Source of the DNA: Octopus sinensis
Lineage: Eukaryota
Length of the DNA stretch: 64,000 bases
Direction of reading: 5' to 3'
Assembly (NCBI RefSeq): GCF_006345805.1
Contig: NC_043009.1
Location: 37,262,001 to 37,326,000, forward strand
Shown: in pieces, positions 1 through 64,000 of the stretch
How the letters are laid out: each line of letters starts with the position of its first letter
Position numbering within the stretch: position 1 is the first letter of the stretch
The notes under the pieces: model-generated
Database searches by the model: none
Told to the model about the DNA's origin: nothing
The model's input: only the letters and a program-made list of their open reading frames with translations
Made by a program: the position numbers and the translations under genes

Positions 1-29
1 TGTATGTATATTATGTATGTATGTATATA

Positions 30-67
<38 letters not shown>

Positions 68-132
68 TGGCGTATATATATATATATCTATTATCTACGC
101 ATACATATATATTTTATATATAGAATCGCACA

Positions 133-1340
133 CAGGGTGTTCGGCTTAAATCTGATGGTTTGCACAAAAGGAAAAGAAAGCACTATATCTCAATCAAAAA
201 CAAAAGTTGTTTTTTTTTTAAATCATAAAACATCAACTAGATTATGGCTGGGAGATAACTGTTTCCTCAAAAGTAATCGCCCTCAGCTCCCACCACGGCC
301 TTAAAACGGCTCCGGAATCTGGTTCATGCGTTCATCAGTGTCCCTGGGAAGATCTTCGAACACCTCCTTGATCTTGTCTACCATCTCAGCCTTGGTATTA
401 CAGACAGAGCAGTTGGTATCTTTCTTAACCGCGCCTCACACGTAGTAAGTCATGTTTGTTTGTTCCTTCTCGAGCCATACCTGGCTCATAAGGGCCGGTT
501 TCCCGGTTTCCTTGGCGTATAGGTTCCCCACCTGGACGGGACGCCGGTCCATTGCAGGTGAGCTGCAAGATGCAGAAGGAAAGAGTGAGAGAAAGTTGTG
601 GCGAAAGAGTCAGCTGAAGTTCGCCATTACCTTCTGCCGGAGCCGCACGGAGCTTAGGTGTTTCGCTCATAAACACACACATCGCCCTGTCTGAGATTCG
701 AACCCGCAATCCCTCGACCGTGAGTCCGCTGCTCTAACCACTAGGCCATGTGCCTCCACTAGTAAGCCGTGCGATTACAATCGGGAGAATTAGGAAGCCA
801 GAAAATGGGGCTGGTGAAATCGTAGAAATTCCCCGACAACTACTTCCGATTCTTTCCGAATACAGCAAGGAGTCAAATCCTGATCCCACACTTATGAGCT
901 CCCTCGGCAACTCTTTCCAGTCAGCGTTTGACTACAGTCTCCAGCAGCTTCACATAGCCGTCGGAATTTAGTCTGAAGCCCTGTTCAAATACGTGGAGCG
1001 GCATGATGTCACCCTGACAGGAGACACCCCCAAACCATGACAGTTTTGGGGAACATCGTTTACATGACGATTATGTCACCACTTACAGAATTTACAGTGT
1101 TCACAGAGCATTGAGCAGCAGTCATGTTGTCGGATTTTGATACCCGGCGTGAATCATCATAACACAGGTAACTTTTTTTCCAATATTCAGATATTTTCCA
1201 ATCCCCCATGTTAGCTAACTTTTTCTCAACTACAGTTTTAGTCCTTATGTTCTCCAACGCCGTTGACCGTTCACCAATGCATAAAACTGTTCCTGAAAAA
1301 TGTAGATATAAATATCGTCAAATTTAATCCGAACACCCTG
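133..1340 (-). mobile_element. Decayed Tc1/mariner element (maT/DD37D-like), interrupted by a SINE
   Basis: TIRs cagggtgttcgg..taaat (133) and atttaatccgaacaccctg|ta (1340). Minus-strand transposase relics VMVWGCVSCQGDIMPLHVFEQG..GYVKLLETVV, FWLPNSPDCN and RFRSRFKAVVGAEGDYF. Confidence 0.8.
450..759 (-). mobile_element. tRNA-derived SINE (family C variant)
   Basis: Head gtggaggcacaTGGCCTAGTGGttag...GGTTCGAATC with A/B boxes. TSD tagtaag at 443-449 and 760-766. Near-identical copy at 23537-23820. Confidence 0.9.
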
Positions 1341-2335
1341 TATACGTATGTGTGCATATTTGTGTGTGCGAGTGCCTCTGTGTGAGCATGTGTGTGTGTG
1401 TGTGTGTGTGTGGTGTGCGCGTATATGCGCCACTGTAAAATCTGTCTCTTTTTTTTAGCTGTGTCTCCATGTGCTCTGTAGGCTAACGGATCGACGAAAA
1501 AGATTGATAAAATAAGTATTATACTGAAATATGAACTTGAAGCAATATGATTAACAAAATCAGGTCTTTTCAACTTGAGCGGTTTCAATTCTTGTATGGG
1601 CTGTGAAACAACGTACTGAAAATGTTGACTATTTTGAAATGTTACCAACATTTTGCATAATTAAATTACCAAGTAACTCTTTGGTACTACAGATTATAGT
1701 AGTTCATATGGTTCTGTATATATATATATATACATCTGTATTAGCCTATGTGTAAGTAGGTATATTATACATATATACGCAACTGTCTCATATACGCAAA
1801 TTTCTCATACAATTTATGTATGACACATTTCAAGTGGCAGGCTATTATTAAGTACAATTGAACATAAAATTTAGCCATCTTGTTTTCCATCAATTATTTA
1901 TGACTATTCTGAAAATTTTCCATACCCTAATGACTCCGATGAATAAAATTTGACGCCAATTATGATGTTTGTGCATTTATTGCTTCTCCGGAGAGAACTT
2001 TAAGCAATGAAACCATGAAACCTTCTCGAATGAAGTCTCATTTGTATTCTAAGTATTTTGGTCGGGAGGCGAAGTTTATATATTTCTTTCAACATAAGGC
2101 TTAATTCGAAAAACATTGTTCTCGGCATTTCAGAAGGCTACTACACTGTGTTATAACAGCATGATTGCATCGTACAATATTGTGTTACACATCACGAAGA
2201 CCAGTAAGTTCCACTTTATAAGAAGATCACTATTTTTGATTTATTGATAAAATTCTATTGACTGTTATAGAAAAAAGAAGTTTTACTCCGTCACCAGGAC
2301 ACTTCCACTCAGTAACGATGAAATTACTAGACTTA

Positions 2336-2367
<32 letters not shown>

Positions 2368-2370
2368 ATC

Positions 2371-2410
<40 letters not shown>

Positions 2411-2431
2411 ATATATATAATAATATTTATA

Positions 2432-2640
2432 GTTAATCCAACATGAACAAGAGAAAACACAACAACGCAAGGACGTGGAACAAGTATAGTGTTATTGGAC
2501 GCTTAGGAAAGGAAGGAAAGAAAGAGGATTTAACGTTTCGAGCGGAGCTCTTCGTCAGAAATATAGCAAAAAGAAAAAGTCCAAGGAAGGGAAGGAGAAA
2601 GAAAATTGCCAACGATACACATGCGGTCACATATTGAAAT
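2432..2640 (-). mobile_element. Short Penelope-like terminal element with hammerhead motif, next to a (TA)n tract
   Basis: Homologous to 57142-57315. Minus strand 2558-2531 reads CTGACGA-a-gagc-tcc-gctc-GAAACGTTA. Confidence 0.6.
2527..2562 (-). ncRNA. Minimal type I hammerhead ribozyme motif
   Basis: AUUU-CUGACGA-A-GAGC(UCC)GCUC-GAA-ACGU-U-AAAU: conserved core, 4-bp stem II, palindromic ACGU stem III and 4-bp stem I. Activity untested. Confidence 0.55.
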
Positions 2641-3644
2641 GACCGGAAGGGAATGGGTGAAGAAAAAGTTCTTTCAAAGACAGGAGAGTGCAAGAGAAGG
2701 AGGTATGTGTGTGTATGTGTGGGTATGTGTGTGCGCGTAGGTCTGTGTGTGTGTGTTATTTCTGCAGTGGTGACAGCCATGTCTTGATGGTATATGTTCA
2801 GTTGTCAATGAAAATATTCAACTCTATGAGGAATTATTGTTCGCTGATTATTGTTGTTTGACATTGATTAGTACTATTGGAGGTAGATACTGAGGCTAAT
2901 ACCGATGTTTGCCAAAAAGCAGCCACGATGTTCATTTCATCAAACTGTTTGATATATTTATAGAATTTTTTAAATAATAATCAACGGACAATTTGGTGAA
3001 TAAATCACTTTTATTTTTTATTTTTTAGCGATATATTCACAGAAATTAATGATCTTAGAGCGTTTTCAAAAGAAGCAGAAAACGCTTGCCGACTATAAAG
3101 TGTCCATTACTCCTTTCATTTCCAAATTAAACCTTTGTAAAGATGAACATTTCTAAACAGTAACTCCATAAATTTTAACAATTGGTTTGCCTGAAAGCTG
3201 AATTGGTTCATGAAGATATAATTAGCTATCGTGACTGTTATAATCATTGCACGACGAGATGATATGGTGATTCTAAGATATTGCGTTTTCTATTCCAGTC
3301 TAGATTAGTAACCTATTAGTCGATTGCGAAGACGTGTGCATGTTTTATTAGTTAGAAAATTACCATCATGCTGATGCTATATCGATTTCATGAGGAACAA
3401 GGTTTGTGATGTCATCAAATTATATCGAACTCATACACTAATCTATTGTAGAACTTATTTCTACACGATACCTGTAATATTGGCAATTTTCTTTACATTA
3501 GTTTCCTCTTCTATTTTCACCGTTATTTCCTTGTTCGTGGAGCTTGCGTGAAGAAGCATAAACAATTCACAGGAACAAGCAATTAAAAACAAAGAGAGAC
3601 TGTGTACCCGATAGAAACAGAAACTTGATATTCGTTGTCATTAA

Positions 3645-4230
3645 AGGCGGCGAGCTGGTAGAATCAGCACATCGGGCAAAATGCTTAGTGGTATATTTCG
3701 TCTGCCGCTACGTTCTGAGTTCAAATTCCGCCGAGGTCGACTATGACTTTCATCCTTTCGGAGTCGATTAAGTAAGTACCAGTTACGCACTGGGGTCGAT
3801 ATAATCGGCTTAACCCGTTTGTCTGTCCTTGTTTGTCCTCTCTGTGTTTAGCCCCTTGTGGGTAGTAAAGAAATAGGTATTTCGTCTGCCGTTACGTTCT
3901 GAGTTCAAATTCCGCCGAGGTCGACTTTGCCTTTCATCCTTTCGAGGTCGATAAATTAAGTACCAGTTACGCATTGGGGTTGATATAATCGACTTAATCC
4001 GTCTGTCTGTCCTTGTTTGTCTCCTCTGTATTTAGCCCCTTGTGGGCAGTACAGAAATAGGTATTTCGTCCGTCTTTAACGCTCTGAGTTCAAATTCCGC
4101 CAAGGTCTACTTTCTCTTTCATCCTTTCGGAATTGATAAAATAAGTACCAGTTGAGCACTGAGATCGATGTAATCGACAAACCCCAATTCCCAAAATAGC
4201 TGACCTCGCGCCAAAATTTGAAACCAATAT
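3645..4230 (+). mobile_element. SINE family A (Nin/Deu-domain-like core), tandem of about 3 units
   Basis: Head ggcggcgagctgg..gagttcaaattcc and core gcctttcatcctttcggggtcgataaattaagtaccag, repeated head-to-tail. Confidence 0.88.
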
Positions 4231-4263
4231 TATTTATTATCATTAGTGTACAATATTGGCAGA

Positions 4264-4649
4264 GGGGGAGCACTCCGTCGGTTACGACGATGAGGGTCCC
4301 AGCTGATACGATCAACGGAACAGCTTGCTCGTGGAATTAACGTGCATGTGGCTGAGCACTCCACAGACACGTGTACCCTTAACGTAGTTCTCGAGGAGAT
4401 TCAGCGTGACACAGAGTGTGACAAGGCTGGCCCTTTGAAATACAGGTACAACAGAAACAGGAAGAAAGAGTGAGAGAAAGTTGTGGTGAAAGAGTACAGC
4501 AGGGTTCACCACCACCCCCTGCAGGAGCCTCGTGAAGCTTTAGGTGTTTTCGCTCAATAAACACTCACAATGCCCGGTCTGGGAATCGAAACCGCGATCC
4601 TACGACCGCGAGTCCACTGCCCTAACCACTGGGCCATTGCGCCTCCACT
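4264..4649 (-). mobile_element. tRNA-derived SINE family C
   Basis: tRNA-like head gtggaggcgcaatggcccagtggttagggcag. 12-bp TSD aatattggcaga at 4252-4263 and 4650-4661. Confidence 0.92.
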
Positions 4650-4917
4650 AATATTGGCAGAATCGGTTAAGTGGCGAGTAAATGGTAAACTATATGTAGT
4701 TACGTCTATTTACTTTCAAATTCCTCCGGGAGTTAGATCTGTATTTCCTATTTCTCAGTTTCAATGAATTAAAATAACAGTTAAGTACAGGAAAATAATT
4801 GAACTCGATTACTTATGATTGGGGTCTTAGCCCCTATGTGAAAAATCCTTGTCAACCTTTGTTACATTACAGAATACATAGTCTCTAAATTCGTTGCCAT
4901 TTATTTCTTGACAAAAT

Positions 4918-5322
4918 ATAGGCATAGGAGTGACTGTGTGGTAGTAATTTGCTAACGAACCACATGGTTCTGGGTTCAGTCCCACTGCGTGGCACCTTGG
5001 GCAAGTGTCTTTTACTATAGCCTCGGGCCGATCAAAGCTTTGTGAGTGGATTTGGTAAACGGAAACTGAAAGAAGCCCGTCATATATATGTATATGTATG
5101 TATGTGTGTGTGTATATGTTTGTGTGTCTGTGTATGTCCCCCCAACATCGCTTGACAACCGACGCTGTTGTGTTTACGTCCCCGGAATTTAGCAGTTCGG
5201 CAAAATAGAATAAGTACAAGGCTTACAAAGAATAAGTCCTGGGGTCGATATGCTCGCCTAAAGGCGGTGCTCCAGCATGGCCACAGTCAAATGACTGAAA
5301 CAAGTAACAGAGTAAAAGAGTA
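4918..5322 (+). mobile_element. SINE family B (tRNA-like head, CORE-like ccttgggcaag, internal microsatellite)
   Basis: Matches copies at 6064-6475, 50505-51080 and 58350-58722. 3' end ccagcatggccacagtcaaatgactgaaacaagt(aaaagagt)n. Confidence 0.88.
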
Positions 5323-5387
5323 ATGACAGTAAAAGGAATAAGCAAGAAAATAAGAAACATTTTGGGCGTAAGCGTGGTTGTGTGGCA

Positions 5388-5416
5388 TAGGGTTAGGATT
5401 AGGGTTAGGGCTAGGG
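5388..5416 (+). repeat. Short interstitial (TTAGGG)n-like tract
   Basis: tagggttaggattagggttagggctaggg. Confidence 0.65.
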
Positions 5417-5601
5417 TAGTAACCCGCCACTTACCTGATTCTGCCAATATTGTACACTAATGATAATAAATAATATTGGTTTCAAATTTTGGAGCAAGGT
5501 CAGCTGTTTTGGGAATTGGGGTTTATCGATTACATCGATCTCAGTGCTCAACTGGTACTTATTTTATCAACTCCGAAAGGATGAAAGAGAATGTCGACCT
5601 T

Positions 5602-5758
5602 GTGTAGTAAGAAGTTTGCTTCCTCACCACATAGTCTCGGTTTCAGTCCCACTGCATGGCACTGTGGAGCAAGTGTATTTTACTATAATCTCGGGCCGAC
5701 GAAAGCCTTGTGAATGTATTTAGTAGACGAAAAGAAGCTCAGCGTATGTGTGTATGTA

Positions 5759-5810
<52 letters not shown>

Positions 5811-6227
5811 CGTGCGTGTTAGTATTTGTCCTTCACCACTGCTTGACAACCAGTGTTGGTTTGTTTACGTCCCCGTATACTTGAGGTTCGGCAACAGAGA
5901 CCAATAGAATAAGTGCTAGACTTAGAAACAAACAAACAAACAAAAAAACAGAATACTGGAGTTGATTTGTTCGACTAAACTCTTCAAGGTGGTGCTCTAG
6001 CATGGCCGTAGTCCAATAACTAGAACAAGTAAAAAAAAATAAATAAAAGATTAAGATTATTAAGAGGCGCAGGAGTGGCTGTGTGGTAAGTAGCTTGCTA
6101 ACCAACCACATGGTTCCGGGTTCAGTCCCACTGCGTGGCACCTTGGGCAAGGGTCTTCTGCTATAGCCTCGGGCCGACCAAAGCCTTGTGAGTGGATTTG
6201 GTAGACAGAAACTGAAAGAAGCCCGTC

Positions 6228-6266
<39 letters not shown>

Positions 6267-6475
6267 TGTGTGTGTGTGTGTGTGTGTCTGTGTTTGTCCC
6301 CTAGCATTTCTTGACAACCAATGCTGGTGTGTTTATGTCCCCGTTACTTAGCGGTTCGGCAAAAAGAGACCGATAGAATAAGTACTGGGCTTACAAAAGA
6401 ATAAGTCCCGGGGTCGAGTTGCTCGATTAAAGGCGGTGCTCCAGCATGGCCGCAGTCAAATGACTCAAACAAAAA
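5602..6475 (+). mobile_element. Two SINE family B copies (diverged 5602-6040; well conserved 6064-6475)
   Basis: Same head, CORE-like motif and 3' tail as the other B copies. Confidence 0.85.
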
Positions 6476-7011
6476 AAAAAATAGTACTTACTTTGTGTTC
6501 TGAAGGATCCAAACACTGTAAGGCATTGCAAAAATCCGTTGCAATCAACCCCGCCGAACAGATACCCCAACGCATCGTTTCACGTTCTGAAATAGACTAA
6601 CGGAATAAACTTGTATTTGGTGGTCGCTGTATCTGTTACAAACAAGTAGGTCAGTTTACGTACACATACCTCTTTTATATAACCTTATATATGGACTTTT
6701 AAATTCTTATCTTTCAAGCTCATTTCCAAGTTATTTGTTTCTATCTAATCTCGATATCTAAACTCAATAGTTGTCGATAATATTCGAATTTTCTCTGATT
6801 ACTTTTTATTAAATCATTAATCTATAAAATTTACACGTGCGCGTGTATGCGTGATTGTGTGTGCGTGCAGGCGTGTGTGTGTGTGTGTGCTTCTATATTC
6901 CAATGACCTAGATACTGTCACATCTAACAGCACCCACATTAATCCTCATGACATTTGTCAATTCTCTCTAACTTTCCCTGACAATAAATCATCCACACAG
7001 CCTTAGAAACC

Positions 7012-7678
7012 TATTTCTTTACTACCCACAAGGGGCTAAACACAGAGAGGACGAACAAGGACAGACAAACGGATTAAGTCGATTATATCGACTCCAGTGC
7101 GTAACTGGTACTTATTCAATCAACCATGAAAGGATGAAAGGCAAAGTCGACATCAGTGGAATTTGAACTCAGAACGTAACGGCAGACGAAATACTGCTAA
7201 GCATTTCGTCCGGCGTGCTAACAACTCTGCCAGCTCGCTGCCTTACACAGCCTTAGATACCTATTTCTTTACTACCCACAAAGGGCTAAACACAGAGAGG
7301 ACAAACAAGGACAGACAAACGGATTAAGTCGATTATATCGACTCCAGTCCGTAACTGATACTTATTTAATCGACCCCGAAAGGATGAAAGGCAAAGTCGA
7401 CCTCGGCGGAATTTGAACTCAGAACGTAGCGGCAGAAGAAATACATATTTCTTTACTACCAACAAGGGGCTAAACACAGAGAGGACGAACAAGGACAGAC
7501 AAACGCATTAAGTCGATTATATCGACTCCAGTGCGTAACTGGTACTTATTTAATCGACCCCGAAAGGATGAAAGGCAAAGTCGACCTCGGTGGAATTTGA
7601 ACTCAGAACGTAACGGCAGACGAAATACCGCTAAGCATTTCGCCCGGCGTGCTAACAACTCTACCAGCTCGCTGCCTT
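7012..7678 (-). mobile_element. SINE family A tandem array
   Basis: Three units. The 17-bp flank acacagccttagawacc occurs three times (6995-7011, 7245-7261, 7679-7695). Confidence 0.9.
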
Positions 7679-8089
7679 ACACAGCCTTAGATACCATTCA
7701 CCAAACTGCGTTGATTTGATGAATGAAGACCGCGGGAGCACCTTCCTGTAAGGTTATGCCAACCTTGGTTCATTTAAAGCTATACTCAGATCAAAAAAAC
7801 ACCACCGCAACTCACCTCCCTAAGCACAAACGGCACTCAGCTCGAAATGCTGGGCTTCATTAGCTTCATACAATTAGATGTCTAAATGAATAAAACGAAA
7901 TCTTTCATCTTACATTCTTTTACCCTTTTTTTTTAAACTCTTTTACTTGTTTCAGTCATTTGACTGTGGCCATGCTGGAGCACCGCCTTTTGTCGAGCAA
8001 ATCGACCCCAGGACTTATTCTTTGTAAGCCTAGTATTTATTCTATCGGTCCCTTTTGCCGAACTGATAAATGATATAAACATGAACCTA

Positions 8090-8353
8090 TTAAAGTACTA
8101 GAAAGTAAGAAATAGAAAGTTCTGGTAAAATGTATCCCAGTAGTTACAGATGCATCTGGAACTATTTGAACAGATGGATAGATGAAATATGCATAAAACC
8201 CAGTTTAGTACAGCTCCAGAAAACAGTTTTATTAGGGATAACTAGGATACCTAGGAGGGTTCTCGGCATCTAAGGTTACTTGTTGTAGCCCGATATTAGG
8301 ATTGTTTTCTGTTCCAACAGTCTAATTTGTTGTGTGTATTTGAATAATAATAA
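8090..8353 (+). mobile_element. 3' relic of an RLE-type (R4/Dong-like) non-LTR retrotransposon
   Basis: Translates KCIPVVTDASGTI...LVQLQKTVLLGITRIPRRVLGI*, resembling the RLE C-terminal motif IPVVIGALG..LQK..LLGTARILR. Followed by a (TAA)n tail. Confidence 0.6.
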
Positions 8354-9215
8354 TCCTTTCTACTATAGGCACAAGGCCTGAAATTTTTTTGGGGGGTGGG
8401 GGCAGTAATTCGCTTACATTGACCCCGGTACACAACTCGTACTTAACTTATCGACCCCGAAAGGATTAAAGGTAAATCAATTCCGACGGAATTTGAACTC
8501 AGAACGTAGCAGAAGACGAAATACATATTTCTTTACTGCCCACAAGGGGTTAAACACAGAAGGGACAAACAAGGACAGACAAACGGATTAAGTCGATTAT
8601 ATCGACCCCAGTTCGAAAGGATGAAAGGCAAAGTCGACCTCGGCGGAATTTGAACTCATAACGTAGCGGCAGACGAAATACCGCTAAGCATTTCGCCCGG
8701 CGTGCTAACGCTTCTTATTTCTTTATTGCCCACAAGGGACTAAACATAGAGGGGGACAAACAAGAACAGACAAAGGGATTAAGTCGATTACATCGACCCC
8801 GGTGCGTAACTGGTACTTTATTTATCGACCCCGAAAGGATGAAAGGCAAAGTCGACCTCGGCGGAATTTGAACTCACAACGTAACGACAGACGAAATACG
8901 GCTACGCATTTCGCCCGGTGTGCTAACGTTTCTGCCAGCTCACCGCCTTTGATAGGCGAAATACCTCTAGGTATTTCATCCGGCGTACTAACGATTCTGC
9001 CAAACTAAGGCGGTGGGCTGGATTAATCGTTAGCACGCAGGGCAGAATGCCTAGCGGTATTTCGCCCGTCTTCATGCTCTGAGTTCAAATTCCGTCGAGG
9101 TCAATTTTGCATTTCATCCTTCCGGGGTCTATAAATTAAGTACCTGTGAAATACTGGGGTCGATGCAATCAACTACCATCTCCCCTCAAATTTCAGACCT
9201 TGTGCCTTTAGTAGA
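8354..9215. mobile_element. Cluster of SINE family A copies (minus 8354-9005, plus 9007-9215)
   Basis: Repeated A core in both orientations. Confidence 0.85.
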
Positions 9216-9220
9216 GGATT

Positions 9221-9240
9221 ATTACTATTATTATTATTAT

Positions 9241-9301
<61 letters not shown>

Positions 9302-9352
9302 GGTGGTGGTGGTGGTGGTGGTGGTGGTTTTGGTGGTGGTGGTGGTGGTGTG

Positions 9353-9396
<44 letters not shown>
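9221..9396. repeat. Compound (TAT)/(TAG)/(TGG) microsatellite
   Basis: Direct inspection. Confidence 0.95.
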
Positions 9397-10454
9397 TTGA
9401 TCACCGAGAGAAGCAAATACCTATTTTCCAATGTTTCTTTCTAAAGAAATTCAGTTTTGTCTGCAATTATATGATTGTAATTTTCTCTCGCAAATGATAC
9501 TCGATTGCTTTCCAGTCGGCTTTGTGAAGGGTAATTTCTGTGAATAGAAATTAAAGTAGTTGAGCTCTCAATAATCTTATTATAACTCGGTATGCCTTAC
9601 CTTACCAGGTGAACACACACACACACACACATGCAACTATATACATATATACAGGGAGAGAGAAAGAGAGAGAGAGACAGAGACAGACAGAGTGGGAGAG
9701 GTGTATAGCTGCCTTCGTTATTTTATAATTTTCACATTACCATTTTGCTGAATCAGTCATTAATCTGTATTAAATACTATATACTGACAGTCGGGGATTT
9801 ATCCAAACCATCAAGCGATAGAATAGTTACTACTGATGGGCTTTAATTTTAAGTGATACTAAAAAAATAGATGCAAGATATGTAGGGATATTGATCCATT
9901 TTTTAGGTAGAATGATATATATGTAGGATTCTAATACATTATGAGTAAAGTCCCACAGAGTTTAAAATGGGTCCTTCCAAATATAGAGTTTATACGCAAT
10001 GTAAGATTCCCTTATGAGTGAGAGCCAGCAGTTTTTAAACTTGATCATTCCAAGTACAGAATTTATACACAGTGTTGTAGAGTCAAAGATTTTTTACTTA
10101 AAGTGACCTAAAAATAGGGAGTGTATTAGTAGGGTCAAATCGAAAACAGGAAGAGAGGAATGAAGAAAGAGAAAAAAGAGAAGAGAAAAGTGAGAGAAGA
10201 AGGAGAAGAAAGTAAGAAGAAAAGTAATAAAATAATAACAAAATAATAGAAAATATAAAAAACCCTGAAGAGAGGGATAAAGGAAATAACGAAAAAAGAA
10301 AAAGAAAAATGAAGATATAGAACAGTCAGTGGTCAGTGAAGATAATTTGAAAGTAGGAGTGAGGAGATGAAGGGTGGAAGAGTGAGAAAGGTATTATAGT
10401 GTTAAAAAGATAGAAGGAATGGGTGGTGGTGGTAAAAGGTAAAGGAATGACAAA

Positions 10455-10920
10455 TGTGTAGTGATAGAGTCTAAGTGTATATTTCTTTATTATCCATATG
10501 GATTAACACAGATGAGGACAATACAATGTTTGGAGTCAACATGGAACTTTTTACAATGAAATCGGATATGAGTTATTTACAAAGGAATGAAATTACAATG
10601 AAAATTAAACAAGGACAAATAAACAAAGTAAACAATGAAGATAAAAGAACAGGATAGCAGACCCCACGGGCCCTGTTATTTTAGCTGCAACCTTTTGGTA
10701 GGTGATCGTGGCGTGTTCATGCAGGGCCTTTCACACCCAGCATCCGAGCGACACGCATCCATCTTTTTTTTAATACAGACTCTGTCAGACACCTTTTCTC
10801 TAGCTCCACCTTCCTCTTCAGATGGAATCTAAAGAAGTTCGTTAGGGCGGTGCCAGAGGTCATGGTGTCTGACAGTATACCTTTCATTCTGGTCTTCCAT
10901 ATAACCTCTTTCGCAACGGG
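10455..10920 (-). mobile_element. L1/Tx1-clade LINE 3' fragment
   Basis: VAKEVIWKTRMKGIL...FFRFHLKRKV...KKRWMRVAR, paralogous to the ORF at 11665-11955. Confidence 0.7.
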
Positions 10921-11429
10921 ACAGAGAGATGGGTTAGTAGTATGAAGAATTAAGGAATTTATGTTCAGCAGTTCAGTGCTTAGTAATATAAGAAAATATA
11001 TGTGAAGATGTATATACATGTATATATCAGACATGTTACACATACAATCCTTACTCGCATGCATATGCACACATACACACTCACGTATATGTGCATCTGC
11101 ATGTATCATTGTCCCTGTATACGCAGGCATATATACCTTGCATACATACGTATATTTACACATACCTACATATATACATATACGCATACACTCACTCATA
11201 CATATACACGCCCACATGGGTGTATGTGCATACATACAACTACAATCAGATGGTTGTACATGTGAGAAACTAGATAGGGATTAGAAGTTAGAATGTAGAT
11301 TTATAAGGTTATTGGGATTACCTAAGTGGTATTGTGGAAATGTACTGTATGGTCATTCTGGCATTTGGATTTGTGATAGAATTTGAATGTGTGATAAAAG
11401 CGGTGGTTGCATGTGCTTAGTGCCTCGTT

Positions 11430-12190
11430 ATGTTTTATCGCCGACCTGTTCCGAAGGACATTGGGGCCGGGGCCTTTGGATAATTTCCAAAAGTCTCTGG
11501 CTTGGCAATGTTACCGAGGAGCTTTACCAATTCGCGATAAACTCGCAAAGCATGGTGCTTCTTGCCTGCCCACGTACCCAAGGTGCGAGCAGAACGACGA
11601 AACCGTTCTGCACGCGATTGTACAGTGCTCGAGAATATCGGAAATGTGGGTTTAGGTCGAACAAATGCTGTCATGTCTTGGAAGAGTACAACTGTCCCCC
11701 GAGTCAATCATAAAGATTGTTCCACCTTCCTCCCTTAATCGAGAAGGAAAAGTCTGTTTTCTCGCTGTGGTTGCTATAGCAAAAGAGGTGGTGTGGAAGA
11801 TGCGAATGAAAGGAGTAGCGACATGCACCTTCATCTCCGGTCTCGCTCTAGTGAGCCTTTTTGTTTTCCATCTTAAAAGGAAAATAGACTGGAGAAGAGG
11901 TGTCTGTTACGTGATATATATGGGAAAAGATGGGAGGATATGGCGCGAGAGTTGAAAATGAGTGACTCCTTCTGATTCAAACCAATAGAAGTAGGGTAAG
12001 GCTTCAGTAGCGGACCGGGCTCCCACTCCATTGTATTGTCCCATTGTTTTGTGTTTCATCCATTTTATATCATAATTTTTTATAATATCGTCATTTTAAT
12101 GTAATAATCATTCGTGACACCAAAGTGTATTTTTATTGTCACCCCTCTGTGTTGGTTTCTGGTAAGCAATAAAGAAATCATTCATTTCCT
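11430..12190 (+). mobile_element. L1/Tx1-clade LINE 3' fragment (zf-RVT-like Cys/His domain)
   Basis: LDNFQKSLAWQCYRGALPIRDKL..PRCEQNDETVLHAIVQC, then IAKEVVWKMRMKG..FHLKRKI. Ends caataaagaaatcattc. Confidence 0.75.
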
Positions 12191-12203
12191 GAATGCAGGA
12201 AGT

Positions 12204-12810
12204 ATGCCAAACACACGAAATCAGAGGGAGCAAGCTATCGGACGTGTCCCTGCTGGTCAACGTCCATAGGCCATTGCTAGAGATTTGAACTGCAGTATTC
12301 GGACAACTGAATGGCTGAAAGAATGATACAATGTCACAAACAGCGCGGATGGTCGTTCATACAGTGGCCCACCAAGGGTTACAAAGGCACGTCAAGATCG
12401 TCACCTGTACCAACAAACAGCACTTGCAGGACCGATTCCAGATGGCAACGGAATCAGCTAGGCAGACCACAGGGACTCGCCACAGACCCATTTTTGCAGA
12501 GACCGTTCGCCGCCGGCTGAGATCTTTCAATCTGTCTTCGTGACTTCCGGCTAGGGGCCCCATCCTTACAGATCTTCATCGACGGGCACGTCTGCAGTAG
12601 GCTCAAAAACGTCAGAACTGGCAATATCAGCAGTGGAGGACTGTAATCTTCTATGACGAAAGTCAATATTGCATTTCTGTGGCAGATGACAGAGCTAGGG
12701 TTTGGAGAAGAAGAAATGAACGTCATGTCGATGGCTGTGTGGTGGAGAGAGATTTATGGGGGGGGGGGGGGCAAAGCATCATGGTATGGGGCGGGATTGC
12801 ACTCAACCAG
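12204..12810 (+). pseudogene. Tc1-family transposase relic
   Basis: HLQDRFQMATESARQTTG..ETVRRRLR..GPILTDLHRRARL..WRTVIFYDESQY..RVWRRRNERH..MVWGGI, with stops and frameshifts. Confidence 0.85.
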
Positions 12811-13639
12811 ACACATCTTATCTTTAATTAAAGACAAGTAATTGACGTATCTGTAATTTAATACTTGAATTAATTCTCTAGAATGCGTTATATACGCAAA
12901 TCAGTTTATTGGAATTATTTTAGCCCTTAGCAATTGCAAGTTAATAAGAATTTATAGAGGGAACTCGGTTGCTAATAAAACTTCTATAAAATTTCAAGAC
13001 AAGTTCTAATTTAGCTCAGGTGATATTTCTGTTTCTGTTAACGAAGATATTAATTATAAAGACAAGTTGTCTGCATCTGTCTATAATTTACATTGTTGGC
13101 TAAAATCCAATGACATATTTGCATATGCGCGCACGCACACACACTCACAAACACACAATGCCTATACACATACAGACACATGAATTAACAAGCCCCTTCA
13201 TAAAGCACAATGCATGAATATTTTATGAATATATTTAAATGTGAAACAAATGAAAACTACATAATGCTATACCTTCTATGACATATGTCAACAAGCCTTT
13301 CGAAGATAAGATCTTTAAGTGACGAATTTTAATCATTACAGGGTTCTAGTATATACTCTGTATACAGTATTGTCTAAAAGGAAGTGTGAGAGAAAGTGTA
13401 TATTATTAGTGTGAGTATGTTGTGTGCGTATGAGAGATAGGGAATGAATTAGTGTCAGGGAGAGAGACAGAGACAGACAGAGAGAGAAAGAGAAGAAAAG
13501 GGAGAGAAGTGGGCATCTCACCAATCCATTATAACTATCAGTCTTTCAGTATCTCTTTTCATGACTCCCTTCCATTTTATTCTAGCTGGACCTCGGCCCC
13601 AGGGTTTTTCTTCATGCATCATTCTAGGATGATGATCTT

Positions 13640-13930
13640 AAGGCGGTGAGCTGGCAGAAACGTTAGCGCGCCGGACGAAATGCTTAGCGGTATTTCGTCT
13701 GCCGCTGCGTTCTGAGTTCAAATTCCGCCGAGGTCGACTTTGCCTTTCATCCTTTCGGGATCGATAAATTAAGTACCAGTTACGCACTGGGGTTGATGTA
13801 ATCGACTTAATCCCTTTGTCTGTCCTTGTTTGTCCCCTCTATGATTAGCCCTTTGTGGGCAATAAAGAAACAAGAATCGTTAGTACGCCGGATAAAATGC
13901 TTAGCAGCATTTTTCTGGTTTTACGATTTG
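13640..13930 (+). mobile_element. SINE family A
   Basis: Full head and core, plus a partial second unit. Confidence 0.88.
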
Positions 13931-15265
13931 AATTAAATAGTTGTCTTAATAATAATGCACTGTTGTATCTATGAACCGTCATTATGCCCCTAATAAACAC
14001 ATGCATTTGTTCTATTTCAGTTCTTTATCAATTTTTATTTGTGAATTGGCTGACCTATTAAGAAGTTAACTAATCGATTGTTTGACTAATTGTTCGGTCA
14101 ATCACTTATTTCGCTAGGTTTATCACAGTTCTTTCGACATCCTTCGTGAATTCATCGATGACATGCCCTTTCTACTCCAGGTCTGTTTCATTAGCGATCT
14201 TTAGTCCCCTTACAAATGAAAAATTAAAAAGTATTCCTTGGCAGAGCAGTCTAGTAGTTTATGAACCTTCTCACCACAAGAAATACGTTATTCATAGTCC
14301 TTTCTATTAGCAGCAAGATAAAGAGAATCGTTAGAATTACGCTCTCCATGTTGCAAAGGCCTTGGAGTAGACCTGGTGTGTGTGGGGGGGAGCATGTTAT
14401 TGATGAAGTCGTAAATGGTGATGAAAGGACTTTGATAAACCTAGCCGAACTATTAATCAAATAATCGATTAGTTAATTGGCTAAATGGTAAATCAGTTGA
14501 CAAATGAAAAATAAGAAACTAAATAAAACTAACGCGTATATTTATTATTGATATAATTGTCCCATCCTCCACCGGATACAACAATATATGTTTCAACACC
14601 TGAATTTACATAAAAAAATCCTGGAAACCAGATACAAAAATAAAATAATAAAGTATATTTCTACAAACCTTTATGAATATATTTCACCATGTAGTAACTG
14701 ATTACATTCATAAATTTAAGACCCATTCTACACTATACGAAAACATATCGTTTTTGTAGGTTAATTCTTTGGTAAATCGTAAGCAACAATCATCAAAATC
14801 CATCACAGACTTTATTCAGGCTTTCTGGCTTTAAACCAAGATTGTTGTTTTTAAAAGATATCTGCCATTGAAAATTATGAAGAAAAAAAAGCATATAAAA
14901 TGCTTTTAATACAAGTTTATAAGAGAATACTATACTTCAACTGTACGTGAACTCAAGTCACATGATACAATATAGCATTATATTGAAATATAGCACAATA
15001 TAGAATTGTGACATTCTCAAATGTATTATAATCTCTCCAGTTCACAATAAATGACTTATTCCCCTGATGCGTTATCCGGGCTTTTACAACATGGTCATTG
15101 CAGTTGTCATGATACTCTTTATCTGGACGCTAATAGAAAGATGTATGAATGCTGCGGGGTTTTTTTTTTTATGAATTCTCAAATATTTTTCATTCATATG
15201 GGGACAAAATAACGCTACTGAAAGGTATGAAATCTATGCATTTTGCTGTGAATGGGATTGCTTAG

Positions 15266-15359
<94 letters not shown>

Positions 15360-16326
15360 GCATGTGTGTATGCTGAGTATCCCGTCGTTGCCGGGTAGTT
15401 TTCACAATAGAACAGTAAAACTGGAACAAAAGCCGTCAAACATTTTGTCCGGTGTGCTAAAGATTCAATTAGTTCACCTTGCAGTTGTTTCGCATTTTAC
15501 TCAATACAAAAATTCAGTTGTTATAGCTACAATAAATTATAAAACTGTTGACACTTTAATTGATTCAGAAAGTACAGAAAATTTTATTAGCAGCCCTACT
15601 AATATGAAATTTAATTATTTTATAATTATAATGTCCTTTTATAATTACAATTGCACAAAAGACAGTATTTAAAGGCAATATTTTTTAAGATGTAACTTTT
15701 AAAGAGAATGCTTGTTACTAGCAGCAATATATGTTAATATTATTCCACGGTTATTTTGAAAAAGCTATAAAATTGTTGGGTTTTATAGAGAACCATGACA
15801 CATAATTTCATTTGAAATATTTTTTACTGTAGCTGATGTAAAAATGCCAGAAATAATACTGGAGGTGCAGTCTTAAGAGAGAACATCTACGAAAACTGGA
15901 TTTTTTGTATTGTATTTATCATATGTTCTACCTTGCGATTTGTTATTCATTTCTTTGCATTTAAATATGAACGCACTCAAGAAAGAGCTATATACAAAAT
16001 CTTTCGTAAGAATATACTGATTGACTTCTCTTCATTTTCCCCTGGCGGGAATGTTAAGATAATGATGGAAAATGCGTTGAAAAAATAAGGCATAAAGCGA
16101 ATGCATCGAGCAGTCTAAAGTATGGAATGCAATCGAAGACATAATCTGTTACGACGTTGGTAACACGTCAATAGATTTAAATATATTGTACTAAATCTTT
16201 AATTTCAGAAGAAAGCGCAAACGACTGAACTTAGGTGCATATTCCAAGCCAAAAGAAAAGAAATGCAGTAGCTGCCTTTGTGAGCTGTGAATTGTAAAAC
16301 AATGAGTCATACATGCATGTGTGTGT

Positions 16327-16496
<170 letters not shown>

Positions 16497-17119
16497 AGAG
16501 TTTACGAAAAAATCAAAAGACAAAGACAGGTGGTGTACAAAACAAATTGATGTATTAGTATAACGCTCAGGAACAGAAAAAGTCTTTTACGGAAAAACAA
16601 AACCCGTCAAAGGACGGATTGACTCAGGAGAGCCAACGGCCATCCAGTTATGTAATCTGTGTGTGTGTGCGTGTGTGTGTGTGTGTGTTGTGTGTGTGTG
16701 TGTGTGTGTGTGCGTGTGTGTGCATATATGCTCGAAGACTGAGAAATTTCTGGTTTGTATCCAGGCTTGCATATGGCTTACCAAGGTAGGTTCGAGTCTG
16801 AGCCTATACCAAGGCAACTAACCCAGAAAATAGAGAACAGAAAAGCCTGAGGTATGTCGTTCATTTAGTTTATGGTAAACATCTGTTCCAATTTTCTGCT
16901 ATCAGCCATCAGGTGGATTCAGCATAGGAACAAACACGTTTTGATGGAAGGTTTCAATGTTGGAATGAGTGCTGACCATCAGGTATTGTCTAACATTTTC
17001 GGTCGACATGGAATGGGGTGAATGAACTCAAATGGTTACGTCATTTTGCAGCGAATTTGATCTAAGAGCAAATAATTAGCACATGATTAATTATATAATC
17101 ACAAAGTTATTTTATATGT

Positions 17120-18135
17120 ATATGTATAAAACTCAACTTGTGTGTCTGTGTGTGTATCTGTGTGTGTGTCTGTGTGTTTAACTTCCCGGCACATCTCTTC
17201 CTAGCCAACAAATCGTAGAACCACCAAAAATGAGTCACTTAAAGTTTAGGCGAATGAAAATTGAACTGCGCTATTTCTGTTCCGAAATTCATCTCGCAAG
17301 TGCAAAAATCGATAATGTGTTTGTTTAGGCCTTATCCCATGCATTGAATAGTGAACTTTACTCAGTCAGCTGTTTGACGTGAACTGTGTTCACCACGTGT
17401 GCAAGCATGCGTAAATTGCATGAAAAATAAAAGATCCAGATATAAAAACGAATCGCCGTAAACATTGTAGAAATTCGGCAAAGGAATGAATTTTCGGGAT
17501 GTAGCCTGGAGGGTTTTTTCGTATTAATCGTTTGGACTTTGTGAACACATACCAATTGCTTTCATAACATTTTTAACGCTTTGAATTAAACGTGACCATT
17601 TTGCGTTGAGTCTGCAGTTTGAATCACTTTAACCAAATTTTAGCAAGCCGGATTTTAGATCATCACGATACATCGCCAGCGACTCCCTGAATCTCTCCCC
17701 TGAAATCCCTGTTGAGAAATCTATATATATAAAACTCAACTTGTGTGTCTGTGTGTGTGTCTGTGTGTTTAACTTTTGGATCTACCAAGTTTCATTATTA
17801 AGGATGGAAAGTAGTGTGTAGAAAATCTATATATATAAAGCTGAAGTTGTCTGTGTGTGGCAGGTTTGGTAGCCTTCAACTCACACTATCTCCTTCGAGA
17901 CCCTGCAGCGCAAGTTGTCCAAAATTGAGAGTATGATAGAAGAAGGCTTGCTCTTCATTCTGTAGAAGATAAAAATTCAAATCGGACCATGTTAACACCA
18001 AAAATTATTTACATCAAAAAGGTACTTTTTTTCTATGAAAATCCCTATTTTTTACGATTTTTGACTGCTGTGTCACCATTATTCGGTGTATTTCAACTGG
18101 AAAAATGTTCACATGAAGACAATAACAAGTTGCAT
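17120..18135 (+). mobile_element. Cluster of Helitron-like 5' ends
   Basis: TCTATATATATAAA-xx-aa[cg]ttgt starts at about 17720 and 17825, with a duplicate of the 17720 start at about 17120. They resemble the 5' end of the complete Helitron at 54909. Confidence 0.5.
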
Positions 18136-18177
18136 AATATATATATATATGTATGTATTCTGTTCTTTAAGACGATT

Positions 18178-18560
18178 TAGATGACCGAATTCATTGACAT
18201 TATGGTTTGATAACAAATTAAATGCCATTCATTACGATTCAATGTAACTTGTTCAAATGTTTCTGCAGGATTCTTTGTCACTTTCCGGTTAGCTTTGAGC
18301 TTATCTTTGTGTCTGACCCATGGTTTTCTTATACTTCTCCTTCTACTATAGTCTATTGGATTTCTGATGTCACTCATTCTAATGCTGGTGGTGAGACCGA
18401 CAGCTTTACTTGTAGTAAAGAAGCGATTAACATATGTCATCATGGAGAATTCTCTCCAGGGTCTATTTTCTGTAATGAGATGTATTCACACGTCCGAGTG
18501 TGTGCCAGTGTGTTATATTTGACTCCACACAATTATATCATATTCAACACTGCGTCGTGT
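18178..18560 (-). mobile_element. RTE-clade LINE 3' relic
   Basis: RRSIRKPWVRHKDKLKANRK..PAETFEQVTLNRNEWH resembles the RTE C-terminal GRPKLRYKDTLK..WE..A.DR..WR. Confidence 0.55.
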
Positions 18561-18688
18561 GACTTTGTACCCATACACAGGCTTACAAAAACACAGGCAC
18601 ACACACATGTATATGTCTGTATATATATATATAATTATACATACATACAAACATAGATATATACATTAATATATATATATATATATAT

Positions 18689-18897
18689 ATACTATTGAAC
18701 CTTCGGAAGGGCATTATGCCGGTAATAATAAGCACAAGTACTGGTAATTAACCCATTAGCTAACAATAACAATAAAGGATCGAACCAGTGCGTGTGTTTA
18801 TTATTACTGGCATAATGCCCCTCACAAGGTTCAATAGTATTCCTTCAATACACGAATTCACGTCAAGAATGTTGCAATCCAGATACAAATACGAACT
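18689..18897. repeat. Foldback hairpin (18689-18840) plus conserved tail shared with 44280-44335
   Basis: Arms atactattgaacct..gggcattatgccggtaataataagcac and gtgtttattattactggcataatgccc..aggttcaatagtat. Confidence 0.8.
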
Positions 18898-18900
18898 ACA

Positions 18901-18938
<38 letters not shown>

Positions 18939-19519
18939 TTTATGTGTGCGTGCAAGCGTGTTGTGAGTATGTGTGTATGTGTGTGTGTGTGTGTGTGCAT
19001 GTACAATGCTGTTAATTTAAATTATTTCCCAGTCAATTATCTTGGAATAATACAGATATTGCGTGTCTATAACAGGTCATAATAGACCATGTCATCGATA
19101 GAGGCAAATATTACATATTACAGAGATCGTAGCAGAATATTATAGATATCAGATATCCGCGTACAGCTATTGCTTCTCCTCACAAAAGTGTACTATTAAA
19201 TATAATGGTATTTTTCTGCTTGTTGTCTCTTTACAAACGTGATATATGAAATACAACTGTACTTCAGCAACACTTTCATTTTGTGGTTTTGTTATTATGT
19301 TTATATGTCTTTTCAGAGTTTTAAGAGTTTTGATCAAAGTATTAATGCTATTACCGCTTCCTAGGTAGTTTAATTCTAATAAAGGTAATTATTTTCTTTT
19401 GGCGGGAAGGCATCTAATTGTTTGTTGAAAGTGGGTATGATAGAGACCAATATTCCTCCTTTGCGTATTCAGTCTTTTAGCTGTGTAAAATTCAAATAAA
19501 GAACGGTTATTTTATTCTA

Positions 19520-19870
19520 TACTTGTTTCAGTCATTTGACTGCGGCCACTTTGAAGAATTTTAGTAGAAAAAATCTACCCAGGACTTACTTTTTAAAGCC
19601 TATTACTTATGTTATAGGTCATATTTTCTGAATCGCTAGGTTACAGAAAGTAAATTCACCTGTGGTCAAGCGGTAGTGGTGTACAAATACACACACACAC
19701 ACATAAATACGAAGGGTTTCTTTCAGTTTCCGTCTACTGAATCCACTCACAAAGCTTTGGTCGGCCCGAGGCTATAGTAGAAGTCATTCGGTCAATGTAC
19801 CACGCAGTGGGACCGAACCCGGGACCATGTGATTAGGAAGCAAGGTTCTTACCACACAGTCCCATCTGCG
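19520..19870 (-). mobile_element. SINE family B, diverged
   Basis: Reverse complement of the B head and tail. Confidence 0.8.
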
Positions 19871-20219
19871 TGTATGTTGTAGAATATTCAGAAATTTCTA
19901 ACCAACTTCTACCTTTAATTTCCACTTCAGTAAAAAAAAAGAGAAAACCATCGTGATTGTTTTAGCGGGTTGGATTTAAAACTACCAAGCTCTACTCATT
20001 GATTGCCGTCCTTCTGTGAAATTTAAACACATTAGAAACTCACATCAGTTTTGTAGAATGTCATGTGGATGGAAGTATGCAAAAGTTGTAGTTCAAAGAA
20101 TAATTGAAAGCACAGTTATACAATCGCCTAAATACAATATTTGCCTATATTTATGATTATGTATCGAGAGTGAAGGATGGCAAGGTGGCAGGACCGGACA
20201 AAACGCTTAACGCTCACCG

Positions 20220-21175
20220 AAGGCGGTGAGCTGGCAGAAACGTTAGCACGCCGGGCAAAATGCTTTGTAGTATTTCGTCCACTGCTACGTTCTGAGTTCA
20301 AATTCCGCCGAGGTCGACTTTGCCTTTCATCCTTTCGGGGTCGATTAAATAAGTACCAGTCACGCACTGGAGTCGATATAATAGACTTAATCTGTTTATC
20401 TGTCCTTGTTTGTCCTCTCTGTGTGGGTAATAAAGAAATAGGTATTTCGTCCGTCTTTATGTTCTGAGTTCAAACTCTGTTGATGCCGGCGGTTTTGCCG
20501 TTCATCCTTTCGAAATCGATGAAATAAATACCAGTTACGCGCTGAGGGCAATGTTATTGACTAGCCACATTTCAAGCTTGGGGCTTACAGTTGAAAGGAT
20601 CTTATATTGAGCATTATATGTTGAGCGAAAGTAGGCGAGCTGGAAAGGTCGTTAGCGCGTCAGACAAAACCCTGAACGGTATTTCTGTCGACTTTGCCTT
20701 TCATCCTTTCGGGGTCGATAAATTAAGTACCAGTTACGCACTGGGGTCGATGTAATCGACTTAATACTTATGTCTGTCCTTGTTTGTCCCCTCTGTGTTT
20801 AGCCCCTTGTGGGTAATAAAGAAATAGGTATTTCTTTAGGCGCTTTATGTTCTGAGTTCAAGTTACGTCTTGGTTGGTTTTGCTTTTCATCCTTTGAGGA
20901 TCGCTAAAATAAGTACCAGTCAAAGATTGGGAGCAATGTAAATTTAAACAGCAATAGTAATAACGGTTTCAAATTTTGGCACAAGGCCAGCAATTACGGG
21001 TAAATGCTAAGTCGATTACATCGACCCCAGTGCTCGACTGGTAGTTATTTCATCGCCCTCGAAAGCATGAAAGGCAAAGTCGACCTCAGCGGAATTTGAA
21101 CCCAGAATGTAAAGACGGACGAAATTCTGCTAATCATTTTGCTCGGCGTGCTAACTATTCTGCCAATTCACCACC
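20220..21175. mobile_element. Cluster of SINE family A copies (plus 20220-20930, minus 20965-21175)
   Basis: Multiple A cores of different divergence. Confidence 0.85.
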
Positions 21176-21244
21176 TTACTACTACTGCTACTGCTACTAC
21201 TACTACTACTACTACTACTACAACTACTACTACTACTACTACTA

Positions 21245-21312
<68 letters not shown>

Positions 21313-21879
21313 GTAATAATAGTTATGTTGTTGCTGTTACGATTTTTTGGCCTCCAATTTTTTAAAACGAGTCAAGGTACATAATTAAAGTACTACCAAT
21401 AGACCTTCAACCTGGAGTTGTGCTGTGTGAACACAATATACTAAACACGATATATTACAACAGAAAATAAATAAAAATAATCGGCCTTTTCGAAAACATT
21501 CTATACTCCTGAGCTGTTTTCAGCCATTTTTACTCAGTAGGCATCTCAAACCAGTTATTTTCTGTTGTAAATAATCTCATCTTCATTTATCACTTTCTCT
21601 TGAACTGTTTCTGTAAAAGAATTGTTACAGACGACATTGCCACCTGTTGAAATTTACGAAGAAACCATTGACACATTTCTCTTAAAAGATTTAATTTTGT
21701 CGTCTTCTGTATGCTGCGATCAAATTGTAAATGGAACAATAATTGAAGAACAAAAACTACTACAAGATAAAACAAACTACCGCCTACAGTGCAATATGAG
21801 ACAAATAATGCAAGTCAGTGAGGGTGCTTCTAAGTTATCATTCACTCTATTAAGAATCTTTTATCATTTAATTTGCATT

Positions 21880-22420
21880 AGTTTTTGGACTGCGGTCATG
21901 CGGGAGCACCACCTTCAGAGGTTTAGTCGAACAAATCAACAATAGTACTTATTTTTAGGTCTGTTACCTTATGCCATTGGTCTCTTATGGCGAACAGCTA
22001 AATTGCGTAGACGTATACAAACCAACACCGGTTATCAAGCGGTGTGCGGTAGACAAACACAAATACAAAAACACAGGTACATGCATACAAACACAAACAT
22101 GCATACACACACACACACATGCGCGCGCGCGCACGCTCGCACACAGAGTTTCTGTCTATCAAATGCACTAACAACGCAGTGGTCGGCACGAATACTATTG
22201 TAGAAAGCACTTGGCTAAGGTGTAGATCAATGGGACTTCACCCGAAACCACTCTATTGCAAAATAAGCTTCTTAACTACACAGCTGTAACTTAGCGGTTC
22301 GGCATAAGAGACCGATAGAATAAGTACTAGGCTTACAAAGAATAAGTCCTGGGATCGAAATGCTCGACTAAAGGCGGTGCTCCAGCATGGCCACAGTCAA
22401 ATGACTGAAAAAAATACAAA
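21880..22420. mobile_element. SINE family B fragments (old minus copy; plus-strand 3' fragment from about 22286)
   Basis: Similarity to the B consensus. Confidence 0.75.
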
Positions 22421-22559
22421 AGTAAAGAGAGAGCCAAGGTGAGCGTATGTTAGCGAAACCTTTAGCAAATCTCACCCTGTCGTCTTGCGAAAGAGCAGAG
22501 ACGTTGTGGGCCCTTTATACTTTGTCGTAGATTTTTCAATCAGGGTTAAACTACTACTA

Positions 22560-22600
<41 letters not shown>

Positions 22601-22724
22601 ACCACTACTACTACAACCACTGCTACGTAGGTAAGCTGTGGGGAGGGAAGATGTACTATTTATGGACAAATAAAAGTTAAAGGTGGTATTAGGAGATTGC
22701 GTTTTATCATTATTAGTAGTAGTT

Positions 22725-22762
<38 letters not shown>

Positions 22763-22769
22763 GGTGGTG

Positions 22770-22826
<57 letters not shown>

Positions 22827-22854
22827 TTATTATTGTTAGTAGTAGTGCTATTGG

Positions 22855-23179
22855 TAGGGTTGCCAGATAAGAAAATTAGATATACGGGACACTCTTACAA
22901 TCTCTCTAAATGAATTTATACATGCCTAGACACCCAGAAAATATATTAAATAAAAATAGAGACATAAGTTAAAAACATAAAGCGATTATTTTAATGGGTT
23001 ATGAGGAAAACAAAAGTAAAATCATCTCAAAATTATCTAATACAAGCTTTAAAAAAATGAATTCTGTTAAAGAGAAATAATTTGAAAATATTTTCTAATC
23101 TGGCAACCATAACAGCACTACTACTACTAACACTAATAACTCTAATACGATCAGTACTACCACTACTACTATTACTAAA

Positions 23180-23232
<53 letters not shown>

Positions 23233-24490
23233 TACTACTACATCATCATCGAGAAGACACGCCCAACATTAGCATTATGCGTTGGTATGCTAAATAAGAG
23301 CTGGCTCAAAATTAACAACTCGGAGTATTGTTCTTCAAATTCAATCTGCTGAAGGATAGAAAACCTTTCATGGCACAGTTTGGCCTTCCATTCATCAGGT
23401 TTTATCTGAATCTCTTTAGCAAGGGTTTTTTTAAATGTTACCATTGACAGGAAAGAATGTTGTCGTCAATTGTTATACCTCTGATTTTTTAACACTAGAC
23501 AAGACGATATGCTAGAACTGTATCTAATAACATCCATGTTGTTTGTTTGTTCCTTCTCGAGCCACGCCTGGCTCATAGAGCCGGTTCCCCGGTTTCCTTG
23601 GCATATAGGTTCCCCACCTGGATGGGACGTCGGTCCGTCGCAGGTGAGCTGCAAGATGCAGAAGGAAAGAGTGAGAGAAAGTTGTGGCGAAAGAGTTCGC
23701 CATAACCTTCTGCCGGAGCTGCATGGAGCTTAGGTATTTCGCTCATAAACACACAGATCGCCCGGTTTGAGATTCGAACCCGCAATATCTCGACCGCGAG
23801 TCCGCTGCTCTAGCCTCCACAACATCCACACCATCCATGTAAAGTTATCAAAATTTTTAAATATGAAACCCATTTCTCAAAATAGCTAATGGCAAGTACC
23901 GTAGTAGTTAGCCACTTCAAGTAGAAATTTCTCTTTCTCTTCAAATTTGACATCGTCTTTATTTAGGCAATCCTTCACACTTTTATTTAATTCTGCAACG
24001 AGTTCTTTTAAACTGCCAAACACTTCGATAATGCCGTTTTCTCTCTTTTCTATCTTCATAATCCTGTTGCTAAAAACATTCAAAACTGTGAACAAGATAT
24101 AAGTAGGCTTCGCTCAGCGGATTATTGAAGAATTCTACAAAAATTTGAGGGACCTTTTCTACAGAATCAAAAACAGATTTCAGTGCTTTAAATAACCTTA
24201 GAATTCTTTCAATTACTCTCATCAAAGAAAGCCAACTAGTTTTAGGACGTGAGAGAATTGAAGCATACTTCACACCAACAAACTCGCAAAAATCTTTCAA
24301 CTTCTCAGATCGAACAGTATAATTACTAAAGTATGAAACCAATTTAACAACTGCTTCAATATCAACAGAGAGAACATTGGCTGCGGTATGAGCAGCATTG
24401 TGCAGAATATGGGCTGGACATCCAGCACCTTCCATCGATTCATTCATGCTTTCCTTGAGTTTTGAATAGAAACAGTTATCCTTCGCCATA
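22855..24490 (-). mobile_element. Decayed hAT DNA transposon
   Basis: Transposase relics GCPAHILHNAA (CxxH), KTSWLSL (RW motif region) and FSIPTHNANVGRVFSMM (hAT dimerisation motif). TIR-like tagggttgccag at 22855. Interrupted by a SINE and microsatellites. Confidence 0.85.
23537..23820 (-). mobile_element. tRNA-derived SINE (family C variant) inserted in the hAT relic
   Basis: Matches 450-759. TSD aacatcca on both sides. Confidence 0.9.
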
Positions 24491-24559
24491 TCGCGCTTTA
24501 TTATTTAAGCTTACGTCGCTTTCTCCGTGGTGGTGTTTTGCATTTATAATAAAATAGAT

Positions 24560-24682
24560 ATATAGAAATTATAAAAAGAATTTTAAAAAATATACAGTAT
24601 AGTACTGTTTCTACTTCGCGGATTTTCACCTATCGTAGAGGTTTTAGAACGTAACACCCGCGATAGTTGAGGAATTACTGTA
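24560..24682. mobile_element. Tigger/pogo-like terminal fragment
   Basis: Ends cgtaacacccgcgatagttgaggaattactg|ta, i.e. TA|CAGTAA..CCTC..TATCGCG on the other strand. Confidence 0.5.
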
Positions 24683-24792
24683 TTTGTGGCTATGCGCAAA
24701 CGTCCACCAAAAATTAGTATTTTGTTTTATCTCCACCAAAAAACTATACATTTCTTCACGTCCAGTCCTAACTAGACGAGGCTCTCTCTCTC

Positions 24793-24884
<92 letters not shown>

Positions 24885-25249
24885 CAGAAGCTTGCTATTG
24901 TTTCCGCGGTCTCATTTCGGAGGGATCTTGTAATAATTTTATCAGCAAAATTTTCACGTGAAAAACATTGCCCAATCAAATTTTCTCAGCATTGTGATTA
25001 CTTGAATCTGTAGATATGCCATAAAAAGAAGATTTATTCATATCTTTAACAATCTCTGCAGTAACATATGGAACCACAACATTTTTATTATTACAGCAAA
25101 TTCCACACTCGTTACAATATACGTACGTGTTTCCTTTCCTTTCCTTTTCACACTTTTCTTGAAGGTATCCTCCTCTGTTTTCAATTTTTCCATCATAGAA
25201 GCGAGGTTACTGGAGCTTGCTGCCATAATCACACAAATAATCACAAATA

Positions 25250-25582
25250 ATCAACACGTGCTTCTTCGCAGATAAATTACTTTTCAAAGACTGCTGTCAG
25301 CATGTGCTTCCTCAAAGACTTTTCAAAGACTGTTACTATGGCAACAAGCAAAGGAGTTTTCATGCTCCGCTTGTTACTATCGAAACAGACATGAATATGT
25401 CTGTGGCTTGCGATTGGCTACAATTACCAAAATTTTCAAACTTTAGTTACTATTAAATCTTTATTCATTGATTTATAACGAAATTACTTTCACGTCATTA
25501 ATTAGCCTATAAAAGTGTATCATTACACTGAATATGAAATCCAATCAAACAGAATTGATGCTGGCAGCCAAACGGAAGATAT
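25250..25582 (+). repeat. Dispersed repeat (probable DNA-transposon derivative); second copy at 61388-61685
   Basis: Shared aacacgtgcttc..cagataaa..gactgttac[ta]atggcaacaagc..ttactatcgaaacagacatg..agcctataaaagtgtat..tacactgaatatgaaatc. Confidence 0.8.
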
Positions 25583-26675
25583 ATGCTAGCTTACCTTTTT
25601 CCTTAAATTATTAACTTTTGAATTCTAAATTTTTAATTTACCTTTTATCTTTTAAATTTTAATTCTTCAATTTGCATCCTTTAGCCAATTAATTGCAGTT
25701 TTATCCTACATATACCTCCTTAAGCTAGGCATTTATTTTTAGCTATCTATTTTTAGCTATCACTGATCAGTGATTACAACCGATTTAATCAATAAACATA
25801 AATACCTTCCTCCTCCAGCAAGGGGAAGCGGCTGACCTCCCCTGTTCGAAGGTTATAATGGACACAGGTTTGTGTGTCATATAGCTAGCTAGAGGCGATG
25901 GCCTCTTGGAGCTAATCAACGGCAGCTTTCGTCCTATATTTATGGACTGCCATATTAGCTTGGCGATAACTATTAATACCTTCTTCCTCCACTTTACCAA
26001 AACCCTTAAAGCCTGTCCTCTCACTCCGAACCGACACTTACGAAAAATGATTCTGGCACCTTATCTATTCTTTTTATTCTATTTTTTATTTTTATTTTTA
26101 TTTTGATTTTACTTTCGATCTCATTCATTCTTTCCCGCACCTATCCCATTCCTGTCTTCTCTCGTTCTTCATCTTGATTCCTGTCTTTCTCACTCTATAT
26201 ACCCACGCGGCCCATTTGCACACTTCATGAATGCATCATTCAAAATAATGCCAAAATTCTGCCCGGATTTATCTGGGATTTCGCATAAGGATCTATACCT
26301 TCACGGAAGTATGGACCAACATCTATAATCTCTGGGAAAAGATGAATTATACTAATTATAATAATGTTTTATTATCCTGACTGTTTTCTTATTTCTACTT
26401 TTACTCCTTATTCTTCTATTTTATTCCTTATAAACAGTGAATTTCCATGTCTAGAACTTTCATGTATACTCAATTTGTCTCTGATGACGGAATACCCAGT
26501 GTACAGACATGCTAACCTATCACTTGGGATATCTCAGTAACAGCTGTAAAAACTTCAAATTAACCTTACTCTAAATTATTATAAATGATTTGAGATACTC
26601 GTCGTACCTTGGTTTTTGATGTTCTTTTCCTTTAATGTGTATATATATATATATATATTATATATATATATAATA

Positions 26676-26724
<49 letters not shown>

Positions 26725-27264
26725 TATACCAAATTCACTCACAAGGCTAAATCGGCTCGAGGCTATGATAGAAGACACTTGCCCAAAGCCAGCAGCGGAA
26801 TTGAACCTGGAACTGTGTGACTGAGATGCAAGCTTCCTACCACACAACCACGCCTGTGTATATATGTATGTATATGTTTATTTATCTATCTGTCTATCTC
26901 TCTCTATATATATATACAGATAAAGGGTGAAATATAATTAATTTAATAAAATCAATAAATTTCACCTAGTAGTATTTCGGTATGGAAAGGACCATATTCG
27001 GTAAAAATTTATATAATTATAATAAAGGGTTTTTTGCAACAAGTTGCTTAAACCACATACCGAAAATATTAGAAATAGCAGTCAAAAGGCTACTATTACT
27101 ATTACTACAAAAATAAGTCTCCACAAACAACAGTATTTGTAACTCATATATGGTAAAAAGAAGGAAGACAATGAAATCACACATGTATGTATATATGTAT
27201 GTATAAGACACTGTGTATTTGTATGTATGCATATACATATGCATGCATATATATATATATATAT

Positions 27265-27476
27265 ATCGCCATGTTGATTCGCTAGCTTCTGCACGCATTT
27301 TTTTTCTCTCCTTGTTTCTTTCCGTGTTTCTTTTCTGTGTATCTTTCTGTTGAAGAGCGTAGGCTCGAAACGTAAAAGACTTGTTTTATTTATATTCCTG
27401 AGCGCCATACTAATACAATTGTTTGTTTGTATTCCACCTGCCTTCGTCTTTTGTTTATTTTCATAAAGCTTCCCGT
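27265..27476 (+). mobile_element. Short TA-associated Penelope-like element with hammerhead-like motif; other copies at 16494-16592, 37873-38047, 46223-46408 (opposite strand)
   Basis: tcttt-CTGTTGA-a-gagc-gtag-gctc-GAAACGTA-aaaga at 27342-27379. Family motif aaaacaaaagacgaag[ag]caggtgg on the other strand. Confidence 0.65.
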
Positions 27477-27483
27477 TATATAA

Positions 27484-27515
<32 letters not shown>

Positions 27516-28046
27516 GTATGTGAATGTGTGCATGTGTGAATATGTGTTACGCACAAACACAGCCACGCGTACAAAATGTACTTACTGTATATGTATGAGT
27601 TTTTGTATGTAAATAAAAAAATATACTCTGCCCTATTACCTATAAGAAAAAGAAAACTCATATTTTGTACAATAAACTTTATTGTATTAGAAAGTTCAAA
27701 GCCATACAGTGATTTTGTAGTTTCACCAGCGGACAGAAATAAAGTCATAGAAAGTCACAGGAAAAAAATGTTCGTTTCATTTAATTACCATCAGTCATAT
27801 TTAAGGTGCTTAAGCAAAGAATATTTTAAGTTGCTTATGGCCAGAGTTAGGATAAAAATAATTTTCCTGAAATTGTGAGTGATCCCTTGTGTGCGCGTGC
27901 GCGCGCATGTATTGTAACTCTTTCTCTGTGACTTTTATTCTGAATCCGTTTCATCTTCGGAATGTTGAAATAGTGAAATTATAAAAAAAAGGGAGGAGAT
28001 ACTTATACGGGGACAAGGTATGTGTGCGTTATATGAGTAGATTTTC

Positions 28047-28392
28047 GGTAGTAGTTAAGAAGAGTGGTCCCGGTGCACGCACTCACGTACTCGCGCATCC
28101 GCGCTAGCTAGTCGTGACTGGTCGATCCTACAACGACTACTTGGCAAAGTAAATATAACACAAAAACATTTTTTTTACACAAAGCAAATAATTTTTTTAA
28201 ACAAAGTAAATAAAACATTTTTGTGTTTTATTTACTTTGTTTTAAAAAAATAAATAAAAAGTAAATCATTTTCTAAACAAAGTAAATAAAACAAAAAAAA
28301 CACAAAGTAAGGATCGACTAGTCACGACTAGCTAGCGCGGATGCGCGAGTACGTGAGTGCGCGCACCGGGACCACTCTTCTTAAATAGTACC
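28047..28392. mobile_element. MITE with ~85-bp TIRs and 9-bp TSD (Mutator-like)
   Basis: TIRs ggtagtagttaagaagagtggtcccggtgc...gtcgatcct and reverse complement. TSD tagattttc at 28038-28046 and 28393-28401. Confidence 0.85.
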
Positions 28393-28716
28393 TAGATTTT
28401 CTGGGACAGTTCACTTGTAAGTAATATTTATGTATATTTTGGTTTTGGTGTATGTAGATGTGTGTTTATAAATGATACATGAATTTGTTTGGATATAGAA
28501 TATGGCACAGTAAAACAAAACAAATTAGATTGTCTGTGACAAAATAAAACAAATTAAATTATTAACCATTAAGTGCGTCAAGTTGGATAATATTATGCGA
28601 TAAATTGAAGCAAGATACTTGCTTGTGAGTTTAGATCTGTTAATAAAAAGAGAAAAGTTTATTTGTAAAGGTTTGCTTTAAGCTCATTTAGGTGCTTGCT
28701 TAGGATTAACCGGTAT

Positions 28717-29100
28717 GGATGGAAGCACTCCGTCGGTTACGACGACGAGGGTTCCGGTTGATCCGATCAACGGAACAGCCTGCTCGTGAAATTAACGTGT
28801 AAGTGGCTGAGCACTCCACGGACACGTGTACCCTTAACATAGTTCTCGGGGATATTCAGCGTGACACAGTGTGTGACAAGGTCGGCCCTTTGAAATACAG
28901 GTACAACAGAAACAGGAAGTAAGAGTGAGAGAAAGTTGTAGTGAAAGAGTACAGCAAGGATCACCACCATCCCTGCCGGAGCCTCGTGGAGCTTTAGGTG
29001 TTTTCGCTCAATAAACACTCACAACGCCCGGTCTGGGAATCGAAACCGTGATCCTACGACCGCGAGTCCGCTGCCCTAACCACTGGGCCATTGCGCCTCC
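28717..29100 (-). mobile_element. tRNA-derived SINE family C
   Basis: Full length. TSD attaaccggtat at 28705-28716 and 29101-29112. Confidence 0.92.
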
Positions 29101-29472
29101 ATTAACCGGTATAAAAACGGCATGGACGAAAACAACGTAGATTTGAAGCAGAAAAATTATCTGCATGATGAAACACCGTGTGATGGAGTGTTGATTGGAA
29201 AAACACATATTTTTGAGTTTGTTGAATCGATAGTGTTGAGGGAAACGGAGTGGTGTGAAGTACGCAGTTAATGTGCCAAACAAGATGAAGGGTTAATGGT
29301 TCTGATACAAAAAGCTGGTGTGTGTAGGAAGGTGTTGTCAATTTAGAAAACATGTTAGTTGGTATGTTGGTTGTGGAACAACTATAGTCACGGGGCTATA
29401 CGTATAGACATAATTGTACAATATATCCAAACATAGCAAGGTAGACATACATACATATAATATATCTATATA

Positions 29473-29546
<74 letters not shown>

Positions 29547-29721
29547 TCCTACATATACATCTTCATATAGGCACGTACAAGCACATGAGCACGCACACGC
29601 ACATGTTTCGCTCATGCAGTCTATCTCTTTCTCCCTCTTTCTCTCTCTTTCCTTCTTTCTCTCCCCTTCTCTGTCTATTTATATATATATACACACATAC
29701 ATATACATACACATGCACACA

Positions 29722-29763
<42 letters not shown>

Positions 29764-29786
29764 CCTCTCTCTCTTAATATATATAT

Positions 29787-29993
29787 TAGCACGCCGGGCG
29801 AAATGCGTTGCCGTATTTCGTCTGCCGTTACGTTCCGAGTTCAAATTCCGCCGAGGTCGACTTTGCCTTTCATCCTTCCGGGGTCGATAAATTAAGTACC
29901 AGTTACGTACTGGGGTCAATGTAATCGACTTAATCCGTTTGTCTGTCCTTGTTTGTCTCCTCTGTGTTTAGCCCCTTATGGGTAGTAAAGAAA
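29787..29993 (+). mobile_element. SINE family A
   Basis: A core and 3' end aagaaata. Confidence 0.88.
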
Positions 29994-30400
29994 TATATAT
30001 ATACTTATATTAAGGGCATTACTATACATAAAAGCCTCACGCTAGGAGGGACTAATAAAGTCAAAACTACTATAATAAATAAACACATTGTACTGAATTC
30101 GAGGGAATGTAACTCTCGAAGCGAGAATTTTAAAAACAGAATTCAGCTGCATATCATGTGATTTCATAATTAGTGAATAAAATGCACTTTTTGATCTTTA
30201 GTGCAAACATAATTCAAGATACATAAAAATGAACAAAAAATCAACATATCAGACGAACACCAAATGCATCCAAATGTCTTTAATATAAGTAAATATATGT
30301 AAGAGGAATAAATTGATGTATTTTTCCCTTATGAGGTTTTTCACGCTAACTACTTGATAAATTCTTATAAAGATTTTATCCTATTTTCATTGTATGTATG

Positions 30401-30431
<31 letters not shown>

Positions 30432-30441
30432 TGTATGTATG

Positions 30442-30480
<39 letters not shown>

Positions 30481-30535
30481 TATATATATAATATATACTG
30501 AAAATCGTTTCCCGTAAGCGAACTTAAGGGATATA

Positions 30536-30579
<44 letters not shown>

Positions 30580-30741
30580 CATAAGTTCGCTTACGGGAAA
30601 CGATTTTCAGTACGCATATAAAAGCTTTATTATGTCAGTTACTGCCTAATGATACCAACTTGCAACAGCAATTTTATAGGGTTGTACCGAACTGTGCGGA
30701 TATAACATAGGATAACTACAGTAATAATAATAATAATAATA

Positions 30742-30794
<53 letters not shown>

Positions 30795-31031
30795 GTCCAT
30801 GGATGTAATTTGTAAATACTTTAATTCATCGCTACGCGCGTTTCCACAAATCACATGCTTCCTACGACCATAGTCCGTATTCCTGGGATCATTACAGTAT
30901 AATCCGTAATATTCATGGACATCAGGTGTATCTTAATTCATGCGTTCATTTCTTTTTCTTCAGGTGATATGGCACTTAAGTTGAGAGTAACGAATGTATA
31001 ACTGAACGACGTTTATCAATTTTCACCAATC

Positions 31032-31637
31032 TGTTGCAGGGAGTTAGTAATAATGGTACACCTCTCCCACGTGACGAATGGAATAACTTAGTCACTATAA
31101 GTAAAGAGAAGTACATGAAGTACCAGAGTACGTGGTAGGTTGTCAGAGATAGTTGTGTCTTCACTGGTTTTATTAAGTATACTGTATACCGAAATGGGTG
31201 TTATAGCAATCCAATATTAAAAGGATTATAAAAGTGGTGACGAGGATTTAAAGAATCCACGATGAATTAATAAGGTCGACAATATCGCGAACTCCATAAC
31301 AAAATTCAAATATGAACTCTTGAAGAAGGAGTTACCGTCGAAACATGCTACAGAAGATATGAAGAAATCTTCGAGAAGGAATGTAAAGATTAGAACGACA
31401 AGATGAAAACCTGCTTAATCTTGAGAAAACTTGCGGCAACAGAACATAAACGATACAGTAATTATGTACTTCCAAGAAAACCTTCGGACATAAACTTTAA
31501 TGACACAATAGATATATTGTGTAAAATTTTCAGTGAAAAAAGTTCATTGTACAACATTTTTTTTTTACTGATTTTACTAAATATACTGTATACTGAAATG
31601 GGTGTTATAACAATCCAATATTTTAAGGATTATAACA
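31032..31637 (+). mobile_element. Internally deleted Gypsy-type LTR retrotransposon
   Basis: Starts TG and ends CA. LTR 3' part duplicated (about 31163-31230 and 31566-31637). PBS-like tggtgacgagg at 31235. gag relic KTCLILRKLAATEHKRYSNYVLPRKPSDINFNDTIDILCKIFSEKSSLYN. Flanks caatc/aaatc form a near 5-bp TSD. Confidence 0.75.
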
Positions 31638-32118
31638 AAATCAAAATGTTCCATGGAGTATGTGGGCAGTTCTGTGTGTATTTGGTAGGGAAGGAAATTA
31701 AGGTGATAGATATAAAGAAAGGAATGGTAATGAAAGAAAGGGAGGGGCTAGACTTGTTTTGATATTTGTGTGTGCACATCTTAGTTTAGTATAGGCGCTT
31801 GGTTTAACCTTAGTCACAGCAGAAATTTCCGCAATGAATTCAGATGTTGTACGCCCAGGAGGCAAATTTTGTTTTGGTGTTGAAGTTCATTATCTGAGTT
31901 GACAAATGATATTCCCTTAAAGGATCCTTTTAATCACTTCTTGTGGTACAATGATATAGCATAGGAAAATACAGTTCTGTTTTTTTTTTGCTTTTTATTT
32001 GTTCAGTTTGTTTCTATGTTCTTTTGTTCTGTTACATGTCATGATGGTTAGTGTTTCTGTTTCATAATGTTCTATTGCAATTATGTCTAGAGGTCTATAG
32101 TCCTTAGGTATTAAGTAT

Positions 32119-32556
32119 CAGGTCATCCCATAAGTTCTGTCCGAATTTTGAATAAAGAAAACAAGCGATCAAATGTTATATTTAATTGAAATTTAATCAT
32201 CAATGTACTTTCCCTGATTATCTATGACTTCCTTTCATCTATTTACAAGCTTTTTAATCCCATCAATGTAAAACTCTTTTGGTTTCAAAGCGAAGAACTC
32301 TGAAATGTCAGTTTCGACTTCCTCCTGGCTTGCGAAAGTTATGTCCCCCCAAATGATTCTGTAAACTACGAAACAAATGCTAGTCTGAAGAGCTAAGTCG
32401 GTAGAATAAGGTGAATGACGAATTTTTCCCAACCAAGCTCTTCGATCTTCTGTGATGTGATCTTTGCAGTGTGGGGTCGCACATTGTCCTGATGAAACAT
32501 CACTCCTTTTCGATTCACTAAAGCAGGTATTTTTTTCTTCAAAGCTTGATTCAAAC
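32119..32556 (-). pseudogene. mariner (DD34D) transposase 3' relic with TIR
   Basis: RKGVMFHQDNVRPH..ELGWE / HSPYSTDLA..EFYIDGIKKLVNR. Confidence 0.85.
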
Positions 32557-32649
32557 TAGTATGGTAAAAGGTGGTGCACTTGTGGCTGCGTAACCTAGCC
32601 CTGACCTTCATCTTTCCAGTTTTTTTCTTGTTTTACCTAGCCACTATTT

Positions 32650-33712
32650 TGGCAGTGCTCACCAAGAAAGATCATATCTGTGATCTGATTTATCTGATCT
32701 GACGGTGTGTCAGGGACTCAAATTCATCGCAGGCTTTCTATACAATACGTGGATAGCGGTCAATTGCGTAGAAGTATGTGCGAGTGGATCGAGAAGTTTA
32801 GAAATGGCCAGACAAATGTGAAGCATAATGAAGGGAGAGGATGCTCATAAGTCTCCACCACTGACGAGAAGATTCAACAAGCTCGAGCGATGGTTCTGGT
32901 GAAATGACGAATGGCTATCTATGAGTTGGCATGTTCTCTGCCAATTAGTTATGGTTCTGCATACGAAATCAGTCCACGAAAATCTTCGTTCCGTAAAGTC
33001 TGTGCGAAGTGAGCTTACGTAGCTTATAAGCGCAATCGTGTGAAGCTCTGTCAACGCTAACCCAACCATTACAGCGATGAAGGTAAAGCACTTTTAGAGG
33101 GAACGGTCACAGGAGATGAAACCTGGGTCCATCACTTTGAACTAGAATCCAAAATGCAGAGTATGCAGCGGAAACACCTGGAGACGCTAGTAAAATAGAG
33201 ATTCAAGGCAACCTTCAACAAAAATGTGATGTTAACTATTTTGAGATCGACAGTCAACAGTGTAGGCTACGGTGAAATGCTGACCAACAAATTGAAACCA
33301 GCAATTCGCACCAAACTCCGTCTTCTATTGTTAACGCAAGTGTTATTGTTGCACAACGCTCAACGACACACAGCCGCCCATACCGTTGAAAGCATTGAAA
33401 AAAATGGATTTCGAGTTCCTGGGACACTGCATAGAGTGCAGATTTCGCCCCTTCCGACTATCATTTCTTTGAACCGTTCATACATAGAGGTCGTCAGTTT
33501 GCTATAGATGAAGAAGCGCAGGAAGTGGTACATAAATGGCTGCGAAATCAGACGAAAACCTTCTTGTCTGACGGAATAAGCAAGGTTGTGGATCGCTGGA
33601 TGAAGTGCATGGAAATGCAATGAGACTATGTCGTAAAATGATGTACTTGTTCAACACCTGTTTTTTTGTTTTTATAAATTACAAGTGTGCATATAATTTT
33701 GACTTACTCTCG
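32650..33712 (+). pseudogene. mariner transposase relic
   Basis: WIEKFRNG, FRKVCA, VTGDETWVHHFELESKMQSMQ, LLLHNAQRHTAAHTV; many stops and frameshifts. Confidence 0.85.
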
Positions 33713-34099
33713 TATATGCATGTTTTTAGAGTGCAGGTGGAAAGGAGGGAGTGATGGAGTCAGTTTTACTAGTTTTATAAGGTAAGTTTGTTAGCATTTG
33801 AGTTCAGTCAGGAGTTATGTCTGAGGCGTGTCATATTCAGGTCACAATTTGGGTTGTTTGAATGTTATCTTACGACTGATCAAGATTCTTTGAGTATAGG
33901 TTGATGTTGTACTATTGAGTTGCATAAAAGAATGCTTATAGATAATACTGGATCGATTTATCACGGAGCTACCGATAACAACACTATCTTTGAGAAAGGT
34001 CAAAGTTTTTAATATATTTTCAAATACTTTTTTTAAGAATCGGTTAGAGTAATATAGATCATATTACTTTTATCTTATACTGGTTTCAGCCATAGACTG

Positions 34100-35490
34100 G
34101 GTCCCTGGTGAATCAGCACATTTCAGTGTGGTTGGATTTCTTTCCTGTACTGTCTTTGGTGGAACAACGAGTTGGACGGAGCTGCTCTTCTTTGTGCCTC
34201 CTGTCACGATTTGGGTTCATCTGGTATCTCAAATAAAAATTTGTCCAGACGCTCTTTGAAAACCGCCGCAATAACACCGTCTAAATCTCTGAGGTTGTCA
34301 GGAAGAATGTTGAACAGTTGTGGGGTCTTGAAACTCAAGATGTTCCAGTACTAGGTCTGTATTCAAGATGGCGAAGACGGGATTTTTGATACTATGCAGG
34401 GCTATTCAGTTCGATGGCTGGTATAACTTTCAGTTCCAAAGCTGGTAGCTAGACCTTCCAGGATCTTCCATATGTATATTACTGCATATCTTTCACGCCT
34501 TCTCTCTTGGGATTAGATCTTCAGTTCCTTTTATCTCTCCCAGTCGTTCATCTGATTCACCGAGTCAATCTTCTTTGTGTAGGTGCACTGGTTTGCTTCA
34601 AGTTCCAGACGGCTCAGAACAAAAGTTATCTATAGGAGTAGCAATGTATCCTTTTCCCTGTTTCTAAATGATATCAGAATCCATCCATACATTCGCCTGC
34701 ACAGCGCCATATTGTTAATATGCACATGGAATGTTGCATCATTATTCACCCGCCCACTTTGACTCTAGAATTGCACTACTCGCTGGTCCTGTACATTCGG
34801 ATTGTAGTTTGTTTGTGGGCCGAGGGTGGAGTGCTTGAAACTTCTCAGCATTGAACAGCATGTTATTTTCATCAGCACATATGTATTGGGTTTTCCAGAA
34901 AATGCGTGCCGATTTATAGTAGCTTACCTTTCGACTTATTTTAGAACATGGTTGAGTCCATGAAATAGGATTTGACTATACCTCCATTTAGAGCACAGTT
35001 TAAGCTATCTTTTCGTTGAAGAAGGTTTATGTTCCTATAACCTGTGTTAATTCTGTAACCCTTTAAATTGGAAGTTCATTTTCGGCACTTGATGCTTTGG
35101 TAACCAGACAAAAATTGCTGCAGTTCGGCTGGGATGTGTTACTCCACCCTCCATATTCACCAGATATTGCTCCTTCGGATTTCCACTTAAAGTGTCTGCA
35201 GAATAGTTTTAATGGTAAAAATTTCAATTCCTTGGATGACGTAAAAAGATACCTTGATGAATTCTTTGCCATGAAACCACCTCAATTCTGGGCAGAGAGT
35301 ATTTTCAAGTTAAAGGAAAGATGGAGACGTATTGTGCAACACAATGGTTTATATTTGGTGATTAAAAATGTAATAGCAAGTATTTATTGACCTTTTTCTT
35401 TCCTTTAAAAATCGACACGAACTTTCCGGACAACCCAATATATTGCATACAGGTCGTTTTCCAGTTTTAGTATGTCATCATGGTTCTTGA
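34100..35490 (-). mobile_element. CR1-like LINE RT relic, interrupted by a mariner
   Basis: KLENDLYAI|YICADENNMLFNAEKFQALH is split by the mariner at a TA. Later ERRRERYAVIYIWKILEGL. Confidence 0.75.
34886..35438 (+). mobile_element. Internally deleted mariner with both TIRs
   Basis: ta|ttgggttttccagaaa...actttccggacaacccaa|ta. Encodes QFGWDVLLHPPYSPDIAPSDFHL..KLKERWRRIV. Confidence 0.9.
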
Positions 35491-37483
35491 CAACTCTAGG
35501 CATAAGGCCCGAAATGTTGTGGGACTAGGCCAGTATTATCTGTTATTAACATAGCTAAGTGGTTGACTGTGTGGTGAGGGCATGTCTTACAGAGCCACCA
35601 CAAACTGTAGTAATCTCCGCTGCAAATTAATGTCTTTTGAGCACTGTTGGTTGCAACTGTCCGACTTCTGTCTTTTAAAAAGCAATGCAGCCAATAAGCA
35701 GGCTATGACATCGAAGTTTTGGCTTATTACCCATTGTAAGAATGTTGTCTATATAGAGACGTGAACAAAGTAAACCACACTCTTACGTTGGCTAATAAAC
35801 CGAAACTGCGATGCCATTGCCTACATATTACCAGTAAAAATGAATAAATATGTACTCTACTCAAAAGAATTGTGTAATCTTTCAGTTTAATATATTTGTG
35901 TGCACGTGCGTGCGCGCTGTGTGTATGTATGTAAGTATGCATGCGAATGTGTGTGAATGAGTGTGCGCGTGTATATATATATAGAGTGCAACGCAAAGAT
36001 TACGTTCTGATATATCTAAGAGCTTCAGGAATTTCTGTCTCTTATCACGTAAACCGAAATTCTAATTAGTTACCGATCTGATAACTAAGATAATAATAAA
36101 CGGTCATTGAGATTGCTAACAAAAACATTATATTTCTCACTGAACTTCATATATATTTATAACAATTAATTGTATAACAATACATAACAGTAAATACATA
36201 ACGTATAAACGGGGTGAATCACTTTTATCAATCTTTCAGAGTATCAATATATGTTTGTAATTGTTCTAAATTATTGAATCTATTTTCTAACAAAATCAGT
36301 CAGTAATACCATGTGTTTGGCGACATTTTGTCATATTAACAGACAAACATAGATGGTTACAATGAGAACAATGCCAAACAAATTACAAAAATGTGTGTGT
36401 ATACAATATTACATAACGTAGTACGCTAACCTTTGACACTTTATATATGTGTATGTATGTATGTATGTATGTATGTATGTATGTATGTATGTATGTATGT
36501 ATGCATGTATGTATGTGTGTATGTGTGTGTACGTATGTGTGTGCATTATGTAGGTAAGGAGGGTAAGAATAACGCTTCATCCAAATTATTTAATTTCTCT
36601 GTCTGACGAATTTCTGATTGGGACTTCCTTACATGTCTATGAAAAAATTCTATAATTCTTATTAGTAAATGAAACATGTGTAATGGTGAATAGATAATGC
36701 CAATGAATTTTCCAACTTACTGCTATTTTTTAAAATGTAAACATACGCATATATATATATATTTCCCTCACTTAACTTGTCTCTTCCTCTCTCTCCATTC
36801 TTCATTCTCTCTCTCCCTTTCACATTCTTCATGGTCTCCTCCTCGCACCATTCCCCTTCTTCTCTCTCTCCTCTGCTCCTCCTCCCCATTCCCGTCATCC
36901 ATCTGCGACGATACTTCCGTCGTAACTGCTATCCTGTCTTTTCTCGCCCGCCTTGTAAGGCTTCTGGTCGACAAATTCCTCTCTCTCGTCTTCCACGATA
37001 ATCCAGCGTTTGCATACTTTTTTCGTCTGGCGTTAACACCCTTTTATCTCTTTCTCCTTGTCCTGTCTCTCACTGTTATATATTTATTTTTCCACTGTTT
37101 ATATATATATTTTTTACTGTTTATATGTTTGTACTGTCGTTACCGTCTTGCTTTTTTACCCCTCTGCGAAAAGATCTCAGAATTTTAATTGATTTGCTTT
37201 TCGCGGGAAGGATTTTTCCTCGAAGTATACGTCCTCGCTTTTATCCTTCGAAACGTTTAGTAGATGAAATCTTAGCGACTGAAGAAGGGGATTTTTCGTT
37301 GTGCTTATTGTCCTGTATCTCTCCTTTTTTTTTTGCTTGTCTTGTTCCTTGGTTTGTGTCTATGTGTTTCGTCTCTCTATGTGTTCGACGTCGTTTTGGT
37401 GTCCTGTACACATATATGCGTGTATATGTACATGTAGAGTAGGTACGTACATATATGTTTATATATGCATATTCTATTTATTA

Positions 37484-37542
<59 letters not shown>

Positions 37543-37544
<2 letters not shown>

Positions 37545-37796
37545 GCGCGTGGCTTAGTGGTTAGGGTGTCAGCATCCTGATCGGAAGATTGTGGTTTCGA
37601 TTCCTGGACCGGGCGACGCGTGTGTTTCTTGAGCAAAAAACTTCATTTCACGTTTCTCCAGTCCACACATCTGGCAAAAATGAGTAACGCTGCGATGGAC
37701 TGGCGTCCCGTCCAGCTGGGGAACACATACGCCATAGAAACCGGGAAACCGGGTCCATGAGCCTGGCTAGGCTTTAAAAGGGCGCATTTATTATTA

Positions 37797-37848
<52 letters not shown>

Positions 37849-37850
37849 TT
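37543..37850 (+). mobile_element. tRNA-derived SINE with (TTA)n tail, 3' part related to the family C variant
   Basis: ggcgcgtggcttagtggttagggtg..ggtttcgattcc head; gtcccgtccagctggggaac..gaaaccgggaaaccgg shared with 450-759. Confidence 0.8.
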
Positions 37851-38072
37851 TATATATATATATATACATATAAGGAGAATTCATAAAAAAACAAAAGACG
37901 AAGACAGGTGGTGTAGACAACAAACAGATGTATTAGCTTAACGCTTGGGAAGTGAAAAAGTCTTTAACGTTTCGAGCCGACGCTCATCCACAGAAAGGAA
38001 CACACAAAGAAACAAGAAGAGAAAATAAAGAATGTGCAGTCGCTGGCAAAATATAAAATTAAAAAACTTCTG

Positions 38073-38283
38073 TGCCAGTATGCTGAAAAATAGACTTCAG
38101 ATCGTCTAAGCACAAACAATATTTTTCACTATAAATACACAGCGTGTTGAAACGAGGAAAGCAAGCTACGAACTTTTAAAATTTCAGTTAGCTTGCTTTC
38201 TTCGTTTCAACACGCTGTGCTTTATAGTGAAAAATATTGTATGTGATTAGACGATCTGAAGTCTATTTGTCAGCATACTGACA
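38073..38283. repeat. ~210-bp near-perfect palindrome
   Basis: Arms of about 95 bp with a loop of about 20 nt (38169-38188). Confidence 0.92.
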
Positions 38284-38775
38284 AAGATTTTTTTTTTTCT
38301 TTTGCACTTATTTATAATAGTTTATATTTTAACTTAAAAAGTAATATGATATGCTGGCCACTGATAAAATTTTCTTTTTGAAAAATGTTATTCTTACATT
38401 AGAAGTATATATATATATATATAACATTATTGGTGAATTGAAGAAATGGAGCTGAACGCAGATTGAACAGAAATCGTTTTATTTCATTCTACACGTGTTT
38501 CGAAAGGCACATATATATATATAAATCTGAAGATTTGTCAATATGCTAGGCCACTGGTTTTAAATTGATAATAATCAAATTAATATTCAATTTTTCCCCC
38601 TTATTATCTAATTAATAAATATATATATATATATATATATAATATATTATATATATAATATATAATATAACATATATATATTTATAGTTATGTATGTATT
38701 ATGTATGTATGTATGTATGTATGTATGTATGTATGCACTACGTATATATGTATGTATATGTTGTGCCCGTATAGA

Positions 38776-38836
<61 letters not shown>

Positions 38837-39881
38837 TATATACATTTATATGTATGTATGCATGCATGTATGTGTGTGTATGTATGTATTTATGTATACG
38901 CATTTAAATATATAATTAAATATCATTTCATGCAGTTCCAAATCATATATATGTATAGTTATTCACATAATTAATTTCGTTCAAATGATACGTATATAGA
39001 CGCATGCGCTTCCGCATATAGACATAGCCACTCAATTCCTGCTATACACACGCACACATGGGGATATATATGTGCCAATGTATATGCCACATAAGCATGC
39101 TCACATGCCTACCTGTAGTTTTATAAACACACCCATGGAGTACATCTATCTCAGTATATATCTACACATATAAACGCATAAACACACTTCTTTATATATG
39201 CATGTGTGTGTATGTGTGTGTACGTGTATGTATACGTGCACGCGATCGTGTGTGTACACAACAGATAGATAAACAAGCATATTTGCACTCTTGTGTATAA
39301 CTGTAGAGCCCTAAGAACTGCTAAATACTCATGTATACAAATACAGATATACACACAAGCATATATATACAGGCACAAACAGAAACGTATATGCACAGAA
39401 ACGTATATACACAGAAACATCTATATACACACAGTATATACAGTAATTTATCCATCCGTCCATCCACCCATTCATGAAAATGAAATAAAAAATGAAATGG
39501 ATATGTGAATTAATTTGTGGGAAAAATAAAGGAGAAAATAATAAACTAAAAATGAAATAAATTGTCCAATATAAACATGATTTATAGCATTGAATGTGTG
39601 GCCCATAATAAATATTAGATGTAAATATGATCCTATATAATAATATACTGTATTAGAATGTATCCACATATATTTTAAATTACTAAAGGAAATAAATAAT
39701 ATATCAAAATATTTTTTAATATTTGCGATATAGAACATCTAATAACGGAAACTACCTTACATAATATATGATATATTTTCTATATGATATAAAAAACTCA
39801 TATCGTACATATGACATTAAACGCAATGTAAAGCGTGTTGTTTAAATGTCATAAACAGTACTCGTAATAGACACAGTATTC

Positions 39882-40497
39882 AGGGCGGTGAGCTGACGTC
39901 GGTCGAAATGCTTAGTGGTGTTTCGTCTGTCTTTACGTTCTGAGTTCAAATTCCACCGAGGTCGACTTTGCCTTTCATACTTTCGGGGTCGATAAATTAA
40001 GTACCAGTTACGCACTGGGGTCGATGTTATCGACTTAACTCCTTTATCTATCCTTGTTTGTCTCCTCTATGTTTGGCCCCTTGTTGGCAATAAAGAAATA
40101 AGAAACGTAATCACGTCGGTCGAAATGCTTAGCGGTGTTTCGTCTGACTTTATGTTCGGAGTTCAAATTCCACCGAGGTCGACTTTGCCTTTCATACTTT
40201 CGGGGTCGATAAATTAAGTACCAGTTACGCACTAGGGTCGATGTTATCGACTTAACTCCTTTATCTGTCCTTGTTTGTCTCCTCTATGTTTGGCCCCTTG
40301 TGGGCAATAAAGAAATAAGAAATGTAAGCACGTCGGTCGAAATGCTTAGCGGTGTTTCGTCTGACTTTATGTTCGGAGTTCAAATTCCGCCGAGGTCGAC
40401 TTTGCCTTTCATCCTTTCGAAGTCGATAAATTAAGTAACAGTTGCATACTGGTGTCGATCTAATCGACTGGCCCCGTCCCCCAAAATTTCGGGCCTT
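39882..40497 (+). mobile_element. SINE family A tandem (about 3 units)
   Basis: Units share private variants (catactttcgg, aactcctttatct). Confidence 0.9.
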
Positions 40498-41070
40498 TTA
40501 CTTGCTTCTGTCATTTTGACTGCGGCCATGGTAGAACACCGCCTTTAGTCGAAGAAATCGAGCCCAGGACTTATTCTTTGTAAGCCTAGTACTTATTCCA
40601 TCGTATCTTTTGCCGAACTGCTAAGTTACGGGGTCGTAAACACACCAACATCGATGGAGTGGGGACAAATACAGACACTCAAATATGTGCAATATTCTTT
40701 AAGTTTTTCTTTTATCCGTTCCAGGCATTGGCTTGCGGCCATGCTGGGGTACCGCCTTGAAGGGCTAAATCAGACATATTGACCCTTGTACATTTATTTT
40801 TTTATTTTTCGAAGCCTGGTACTTATTCTATCGGCTTCTTTTAGAGAACCGCTAAGTTACGAGGATGTAATCAAACTAACACCGGTATGTTGGGGACAAT
40901 CACAAATACAAAGACACTGTGACACACACCCGCACACATAAATATAGATATACCATGAGCTTTCACATAGTTTCCATTTACCAATTCTCTCACAAGGCAT
41001 TGGACTGTCCGGGATTATAGTAAAAAGCACATGCACATGGGGTCACAGATTAGGACAGAACACAAAATCA
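40498..41070 (-). mobile_element. SINE family B fragments
   Basis: Reverse-complement B tails, diverged. Confidence 0.7.
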
Positions 41071-41072
41071 CA

Positions 41073-41953
41073 AAGGCGGCGAGTTGGCAGAAACGTTAGC
41101 ACGCCGGGCGAAATGCTTTGCGGTATTTCGTCTGCCGTTACGTTCTGAGTTCAAATTCTGCCGAGGTCGGCTTTGCCTTTCATCCTTTCGGGGTCGATAA
41201 ATTAAGTACCAGTTACGCGCTGGAGTCGATGTAATCGACTTAATAGCTATGTCTGTCCTTGTTTGTCCCCTCTGTGTTTAGCCCCTTGTGGGTAATAAAG
41301 AAATAGGTATTTCGTCTGCGTTACGTTGTGAGTTCAAATTCTGCCGAGGTCGACTTTGCCTTTCATCCTTTCGGGGTCGATAAATTAAGTACCAGTTAAG
41401 CACTGGGGTCGATATAATCGACATAATACCTATGTCTGTCCATGTTTGTCCCCTCTATGTTCAGCCCCTTGTGGGTAATAAAGAAATAGGTATTTCGTCT
41501 GCGTTACGTTGTGAGTTCAAATTCTGCCGAGGTCGGCTTTGCCTTTCATCCTTTCGGGGTCGATAAATTAAGTACCAGTTACGCGCTGGAGTCGATGTAA
41601 TCGACTTAATAGCTATGTCTGTCCTTGTTTGTCCCCTCTGTGTTTAGCCCCTTGTTGGTAACAAAGAAATAGGTATTTAGTCTGCCGTTATGTTCAAATT
41701 CCGCCGAGGTCGACTTTGCCTTTCATCCTTTCTGTGGCGTATGTGTTCCCCCCAGCTGGACGGGACGTCAGTCCATCGCAGCGTTACTAAAGAAACAGGA
41801 AGAGAGAGTGAGAGAAAGTTGTGGCGAAAGAGTACAACAGGGGTCACCACCACCCCCTGCCCTAGCCTCGTGGAGCTTTTAGGTATTTTCGCTCAATAAA
41901 CACACACATGTTTATTGATCCTCCGACCTAACCACTGGGCCATTGCGCCTCCA
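41073..41953. mobile_element. SINE family A tandem (about 4 units, plus strand) fused to a family C-type SINE fragment (minus strand, 41734-41953)
   Basis: Units of about 180 bp joined at aagaaata|ggtatttcgtctg. Confidence 0.88.
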
Positions 41954-42116
41954 CAGCTATTTGTAACACACACTAATATTAGTATGTACTTTATTTTTGG
42001 TGAACTTCTTTTCTTCTTCAATCCTAGTACTCTTTAGGCCAGTCCATCAATTTCCATGGCGTACAAGTGACCGAGATCACAACATTCTCACATACAGGAT
42101 GCCGGTCGCGATTTTT

Positions 42117-42940
42117 TTTCCTCACGAGAGTTCCGGACCCCAGTAATGAACTCATTTGCATACAGCCAATCAGAGCTCACCTTCACCTTGTTGTCAAGTT
42201 AACAAACACACTCTACCAAGTAAGCTCAAGACGAAGAACGGTGTTGTAAGTCGACCGATCGCCAAGTTATGCCTGATTTTAGTAATTAGATAGATTTGCA
42301 TCTATACTTATTATCGGATTTTGTTAGGGCCCCATATGGTAAAGATGTGGATGGGAGAAATGTGGGAGAGGGTGATGTGCTAGCAACCCTCTCCCCTTAC
42401 TTTTTTTTACAAAGTAAAGAACAACACAAATAATTACGCAGAGACAGCCATGGTTGAAACAAGAACAAGAACAACAAGCATTTTTAAAAGTGAAAAGAAG
42501 CATGGTCATTCCTTAACCAAGTGACCTTATCGTATCGCTTGACTGGGTGCAAATGATCAAACTTTAAACCTCTATAACTTTTTTAAAACATTTTTCTGGA
42601 AAAAATGAAATAACTCCAGCAATTCAGTTTGGGCAAATGTATTATTGTGCCAACGTCGGAGTAACCAGTGAACATCGAAGGATCAACACCAAGAAAGAAT
42701 AAATATTATTTACATATATTTATTCCTTTTTGCCTGACAGGTAGTTAGAGACAGTAGTACTTGTAGTGATAGCGAAATGTTTTTGGATAGTGACAAAAAG
42801 GTTGCTGTCTGCCAGTAGAGGGAAAAAGAGTAAGGAATGCATGGTGCTAACTGGAAAGGAAGAAAGGATAAAGGTGGCTCTGCTCTGATTGGCTGTATGC
42901 AAATGAGTTCATTACTGGGATCCGGAACTCTCGTAGGAAA
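42117..42940. mobile_element. Putative TIR element with octamer+CCAAT-containing inverted ends
   Basis: 42117-42183 and 42871-42940 are reverse complements: acgagagttccgga.cccagtaatgaactcATTTGCATacagCCAATcagagc. Confidence 0.65.
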
Positions 42941-43428
42941 GCATTTTTCGTATGCAGGTCCGTTGCAAGATTCAAGGCCTGTAATTTTGAGAGGAGGGTA
43001 CAAGTCGATTACATAGACCCCAGGACTTGACTAGTAATTTTTTTTATTAACCACGATCGAATGAAAGACACATTTGATCTCGGTGAGATTTAATCGCAAA
43101 CCTTAATGAACTGAAAGAAATACTGCTAAGCCATAAGTCCGATTCTGCCAGTTCACCGACTCTTTAAATGATTTTGTGTATAGCCAAGTACGTTAGTGTG
43201 ATACTGGTGCAAGCCATAAATTCTTTTACGAATATCATACATCTTACCCGTGCACAGGTGTTGCTTCTAAACATAGATGTTATACTACAGTTCATTAACA
43301 ACCACTAATCATAGATTTGCGCTGCTTAGGATAGATGTGTGCTGTTTTAGGTTTCACCAAATATAAACCTTGATCGGTAACTACAGGGTTTCAAAAACCT
43401 TCAGACTGACGGTACTGTTGAAAGAGGC

Positions 43429-43661
43429 AAGGCGGCGAACTGGCAGAAGCGTTAGCACGCCGGGTGAAATGCTCTGCAGTATTTCGTCTGCCGTTACGTT
43501 GTGAGTTCAAATTCCGCCGAGGTCGACTTTGCCTTTCATCCTTTCGGGGTCGATAAATTAAGCACCAGTTACGCACTGGGGTCGATGTAATCGACTTAAT
43601 ACCTATGTCTGTCCTTGTTTGTCCCCTCTATGTTTAGCCCCCTGTGGGTAATAAAGACATA
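43429..43661 (+). mobile_element. SINE family A, single full-length copy
   Basis: Flanking direct repeat ggtactgttgaaag at 43411-43424 and 43662-43675. Confidence 0.9.
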
Positions 43662-44040
43662 GGTACTGTTGAAAGCGTGCCACATGAACATAAACTTTGG
43701 TCGTATTTTGCACACTCGGCTTTATTTGCAGGTGCCAGGGAGGTCAGACTGCAAAGATCCACATTTACCTCCGTGTTGTTTGTTTTGTGTAATAGGAGCA
43801 GTCAACTGTATGGTTAGCTTTATGAAGTTGGTGTCAAGGTAACACCAAATACATTTATCAAATAGTAAAGAAGACTAGTATTTATTGAAGTCATTTCTTT
43901 CGTGTCAATCAGAAGGTGAGCTTTTCGTGCCTACATAACATTCTCAAAATGTTTTAATTAAGAAGTTTTACGTGTGTATAAACAAGAAACATTTATAATA
44001 CGTTTAAATCTAACTCCATCTATTTATCTATCTATCTATC

Positions 44041-44335
44041 TTGTGTCTGGGTAAAGTCATACAGTCTTAATGCCTTTTAATCTAACACACTCACTGTTTC
44101 AATTTCCACGAATTTTTTTTTTCCAAAATAGATGTTGAGACTCAAGATCCATTGACAAGGTTGCAAGAGCAACGAAAATTTTGGAAGAAAAAAAAATAAT
44201 AGATGAGTGGAAATTGAAATAGTGTATTAGATTATAGCCATTAAAACAGTATGGCTCTCTCCAGACACAACAAAATTTGCTTCAACACACGAATTCACAT
44301 TAAGACTTTTGCAAACCAGATACAAAAACGAAATA
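44041..44335. repeat. Foldback hairpin (44041-44270) plus conserved tail shared with 18842-18897
   Basis: ttgtgtctgg..catac..ttaatg..aatctaa..cactgtttcaatttccac pairs with gtggaaattgaaatagtg..ttagatt..cattaa..gtatg..ccagacacaa. Confidence 0.8.
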
Positions 44336-44926
44336 TCTATCTATTGATATTTATCGATATGAGAGTCGTCGCCGTCGTCGTCGTCATGTACCGGACACCT
44401 GCAGCGCATTGATGACACTAAAACATACGCCAACACATATCAAAATTTCGACACCATTAATATTCATTTTTTTGTAGAGGCATATATAAACAAATAAGCA
44501 AACATTAAATTAAAGAATAACACAGTATCTTTCGTATTTATTTTATTTTTACAAATAAGTGTGATATTGAAATATATGTGCATGTGTTTATGTATGTGCA
44601 TGTGTATGTGTATGTATGTGAGTATATAATATACATTTAAAATATGTATGTATGTGTGTGTGTGCGTATATATATTTGTGTGCGTGTGTGTCTGTGTGAC
44701 TGTGTGTCTGTGTGTGTGTGATGTACACACACTCACCCTTACATGCACACAGAGATATAGTGATAGAAGTATCTGGTGCATGTATTATATTAAAAGCTTC
44801 GGACGGAACATATCATCAATCATAAGATAAAATATTCAGAGAAATATGATTATAAATAAGCATTAGAATTATAATTTGCGATATAAAATGGAAATTATCA
44901 GCAGAGTAGCAGAATAGATGATCATA

Positions 44927-45335
44927 CGTGGTTTGATCAATATGTATCCGGACTTTTGCTATAATAATGAAACTAAAGCACGGCAAGTGAAGTCGCCTGG
45001 CACAAATCAACCTTGAATTCTGCTTTTTATTTTTTTATTTTTTTTTTTTTTGTTTCAGTCATTTGACTGCAGCCATGCTGGAGCACCACCTTTAGTCGAG
45101 CAAATCGACTCCAGGACTTATTCTTTGTAAGCCTAGTACTTATTCTATCGGTCTCTTTTGCCGAACCGCTAAGTTACGGGGACGTACACACACCAGCATT
45201 GGTTGTGAAGCGATTTTGGGGGGACAAAACACGACACACAGACATACACACACATACCACACACAAACACACCACACACCACACCACACACCAAACACCA
45301 CACAAAACACACACACCACACATATATATAATATA

Positions 45336-45366
<31 letters not shown>

Positions 45367-46131
45367 CGACGGGCGCGCACTAAATTTTAACGGTCTAGCT
45401 CACTTCCGCTGTTTACAGCAGTGCTTGAAAGGAAGGTGTGTAGAGCGTGATCGTCGCATTGACCATGGCAGAGAAAGTTGAGCAGAGAATCTGCATTAAA
45501 TTTTGCCAAAAGCTTGGCGATACCTGCTTAGAGGCCTACGCAAAGTTTTCAAAAAGTTTTCATCGTTCTCGACACAATCAAGGTGATCTTGTGCAGTTGA
45601 AACCCGAATGTGCTTTTGGTCAGCTGAAAGCAGTTTTGGCACGCGTCTCACACCCAAATCTTTAGTGATAATAGACTGAACTGAACCGTAACTAATCCTC
45701 TGCTAACTCACGGATGGTGATTCGACGATTTCCCCTCACAGCTGCACGCACACCTGCGATGTTTCTCTCAGTACTGCTGGCTGCGGGCCTCCAAAACGCT
45801 CGTCAACATCGACATTTTTCGGTCATCTTGAAAACGTCTGAACCACTGTGTGTGGCTCATAGACTCCTCTCCACACACTTTCTGCAACTTTGCGTAGGCC
45901 TCTGAGCAGGTGTCACCATGACAACTTTCTCTGTCATGATCAATGCGACAATCACACGCTACACACCTTCCTTCCAAGCACTGATGTAAACAGCGGATGT
46001 AAGGTAGAACGTTAAAACTTAGTGTGCATGCACAACAGAGTTCAAGGTCAATATGTGCGGAGCAGCTTTACTCTACGTGCTTTAGCTTCGTTACTATGGT
46101 AACAGTCCGGATACTTATTGATCAGATCGCG
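44927..46131. mobile_element. Foldback mariner derivative built from two 5' halves; SINE B inserted at about 45030-45372
   Basis: TA-flanked TIRs cgtggtttgatcaata.gtatccggact / agtccggatacttattgatcagatcgcg. The left arm encodes MAEKVEQRICIKFCQKLGDTCLEAYAK and the right arm (minus) GDTCSEAYAKLQKVCGEESMSHTQWFRRFQDDR. Confidence 0.8.
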
Positions 46132-46161
46132 TACAATCCAGGATATATGATGCAAGGTATT

Positions 46162-46206
<45 letters not shown>

Positions 46207-46642
46207 GTATATATATATATATAGTTAGAATTTACAGAAAAACAAAAGACGAAGGCAAGTGTATAAACAACAAGCAGGTGTATTAGTTTGACGCTCGGGA
46301 AGGTGAAAAGGTCTTTTACGTTTCAAGTCTACGTAGTTCAGCAGAAAGGGACACGAGGAAATAAACAAAGAGAATGAAAAAAACCTTGTGGATTTAGCGG
46401 TCAATCATATTTATATGCGCACGCACGTGCTTATTAGTAGTGTATGTATGCATATATATTATATATTATGATACAATATAGTGAGTATATGTAAGCATAT
46501 ATCAGCCGACAACTAATGAAATGTCGTTCTCTGAGTTACAAGTCCTGTTTTCCCTTTTTCCTTTCATTGTTTGCGTATTTAACTAGTTTTCGAACTTCGT
46601 GTTGTTTACACAGTTGGTGACGTCCTGTACCCTTATATGCAT

Positions 46643-46681
<39 letters not shown>

Positions 46682-46831
46682 CATATATATATACATATAT
46701 ATATACATGCATACATATATGTATGCATATATATTATATGTATATATATACACGCACACATATATACGTATACATATATATGCATACACACACATACACA
46801 CACACTATACTACCACACACACACCACCACA

Positions 46832-46868
<37 letters not shown>

Positions 46869-46887
46869 TATATATATTAATATATAT

Positions 46888-46918
<31 letters not shown>

Positions 46919-47675
46919 GTATGTATACATGTATATATATATACATATAGAGACACATGTATACATACATATATGCATACATACATGTACACATGTATAC
47001 ATGCTAACACATAATCAATGATTCAATCAATGTATGTGCATAGCTTTGTGTTCAGGTGTGTCTCTGTATATGTTTATATGTATATGTATTTCGTGTTACA
47101 CTAAGAAGCGTTGTACGGTACTAGAATTTTCGACTCGAGTCAAATATAACAATCTACTCCAAATCAATGTTAGGGTATCCGCATAAATGGAGTCTGGTCA
47201 GGCTTACTTGTACTAGCATCAAGTCGTATAAGCTGTAATAAAGAAATGAAACGAAATAGTAATATTTTTGAAGTGTTATATAATGGGTATATTTCCTATT
47301 ATATATTACGCAAACTTGAAACATACGTTTTTAATGATTTCAAAATATCACTGTTTGGTTTCACTTCACTATTGCAACTCATACATACATACATACATAT
47401 ATACATACACCACACCACACAACACACACACATATATATATATATATATAATATTATATATAATATATATATATGAATGAATGAAGGAGGTAACGAAGAT
47501 GTTAACATTCTTTCATTCATTCATATACACACCACCAAATTTCTACACAAGAACCCGGAGCTTCTACCCTTGACAGGTCGCTTCAACCCTGTTTTCTGAC
47601 GTGGATTTGGTACCCAGCTTTCGGTTAAACGAATTTTCCATGCTGACGATAAACATAGGATAATTCATTCACCTA

Positions 47676-47777
<102 letters not shown>

Positions 47778-48232
47778 TATATGGAACAATTTTTTGAAAA
47801 ACGTAGCGTTGAAGAAGAAAAAAGCAACTTTCGAGTTTAAACTCTATTATTGAATATTTTTCATATTTTCTTATTAATCATTTGGAACAAATCCGTTAAT
47901 CTTACCATCTTCTTAGCACAATCGTCTAAATAATGATAGTAGTGCATTATTGTTGCGTTTTTTTCCTCAGGAGACGTGAATTGTAACAATTATATTGTAA
48001 CTAATAGCAAAATATATAATAAAAACCAATACACATGAAAGTAACCAAAGTAAACAATTTGAAATAAGGTGATGATTATTTTCTTTGTTCCATGATCCCT
48101 TGCTGTCATAATGAGACGCTGTAATCATTTCATAATGAGATGTATGACAATTATAGACTTAAACTATGATATATTTAGAACAGTTATGATTCCGTCTCCT
48201 AAAACAGTTTCAAAACTTCTGAAATCTAGCTC

Positions 48233-48271
<39 letters not shown>

Positions 48272-48278
<7 letters not shown>

Positions 48279-48416
48279 ATTAGAGATAAAACCACCACTA
48301 TTAGGCAAATCAAAAAGTGAAAACATAAGCCAATACATAAAATTAATTTTATGTATTGGCTTATGTTTTTTCACTGTTTGATTCGCCTAATAGTGGTTTT
48401 ATCTCTAATTTAATAT
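48272..48416. repeat. ~145-bp spacerless palindrome between (TA)n tracts
   Basis: Centre ..catAAAATT|AATTTTatg.. at 48344/48345. Confidence 0.9.
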
Positions 48417-48525
48417 AATATAATATAATATATTTATACTATAAAATGAATTTAATCCTAAATCTAATTTTTCCCTGTAAGTTTTGGATTTATTCCCTAA
48501 TATTATTATATATATATATATATAG

Positions 48526-48559
<34 letters not shown>

Positions 48560-50435
48560 TATATAAACATATATATATATACATACACACACATACATAA
48601 TTATATATATATTTATATATATATATATATATAGTATATCACAGTATAGACCAGACTATATCAAATATTGTTATACACCGCTAGTCACACATACGCTTTC
48701 GCATTGTTTTTAGCTTTCAAATGTCACTCTCTGGTTAGGCGAGCAGGGCAATACACACACACACATACACATGCATATGTATGTATATGTGTGTGTGTAT
48801 GTATGTATGTATGTATGTATGTATGTATGTATGTATGTATGTATGTATTATATATGCAAGCGAGAAACAGAAAGAGTGTAATTACAATAAGCGCAAGTTT
48901 ATATAATTTGTCCGTACGTACGTTTCAACATTGTGTTTATATGGAACTCAGCATTGGATGTTCCCAGTGCAATACATACATGTGTGTCCATTGTTCCTTT
49001 CTGTTATGGAACTGAGTTGTATTTTGTCATTCATCGAGTTTTGACCGGTTATGATTGCGCGAAAACAAATTTGTTGGTTTGACTATATGTATAAGTTTTG
49101 TGTACAGCTCCAGAGAGTAAGGTACTGATGCGTCTCAGAGTCGCTACATCTTTTGGTGCAAAAAATTGAAAATGTTTGCCCTTGACAGTCGAACTGTAAA
49201 ACAGTGTGTCAAATAATGCATTAAATATTCAAAGAAGTTTCCAGTACTTCGTACAACAAGGTGGAATTTTAGAATTAAGATACCAGAATTGACCAGTAAT
49301 CTGTAACTAATTAATAACAGAAGTAAAACAACTGTTATTCATGTTGAACCTAATATTCAATGTTAACATTGCAATACTCCAAAAAAATGAAACTTACGAA
49401 TGATGGCTTATTTATATTCCTTCCCTTATTTCAAGTTAACTTCAAATAGGGCAGAACCAATTGGGTAAAAAGCTGTGACATAATGTGATTATGTGATATT
49501 AACTCGAATTTTGTAGTAAGCGACTAGTACGGGTTCCTACCGTGAGCGATTCTCTTTAAAAACTGTTCTAAACGTCGTTTGAGCAATGTTGATGGAATAT
49601 TCTCAACATTGTACAAAGAATGTAGTGCTTACGGTTGTATTGGAGAGGATACCGTACGCGCTTTATAAGGCTTATCTCAGTAACCAAGGCTTGTCGTGTA
49701 ATGTATATTTTTTGTAGTCTATCTCTTGCGTACTTCGGTTCAAATAGAAATTTTTTTGGCTGCGGGAGGACATAGTGAGTAACAGTAATCTGTTTGAAAT
49801 TGTGAAAATATTGAAAATGGAAGGATTATGTTGTTTTGTTTAGTGGACCAGAAAGTGTGTGTGTGTGTTCGCGTTCATGTGAGTACGTATATGTCTGTTT
49901 ATACATATACTCATACATATATATATATGCACTGATATATGTACAAATATGCACACATTTACACACACACACACATAAACATATATACATGCACATACGT
50001 ACGAGTATAACCAGCCGAAATTGCAAATATAATCTGGAACTCGACTGAGGAAAGAAAACTCCGAATGACCTGTCCTTGTTTTCTTTGTAATGGATGTTTT
50101 GCGTTCTTGTCCCATTTTGTACTACATTATACATATATATATATATAAAAGTATAAGGGATACAACTGGTTAGCGCCACATGCTAGAAGAAGACGCCTAA
50201 TGGCTCTAAAACTATCTTATTTATCACAAAAACACAGGCTGAAAGCGAGGGAATGTACAAAAGAAATTTTATAAAAAAGGTTAGCCAGAGATCGATTTCT
50301 GGTTTAGGTATGACATAACCGAGTACATAATTATAAGCATTTATACATACCATACGAACACAATGTATCCACAGTGCATATACAAACGTTCACATTTATA
50401 TGCAATTGAATCTAGTACGTTCATCTGACCCACGT

Positions 50436-50475
<40 letters not shown>

Positions 50476-50504
50476 TATATAATATATATTAGATATTATA
50501 TACT

Positions 50505-50722
50505 CTTACTCTTTTACTCTTTTACTTGTTTCAGTCATTTGACTGCGACCATGCTGGAGCACCGCCTTCAGTCGAGCAAATCGACCCCGAGACTATTCTT
50601 TTGTAAGCCCATACTTATTCTATCGGTCTCTTTTGCCGAACCGCAAGTAACGGGGACAATAAACACACCAGCATCGGTTGTCAAGCAATGCTAGGGGGAC
50701 AAACACCGACACACAAACACAT

Positions 50723-50755
<33 letters not shown>

Positions 50756-51080
50756 CATATACGACAGGCTTCTTTCAGTTTCCGTCTACCAAATCCACTC
50801 ACAAGGCATTGGTCGGCCCGGGGCTATAGCAGAAGTCAGTCATCTGACTGCGGCCACGCTGGAGTACCGCCTTTAGTCGAGCAAATCGACCCCAGGACTT
50901 ATTCTTTGTAAGCCTAGTACTTATTCTATCGGTCTCTTTTGCCGAACCGCTAAGTTACGGGGACGTAAACACATACAAGCTATAGTAGAAGACACTTGCC
51001 CAAGGTGCCACGCAGTGAGACTGAACCCGGAACCATGTGGTTTGCAAGCAAGCTACTTACCACACAGCCACTCCTGCGCA
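50505..51080 (-). mobile_element. SINE family B, nested/duplicated copies
   Basis: Two 3' tails and one head. Confidence 0.88.
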
Positions 51081-52514
51081 TATACACATATATACATTTC
51101 AATACTTATTTCAATATACACATAAAATTTAAAATTAAATCTGCCTCTGTGTATGAATGAATATGTGTGTTTGAGTATGTGTATGTGAGTGAATCAGAAT
51201 GTGCGTGTGCCTGTGTATGTGTGAGTCGGTATCTCTATTTATTGTATGCATGTGTATGTTTGAGTGAGTCAGTCAATGTGTTTGTACGTGAGTGTGAGTG
51301 TGAGTGCACACGAGTCTGTACGTGTGTGCGCGCGCATGTTTGTATCTGTGTGTGCGCATTTGTGTGCACAAGGGTGTGCACATGCGTATGCGTATGCATG
51401 CGTGCACGCGTGTGTGTCTGTGTGTGTGTGTGTTAATATTACTGTAACTCTGCCTTCATTAAATAGGATTAGGGTATAGCAATACTGATCGCAATCATGA
51501 ATTTTGTTAAAATATTGCTTTCGATACGATACCGAGATTACCTTCCTGTTTTCTTTTTATCTATCTTCCTATCGGAAACCAATGCATATTAGTTCATAAA
51601 TTGTATAAATGAGCAATAACTGAATCTAATTATGGAACTAAAATCATACCGCAAAATATAACACGGCACAGCTTGCACAGCGATTTCTCTAGACCAGATC
51701 TTATCATTGTAATTCCATATCATGCTTCACTGCATTTCATTTCACCAACATACTACGCTCTATTATGCCTCCCATATTAAACCAGAATTTCCTATACCAC
51801 AATAACCATATTTCGCATACCGTACCATTCTGTCATGCCATACACACATTGCCATAACCTCACCTTACCGTGCCTTATTGACTATACCATCCTTGCCCAT
51901 TCCCCATTTATTATACTTCGTTTCCTCAAAGTTCCATTTTCCCATATTATATTTTATCTTAATTTATCATACCTCGTTTTGTCATAGTTTATTTGCTACA
52001 CCACGCTTTATCCCACTTTAATGTATATGCTTATTTATATATATATAACTCCCTCTCCATATAAACATGACTGTGTATATGTGTGTGTGTGTATGTGTGT
52101 TTGTGTGTGTGTATGTGTGTGTGAATATATATACACATGCATGCGCAAGTATATGTGCACTTACCTTATCTCATTTACTCCCTCTCACTCTACCTCACTT
52201 TACTGAATCACTCCTGACCGTATCTTATATCAGTATATCACACTTAACTATACTCATTTTACTATATCACACTTCACCTTATCTCATTTTACTACATAAC
52301 ACTTCACCGTACCTCATTTTATCATATCACACTTCAATTTATCTCATTTTTGTTTTTCTGTAGCTCAGTTCCCTACAAAATCACTGCACAGGGTACCAAC
52401 CACACCTTTACCTCACAGACACTCACCCATACAACCGGTCATTCTAGCACACATTACTTCACTCTGCCACCAACCCTTTCACTCACAACTCTATCGCTCA
52501 CCTAATCCTACCAA

Positions 52515-52593
52515 TCAGCTTACCTTTAATGCTAACTTCATTCGTTGACTCAGCTTACCTTTAATGCTAACTTCATTCGTTGACTCAGCTTAC
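52515..52593. repeat. 35-bp tandem duplication; a 30-bp minisatellite lies nearby at 52240-52350
   Basis: tcagcttacctttaatgctaacttcattcgttgac x2 plus a partial unit. Confidence 0.9.
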
Positions 52594-53045
52594 TTTACAC
52601 CTCATTCAACTGCACACCTCACTCTATCATTACGCTCACACTTCTGCGCATTCAAGCTTATCTCACCACATTCTACGAGCATTAAAATCTAAAATTTATT
52701 TCGGCCGACTTAAACCACCCATTTTATGGAATGAGACGATAGGGCGCTGCTGTTTGGACGCTGGTGATTTGGCACGGCAGAATGGACATTCAAGCTCTTT
52801 TAGTGACAGTACAATTTGGCCCTGAAGGTAAACGCGCACACACACACACAAACACATACGCATTAAATATACATTTACAAATAGAGAGAGTGAGAGAGAC
52901 GTTACATATACATACAAGTATAACAAGATGTTCACATATAAACAGAGAGAGAGAAAGAGGTGGAAGAGAGCGATGGAAACATGAAAATGGAAGAAACAGT
53001 AACATGTCTGATGTTAAATAAGTCAACGTCGAATTAGCGAAGCTT

Positions 53046-53801
53046 AAAAGGCGGCGCCAAAACGTTTCAACCCTACCCCCATTTTAATTACTTTGTTAAA
53101 AACACCAAATGAACAACCACTCGTCATGACATATCAGTCATCAATCATCAATCATACCCCTAGATAATATGTCCAGTAAATGAAGCAAAATAATAGAAAT
53201 ATCAGCGGAAATATAATTCTGGAGTATTTGTCCACTTTTCTTGCATGCTCCTTGCCGTTAGGATCAATTTGGTAAGATATGATAGCAGAGTCAGTCTGCG
53301 AGTATCCATTTGACTGCAAAAAAAGAAAAGAGAAGAAAAGAGAAAAAAGAAAAGTCCAAGTCCTGATCCCTAGAGATCTCATAGAAGGTAAAATAAGGAA
53401 ATAAATCTCAAGGTTCTACGTTAATGTATGGAAAGATCATAGCGAACAAAACATGACATTAGTGCTAAACAAGAATAACAACGTTAACGATGCCAAAATC
53501 TTCTAATTTTCCGATACATTAACTCAAATGTACATTTTATTTCAATATTCATGACTATGCTACCATTCGATCGGTGTGATTTTTCGATCGATTATCAGTC
53601 ATCGGGTGTCTTATTCCGAGCTTAGTGAATGAGAACATTATTATCCATAGTTTAGAAATAATGGTTTTTCATTCATGTTAATATTCAGTCTGAGACCATG
53701 TAACTTATACACAACCAGGAATAAGATACCCGCTGACGATCGCAGGTATATATAAAGTAATTAAAATGGGGTGGAGTTGAAACGTTTTGGCGCCGCCTTT
53801 T
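53046..53801. repeat. ~49-bp inverted repeat (53046-53094 / 53754-53801) bracketing the terminal exon, with inner hairpin 53598-53736
   Basis: aaaaggcggcgccaaaacgtttcaac..ccccattttaattacttt and its reverse complement. Confidence 0.92.
53152..53313 (-). CDS. Cys-loop ligand-gated anion channel subunit, terminal exon with M4 and stop codon
   Basis: Long pyrimidine tract plus tgcag acceptor, phase 0 matching the previous donor. Encodes SNGYSQTDSAIISYQIDPNGKEHARKVDKYSRIIFPLIFLLFCFIYWTYYLGV*, matching the GlyR-type M4 pattern AKKIDKISR..FP..F..FN.FYW. Confidence 0.93.
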   Translation of the reverse strand, partial: SNGYSQTDSAIISYQIDPNGKEHARKVDKYSRIIFPLIFLLFCFIYWTYYLGV

Positions 53802-53971
53802 TAGTTGCCTGACACTCTTTAGTAATTCATTTTGATTATTCAATTTTAATCGATGATATATACCTTTTCTTGATAGGCCGTTCTATATATTTGCCGCGAT
53901 ACACCTCAACTCGTAATCGGACCACGGTAGTGAACTCCCGAAATGGCCATAATTCTTGTGGTAATTCTTGT

Positions 53972-54002
<31 letters not shown>

Positions 54003-54908
54003 GTGTGTGTGTGTGTTGAGTGTGGGTGTGTGTGTGTACGTATATATATATATATATAATTATATAATATATATATAAAAACATTCATATATATATACAA
54101 GTATATACACAGAAACACACATATATATATATATGTGTATGTTACACGTGAAGTATAGAGTTGGTCCCCATTCTTAAATGTAACACGCGTATACACCACT
54201 TTTTATTTACAGTAAGTTTATATATATATATTATATATATATATATATATATTTGTTTGACTCTACTCTTGCTTTTTTTCCTCTCTCGAAACTTTTGCTT
54301 CTATTTCTAGCCTGTCCATTTCCCCGTTTTTTTCTCTCTCTTACCTTCTGACTTGTATTTGTAACCTTTCTCCTTCCTCTTTCCCCCTTTCTACCTGCTG
54401 CTGACACGTGACCCGTGGTCAGCATTTCTTCATCCCCCTCCTCTTTCACACCGCAGCCCAGCTGTTCGGTCGCAAACAATTTTCTCCGTCTTGCTATTTC
54501 CTGTTTTCTATATCCTTCAGGATATCTTCTGTTACCTACCATTCTTGCCCTTTTGGCCCTAATGCCGTATTTTGCTCGTTTCCTATTTATTTCATCTTTG
54601 TCCATCATCTTAAATTACATTTTTTTTTTTTTGTTTGCTTGAGGCCCTATTCTCTGCGACTTTCGCAGGCACTGCCAGCCTGGGAAGCCCTAAGTCTTAT
54701 CATTAAAGGTGCGAAACTGAGTATTACCATTTGGTTGATAACTGACGAAAAGGTAGGGACCCTCAGTGTGTGCTTCTCATCCGGTTGTATATGTATATAT
54801 TTTTTATCTGTCGTTGTTTAAATACTATGATTTTTTCATTTGTTAGTAACGGTATGCACGCACACACTTTTTATTAACAGTAATTATATATATATATATA
54901 TATATATA

Positions 54909-55298
54909 TCTTTATATATAAAAGTCAAGTTGTGTGTCTGTCTCCTACGATTTAGATTCCTAACTACTCCCACATTTTGCGGTGCAGTTTAACAAAACCG
55001 GGTATCTTATAGTCGTGATTCAGATCGAGCCCTTCTGGGTATTAGCGCGTCTACGATGAGTCTACGATTTTTTAAAAAATTACCATCATTTTTTTCCATT
55101 TTAATGCATTTTTTCGATATTATATAAGGGAAGTAACTCTCTAAAAATGTCTACGATGATCAACGATTTTTTAAAAAAATTTACCATCATTTTTTTCCAT
55201 TTTAATGCATTTTTTGCTATTTTTTTGGCTATAACTCTCTAAAAATGCTTATATAGTTATTTCCCTTACAAACCCGAGCAACGCGGGGATACTGCTAG
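54909..55298 (+). mobile_element. Non-autonomous Helitron in the last intron of the channel gene
   Basis: a|TC start, subterminal hairpin cccgagcaacgcggg, CTAG|t end, no TSD. Internal ~95-bp tandem duplication. Confidence 0.85.
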
Positions 55299-55332
<34 letters not shown>

Positions 55333-56664
55333 ATATATATATATGGGAATGTTACAAATAAAGAATGGAGTTGCTGGTATTACATTTATTCTATGGTTAA
55401 CAAACATTTCAATAATGTGTGAGTGGCAAATCAAATAACATACATGAACCCAAGGATGATAACAATGATCATCAAATCGATTATATAATGCATATTACAT
55501 AACGATCAACCCACAGCCATTTAGTCATAATCTTGCGAATAAGTAAATTACAGTTGCAAATTAGATGATTTTATATATACAGAAACCTTACAGTATTTCA
55601 GTGGGAATTTACTTGATTTCAGAAGGCGAAGTTAATGTTAGAAGTTAGCCAAAGCATTACACTAGACATCTACAGCATTAGATAACACAACACGATACTG
55701 GATTACACCGTGAGAAATTGAGAATTAATGAATAGTGTGGTACATTACAGTTTTGATTGAATAAACGAATGAATAAAGCACCACCGCACATCCAAACGGA
55801 TACAATGAAATTCACTATGAATGGCTTGTTCGTAAATGTACGACGAAAGTCGTTGGCATTCAGTGATACGTACCGCTGTAAGGACAGTTGATGTTATAAT
55901 TCCTTGAGTTATCTAAATCTCAACTTTGTTCTGACTGAGTCTATTTATAATATCTAGATGATGTTTCGAACAGTTTGGTCTTTAAGGGCCAGTCATTAGG
56001 TATCTTAGTTTATTGGATAAGAACATTATTATCTTTAGTTTACAAATAATCGTTCCTGATTTCACTTAGAAATGACGATGGGACAAAGTTTAACTTTCTC
56101 TTTCACTCCTCATCTTCATCGTCATAAACCGCTGGACTTTTACTGTTTCGAGTCGTAGGACTTATAATGCTCATTTTCTGTGTTTCCGTGACGAGTAAGT
56201 GACCGAGATTACAACGTTCTCCTTGAATGAGATGCCAGTCCGTCACAAGGTTTTTTCATTTGTAGTTCAGTAGACTGGAGCAACGTTATACGAAGTGTTT
56301 AACTCAAGAATACAACGTACCGCCAGGTCAGGGGATCGAAACCGTGATCTTGCGCTCGTGAGAGTAACACCCTAAACACTAGGCCACATGCCTTCACTAT
56401 TCATCCCTCTAGGATCAGCAAAATAACTAACGATGGGTTACTGTGGTCGAACTACTTTGTCTCCCATTCTTCTTTCTCTTTCTGATGAGCTGTATAGCAC
56501 CTGAGCACTATATACAATTAGTTTATTATTATTCTTTTTATAATCAAAATACTTTTACGACAGTGTTAGAACTTCTTATACGTATTACTCTATGAACAAA
56601 AACTGAACATATGTGTTTTGAATACTATCATAACATGGCACCAACAATTTACTTTTATACTTAC

Positions 56665-57050
56665 AAAAACAGCTAGCGAAACTTTCTCGGGGTCCATCTG
56701 CAAGGGACGGTTTCTTAAATACCGTTTTATCTCTCTGCGATTCAAAACATTGACCACAGCATATTCTAGAAGTGCGAGAAAGACGAATATGAGACAGATA
56801 GCCATCCAGATATCTATAGCTTTGATGTAAGAAACTTTGGGAAGAGCGGAGACGGCTGCAGCCGTTTGACTGGTCATCGTTAACACTGTGAGAACACCCA
56901 ATGATGTGCGGGCTGGGACAGCGTCTATGTTTAGCCAAAATGAAAACCATGATACCAAGACGGTCAATGAACATGGACAGTATATGTTGAGAATGTAGAA
57001 ACCCATATTTCTCTTCAAATGAAATTCAGCTCTTAGACAGGAGAATGTTT
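56665..57050 (-). CDS. Cys-loop ligand-gated anion channel subunit, exon encoding beta10 and M1-M3
   Basis: Acceptor attatttcag|, donor TTT|gtaagt. Encodes ETFSCLRAEFHLKRNMGFYILNIYCPCSLTVLVSWFSFWLNIDAVPARTSLGVLTVLTMTSQ...LPKVSYIKAIDIWMAICLIFVFLALLEYAVVN, closely matching GlyR alpha M1-M3 with the anion-selective PAR motif. Confidence 0.96.
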
Positions 57051-57105
57051 CTGAAATAATAAAATTACAGGGTTTTAGAAACGGTTTAATTTAACACACA
57101 CACAA

Positions 57106-57141
<36 letters not shown>

Positions 57142-57145
<4 letters not shown>

Positions 57146-57315
57146 AAAAATACGAAGAACAAACACAAAAATACAACAACGGTAGTACAACGCACAGGGA
57201 AGAGAAGAAAGGTGGCTTTACATTTCGACCAAAGCTCTTCATCAGAAACAGAGGAAAGTCCAATAGAAAAGGAAGACGGAGGGAAAAAATCGCCAACGGT
57301 TCACATGTGGTTACA
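57142..57315 (-). mobile_element. Short Penelope-like element with hammerhead motif, ~90 bp upstream of the M1-M3 exon acceptor
   Basis: Minus strand ttt-CTGATGA-a-gagc-ttt-ggtc-GAAAtgta-aag. Homologous to 2432-2640. Confidence 0.6.
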
Positions 57316-57566
57316 CCGCGTGCACAGACACACACACACATACACACACACACACACACATAGGTATGTATGTATGTATGCATGTATGTATACGTATAGA
57401 TATATATATATGTATATACATATATATATACATATATGTACACACATACCCAGATATACACAAAAATACATATTCATGTACACACACACATACACTCATA
57501 TATATACACACATATATGTATATTACATAATATAGTGTGTGTGTGTGTCTCTCTCCTCTCTCTTCC

Positions 57567-57666
<100 letters not shown>

Positions 57667-58349
57667 GGAAGTTCACTCAAAATTCGTGCTGGTCGACTCG
57701 GACACTCAGTAAGGAACGACTCAAAGGAAACATGCGAATCGGCTGAACAACACGAAATGGACACGAGAACATGAGGTGGAAACGAGTGCCAGCGGACGTG
57801 TAGCTCATATTCGTATCACAGCCCAAGCAATACGGCCCGAAATACAAACAGCCGTGGTGCAGCTGCTTGATGCGCTGAGGTGCGCCTAAAATAGCGCCGT
57901 CGTTTCAAGTATGTTAGGGCATGTTTTCGAGGCCAGACTATAAGTATAAGTATTACATATTAATGAACCCCAAAATGACACCTAGGTTAACAAGGAAAAC
58001 CTCTACAGGGATAAGCCTTGAGTTATCCGTAATAAAAGATATGGCTTGCATAGCATCACACTTGATCTTAGACAAAATTCACAAATACAAAGCAGATACT
58101 AAATTATTACAAATGGTTTCGGATCAAATATTACATTGGCTGGACCTGTCAGGGTTTTTACTCGGCATAGCGCCCTTCTAGACAAGCTGCCATCACCATG
58201 GTTGATGGATTCAAAGTGTATCCATTTTCCACTCTTGTCAGTGATCTTATAGTGCGCTTACTCATCATCCCGAATGTCATTATGTCCACGCACATTATTG
58301 CTAAACAGCTGTTTGTTCTATGTTGAGTTTGGCTGTCTTTTAATTTTTT

Positions 58350-58722
58350 TTTACTTGTTTCAGTCATGTGACTCTGGCCATGCTGGAGCACCGCCTTTTA
58401 GTCGAGCAAATCGACCCCCAGGACTTATTCTTTGTAAACCTAGTACTCATTCTATCGGTCTCTTTTGCCGAACTGCTAAGTTACGGGGGCGTAAACACAC
58501 CAGCATTGGTTGTCAAGCGATGTTGAGGGGACAAACACAGACACACAAATACATACATATATACGACGGGCTTCTTTCAGTTTCCGTCTACCAAATCCAC
58601 TCACAGGGCTTTGGTCGGCCCGTTGTTATAGTAGAAGACACTTGCCCAAGGTGCCACGCAGTGGGACTGAACCCAGAACCATGTGGTTGGTAAGCAAGCT
58701 ACTTACCGCACAGCCACTCCTA
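58350..58722 (-). mobile_element. SINE family B, full length, intronic
   Basis: Matches the B consensus. Confidence 0.9.
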
Positions 58723-58973
58723 CGCTACGATAATGAGTAATTTTTCTTTTTATCTTTGTTCGGTCATGCTTGGTTTCTAGTAAACTCCCTCACCGGGATA
58801 CTCTGTTCAGGCACCAATATAGTCACCGACGAACTGAGTATATAACAGGTAATACATACACCTATAAATATTTATACACATATAAAGAAACGCACATACA
58901 CAACTATATATACATTCGTGACAAATATATTGCATGACTATCAGCATGTGACTTGGATATAGAATATAGAATA

Positions 58974-59347
58974 GGAAGCACTCCGTCGGTTACGACGACG
59001 AGGGTTCCGGTTGATCCGAATCAACGGAACAGCCTGCTCGTGAAATTAACGTGTAAGTGGCTGAGCACTCCACAGACACGTGTACCCTTAACGTAGTTCT
59101 CGGGGATATTCAGCGTGACACAGCGAGTGACAAGGCCGGCCCTTTGAAATACAGGTACAACAGAAAGAGGAAGAAAGAGTGAGAGAAAGTTGTGGTGAAA
59201 GAGTACAGCAGGGATCACCACCATCCCCTGCCGGAGCCTCGTGGAGCTTTTAGGTGTTTTCGCTCAATAAACACTCACAACGCCCGGTCTGGGAATCGAA
59301 ACCGCGATCCTATGACCGCGAGTCCGCTGCCCTAACCACTGGGACAT
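58974..59347 (-). mobile_element. SINE family C, intronic
   Basis: Near identical to 28717-29100. Confidence 0.92.
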
Positions 59348-59802
59348 TAAATATATAATCATACGTAGTAACAAATCAGTAAAGGCTCTCTACTTTTCAA
59401 ATCGCCATTGTCCTTAATGGTGTTCATACATTGAACATTAAATTGCTCTACACTGAGTTTGGTCTCGAGTGTATTCATATTGAAGTACTTATTAAGTTTT
59501 GTTTGATAATATCATTCGAGCATAGATAAAACAGATTAAAAGAGTGGTGCGATAATGGCAGAAAATTCTTAGTATATTCTTTATTCATATAGTACGTGAA
59601 ACTAGATTGTGTGTATACACGCACATACACGCACACACACGCGCGTACACGAACATGCACACGCACACACACGTACGCGTACGCAAATGCACGCATATGC
59701 ACACAGACATACATACATAGACACTCACACGTATGCGTACATACAGACAAATATTTGTATATGTGTTTTTCTGAGCGTATAAGCATTAAGCTAATACGCA
59801 GA

Positions 59803-59945
<143 letters not shown>

Positions 59946-60011
59946 CTATTAGCAAAAATGATAACAACACTGCTAATACTACTAATAATCGACAATACCA
60001 TTATCACCACC

Positions 60012-60060
<49 letters not shown>

Positions 60061-60867
60061 CACCATCACGATTAAATGCTTTGCTGCATCTAGTTTACTA
60101 TGTTCTGTGTTCAAAATCTTTCCTTGCCGTTTTTCCTTTCATCTTTCTAAGGATGACAAAAAAAAAATATCAATCTAGAACTGGGTTCTGCTTAACTGAC
60201 TATTCCTTAACTGAAACATATATTCTTTTTGCTGTTGTAAAATAAGAAGTTATCGTGATTTGGATGCTACGAGGATCAGATCGCTGAGACTGCTATCGTC
60301 AACTATCGTCTGTTCTGTGATATTTGTTCGAACTCACAGATTTCTTCGCTCCTATCTTTATTGGTGTGTATCACAATTGTTAGCCCAGAATCAACAATAA
60401 TAAAAAAAGCTGTTGTATGATCAAGGAAGTGATTACTTTGCTGAAGGGCACAACCAGAAAATAAAAACCATACCGTCGTTAATTTATGACTCATAACTAT
60501 GTGAAAGATTGAGTTAAAAATTTCTGGTGTTATTGCGGTTGTCCTGTTGTGTTGTCAGACCGTACAGATTTGTAGAATCAGAAAACATCTCTGCGAAAAA
60601 ATCTTCACTTTATGTGGTATATTGTACGGATCTTTTCCGTTTGGTTGCTAGCGGGTCCAAAAATTAAAGTTTGCCGAAAATTTTTAAAATTTGGCGCAAT
60701 AATACACAAACTGAATTGGTGGAGTTATTTCATTTTTTCCTGGAAAATGTTTTTAAAAAGTTATAGAGGTTTAAAGTTTGATCGTCTTCACCCAGTGAAG
60801 AAACAGGATTTGGAAGCTGTCATTTTGTGCGTGACTGCACATTTTGTCGTCAACATCCTGAAAATAG

Positions 60868-61020
60868 CTATTTCTTTACTACCCACAAGGGGCTAAACAC
60901 AGAGGGGACAAACAAGGACAGACAAACGGATTAAGTCGATTACATCGACCCCAGTGCGTAACTGGTACTTAATTTATCGACCTCGAAAGGATGAAAGGTA
61001 AAGTCGACCTCGGCGGAATT
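60868..61020 (-). mobile_element. SINE family A 3' part, intronic; opposite-strand diverged copy at about 61850-61990
   Basis: A core in reverse complement. Confidence 0.85.
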
Positions 61021-62706
61021 GTGTTGTCAATATTTGTAAACAGCACGTGATATGTCTCCGGTAATTTTCTTTCATGCAAATAAATCTTATTTAGCTGTTA
61101 TTTTTAGCACACCTCGCAACCACCAAATGCGATAAACACTTTACAGTTTTTAACAGAAAGGTTTAGAAGAATTAGATGAAAGTTGTCCAGTAATTTAACT
61201 TTCATGTAAATAAATGTTTATACTAATTTAAAAGAGAAAAACAGTTTTAAATCTTTGAGCGAGATGTTGGCAAATAAACCTTAGCTTAAAAGATTTATCC
61301 AAAAAAATCTTATTAACTGTTATTTTCAGCACACCTCACAGCCACCTCAATGCTCAATGGCAAAAAGAAACGAGTAAACAAACATTTGTCAACACGTGCT
61401 TCCTCACAGATAAAAGACTCTCCAAAGACTGTTACAATGGCAACAAGCAAAAGAGTTCTCATGTTTCCGCTTCTTACTATCGAAACAGACATGATTATGC
61501 CTGTGGCTCACGGTTGGCTAAAATTACCAAAATTTTAAATTTTTAATTACTAATAACTCTTTATTTATTGATTTATAGCGAAAACTAGTTGCAGCCTATA
61601 AAAGTGTATTATTACACTGAATATGAAATCACTTGGAATAGAAAATTGACGCTGGCAGCAGCTGGCAACCAAACAGAAAAGATCCTGTTGTACAAATGGT
61701 TGAGGGAAGATCTGATAACGGGGCTATGACCAAGTGATATTCGACCAATCAACATGTCTGACACGTTCGACTACCGCAAGTGGGTTTTTGTCCCTTACTC
61801 CCATTTTGGCTTCGATATTCAGTCTAGATAAGGTGAAGAGATGACAGATGGTTAGCAATATTTCTCCCGGCTCTTTACATTCTGAGTTCAAATACCGCCA
61901 AGATCAACTTTGCCTTTCATTCTTTCGAGATCGATAAAATAAGTACCAGTTGAGCCGAAAAATTTCTGGCTTTTTGTCTATAGTAGAAATAAATATACAA
62001 TCTAGATATCGATACCTTTGAAATGTTCGACGTCTCACGTTCGGCCACTGAACTGTGAACTCTTTCACCATGTATTTTCTATATATATATGCATCTTCAC
62101 ATACTTTACCATCATATACCTAAACTTTTCAGCGATTAGTGTAGCTATTGCAGAGATAATAATTATTCAATATTTTTTTAAAGACTTACAAAACTCTTAC
62201 TTTGTATTCTTGATTTTTCTCATTACTTTTCACGTCAATTTTTTTTTTTTTCATGTTTAGGAGTATTGCTTCCATTTAAAAAGAAGTCATTTTTAACGTC
62301 TTCTGTTAACACTCGTTTATGCAACAATATATTATTATCTTCTTATTGTGATTGCTGTTCTGATGGGGTTTTATTGCAAATGATCTCGTTTTCTTCTTTT
62401 TTTGTTTTCTATGCTTTATGGCAGCAAATCTATGTGCGTCTCTATATTTCCATCTTCTGTCTGTTACTGCAAATATTTTTCTCATGATGATCATCATCAG
62501 CATCAGCATCAACATCATTACTACAATCACCACCACCACTGCCACCATCACCATTGCTACCATCATCATCATCATCATCATCATCATCACTTTTGCTATA
62601 TTATTCATGCAAATGTATCTAGGGTCATATTATCAAATGCGTCCGTCTATTTTTTTTTTTTTAAAGATGGTAGGAGTAATTTGAGAATGACTTAGTTATT
62701 TCAATT

Positions 62707-62737
<31 letters not shown>

Positions 62738-63116
62738 CGATCCTCATTATCATCACCGCCACATATTACCTAATGTGCCCTCCCATTCTTTTTTTTAAAG
62801 ATGGCTGGGTAGATGTGAGAAAGATTTGATTATTTCTTTTCTTAGCAGGTTGAGCAAAAATGCAGAGCCTTTTTAGCTTATTATTATTATTCCTCTTATT
62901 GCTGCCATTGCTGTTGCTGTTACATCTTTTGCTGCAGTTGACATTATTCAAATGAGTCTTTATTTTTTTATTTTTTAAAGATTTAACACTGTCTTGTTTT
63001 TCTTTGTATAAACATCAGATCTATTTATAGTAAAAAGACGTTCGCTGATCTTGTATTCTTTTTGCCTAAGATTTTCCAGGAAGGAAAAAAAAGTATGAAG
63101 AATTATTTACACTAAC

Positions 63117-63263
63117 CTTCATTATTCATGATGCTATTGCAGTCACATATGGACCATTTAGTGATTTCAAACTGTGGCATTATGTGGACGGCTTTGATCA
63201 TTTGCAGCGCTTTGTCATGGTTGTCGTTCCAATGGAATTGTAGCCTCTTTTCTGTATAAGCAA
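63117..63263 (-). CDS. Cys-loop ligand-gated anion channel subunit (GlyR/GluCl-like), internal exon covering loop B to loop C
   Basis: Acceptor ttctctcgttacag before 63263, donor GAAG|gttagt after 63117. Encodes xAYTEKRLQFHWNDNHDKALQMIKAVHIMPQFEITKWSICDCNSIMNNE, which aligns with GlyR FGYT..LIFEW..LPQFIL..C. Phase 1 joins in frame to the next exon. Confidence 0.9.
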
Positions 63264-63300
63264 CTGTAACGAGAGAACATATACACACATACAATGTAAT

Positions 63301-63683
63301 GGAAGCACTCCGTCGGTTACGACGATGAGGGTTCCGGTTGATCCGACCAATGGAACAGCCTGCTCGTGAAATTAACGTGTAAGTGGCTGAGCACTCCACA
63401 GACACGTGTACCCTTAACGTAGTTCTCGGGGATATTCAGCGTGACACAGCGAGTGACAAGGCCGGCCCTTTGAAATACAGGTACAAAAACAGAAGCGGAA
63501 GAGAAGAGTGAGAGAAAGTTGTGGTGAAAGATACAGCAGGGATCACCACCATCCCCTGCTGGAGCCTCGTGGAGCTTTAGGTGTTTTCGCTCAATAAACA
63601 CTCACAACACCCAGTCTGGGAATCGAAACCGCGATTCTACGACCGCGAGTCCGCTGCCCTAACCACTGGGCCATTGCGCCTCC
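63301..63683 (-). mobile_element. SINE family C just upstream of the exon acceptor
   Basis: Full length. Near-TSD acaatgtaat (63291-63300) / acaacgtaat (63684-63693). Confidence 0.92.
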
Positions 63684-64000
63684 ACAACGTAATAAACTGA
63701 ATATGAGTGTAGAAGCAATCACAGCAAAGGAGTGTAAGACCTGTCACATAGAGGATTCGGATATCTATCTGACACATCAAGGCAGCGTGAAACTTGTTTC
63801 GTAGGGGTAAATTTTGGACGCACGTTACACCAAGACAATCTTCCTGTCTGGTAGAAATTATGTTGCAGTAAGTTAGTGGATTTTTTTTTACCATAAGAGA
63901 GGTAACGGAATGAGACAATCTGGTGCAGCTGTTTGGACGCAGATGCTTTGACACCGCTGACGCGAACTTCAGCCTCTTTGGTAATAGTACGTTTTGGCAC

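What the first reader, a model, noticed from the sequence alone, without database searches (positions are those of the whole stretch)
53046..53801. Inverted repeat brackets the M4 exon of the chloride-channel gene: possible RNA-structure switch or exon captured inside a TIR element
Seen: a near-perfect ~49-bp GC-containing inverted repeat has one arm in the last intron (53754-53801) and the other 58 nt past the stop codon (53046-53094), so the whole terminal exon and its acceptor sit in the loop. The 3'UTR arm contains an ATTAAA on the mRNA strand (53083-53088). A nested imperfect hairpin (gtcatcgggtgtcttattcc/ggaataagatacccgctgac; tgaatgagaacattatt/aataatggttttcattca) lies at 53598-53736. An 11-bp direct repeat tatcagtcatc (53132-53142, 53593-53603) flanks the exon-bearing segment. 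Inference: pairing in pre-mRNA could loop out the M4 exon, mask a poly(A) signal or create an ADAR substrate (A-to-I editing is extensive in coleoids). Alternatively, these are the TIRs of a MITE that came to enclose the exon.
Basis: partly seen in the sequence, partly recalled or inferred. Interest (0 to 1): 0.72.

Follow-up and report, generated by a model that had tools for sequence, protein, structure and literature searches.

The report
Backwards transposon-end copy beside channel exon
The inverted repeat around the last exon of an octopus chloride-channel gene is a 52-base backwards copy of an old transposon's end plus its flanking DNA, likely pasted into the neighbouring intron by a DNA-repair slip; the RNA is predicted to pair there, but the assembled transcripts examined keep the exon, so it is likely an ordinary by-product.

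Summary
The inverted repeat is real (48 of 52 columns, 53043-53094 vs 53754-53804) and is present in four independent DNA assemblies. It is not a transposon's pair of ends. The 3'UTR arm is the last 35 nt of an old 351-bp TIR element (52727-53077, perfect 9-bp target-site duplication), plus that duplication and 8 nt of single-copy flank. The intron arm repeats this junction, including private mutations found in none of 24 other copies, so it is a local inverted copy, most likely a microhomology-primed templated insertion. The nested hairpin is a remnant of a second, palindromic repeat; the 11-bp direct repeat is chance-level (99 of 1000 shuffles). A probable-RNA contig splices M3 to M4 and reads through the arm and its ATTAAA; no editing-type change inside the arm shows in the three runs covering it (contigs miss rare edits). 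The intron arm carries four variants, two pair-breaking, none compensatory. Comparable inverted repeats occur about once per 22 kb here. The scan reported two similar scars elsewhere in this genome. Verdict: ordinary repair scar; a small chance remains of a newborn poly(A)-masking or ADAR duplex.

The parts
52718..52726 (+). Left copy of the 9-bp target-site duplication (CCCATTTTA) of the family-1 element
   Evidence: identical to 53078-53086
52727..53077 (.). Family-1 non-autonomous TIR element (MITE), 351 bp, short imperfect TIRs, internal CA/GA microsatellites; lies in the 3'UTR
   Evidence: 24 other dispersed copies fetched; 5 of 21 with both ends found have a 9-bp TSD at 7/9 or better, null mean 0.04; loose ends of many contigs at 52728-52730
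53043..53094 (+). UTR arm = source: last 35 nt of the MITE + right TSD + 8 nt single-copy flank
   Evidence: inner 19-mer is at background frequency in the genome (6 hits vs 9 control)
53078..53086 (+). Right copy of the 9-bp TSD
53083..53088 (-). ATTAAA hexamer inside the UTR arm; read through by probable-RNA contigs
52695..52700 (-). AATAAA hexamer beyond the MITE; one contig (X10) stops 16 nt past it, a weak hint of a poly(A) site; X12 and X15 cover further
53152..53313 (-). Coding part of the terminal exon (M4) of a GlyR-like Cys-loop anion-channel subunit
   Evidence: spliced to 56665 in X12 contig 18
53314..56664 (-). Last intron (GT at 56664, AG at 53314)
   Evidence: sequence; joint 56665-53313
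53593..53740 (.). Internally deleted remnant of a second, palindromic repeat family = the nested hairpin
   Evidence: second copy at window 55990-56054; DNA-contig depth rises 4-12-fold over 53594-53687
53754..53804 (-). Intron arm = inverted copy of 53043-53094
   Evidence: (17/17 match to TSD+flank, other copies 7-11/17)
53798..53893 (+). Piece of a third, long-inverted-repeat family, truncated exactly where the intron arm begins; shares 7 nt with the arm's outer end
53891..53951 (+). Second piece of family 3, out of its usual order, joined with a 3-nt overlap
56665..57052 (-). Exon encoding M1-M3 of the channel

Best explanation
The intron arm is a 52-bp backwards copy of the junction between an old MITE and its flank in the 3'UTR, likely made by one replication or repair template switch about 660 bp away, and it likely has no selected function. 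Shown: the source junction (element end, TSD, single-copy flank), the identity of the copy, its presence in four other assemblies, and inclusion of M4 with read-through of the UTR arm. Inferred: polymerase left the intron at 53753, copied the opposite strand from 53094 to 53043, and rejoined in a family-3 repeat through a short T-run overlap (7 nt shared); the out-of-order family-3 piece next to it may record a further switch. Inferred: the event is much younger than the MITE. Predicted: while the last intron is still attached the two arms pair, which could draw incidental ADAR editing, but once the intron is spliced the duplex is gone.
For: Element with its own two ends and 9/9 TSD at 52727-53077. 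Intron arm matches TSD+flank 17/17, 24 other copies 7-11/17; the private end GCGCCAAAACGTTTCAAC occurs exactly only in the two arms; alignment. Family-3 copy is cut off at the arm in the window while most of the 29 aligned loci (28 distinct) continue and its two pieces are out of order. Both arms in the same arrangement in 4 of 4 DNA runs. Four variant sites in the 51-nt intron arm: two break a pair, one weakens to G-U, one restores identity, none compensated. X12 contig joins 56665 to 53313 and runs to 52895. Orthologues P0002 and P0004 end in the same M4 exon; no second M4-like exon in 164 kb. 12 comparable inverted repeats in 264 kb, 6 in this window.
Against: The pre-copy allele was not seen, so the mechanism rests on junction anatomy; no microhomology is evident at the inner junction. 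660 bp is longer than the within-100-bp templates of the MMB-TI search (PMC8421209). No variant is listed in the UTR arm (fully accounted for only in X8; 60 rows hidden), against about 2 expected from its neighbourhood. The predicted duplex is very stable, buries the ATTAAA (unpaired probability 0.0) and leaves a UAG adenosine at 53074 opposite an unpaired C. RNA evidence is contigs of runs only guessed to be RNA.
Confidence: 0.77

Rival explanations
1. Same local origin, but by correction of a pre-existing imperfect inverted repeat: the family-3 segment that normally precedes 53798 resembled the UTR junction by chance and was overwritten with it (quasi-palindrome correction or gene conversion), not inserted fresh.
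For: The arm sits where that segment is missing and matches it at 19-21 of about 31 positions in individual copies; mean local score 19.3 over 28 copies vs 14.1 +/- 1.5 for shuffles (2 of 500 reach it).
Against: 32 of 500 real 44-mers from the window score as well; spacing to the following family-3 piece is about 14 nt instead of about 30.
Confidence: 0.1
2. The copy, however it arose, has been co-opted: the intron-UTR duplex hides the proximal ATTAAA until the last intron is spliced and so favours a longer 3'UTR, or serves as an ADAR substrate that tunes the mRNA.
For: Predicted duplex -76 kcal/mol, ATTAAA fully paired, A at 53074 in UAG facing a C; contigs read through the ATTAAA; present in 4 of 4 assemblies, no listed variant in the UTR arm. 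3'UTR and intron repeats are frequent editing targets in squid (PMC9068888, passages).
Against: No T>C inside 53043-53094 in X10, X12, X15; the one T>C nearby (53110) is in the DNA of 4 of 4 runs. Pair-breaking variants segregate in the intron arm. Read-through of a non-canonical hexamer needs no masking.
Confidence: 0.08
3. The arms are the TIRs of one element that encloses or captured the M4 exon (Pack-TIR/Pack-MULE-like).
For: The outer 19 nt of the arms belong to a TIR family.
Against: Both arms are the same end of the element, pointing outward into host flank; the real partner TIR is at 52727; no TSD flanks the arm pair; the exon is the only copy, in its native place and orientation.
Confidence: 0.02
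4. Two independent insertions of the same MITE in opposite orientation.
For: The family has at least 24 other copies.
Against: The intron arm includes the UTR copy's TSD, flank and private mutations, and has no element body behind it.
Confidence: 0.02
5. Assembly artefact.
For: None.
Against: Single contigs in X3 and X6 span both arms; X4 and X8 cover both in two contigs; the arms differ from each other and vary between runs.
Confidence: 0.01

Closest known systems
Microhomology-mediated templated insertions (MMB-TI, MMBIR-like; PMC8421209, passages) and short-range template switches of the four-point model (PMC7954356, passages)
   Same: Short insertion that is an inverted copy of a nearby template, creates a near-perfect inverted repeat, short overlap at a junction, possibly multi-template, inherited in the germ line
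   Different: Template 660 bp away rather than within about 100 bp; ancestral allele not seen; microhomology clear at one junction only
Single-copy Pack-TIRs made by transposition-independent gap filling (PMC8277862, passages)
   Same: Local (under 5 kb) copying into a break in or at an inverted-repeat element, with short microhomology
   Different: The filler is a transposon end plus flank, not a gene fragment; it lies between remnants of two different repeat families, not inside one TIR element; the exon is not captured
Mutator-like (MULE) non-autonomous elements (PMC6446971, passages: TSD 8-11 bp, TIR 14-500 bp)
   Same: Family 1 has short TIRs and a 9-bp TSD
   Different: No transposase partner was sought or found, and other superfamilies have 8-9 bp TSDs, so the superfamily call is provisional
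Conserved long-range pre-mRNA pairings (PCCRs; PMC8052449, passages) and ADAR exon-complementary sequences
   Same: Predicted stable duplex between an intron and a downstream region that holds a poly(A)-type hexamer
   Different: No deep conservation shown, no compensatory change, no editing or isoform seen; repeat-derived and young

Membership tests
Templated inverted insertion (MMB-TI / template switch) | Inverted copy of a nearby, locus-specific template | tested here: met
   TSD+flank 17/17; private end only in the two arms
Templated inverted insertion (MMB-TI / template switch) | Microhomology at the junctions | tested here: inconclusive
   7-nt overlap with family 3 at the outer junction; none evident at the inner junction; needs the ancestral allele
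Templated inverted insertion (MMB-TI / template switch) | Absent from an ancestral allele or outgroup | not testable with these tools
   All 4 DNA runs laid carry it; the run search finds only near-identical DNA
   660 bp between arms; hence filed as working like a templated insertion, not as a strict MMB-TI call
MITE, MULE-type (family 1, 52727-53077) | Short, non-coding, dispersed multi-copy element with TIRs | tested here: met
   24 other copies; end motifs found in 21
MITE, MULE-type (family 1, 52727-53077) | 8-11 bp TSD | tested here: met
   9/9 in the window; 5 of 21 others at 7/9 or better, 0 of 1873 permutations reach the observed mean
MITE, MULE-type (family 1, 52727-53077) | Autonomous partner with MULE DDE transposase and the same TIRs | not tested
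   No search made
Pack-TIR / Pack-MULE | Captured sequence between the left and right TIR of one element, TSD outside | tested here: not met
   Same end twice, facing outward; TSD lies inside the arms
Pack-TIR / Pack-MULE | Parental copy of the captured sequence elsewhere | tested here: not met
   M4 exon found once in 164 kb, in its native place; not searched genome-wide
Functional long-range pre-mRNA structure / ADAR duplex | Stable predicted pairing | tested here: met
Functional long-range pre-mRNA structure / ADAR duplex | Conservation with compensatory substitutions | tested here: not met
   0 compensatory among 4 variant sites, close relatives only
Functional long-range pre-mRNA structure / ADAR duplex | Editing, skipping or 3'-end change in RNA | tested here: inconclusive
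   None in contigs of 4 probable-RNA runs (3 cover the UTR arm, none the intron arm); contigs drop rare variants

The most novel reading that the evidence does not exclude
A repair accident created, in one step, a 50-bp intron-to-3'UTR duplex that buries the proximal poly(A) hexamer of a neuronal chloride-channel mRNA until the last intron is removed and presents a UAG adenosine at an A-C mismatch to ADAR: a newborn RNA switch coupling last-intron splicing, 3'-end choice and editing, caught a few million years after birth with natural pair-breaking alleles available as controls.
Probability: 0.08. Interest if true: 0.62.

Novelty: new member of a known kind. Interest (0 to 1): 0.16.

Why it matters
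As it stands it is one more example that short inverted repeats in octopus genes arise from local templated copying and transposon remnants, and a caution against reading such repeats as RNA switches. It is unusually easy to polarise, because the copy includes a transposon's target-site duplication and flank. If such scars seed new double-stranded RNA in coleoid pre-mRNAs, they would be raw material for new ADAR sites; this locus has segregating pair-breaking alleles that would allow a direct test.

Tried and rejected
DNA search of the genome with the UTR arm found only the two arms, but the tool skips common words; pattern search then showed the family (50 hits vs 0 control, of which 21 are one tandem array on C21). 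No RNA holder on record was listed; the runs used are guessed to be RNA. No RNA contig covers 53672-54466, including the intron arm: no evidence either way. The tool listed no joint for the M3-M4 splice in its joint table; the splice is read from the two adjacent pieces of X12 contig 18. T53110C looked like A-to-I but is genomic in 4 of 4 DNA runs. The 11-bp direct repeat is chance-level and is not a TSD: one copy is in an ATCA-rich run, the other is the end of the family-2 remnant. Family 3 as a retroposon with an A-tail at 53798 was rejected: other copies continue past that point and several are long palindromes. Rfam gave only sub-threshold matches on microsatellites outside the feature. 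Earlier-findings look-up for relatives returned nothing. Literature searches (listings only) showed no paper on this locus or repeat family. The z-score of -6.7 shows the pairing is not compositional, but shuffles are not the right null in a repeat-rich genome.

Full report
Observation. The repeat is as described: 53043-53094 and 53754-53804 align in inverted orientation over 52 columns with 48 matches (E 5e-15 within the window), 660 bp apart. On the minus strand a polypyrimidine tract and AG precede a 53-codon exon at 53313-53152 that matches the end of Pfam PF02932. The exon upstream (57052-56665) encodes M1-M3; its best solved relatives are glycine receptor alpha subunits, and its closest named relative is an Argonauta 'glycine receptor subunit alpha-3-like' protein, 98% identical over the query (P0002). 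tblastn with P0002 maps seven exons between 53155 and about 84,100 in window numbering extended by the adjoining stretches. The ligand of this channel was not determined.

What the UTR arm is. A 19-nt pattern from the arm with one mismatch has 50 genome hits against 0 for the reversed control; 2 are the arms, 21 are one tandem array on C21, and 27 are dispersed, of which 24 were fetched. Their similarity to the window runs outward from the arm (about 53006-53064, 73-88%) and stops there. These copies define an element of about 300-500 bp with short imperfect TIRs and internal microsatellites. The window's copy is 52727-53077, flanked by CCCATTTTA on both sides. Among the 24 other copies, both end motifs were placed in 21 (automatically; several left ends are probably misplaced), and 5 of 21 show a 9-bp duplication at 7/9 or better, against 0.04 expected; none of 1873 permutations reached the observed mean. 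TIRs with an 8-11 bp TSD fit Mutator-like elements (PMC6446971, passages); no transposase was sought, so the superfamily is provisional. The UTR arm is therefore 35 nt of element end, 9 nt of TSD and 8 nt of host flank.

What the intron arm is. It repeats all three parts. It matches TSD plus flank at 17 of 17, where the 24 other copies reach 7-11. The flank 19-mer is at background frequency in the genome (6 hits, two of them the arms, vs 9 control), and the altered element end, which lacks one 14-nt unit present in most copies, occurs exactly only in the two arms (alignment). There is no element body behind the intron arm. A transposase cuts at the element end and does not carry the outside flank, so this is neither a second insertion nor a TIR pair (inference from established cut-and-paste chemistry). 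The direction is fixed by the left TSD: the UTR copy is the original.

Where it landed. The arm lies between remnants of two other repeats. Family 3 starts at 53798 (43 matches from 40 scored of 139 candidates); most other copies continue to the left where the window has the arm, several are long palindromes, and the window's two pieces (53798-53893, 53891-53951) are out of the usual order and overlap by 3 nt. The arm's outer 7 nt are shared with family 3. This is the anatomy of a templated insertion with one or more template switches: inverted copies of nearby templates with junction microhomology, sometimes from several templates, occur as germline variants in humans (PMC8421209, passages), and short-range switches generate inverted repeats (PMC7954356, passages). 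Gap filling from templates within 5 kb at TIR elements is described for animal Pack-TIRs (PMC8277862, passages). A variant reading, overwriting of a chance look-alike in family 3, has marginal support (2 of 500 shuffles but 32 of 500 real window 44-mers reach the score).

Other individuals. Of 24 runs listed, 4 DNA or probable-DNA runs from four studies and three organism labels were laid. All carry both arms in the same arrangement; single contigs span both in X3 and X6. In the intron arm, four sites vary: on the mRNA strand 53762 turns A-U into G-U (X4), 53769 and 53797 break G-C pairs (X3; X6 and X8), and 53775 turns U-G into C-G (X3, X6, X8), which shows that the window's letter is the derived one. 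No compensating change is listed in the UTR arm; no variant at all is listed there, which is fully accounted for in X8, probably in X6, and not in X3 and X4 because 60 rows were hidden. About 2 would be expected from the 9 variant sites in the surrounding 233 nt, so this is not significant. Apart from 53775 and one terminal mismatch, the arms differ at two positions in about 49 (4%), against 15 in 1077 (1.4%) between the window and X6 and 12-27% between MITE copies: the copy is much younger than the MITE and probably only a few times older than the split among these animals (inference, wide error; conversion between arms could also keep them alike).

RNA. Folding of minus-strand 53000-53850 pairs the arms (z -6.7 against 20 shuffles); most pairs have probability near 1, the duplex alone is -76 kcal/mol, and the ATTAAA is fully paired, while the acceptor lies about 440 nt from the intron arm inside the loop. 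Four probable-RNA runs from three studies were laid as contigs. X12 contig 18 joins 56665 to 53313 and continues through the stop, the ATTAAA and the arm to 52895; further contigs reach 52575 and beyond. X10 has a contig over 52679-53152 and X15 contigs over 52873-53313; X11 does not cover the UTR. No T>C appears within 53043-53094, including 53074, the predicted best ADAR site (the UAG and A-C preferences are recalled knowledge). T53110C is genomic. A terminal exon has no downstream donor, no other M4-like exon exists in 164 kb, and both orthologues end with this M4, so looping it out has no productive outcome. Contigs cannot show rare edits or 3' ends, so incidental editing of the pre-mRNA remains open; in squid, ubiquitous edits lie mostly in 3'UTRs and introns over repeats (PMC9068888, passages). 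Functional long-range pairings are recognised by conservation and compensatory change (PMC8052449, passages), which this pair lacks in the narrow sample available.

Background. Inverted repeats of at least 40 bp and 88% identity with 100-2000 bp spacers number 12 in 264 kb (window plus 20 stretches of 10 kb, ten adjoining and ten from other contigs), 6 of them in this window. One bracketing a short exon is therefore not surprising.

Earlier notes. My reading was recorded before any note was seen. One search then returned two unreviewed notes on other DNA of this genome that describe the same kind of inverted repair scar; I did not test them and they are not support, but they lower the novelty. 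Searches of the paper library (listings only) showed nothing on this locus; no supplements were read, and repeat libraries in supplements of octopus genome papers may already name families 1-3.

Verdict. Real feature, ordinary cause: a young, local, inverted templated copy of a MITE-flank junction, probably neutral (0.77; 0.87 with the overwriting variant). Co-option as an RNA switch is not excluded (0.08). Interest 0.16.

Noticed in passing
window 42124-42176 and 42882-42934: A 53-bp, 98% inverted repeat 706 bp apart, looking like the TIRs of an intact 810-bp non-autonomous element; similar in size to the finding.
   Followed up: partly
window 4101-5602, 6348-8069, 20687-21084, 28047-28392: Four further inverted repeats of 77-163 bp at 88-96%.
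   Followed up: no
G000:C21:25649220-25649588 (L035-L038): A tandem array of a 14-nt unit that matches the subterminal repeat of the family-1 TIR: a minisatellite apparently grown from a transposon end motif.
   Followed up: no
window 54927-55260: An intronic repeat with very high depth in all four probable-RNA runs (about 10,000-20,000 against 5-10 for the gene); a highly transcribed, high-copy element. It also matches the flank of L051.
   Followed up: no
window 53083-53088: The ATTAAA overlaps the MITE's target site, so it predates the insertion; the MITE landed 5 nt downstream of it on the mRNA strand and may have displaced an older cleavage site (speculation).
   Followed up: no
window 53099-53122: A cluster of 7 variant sites in 24 nt of 3'UTR just inside the UTR arm, four of them together in X6, X8 and one X10 contig; could be another small template-switch event.
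   Followed up: no
window 53354-53566: Unspliced last-intron sequence is present at low depth in X10 and X11: pre-mRNA or DNA carry-over.
   Followed up: partly
L006 and L007 (C3 and C1): The two loci read identically around the family-2 match: a recent duplication or an assembly duplicate.
   Followed up: no
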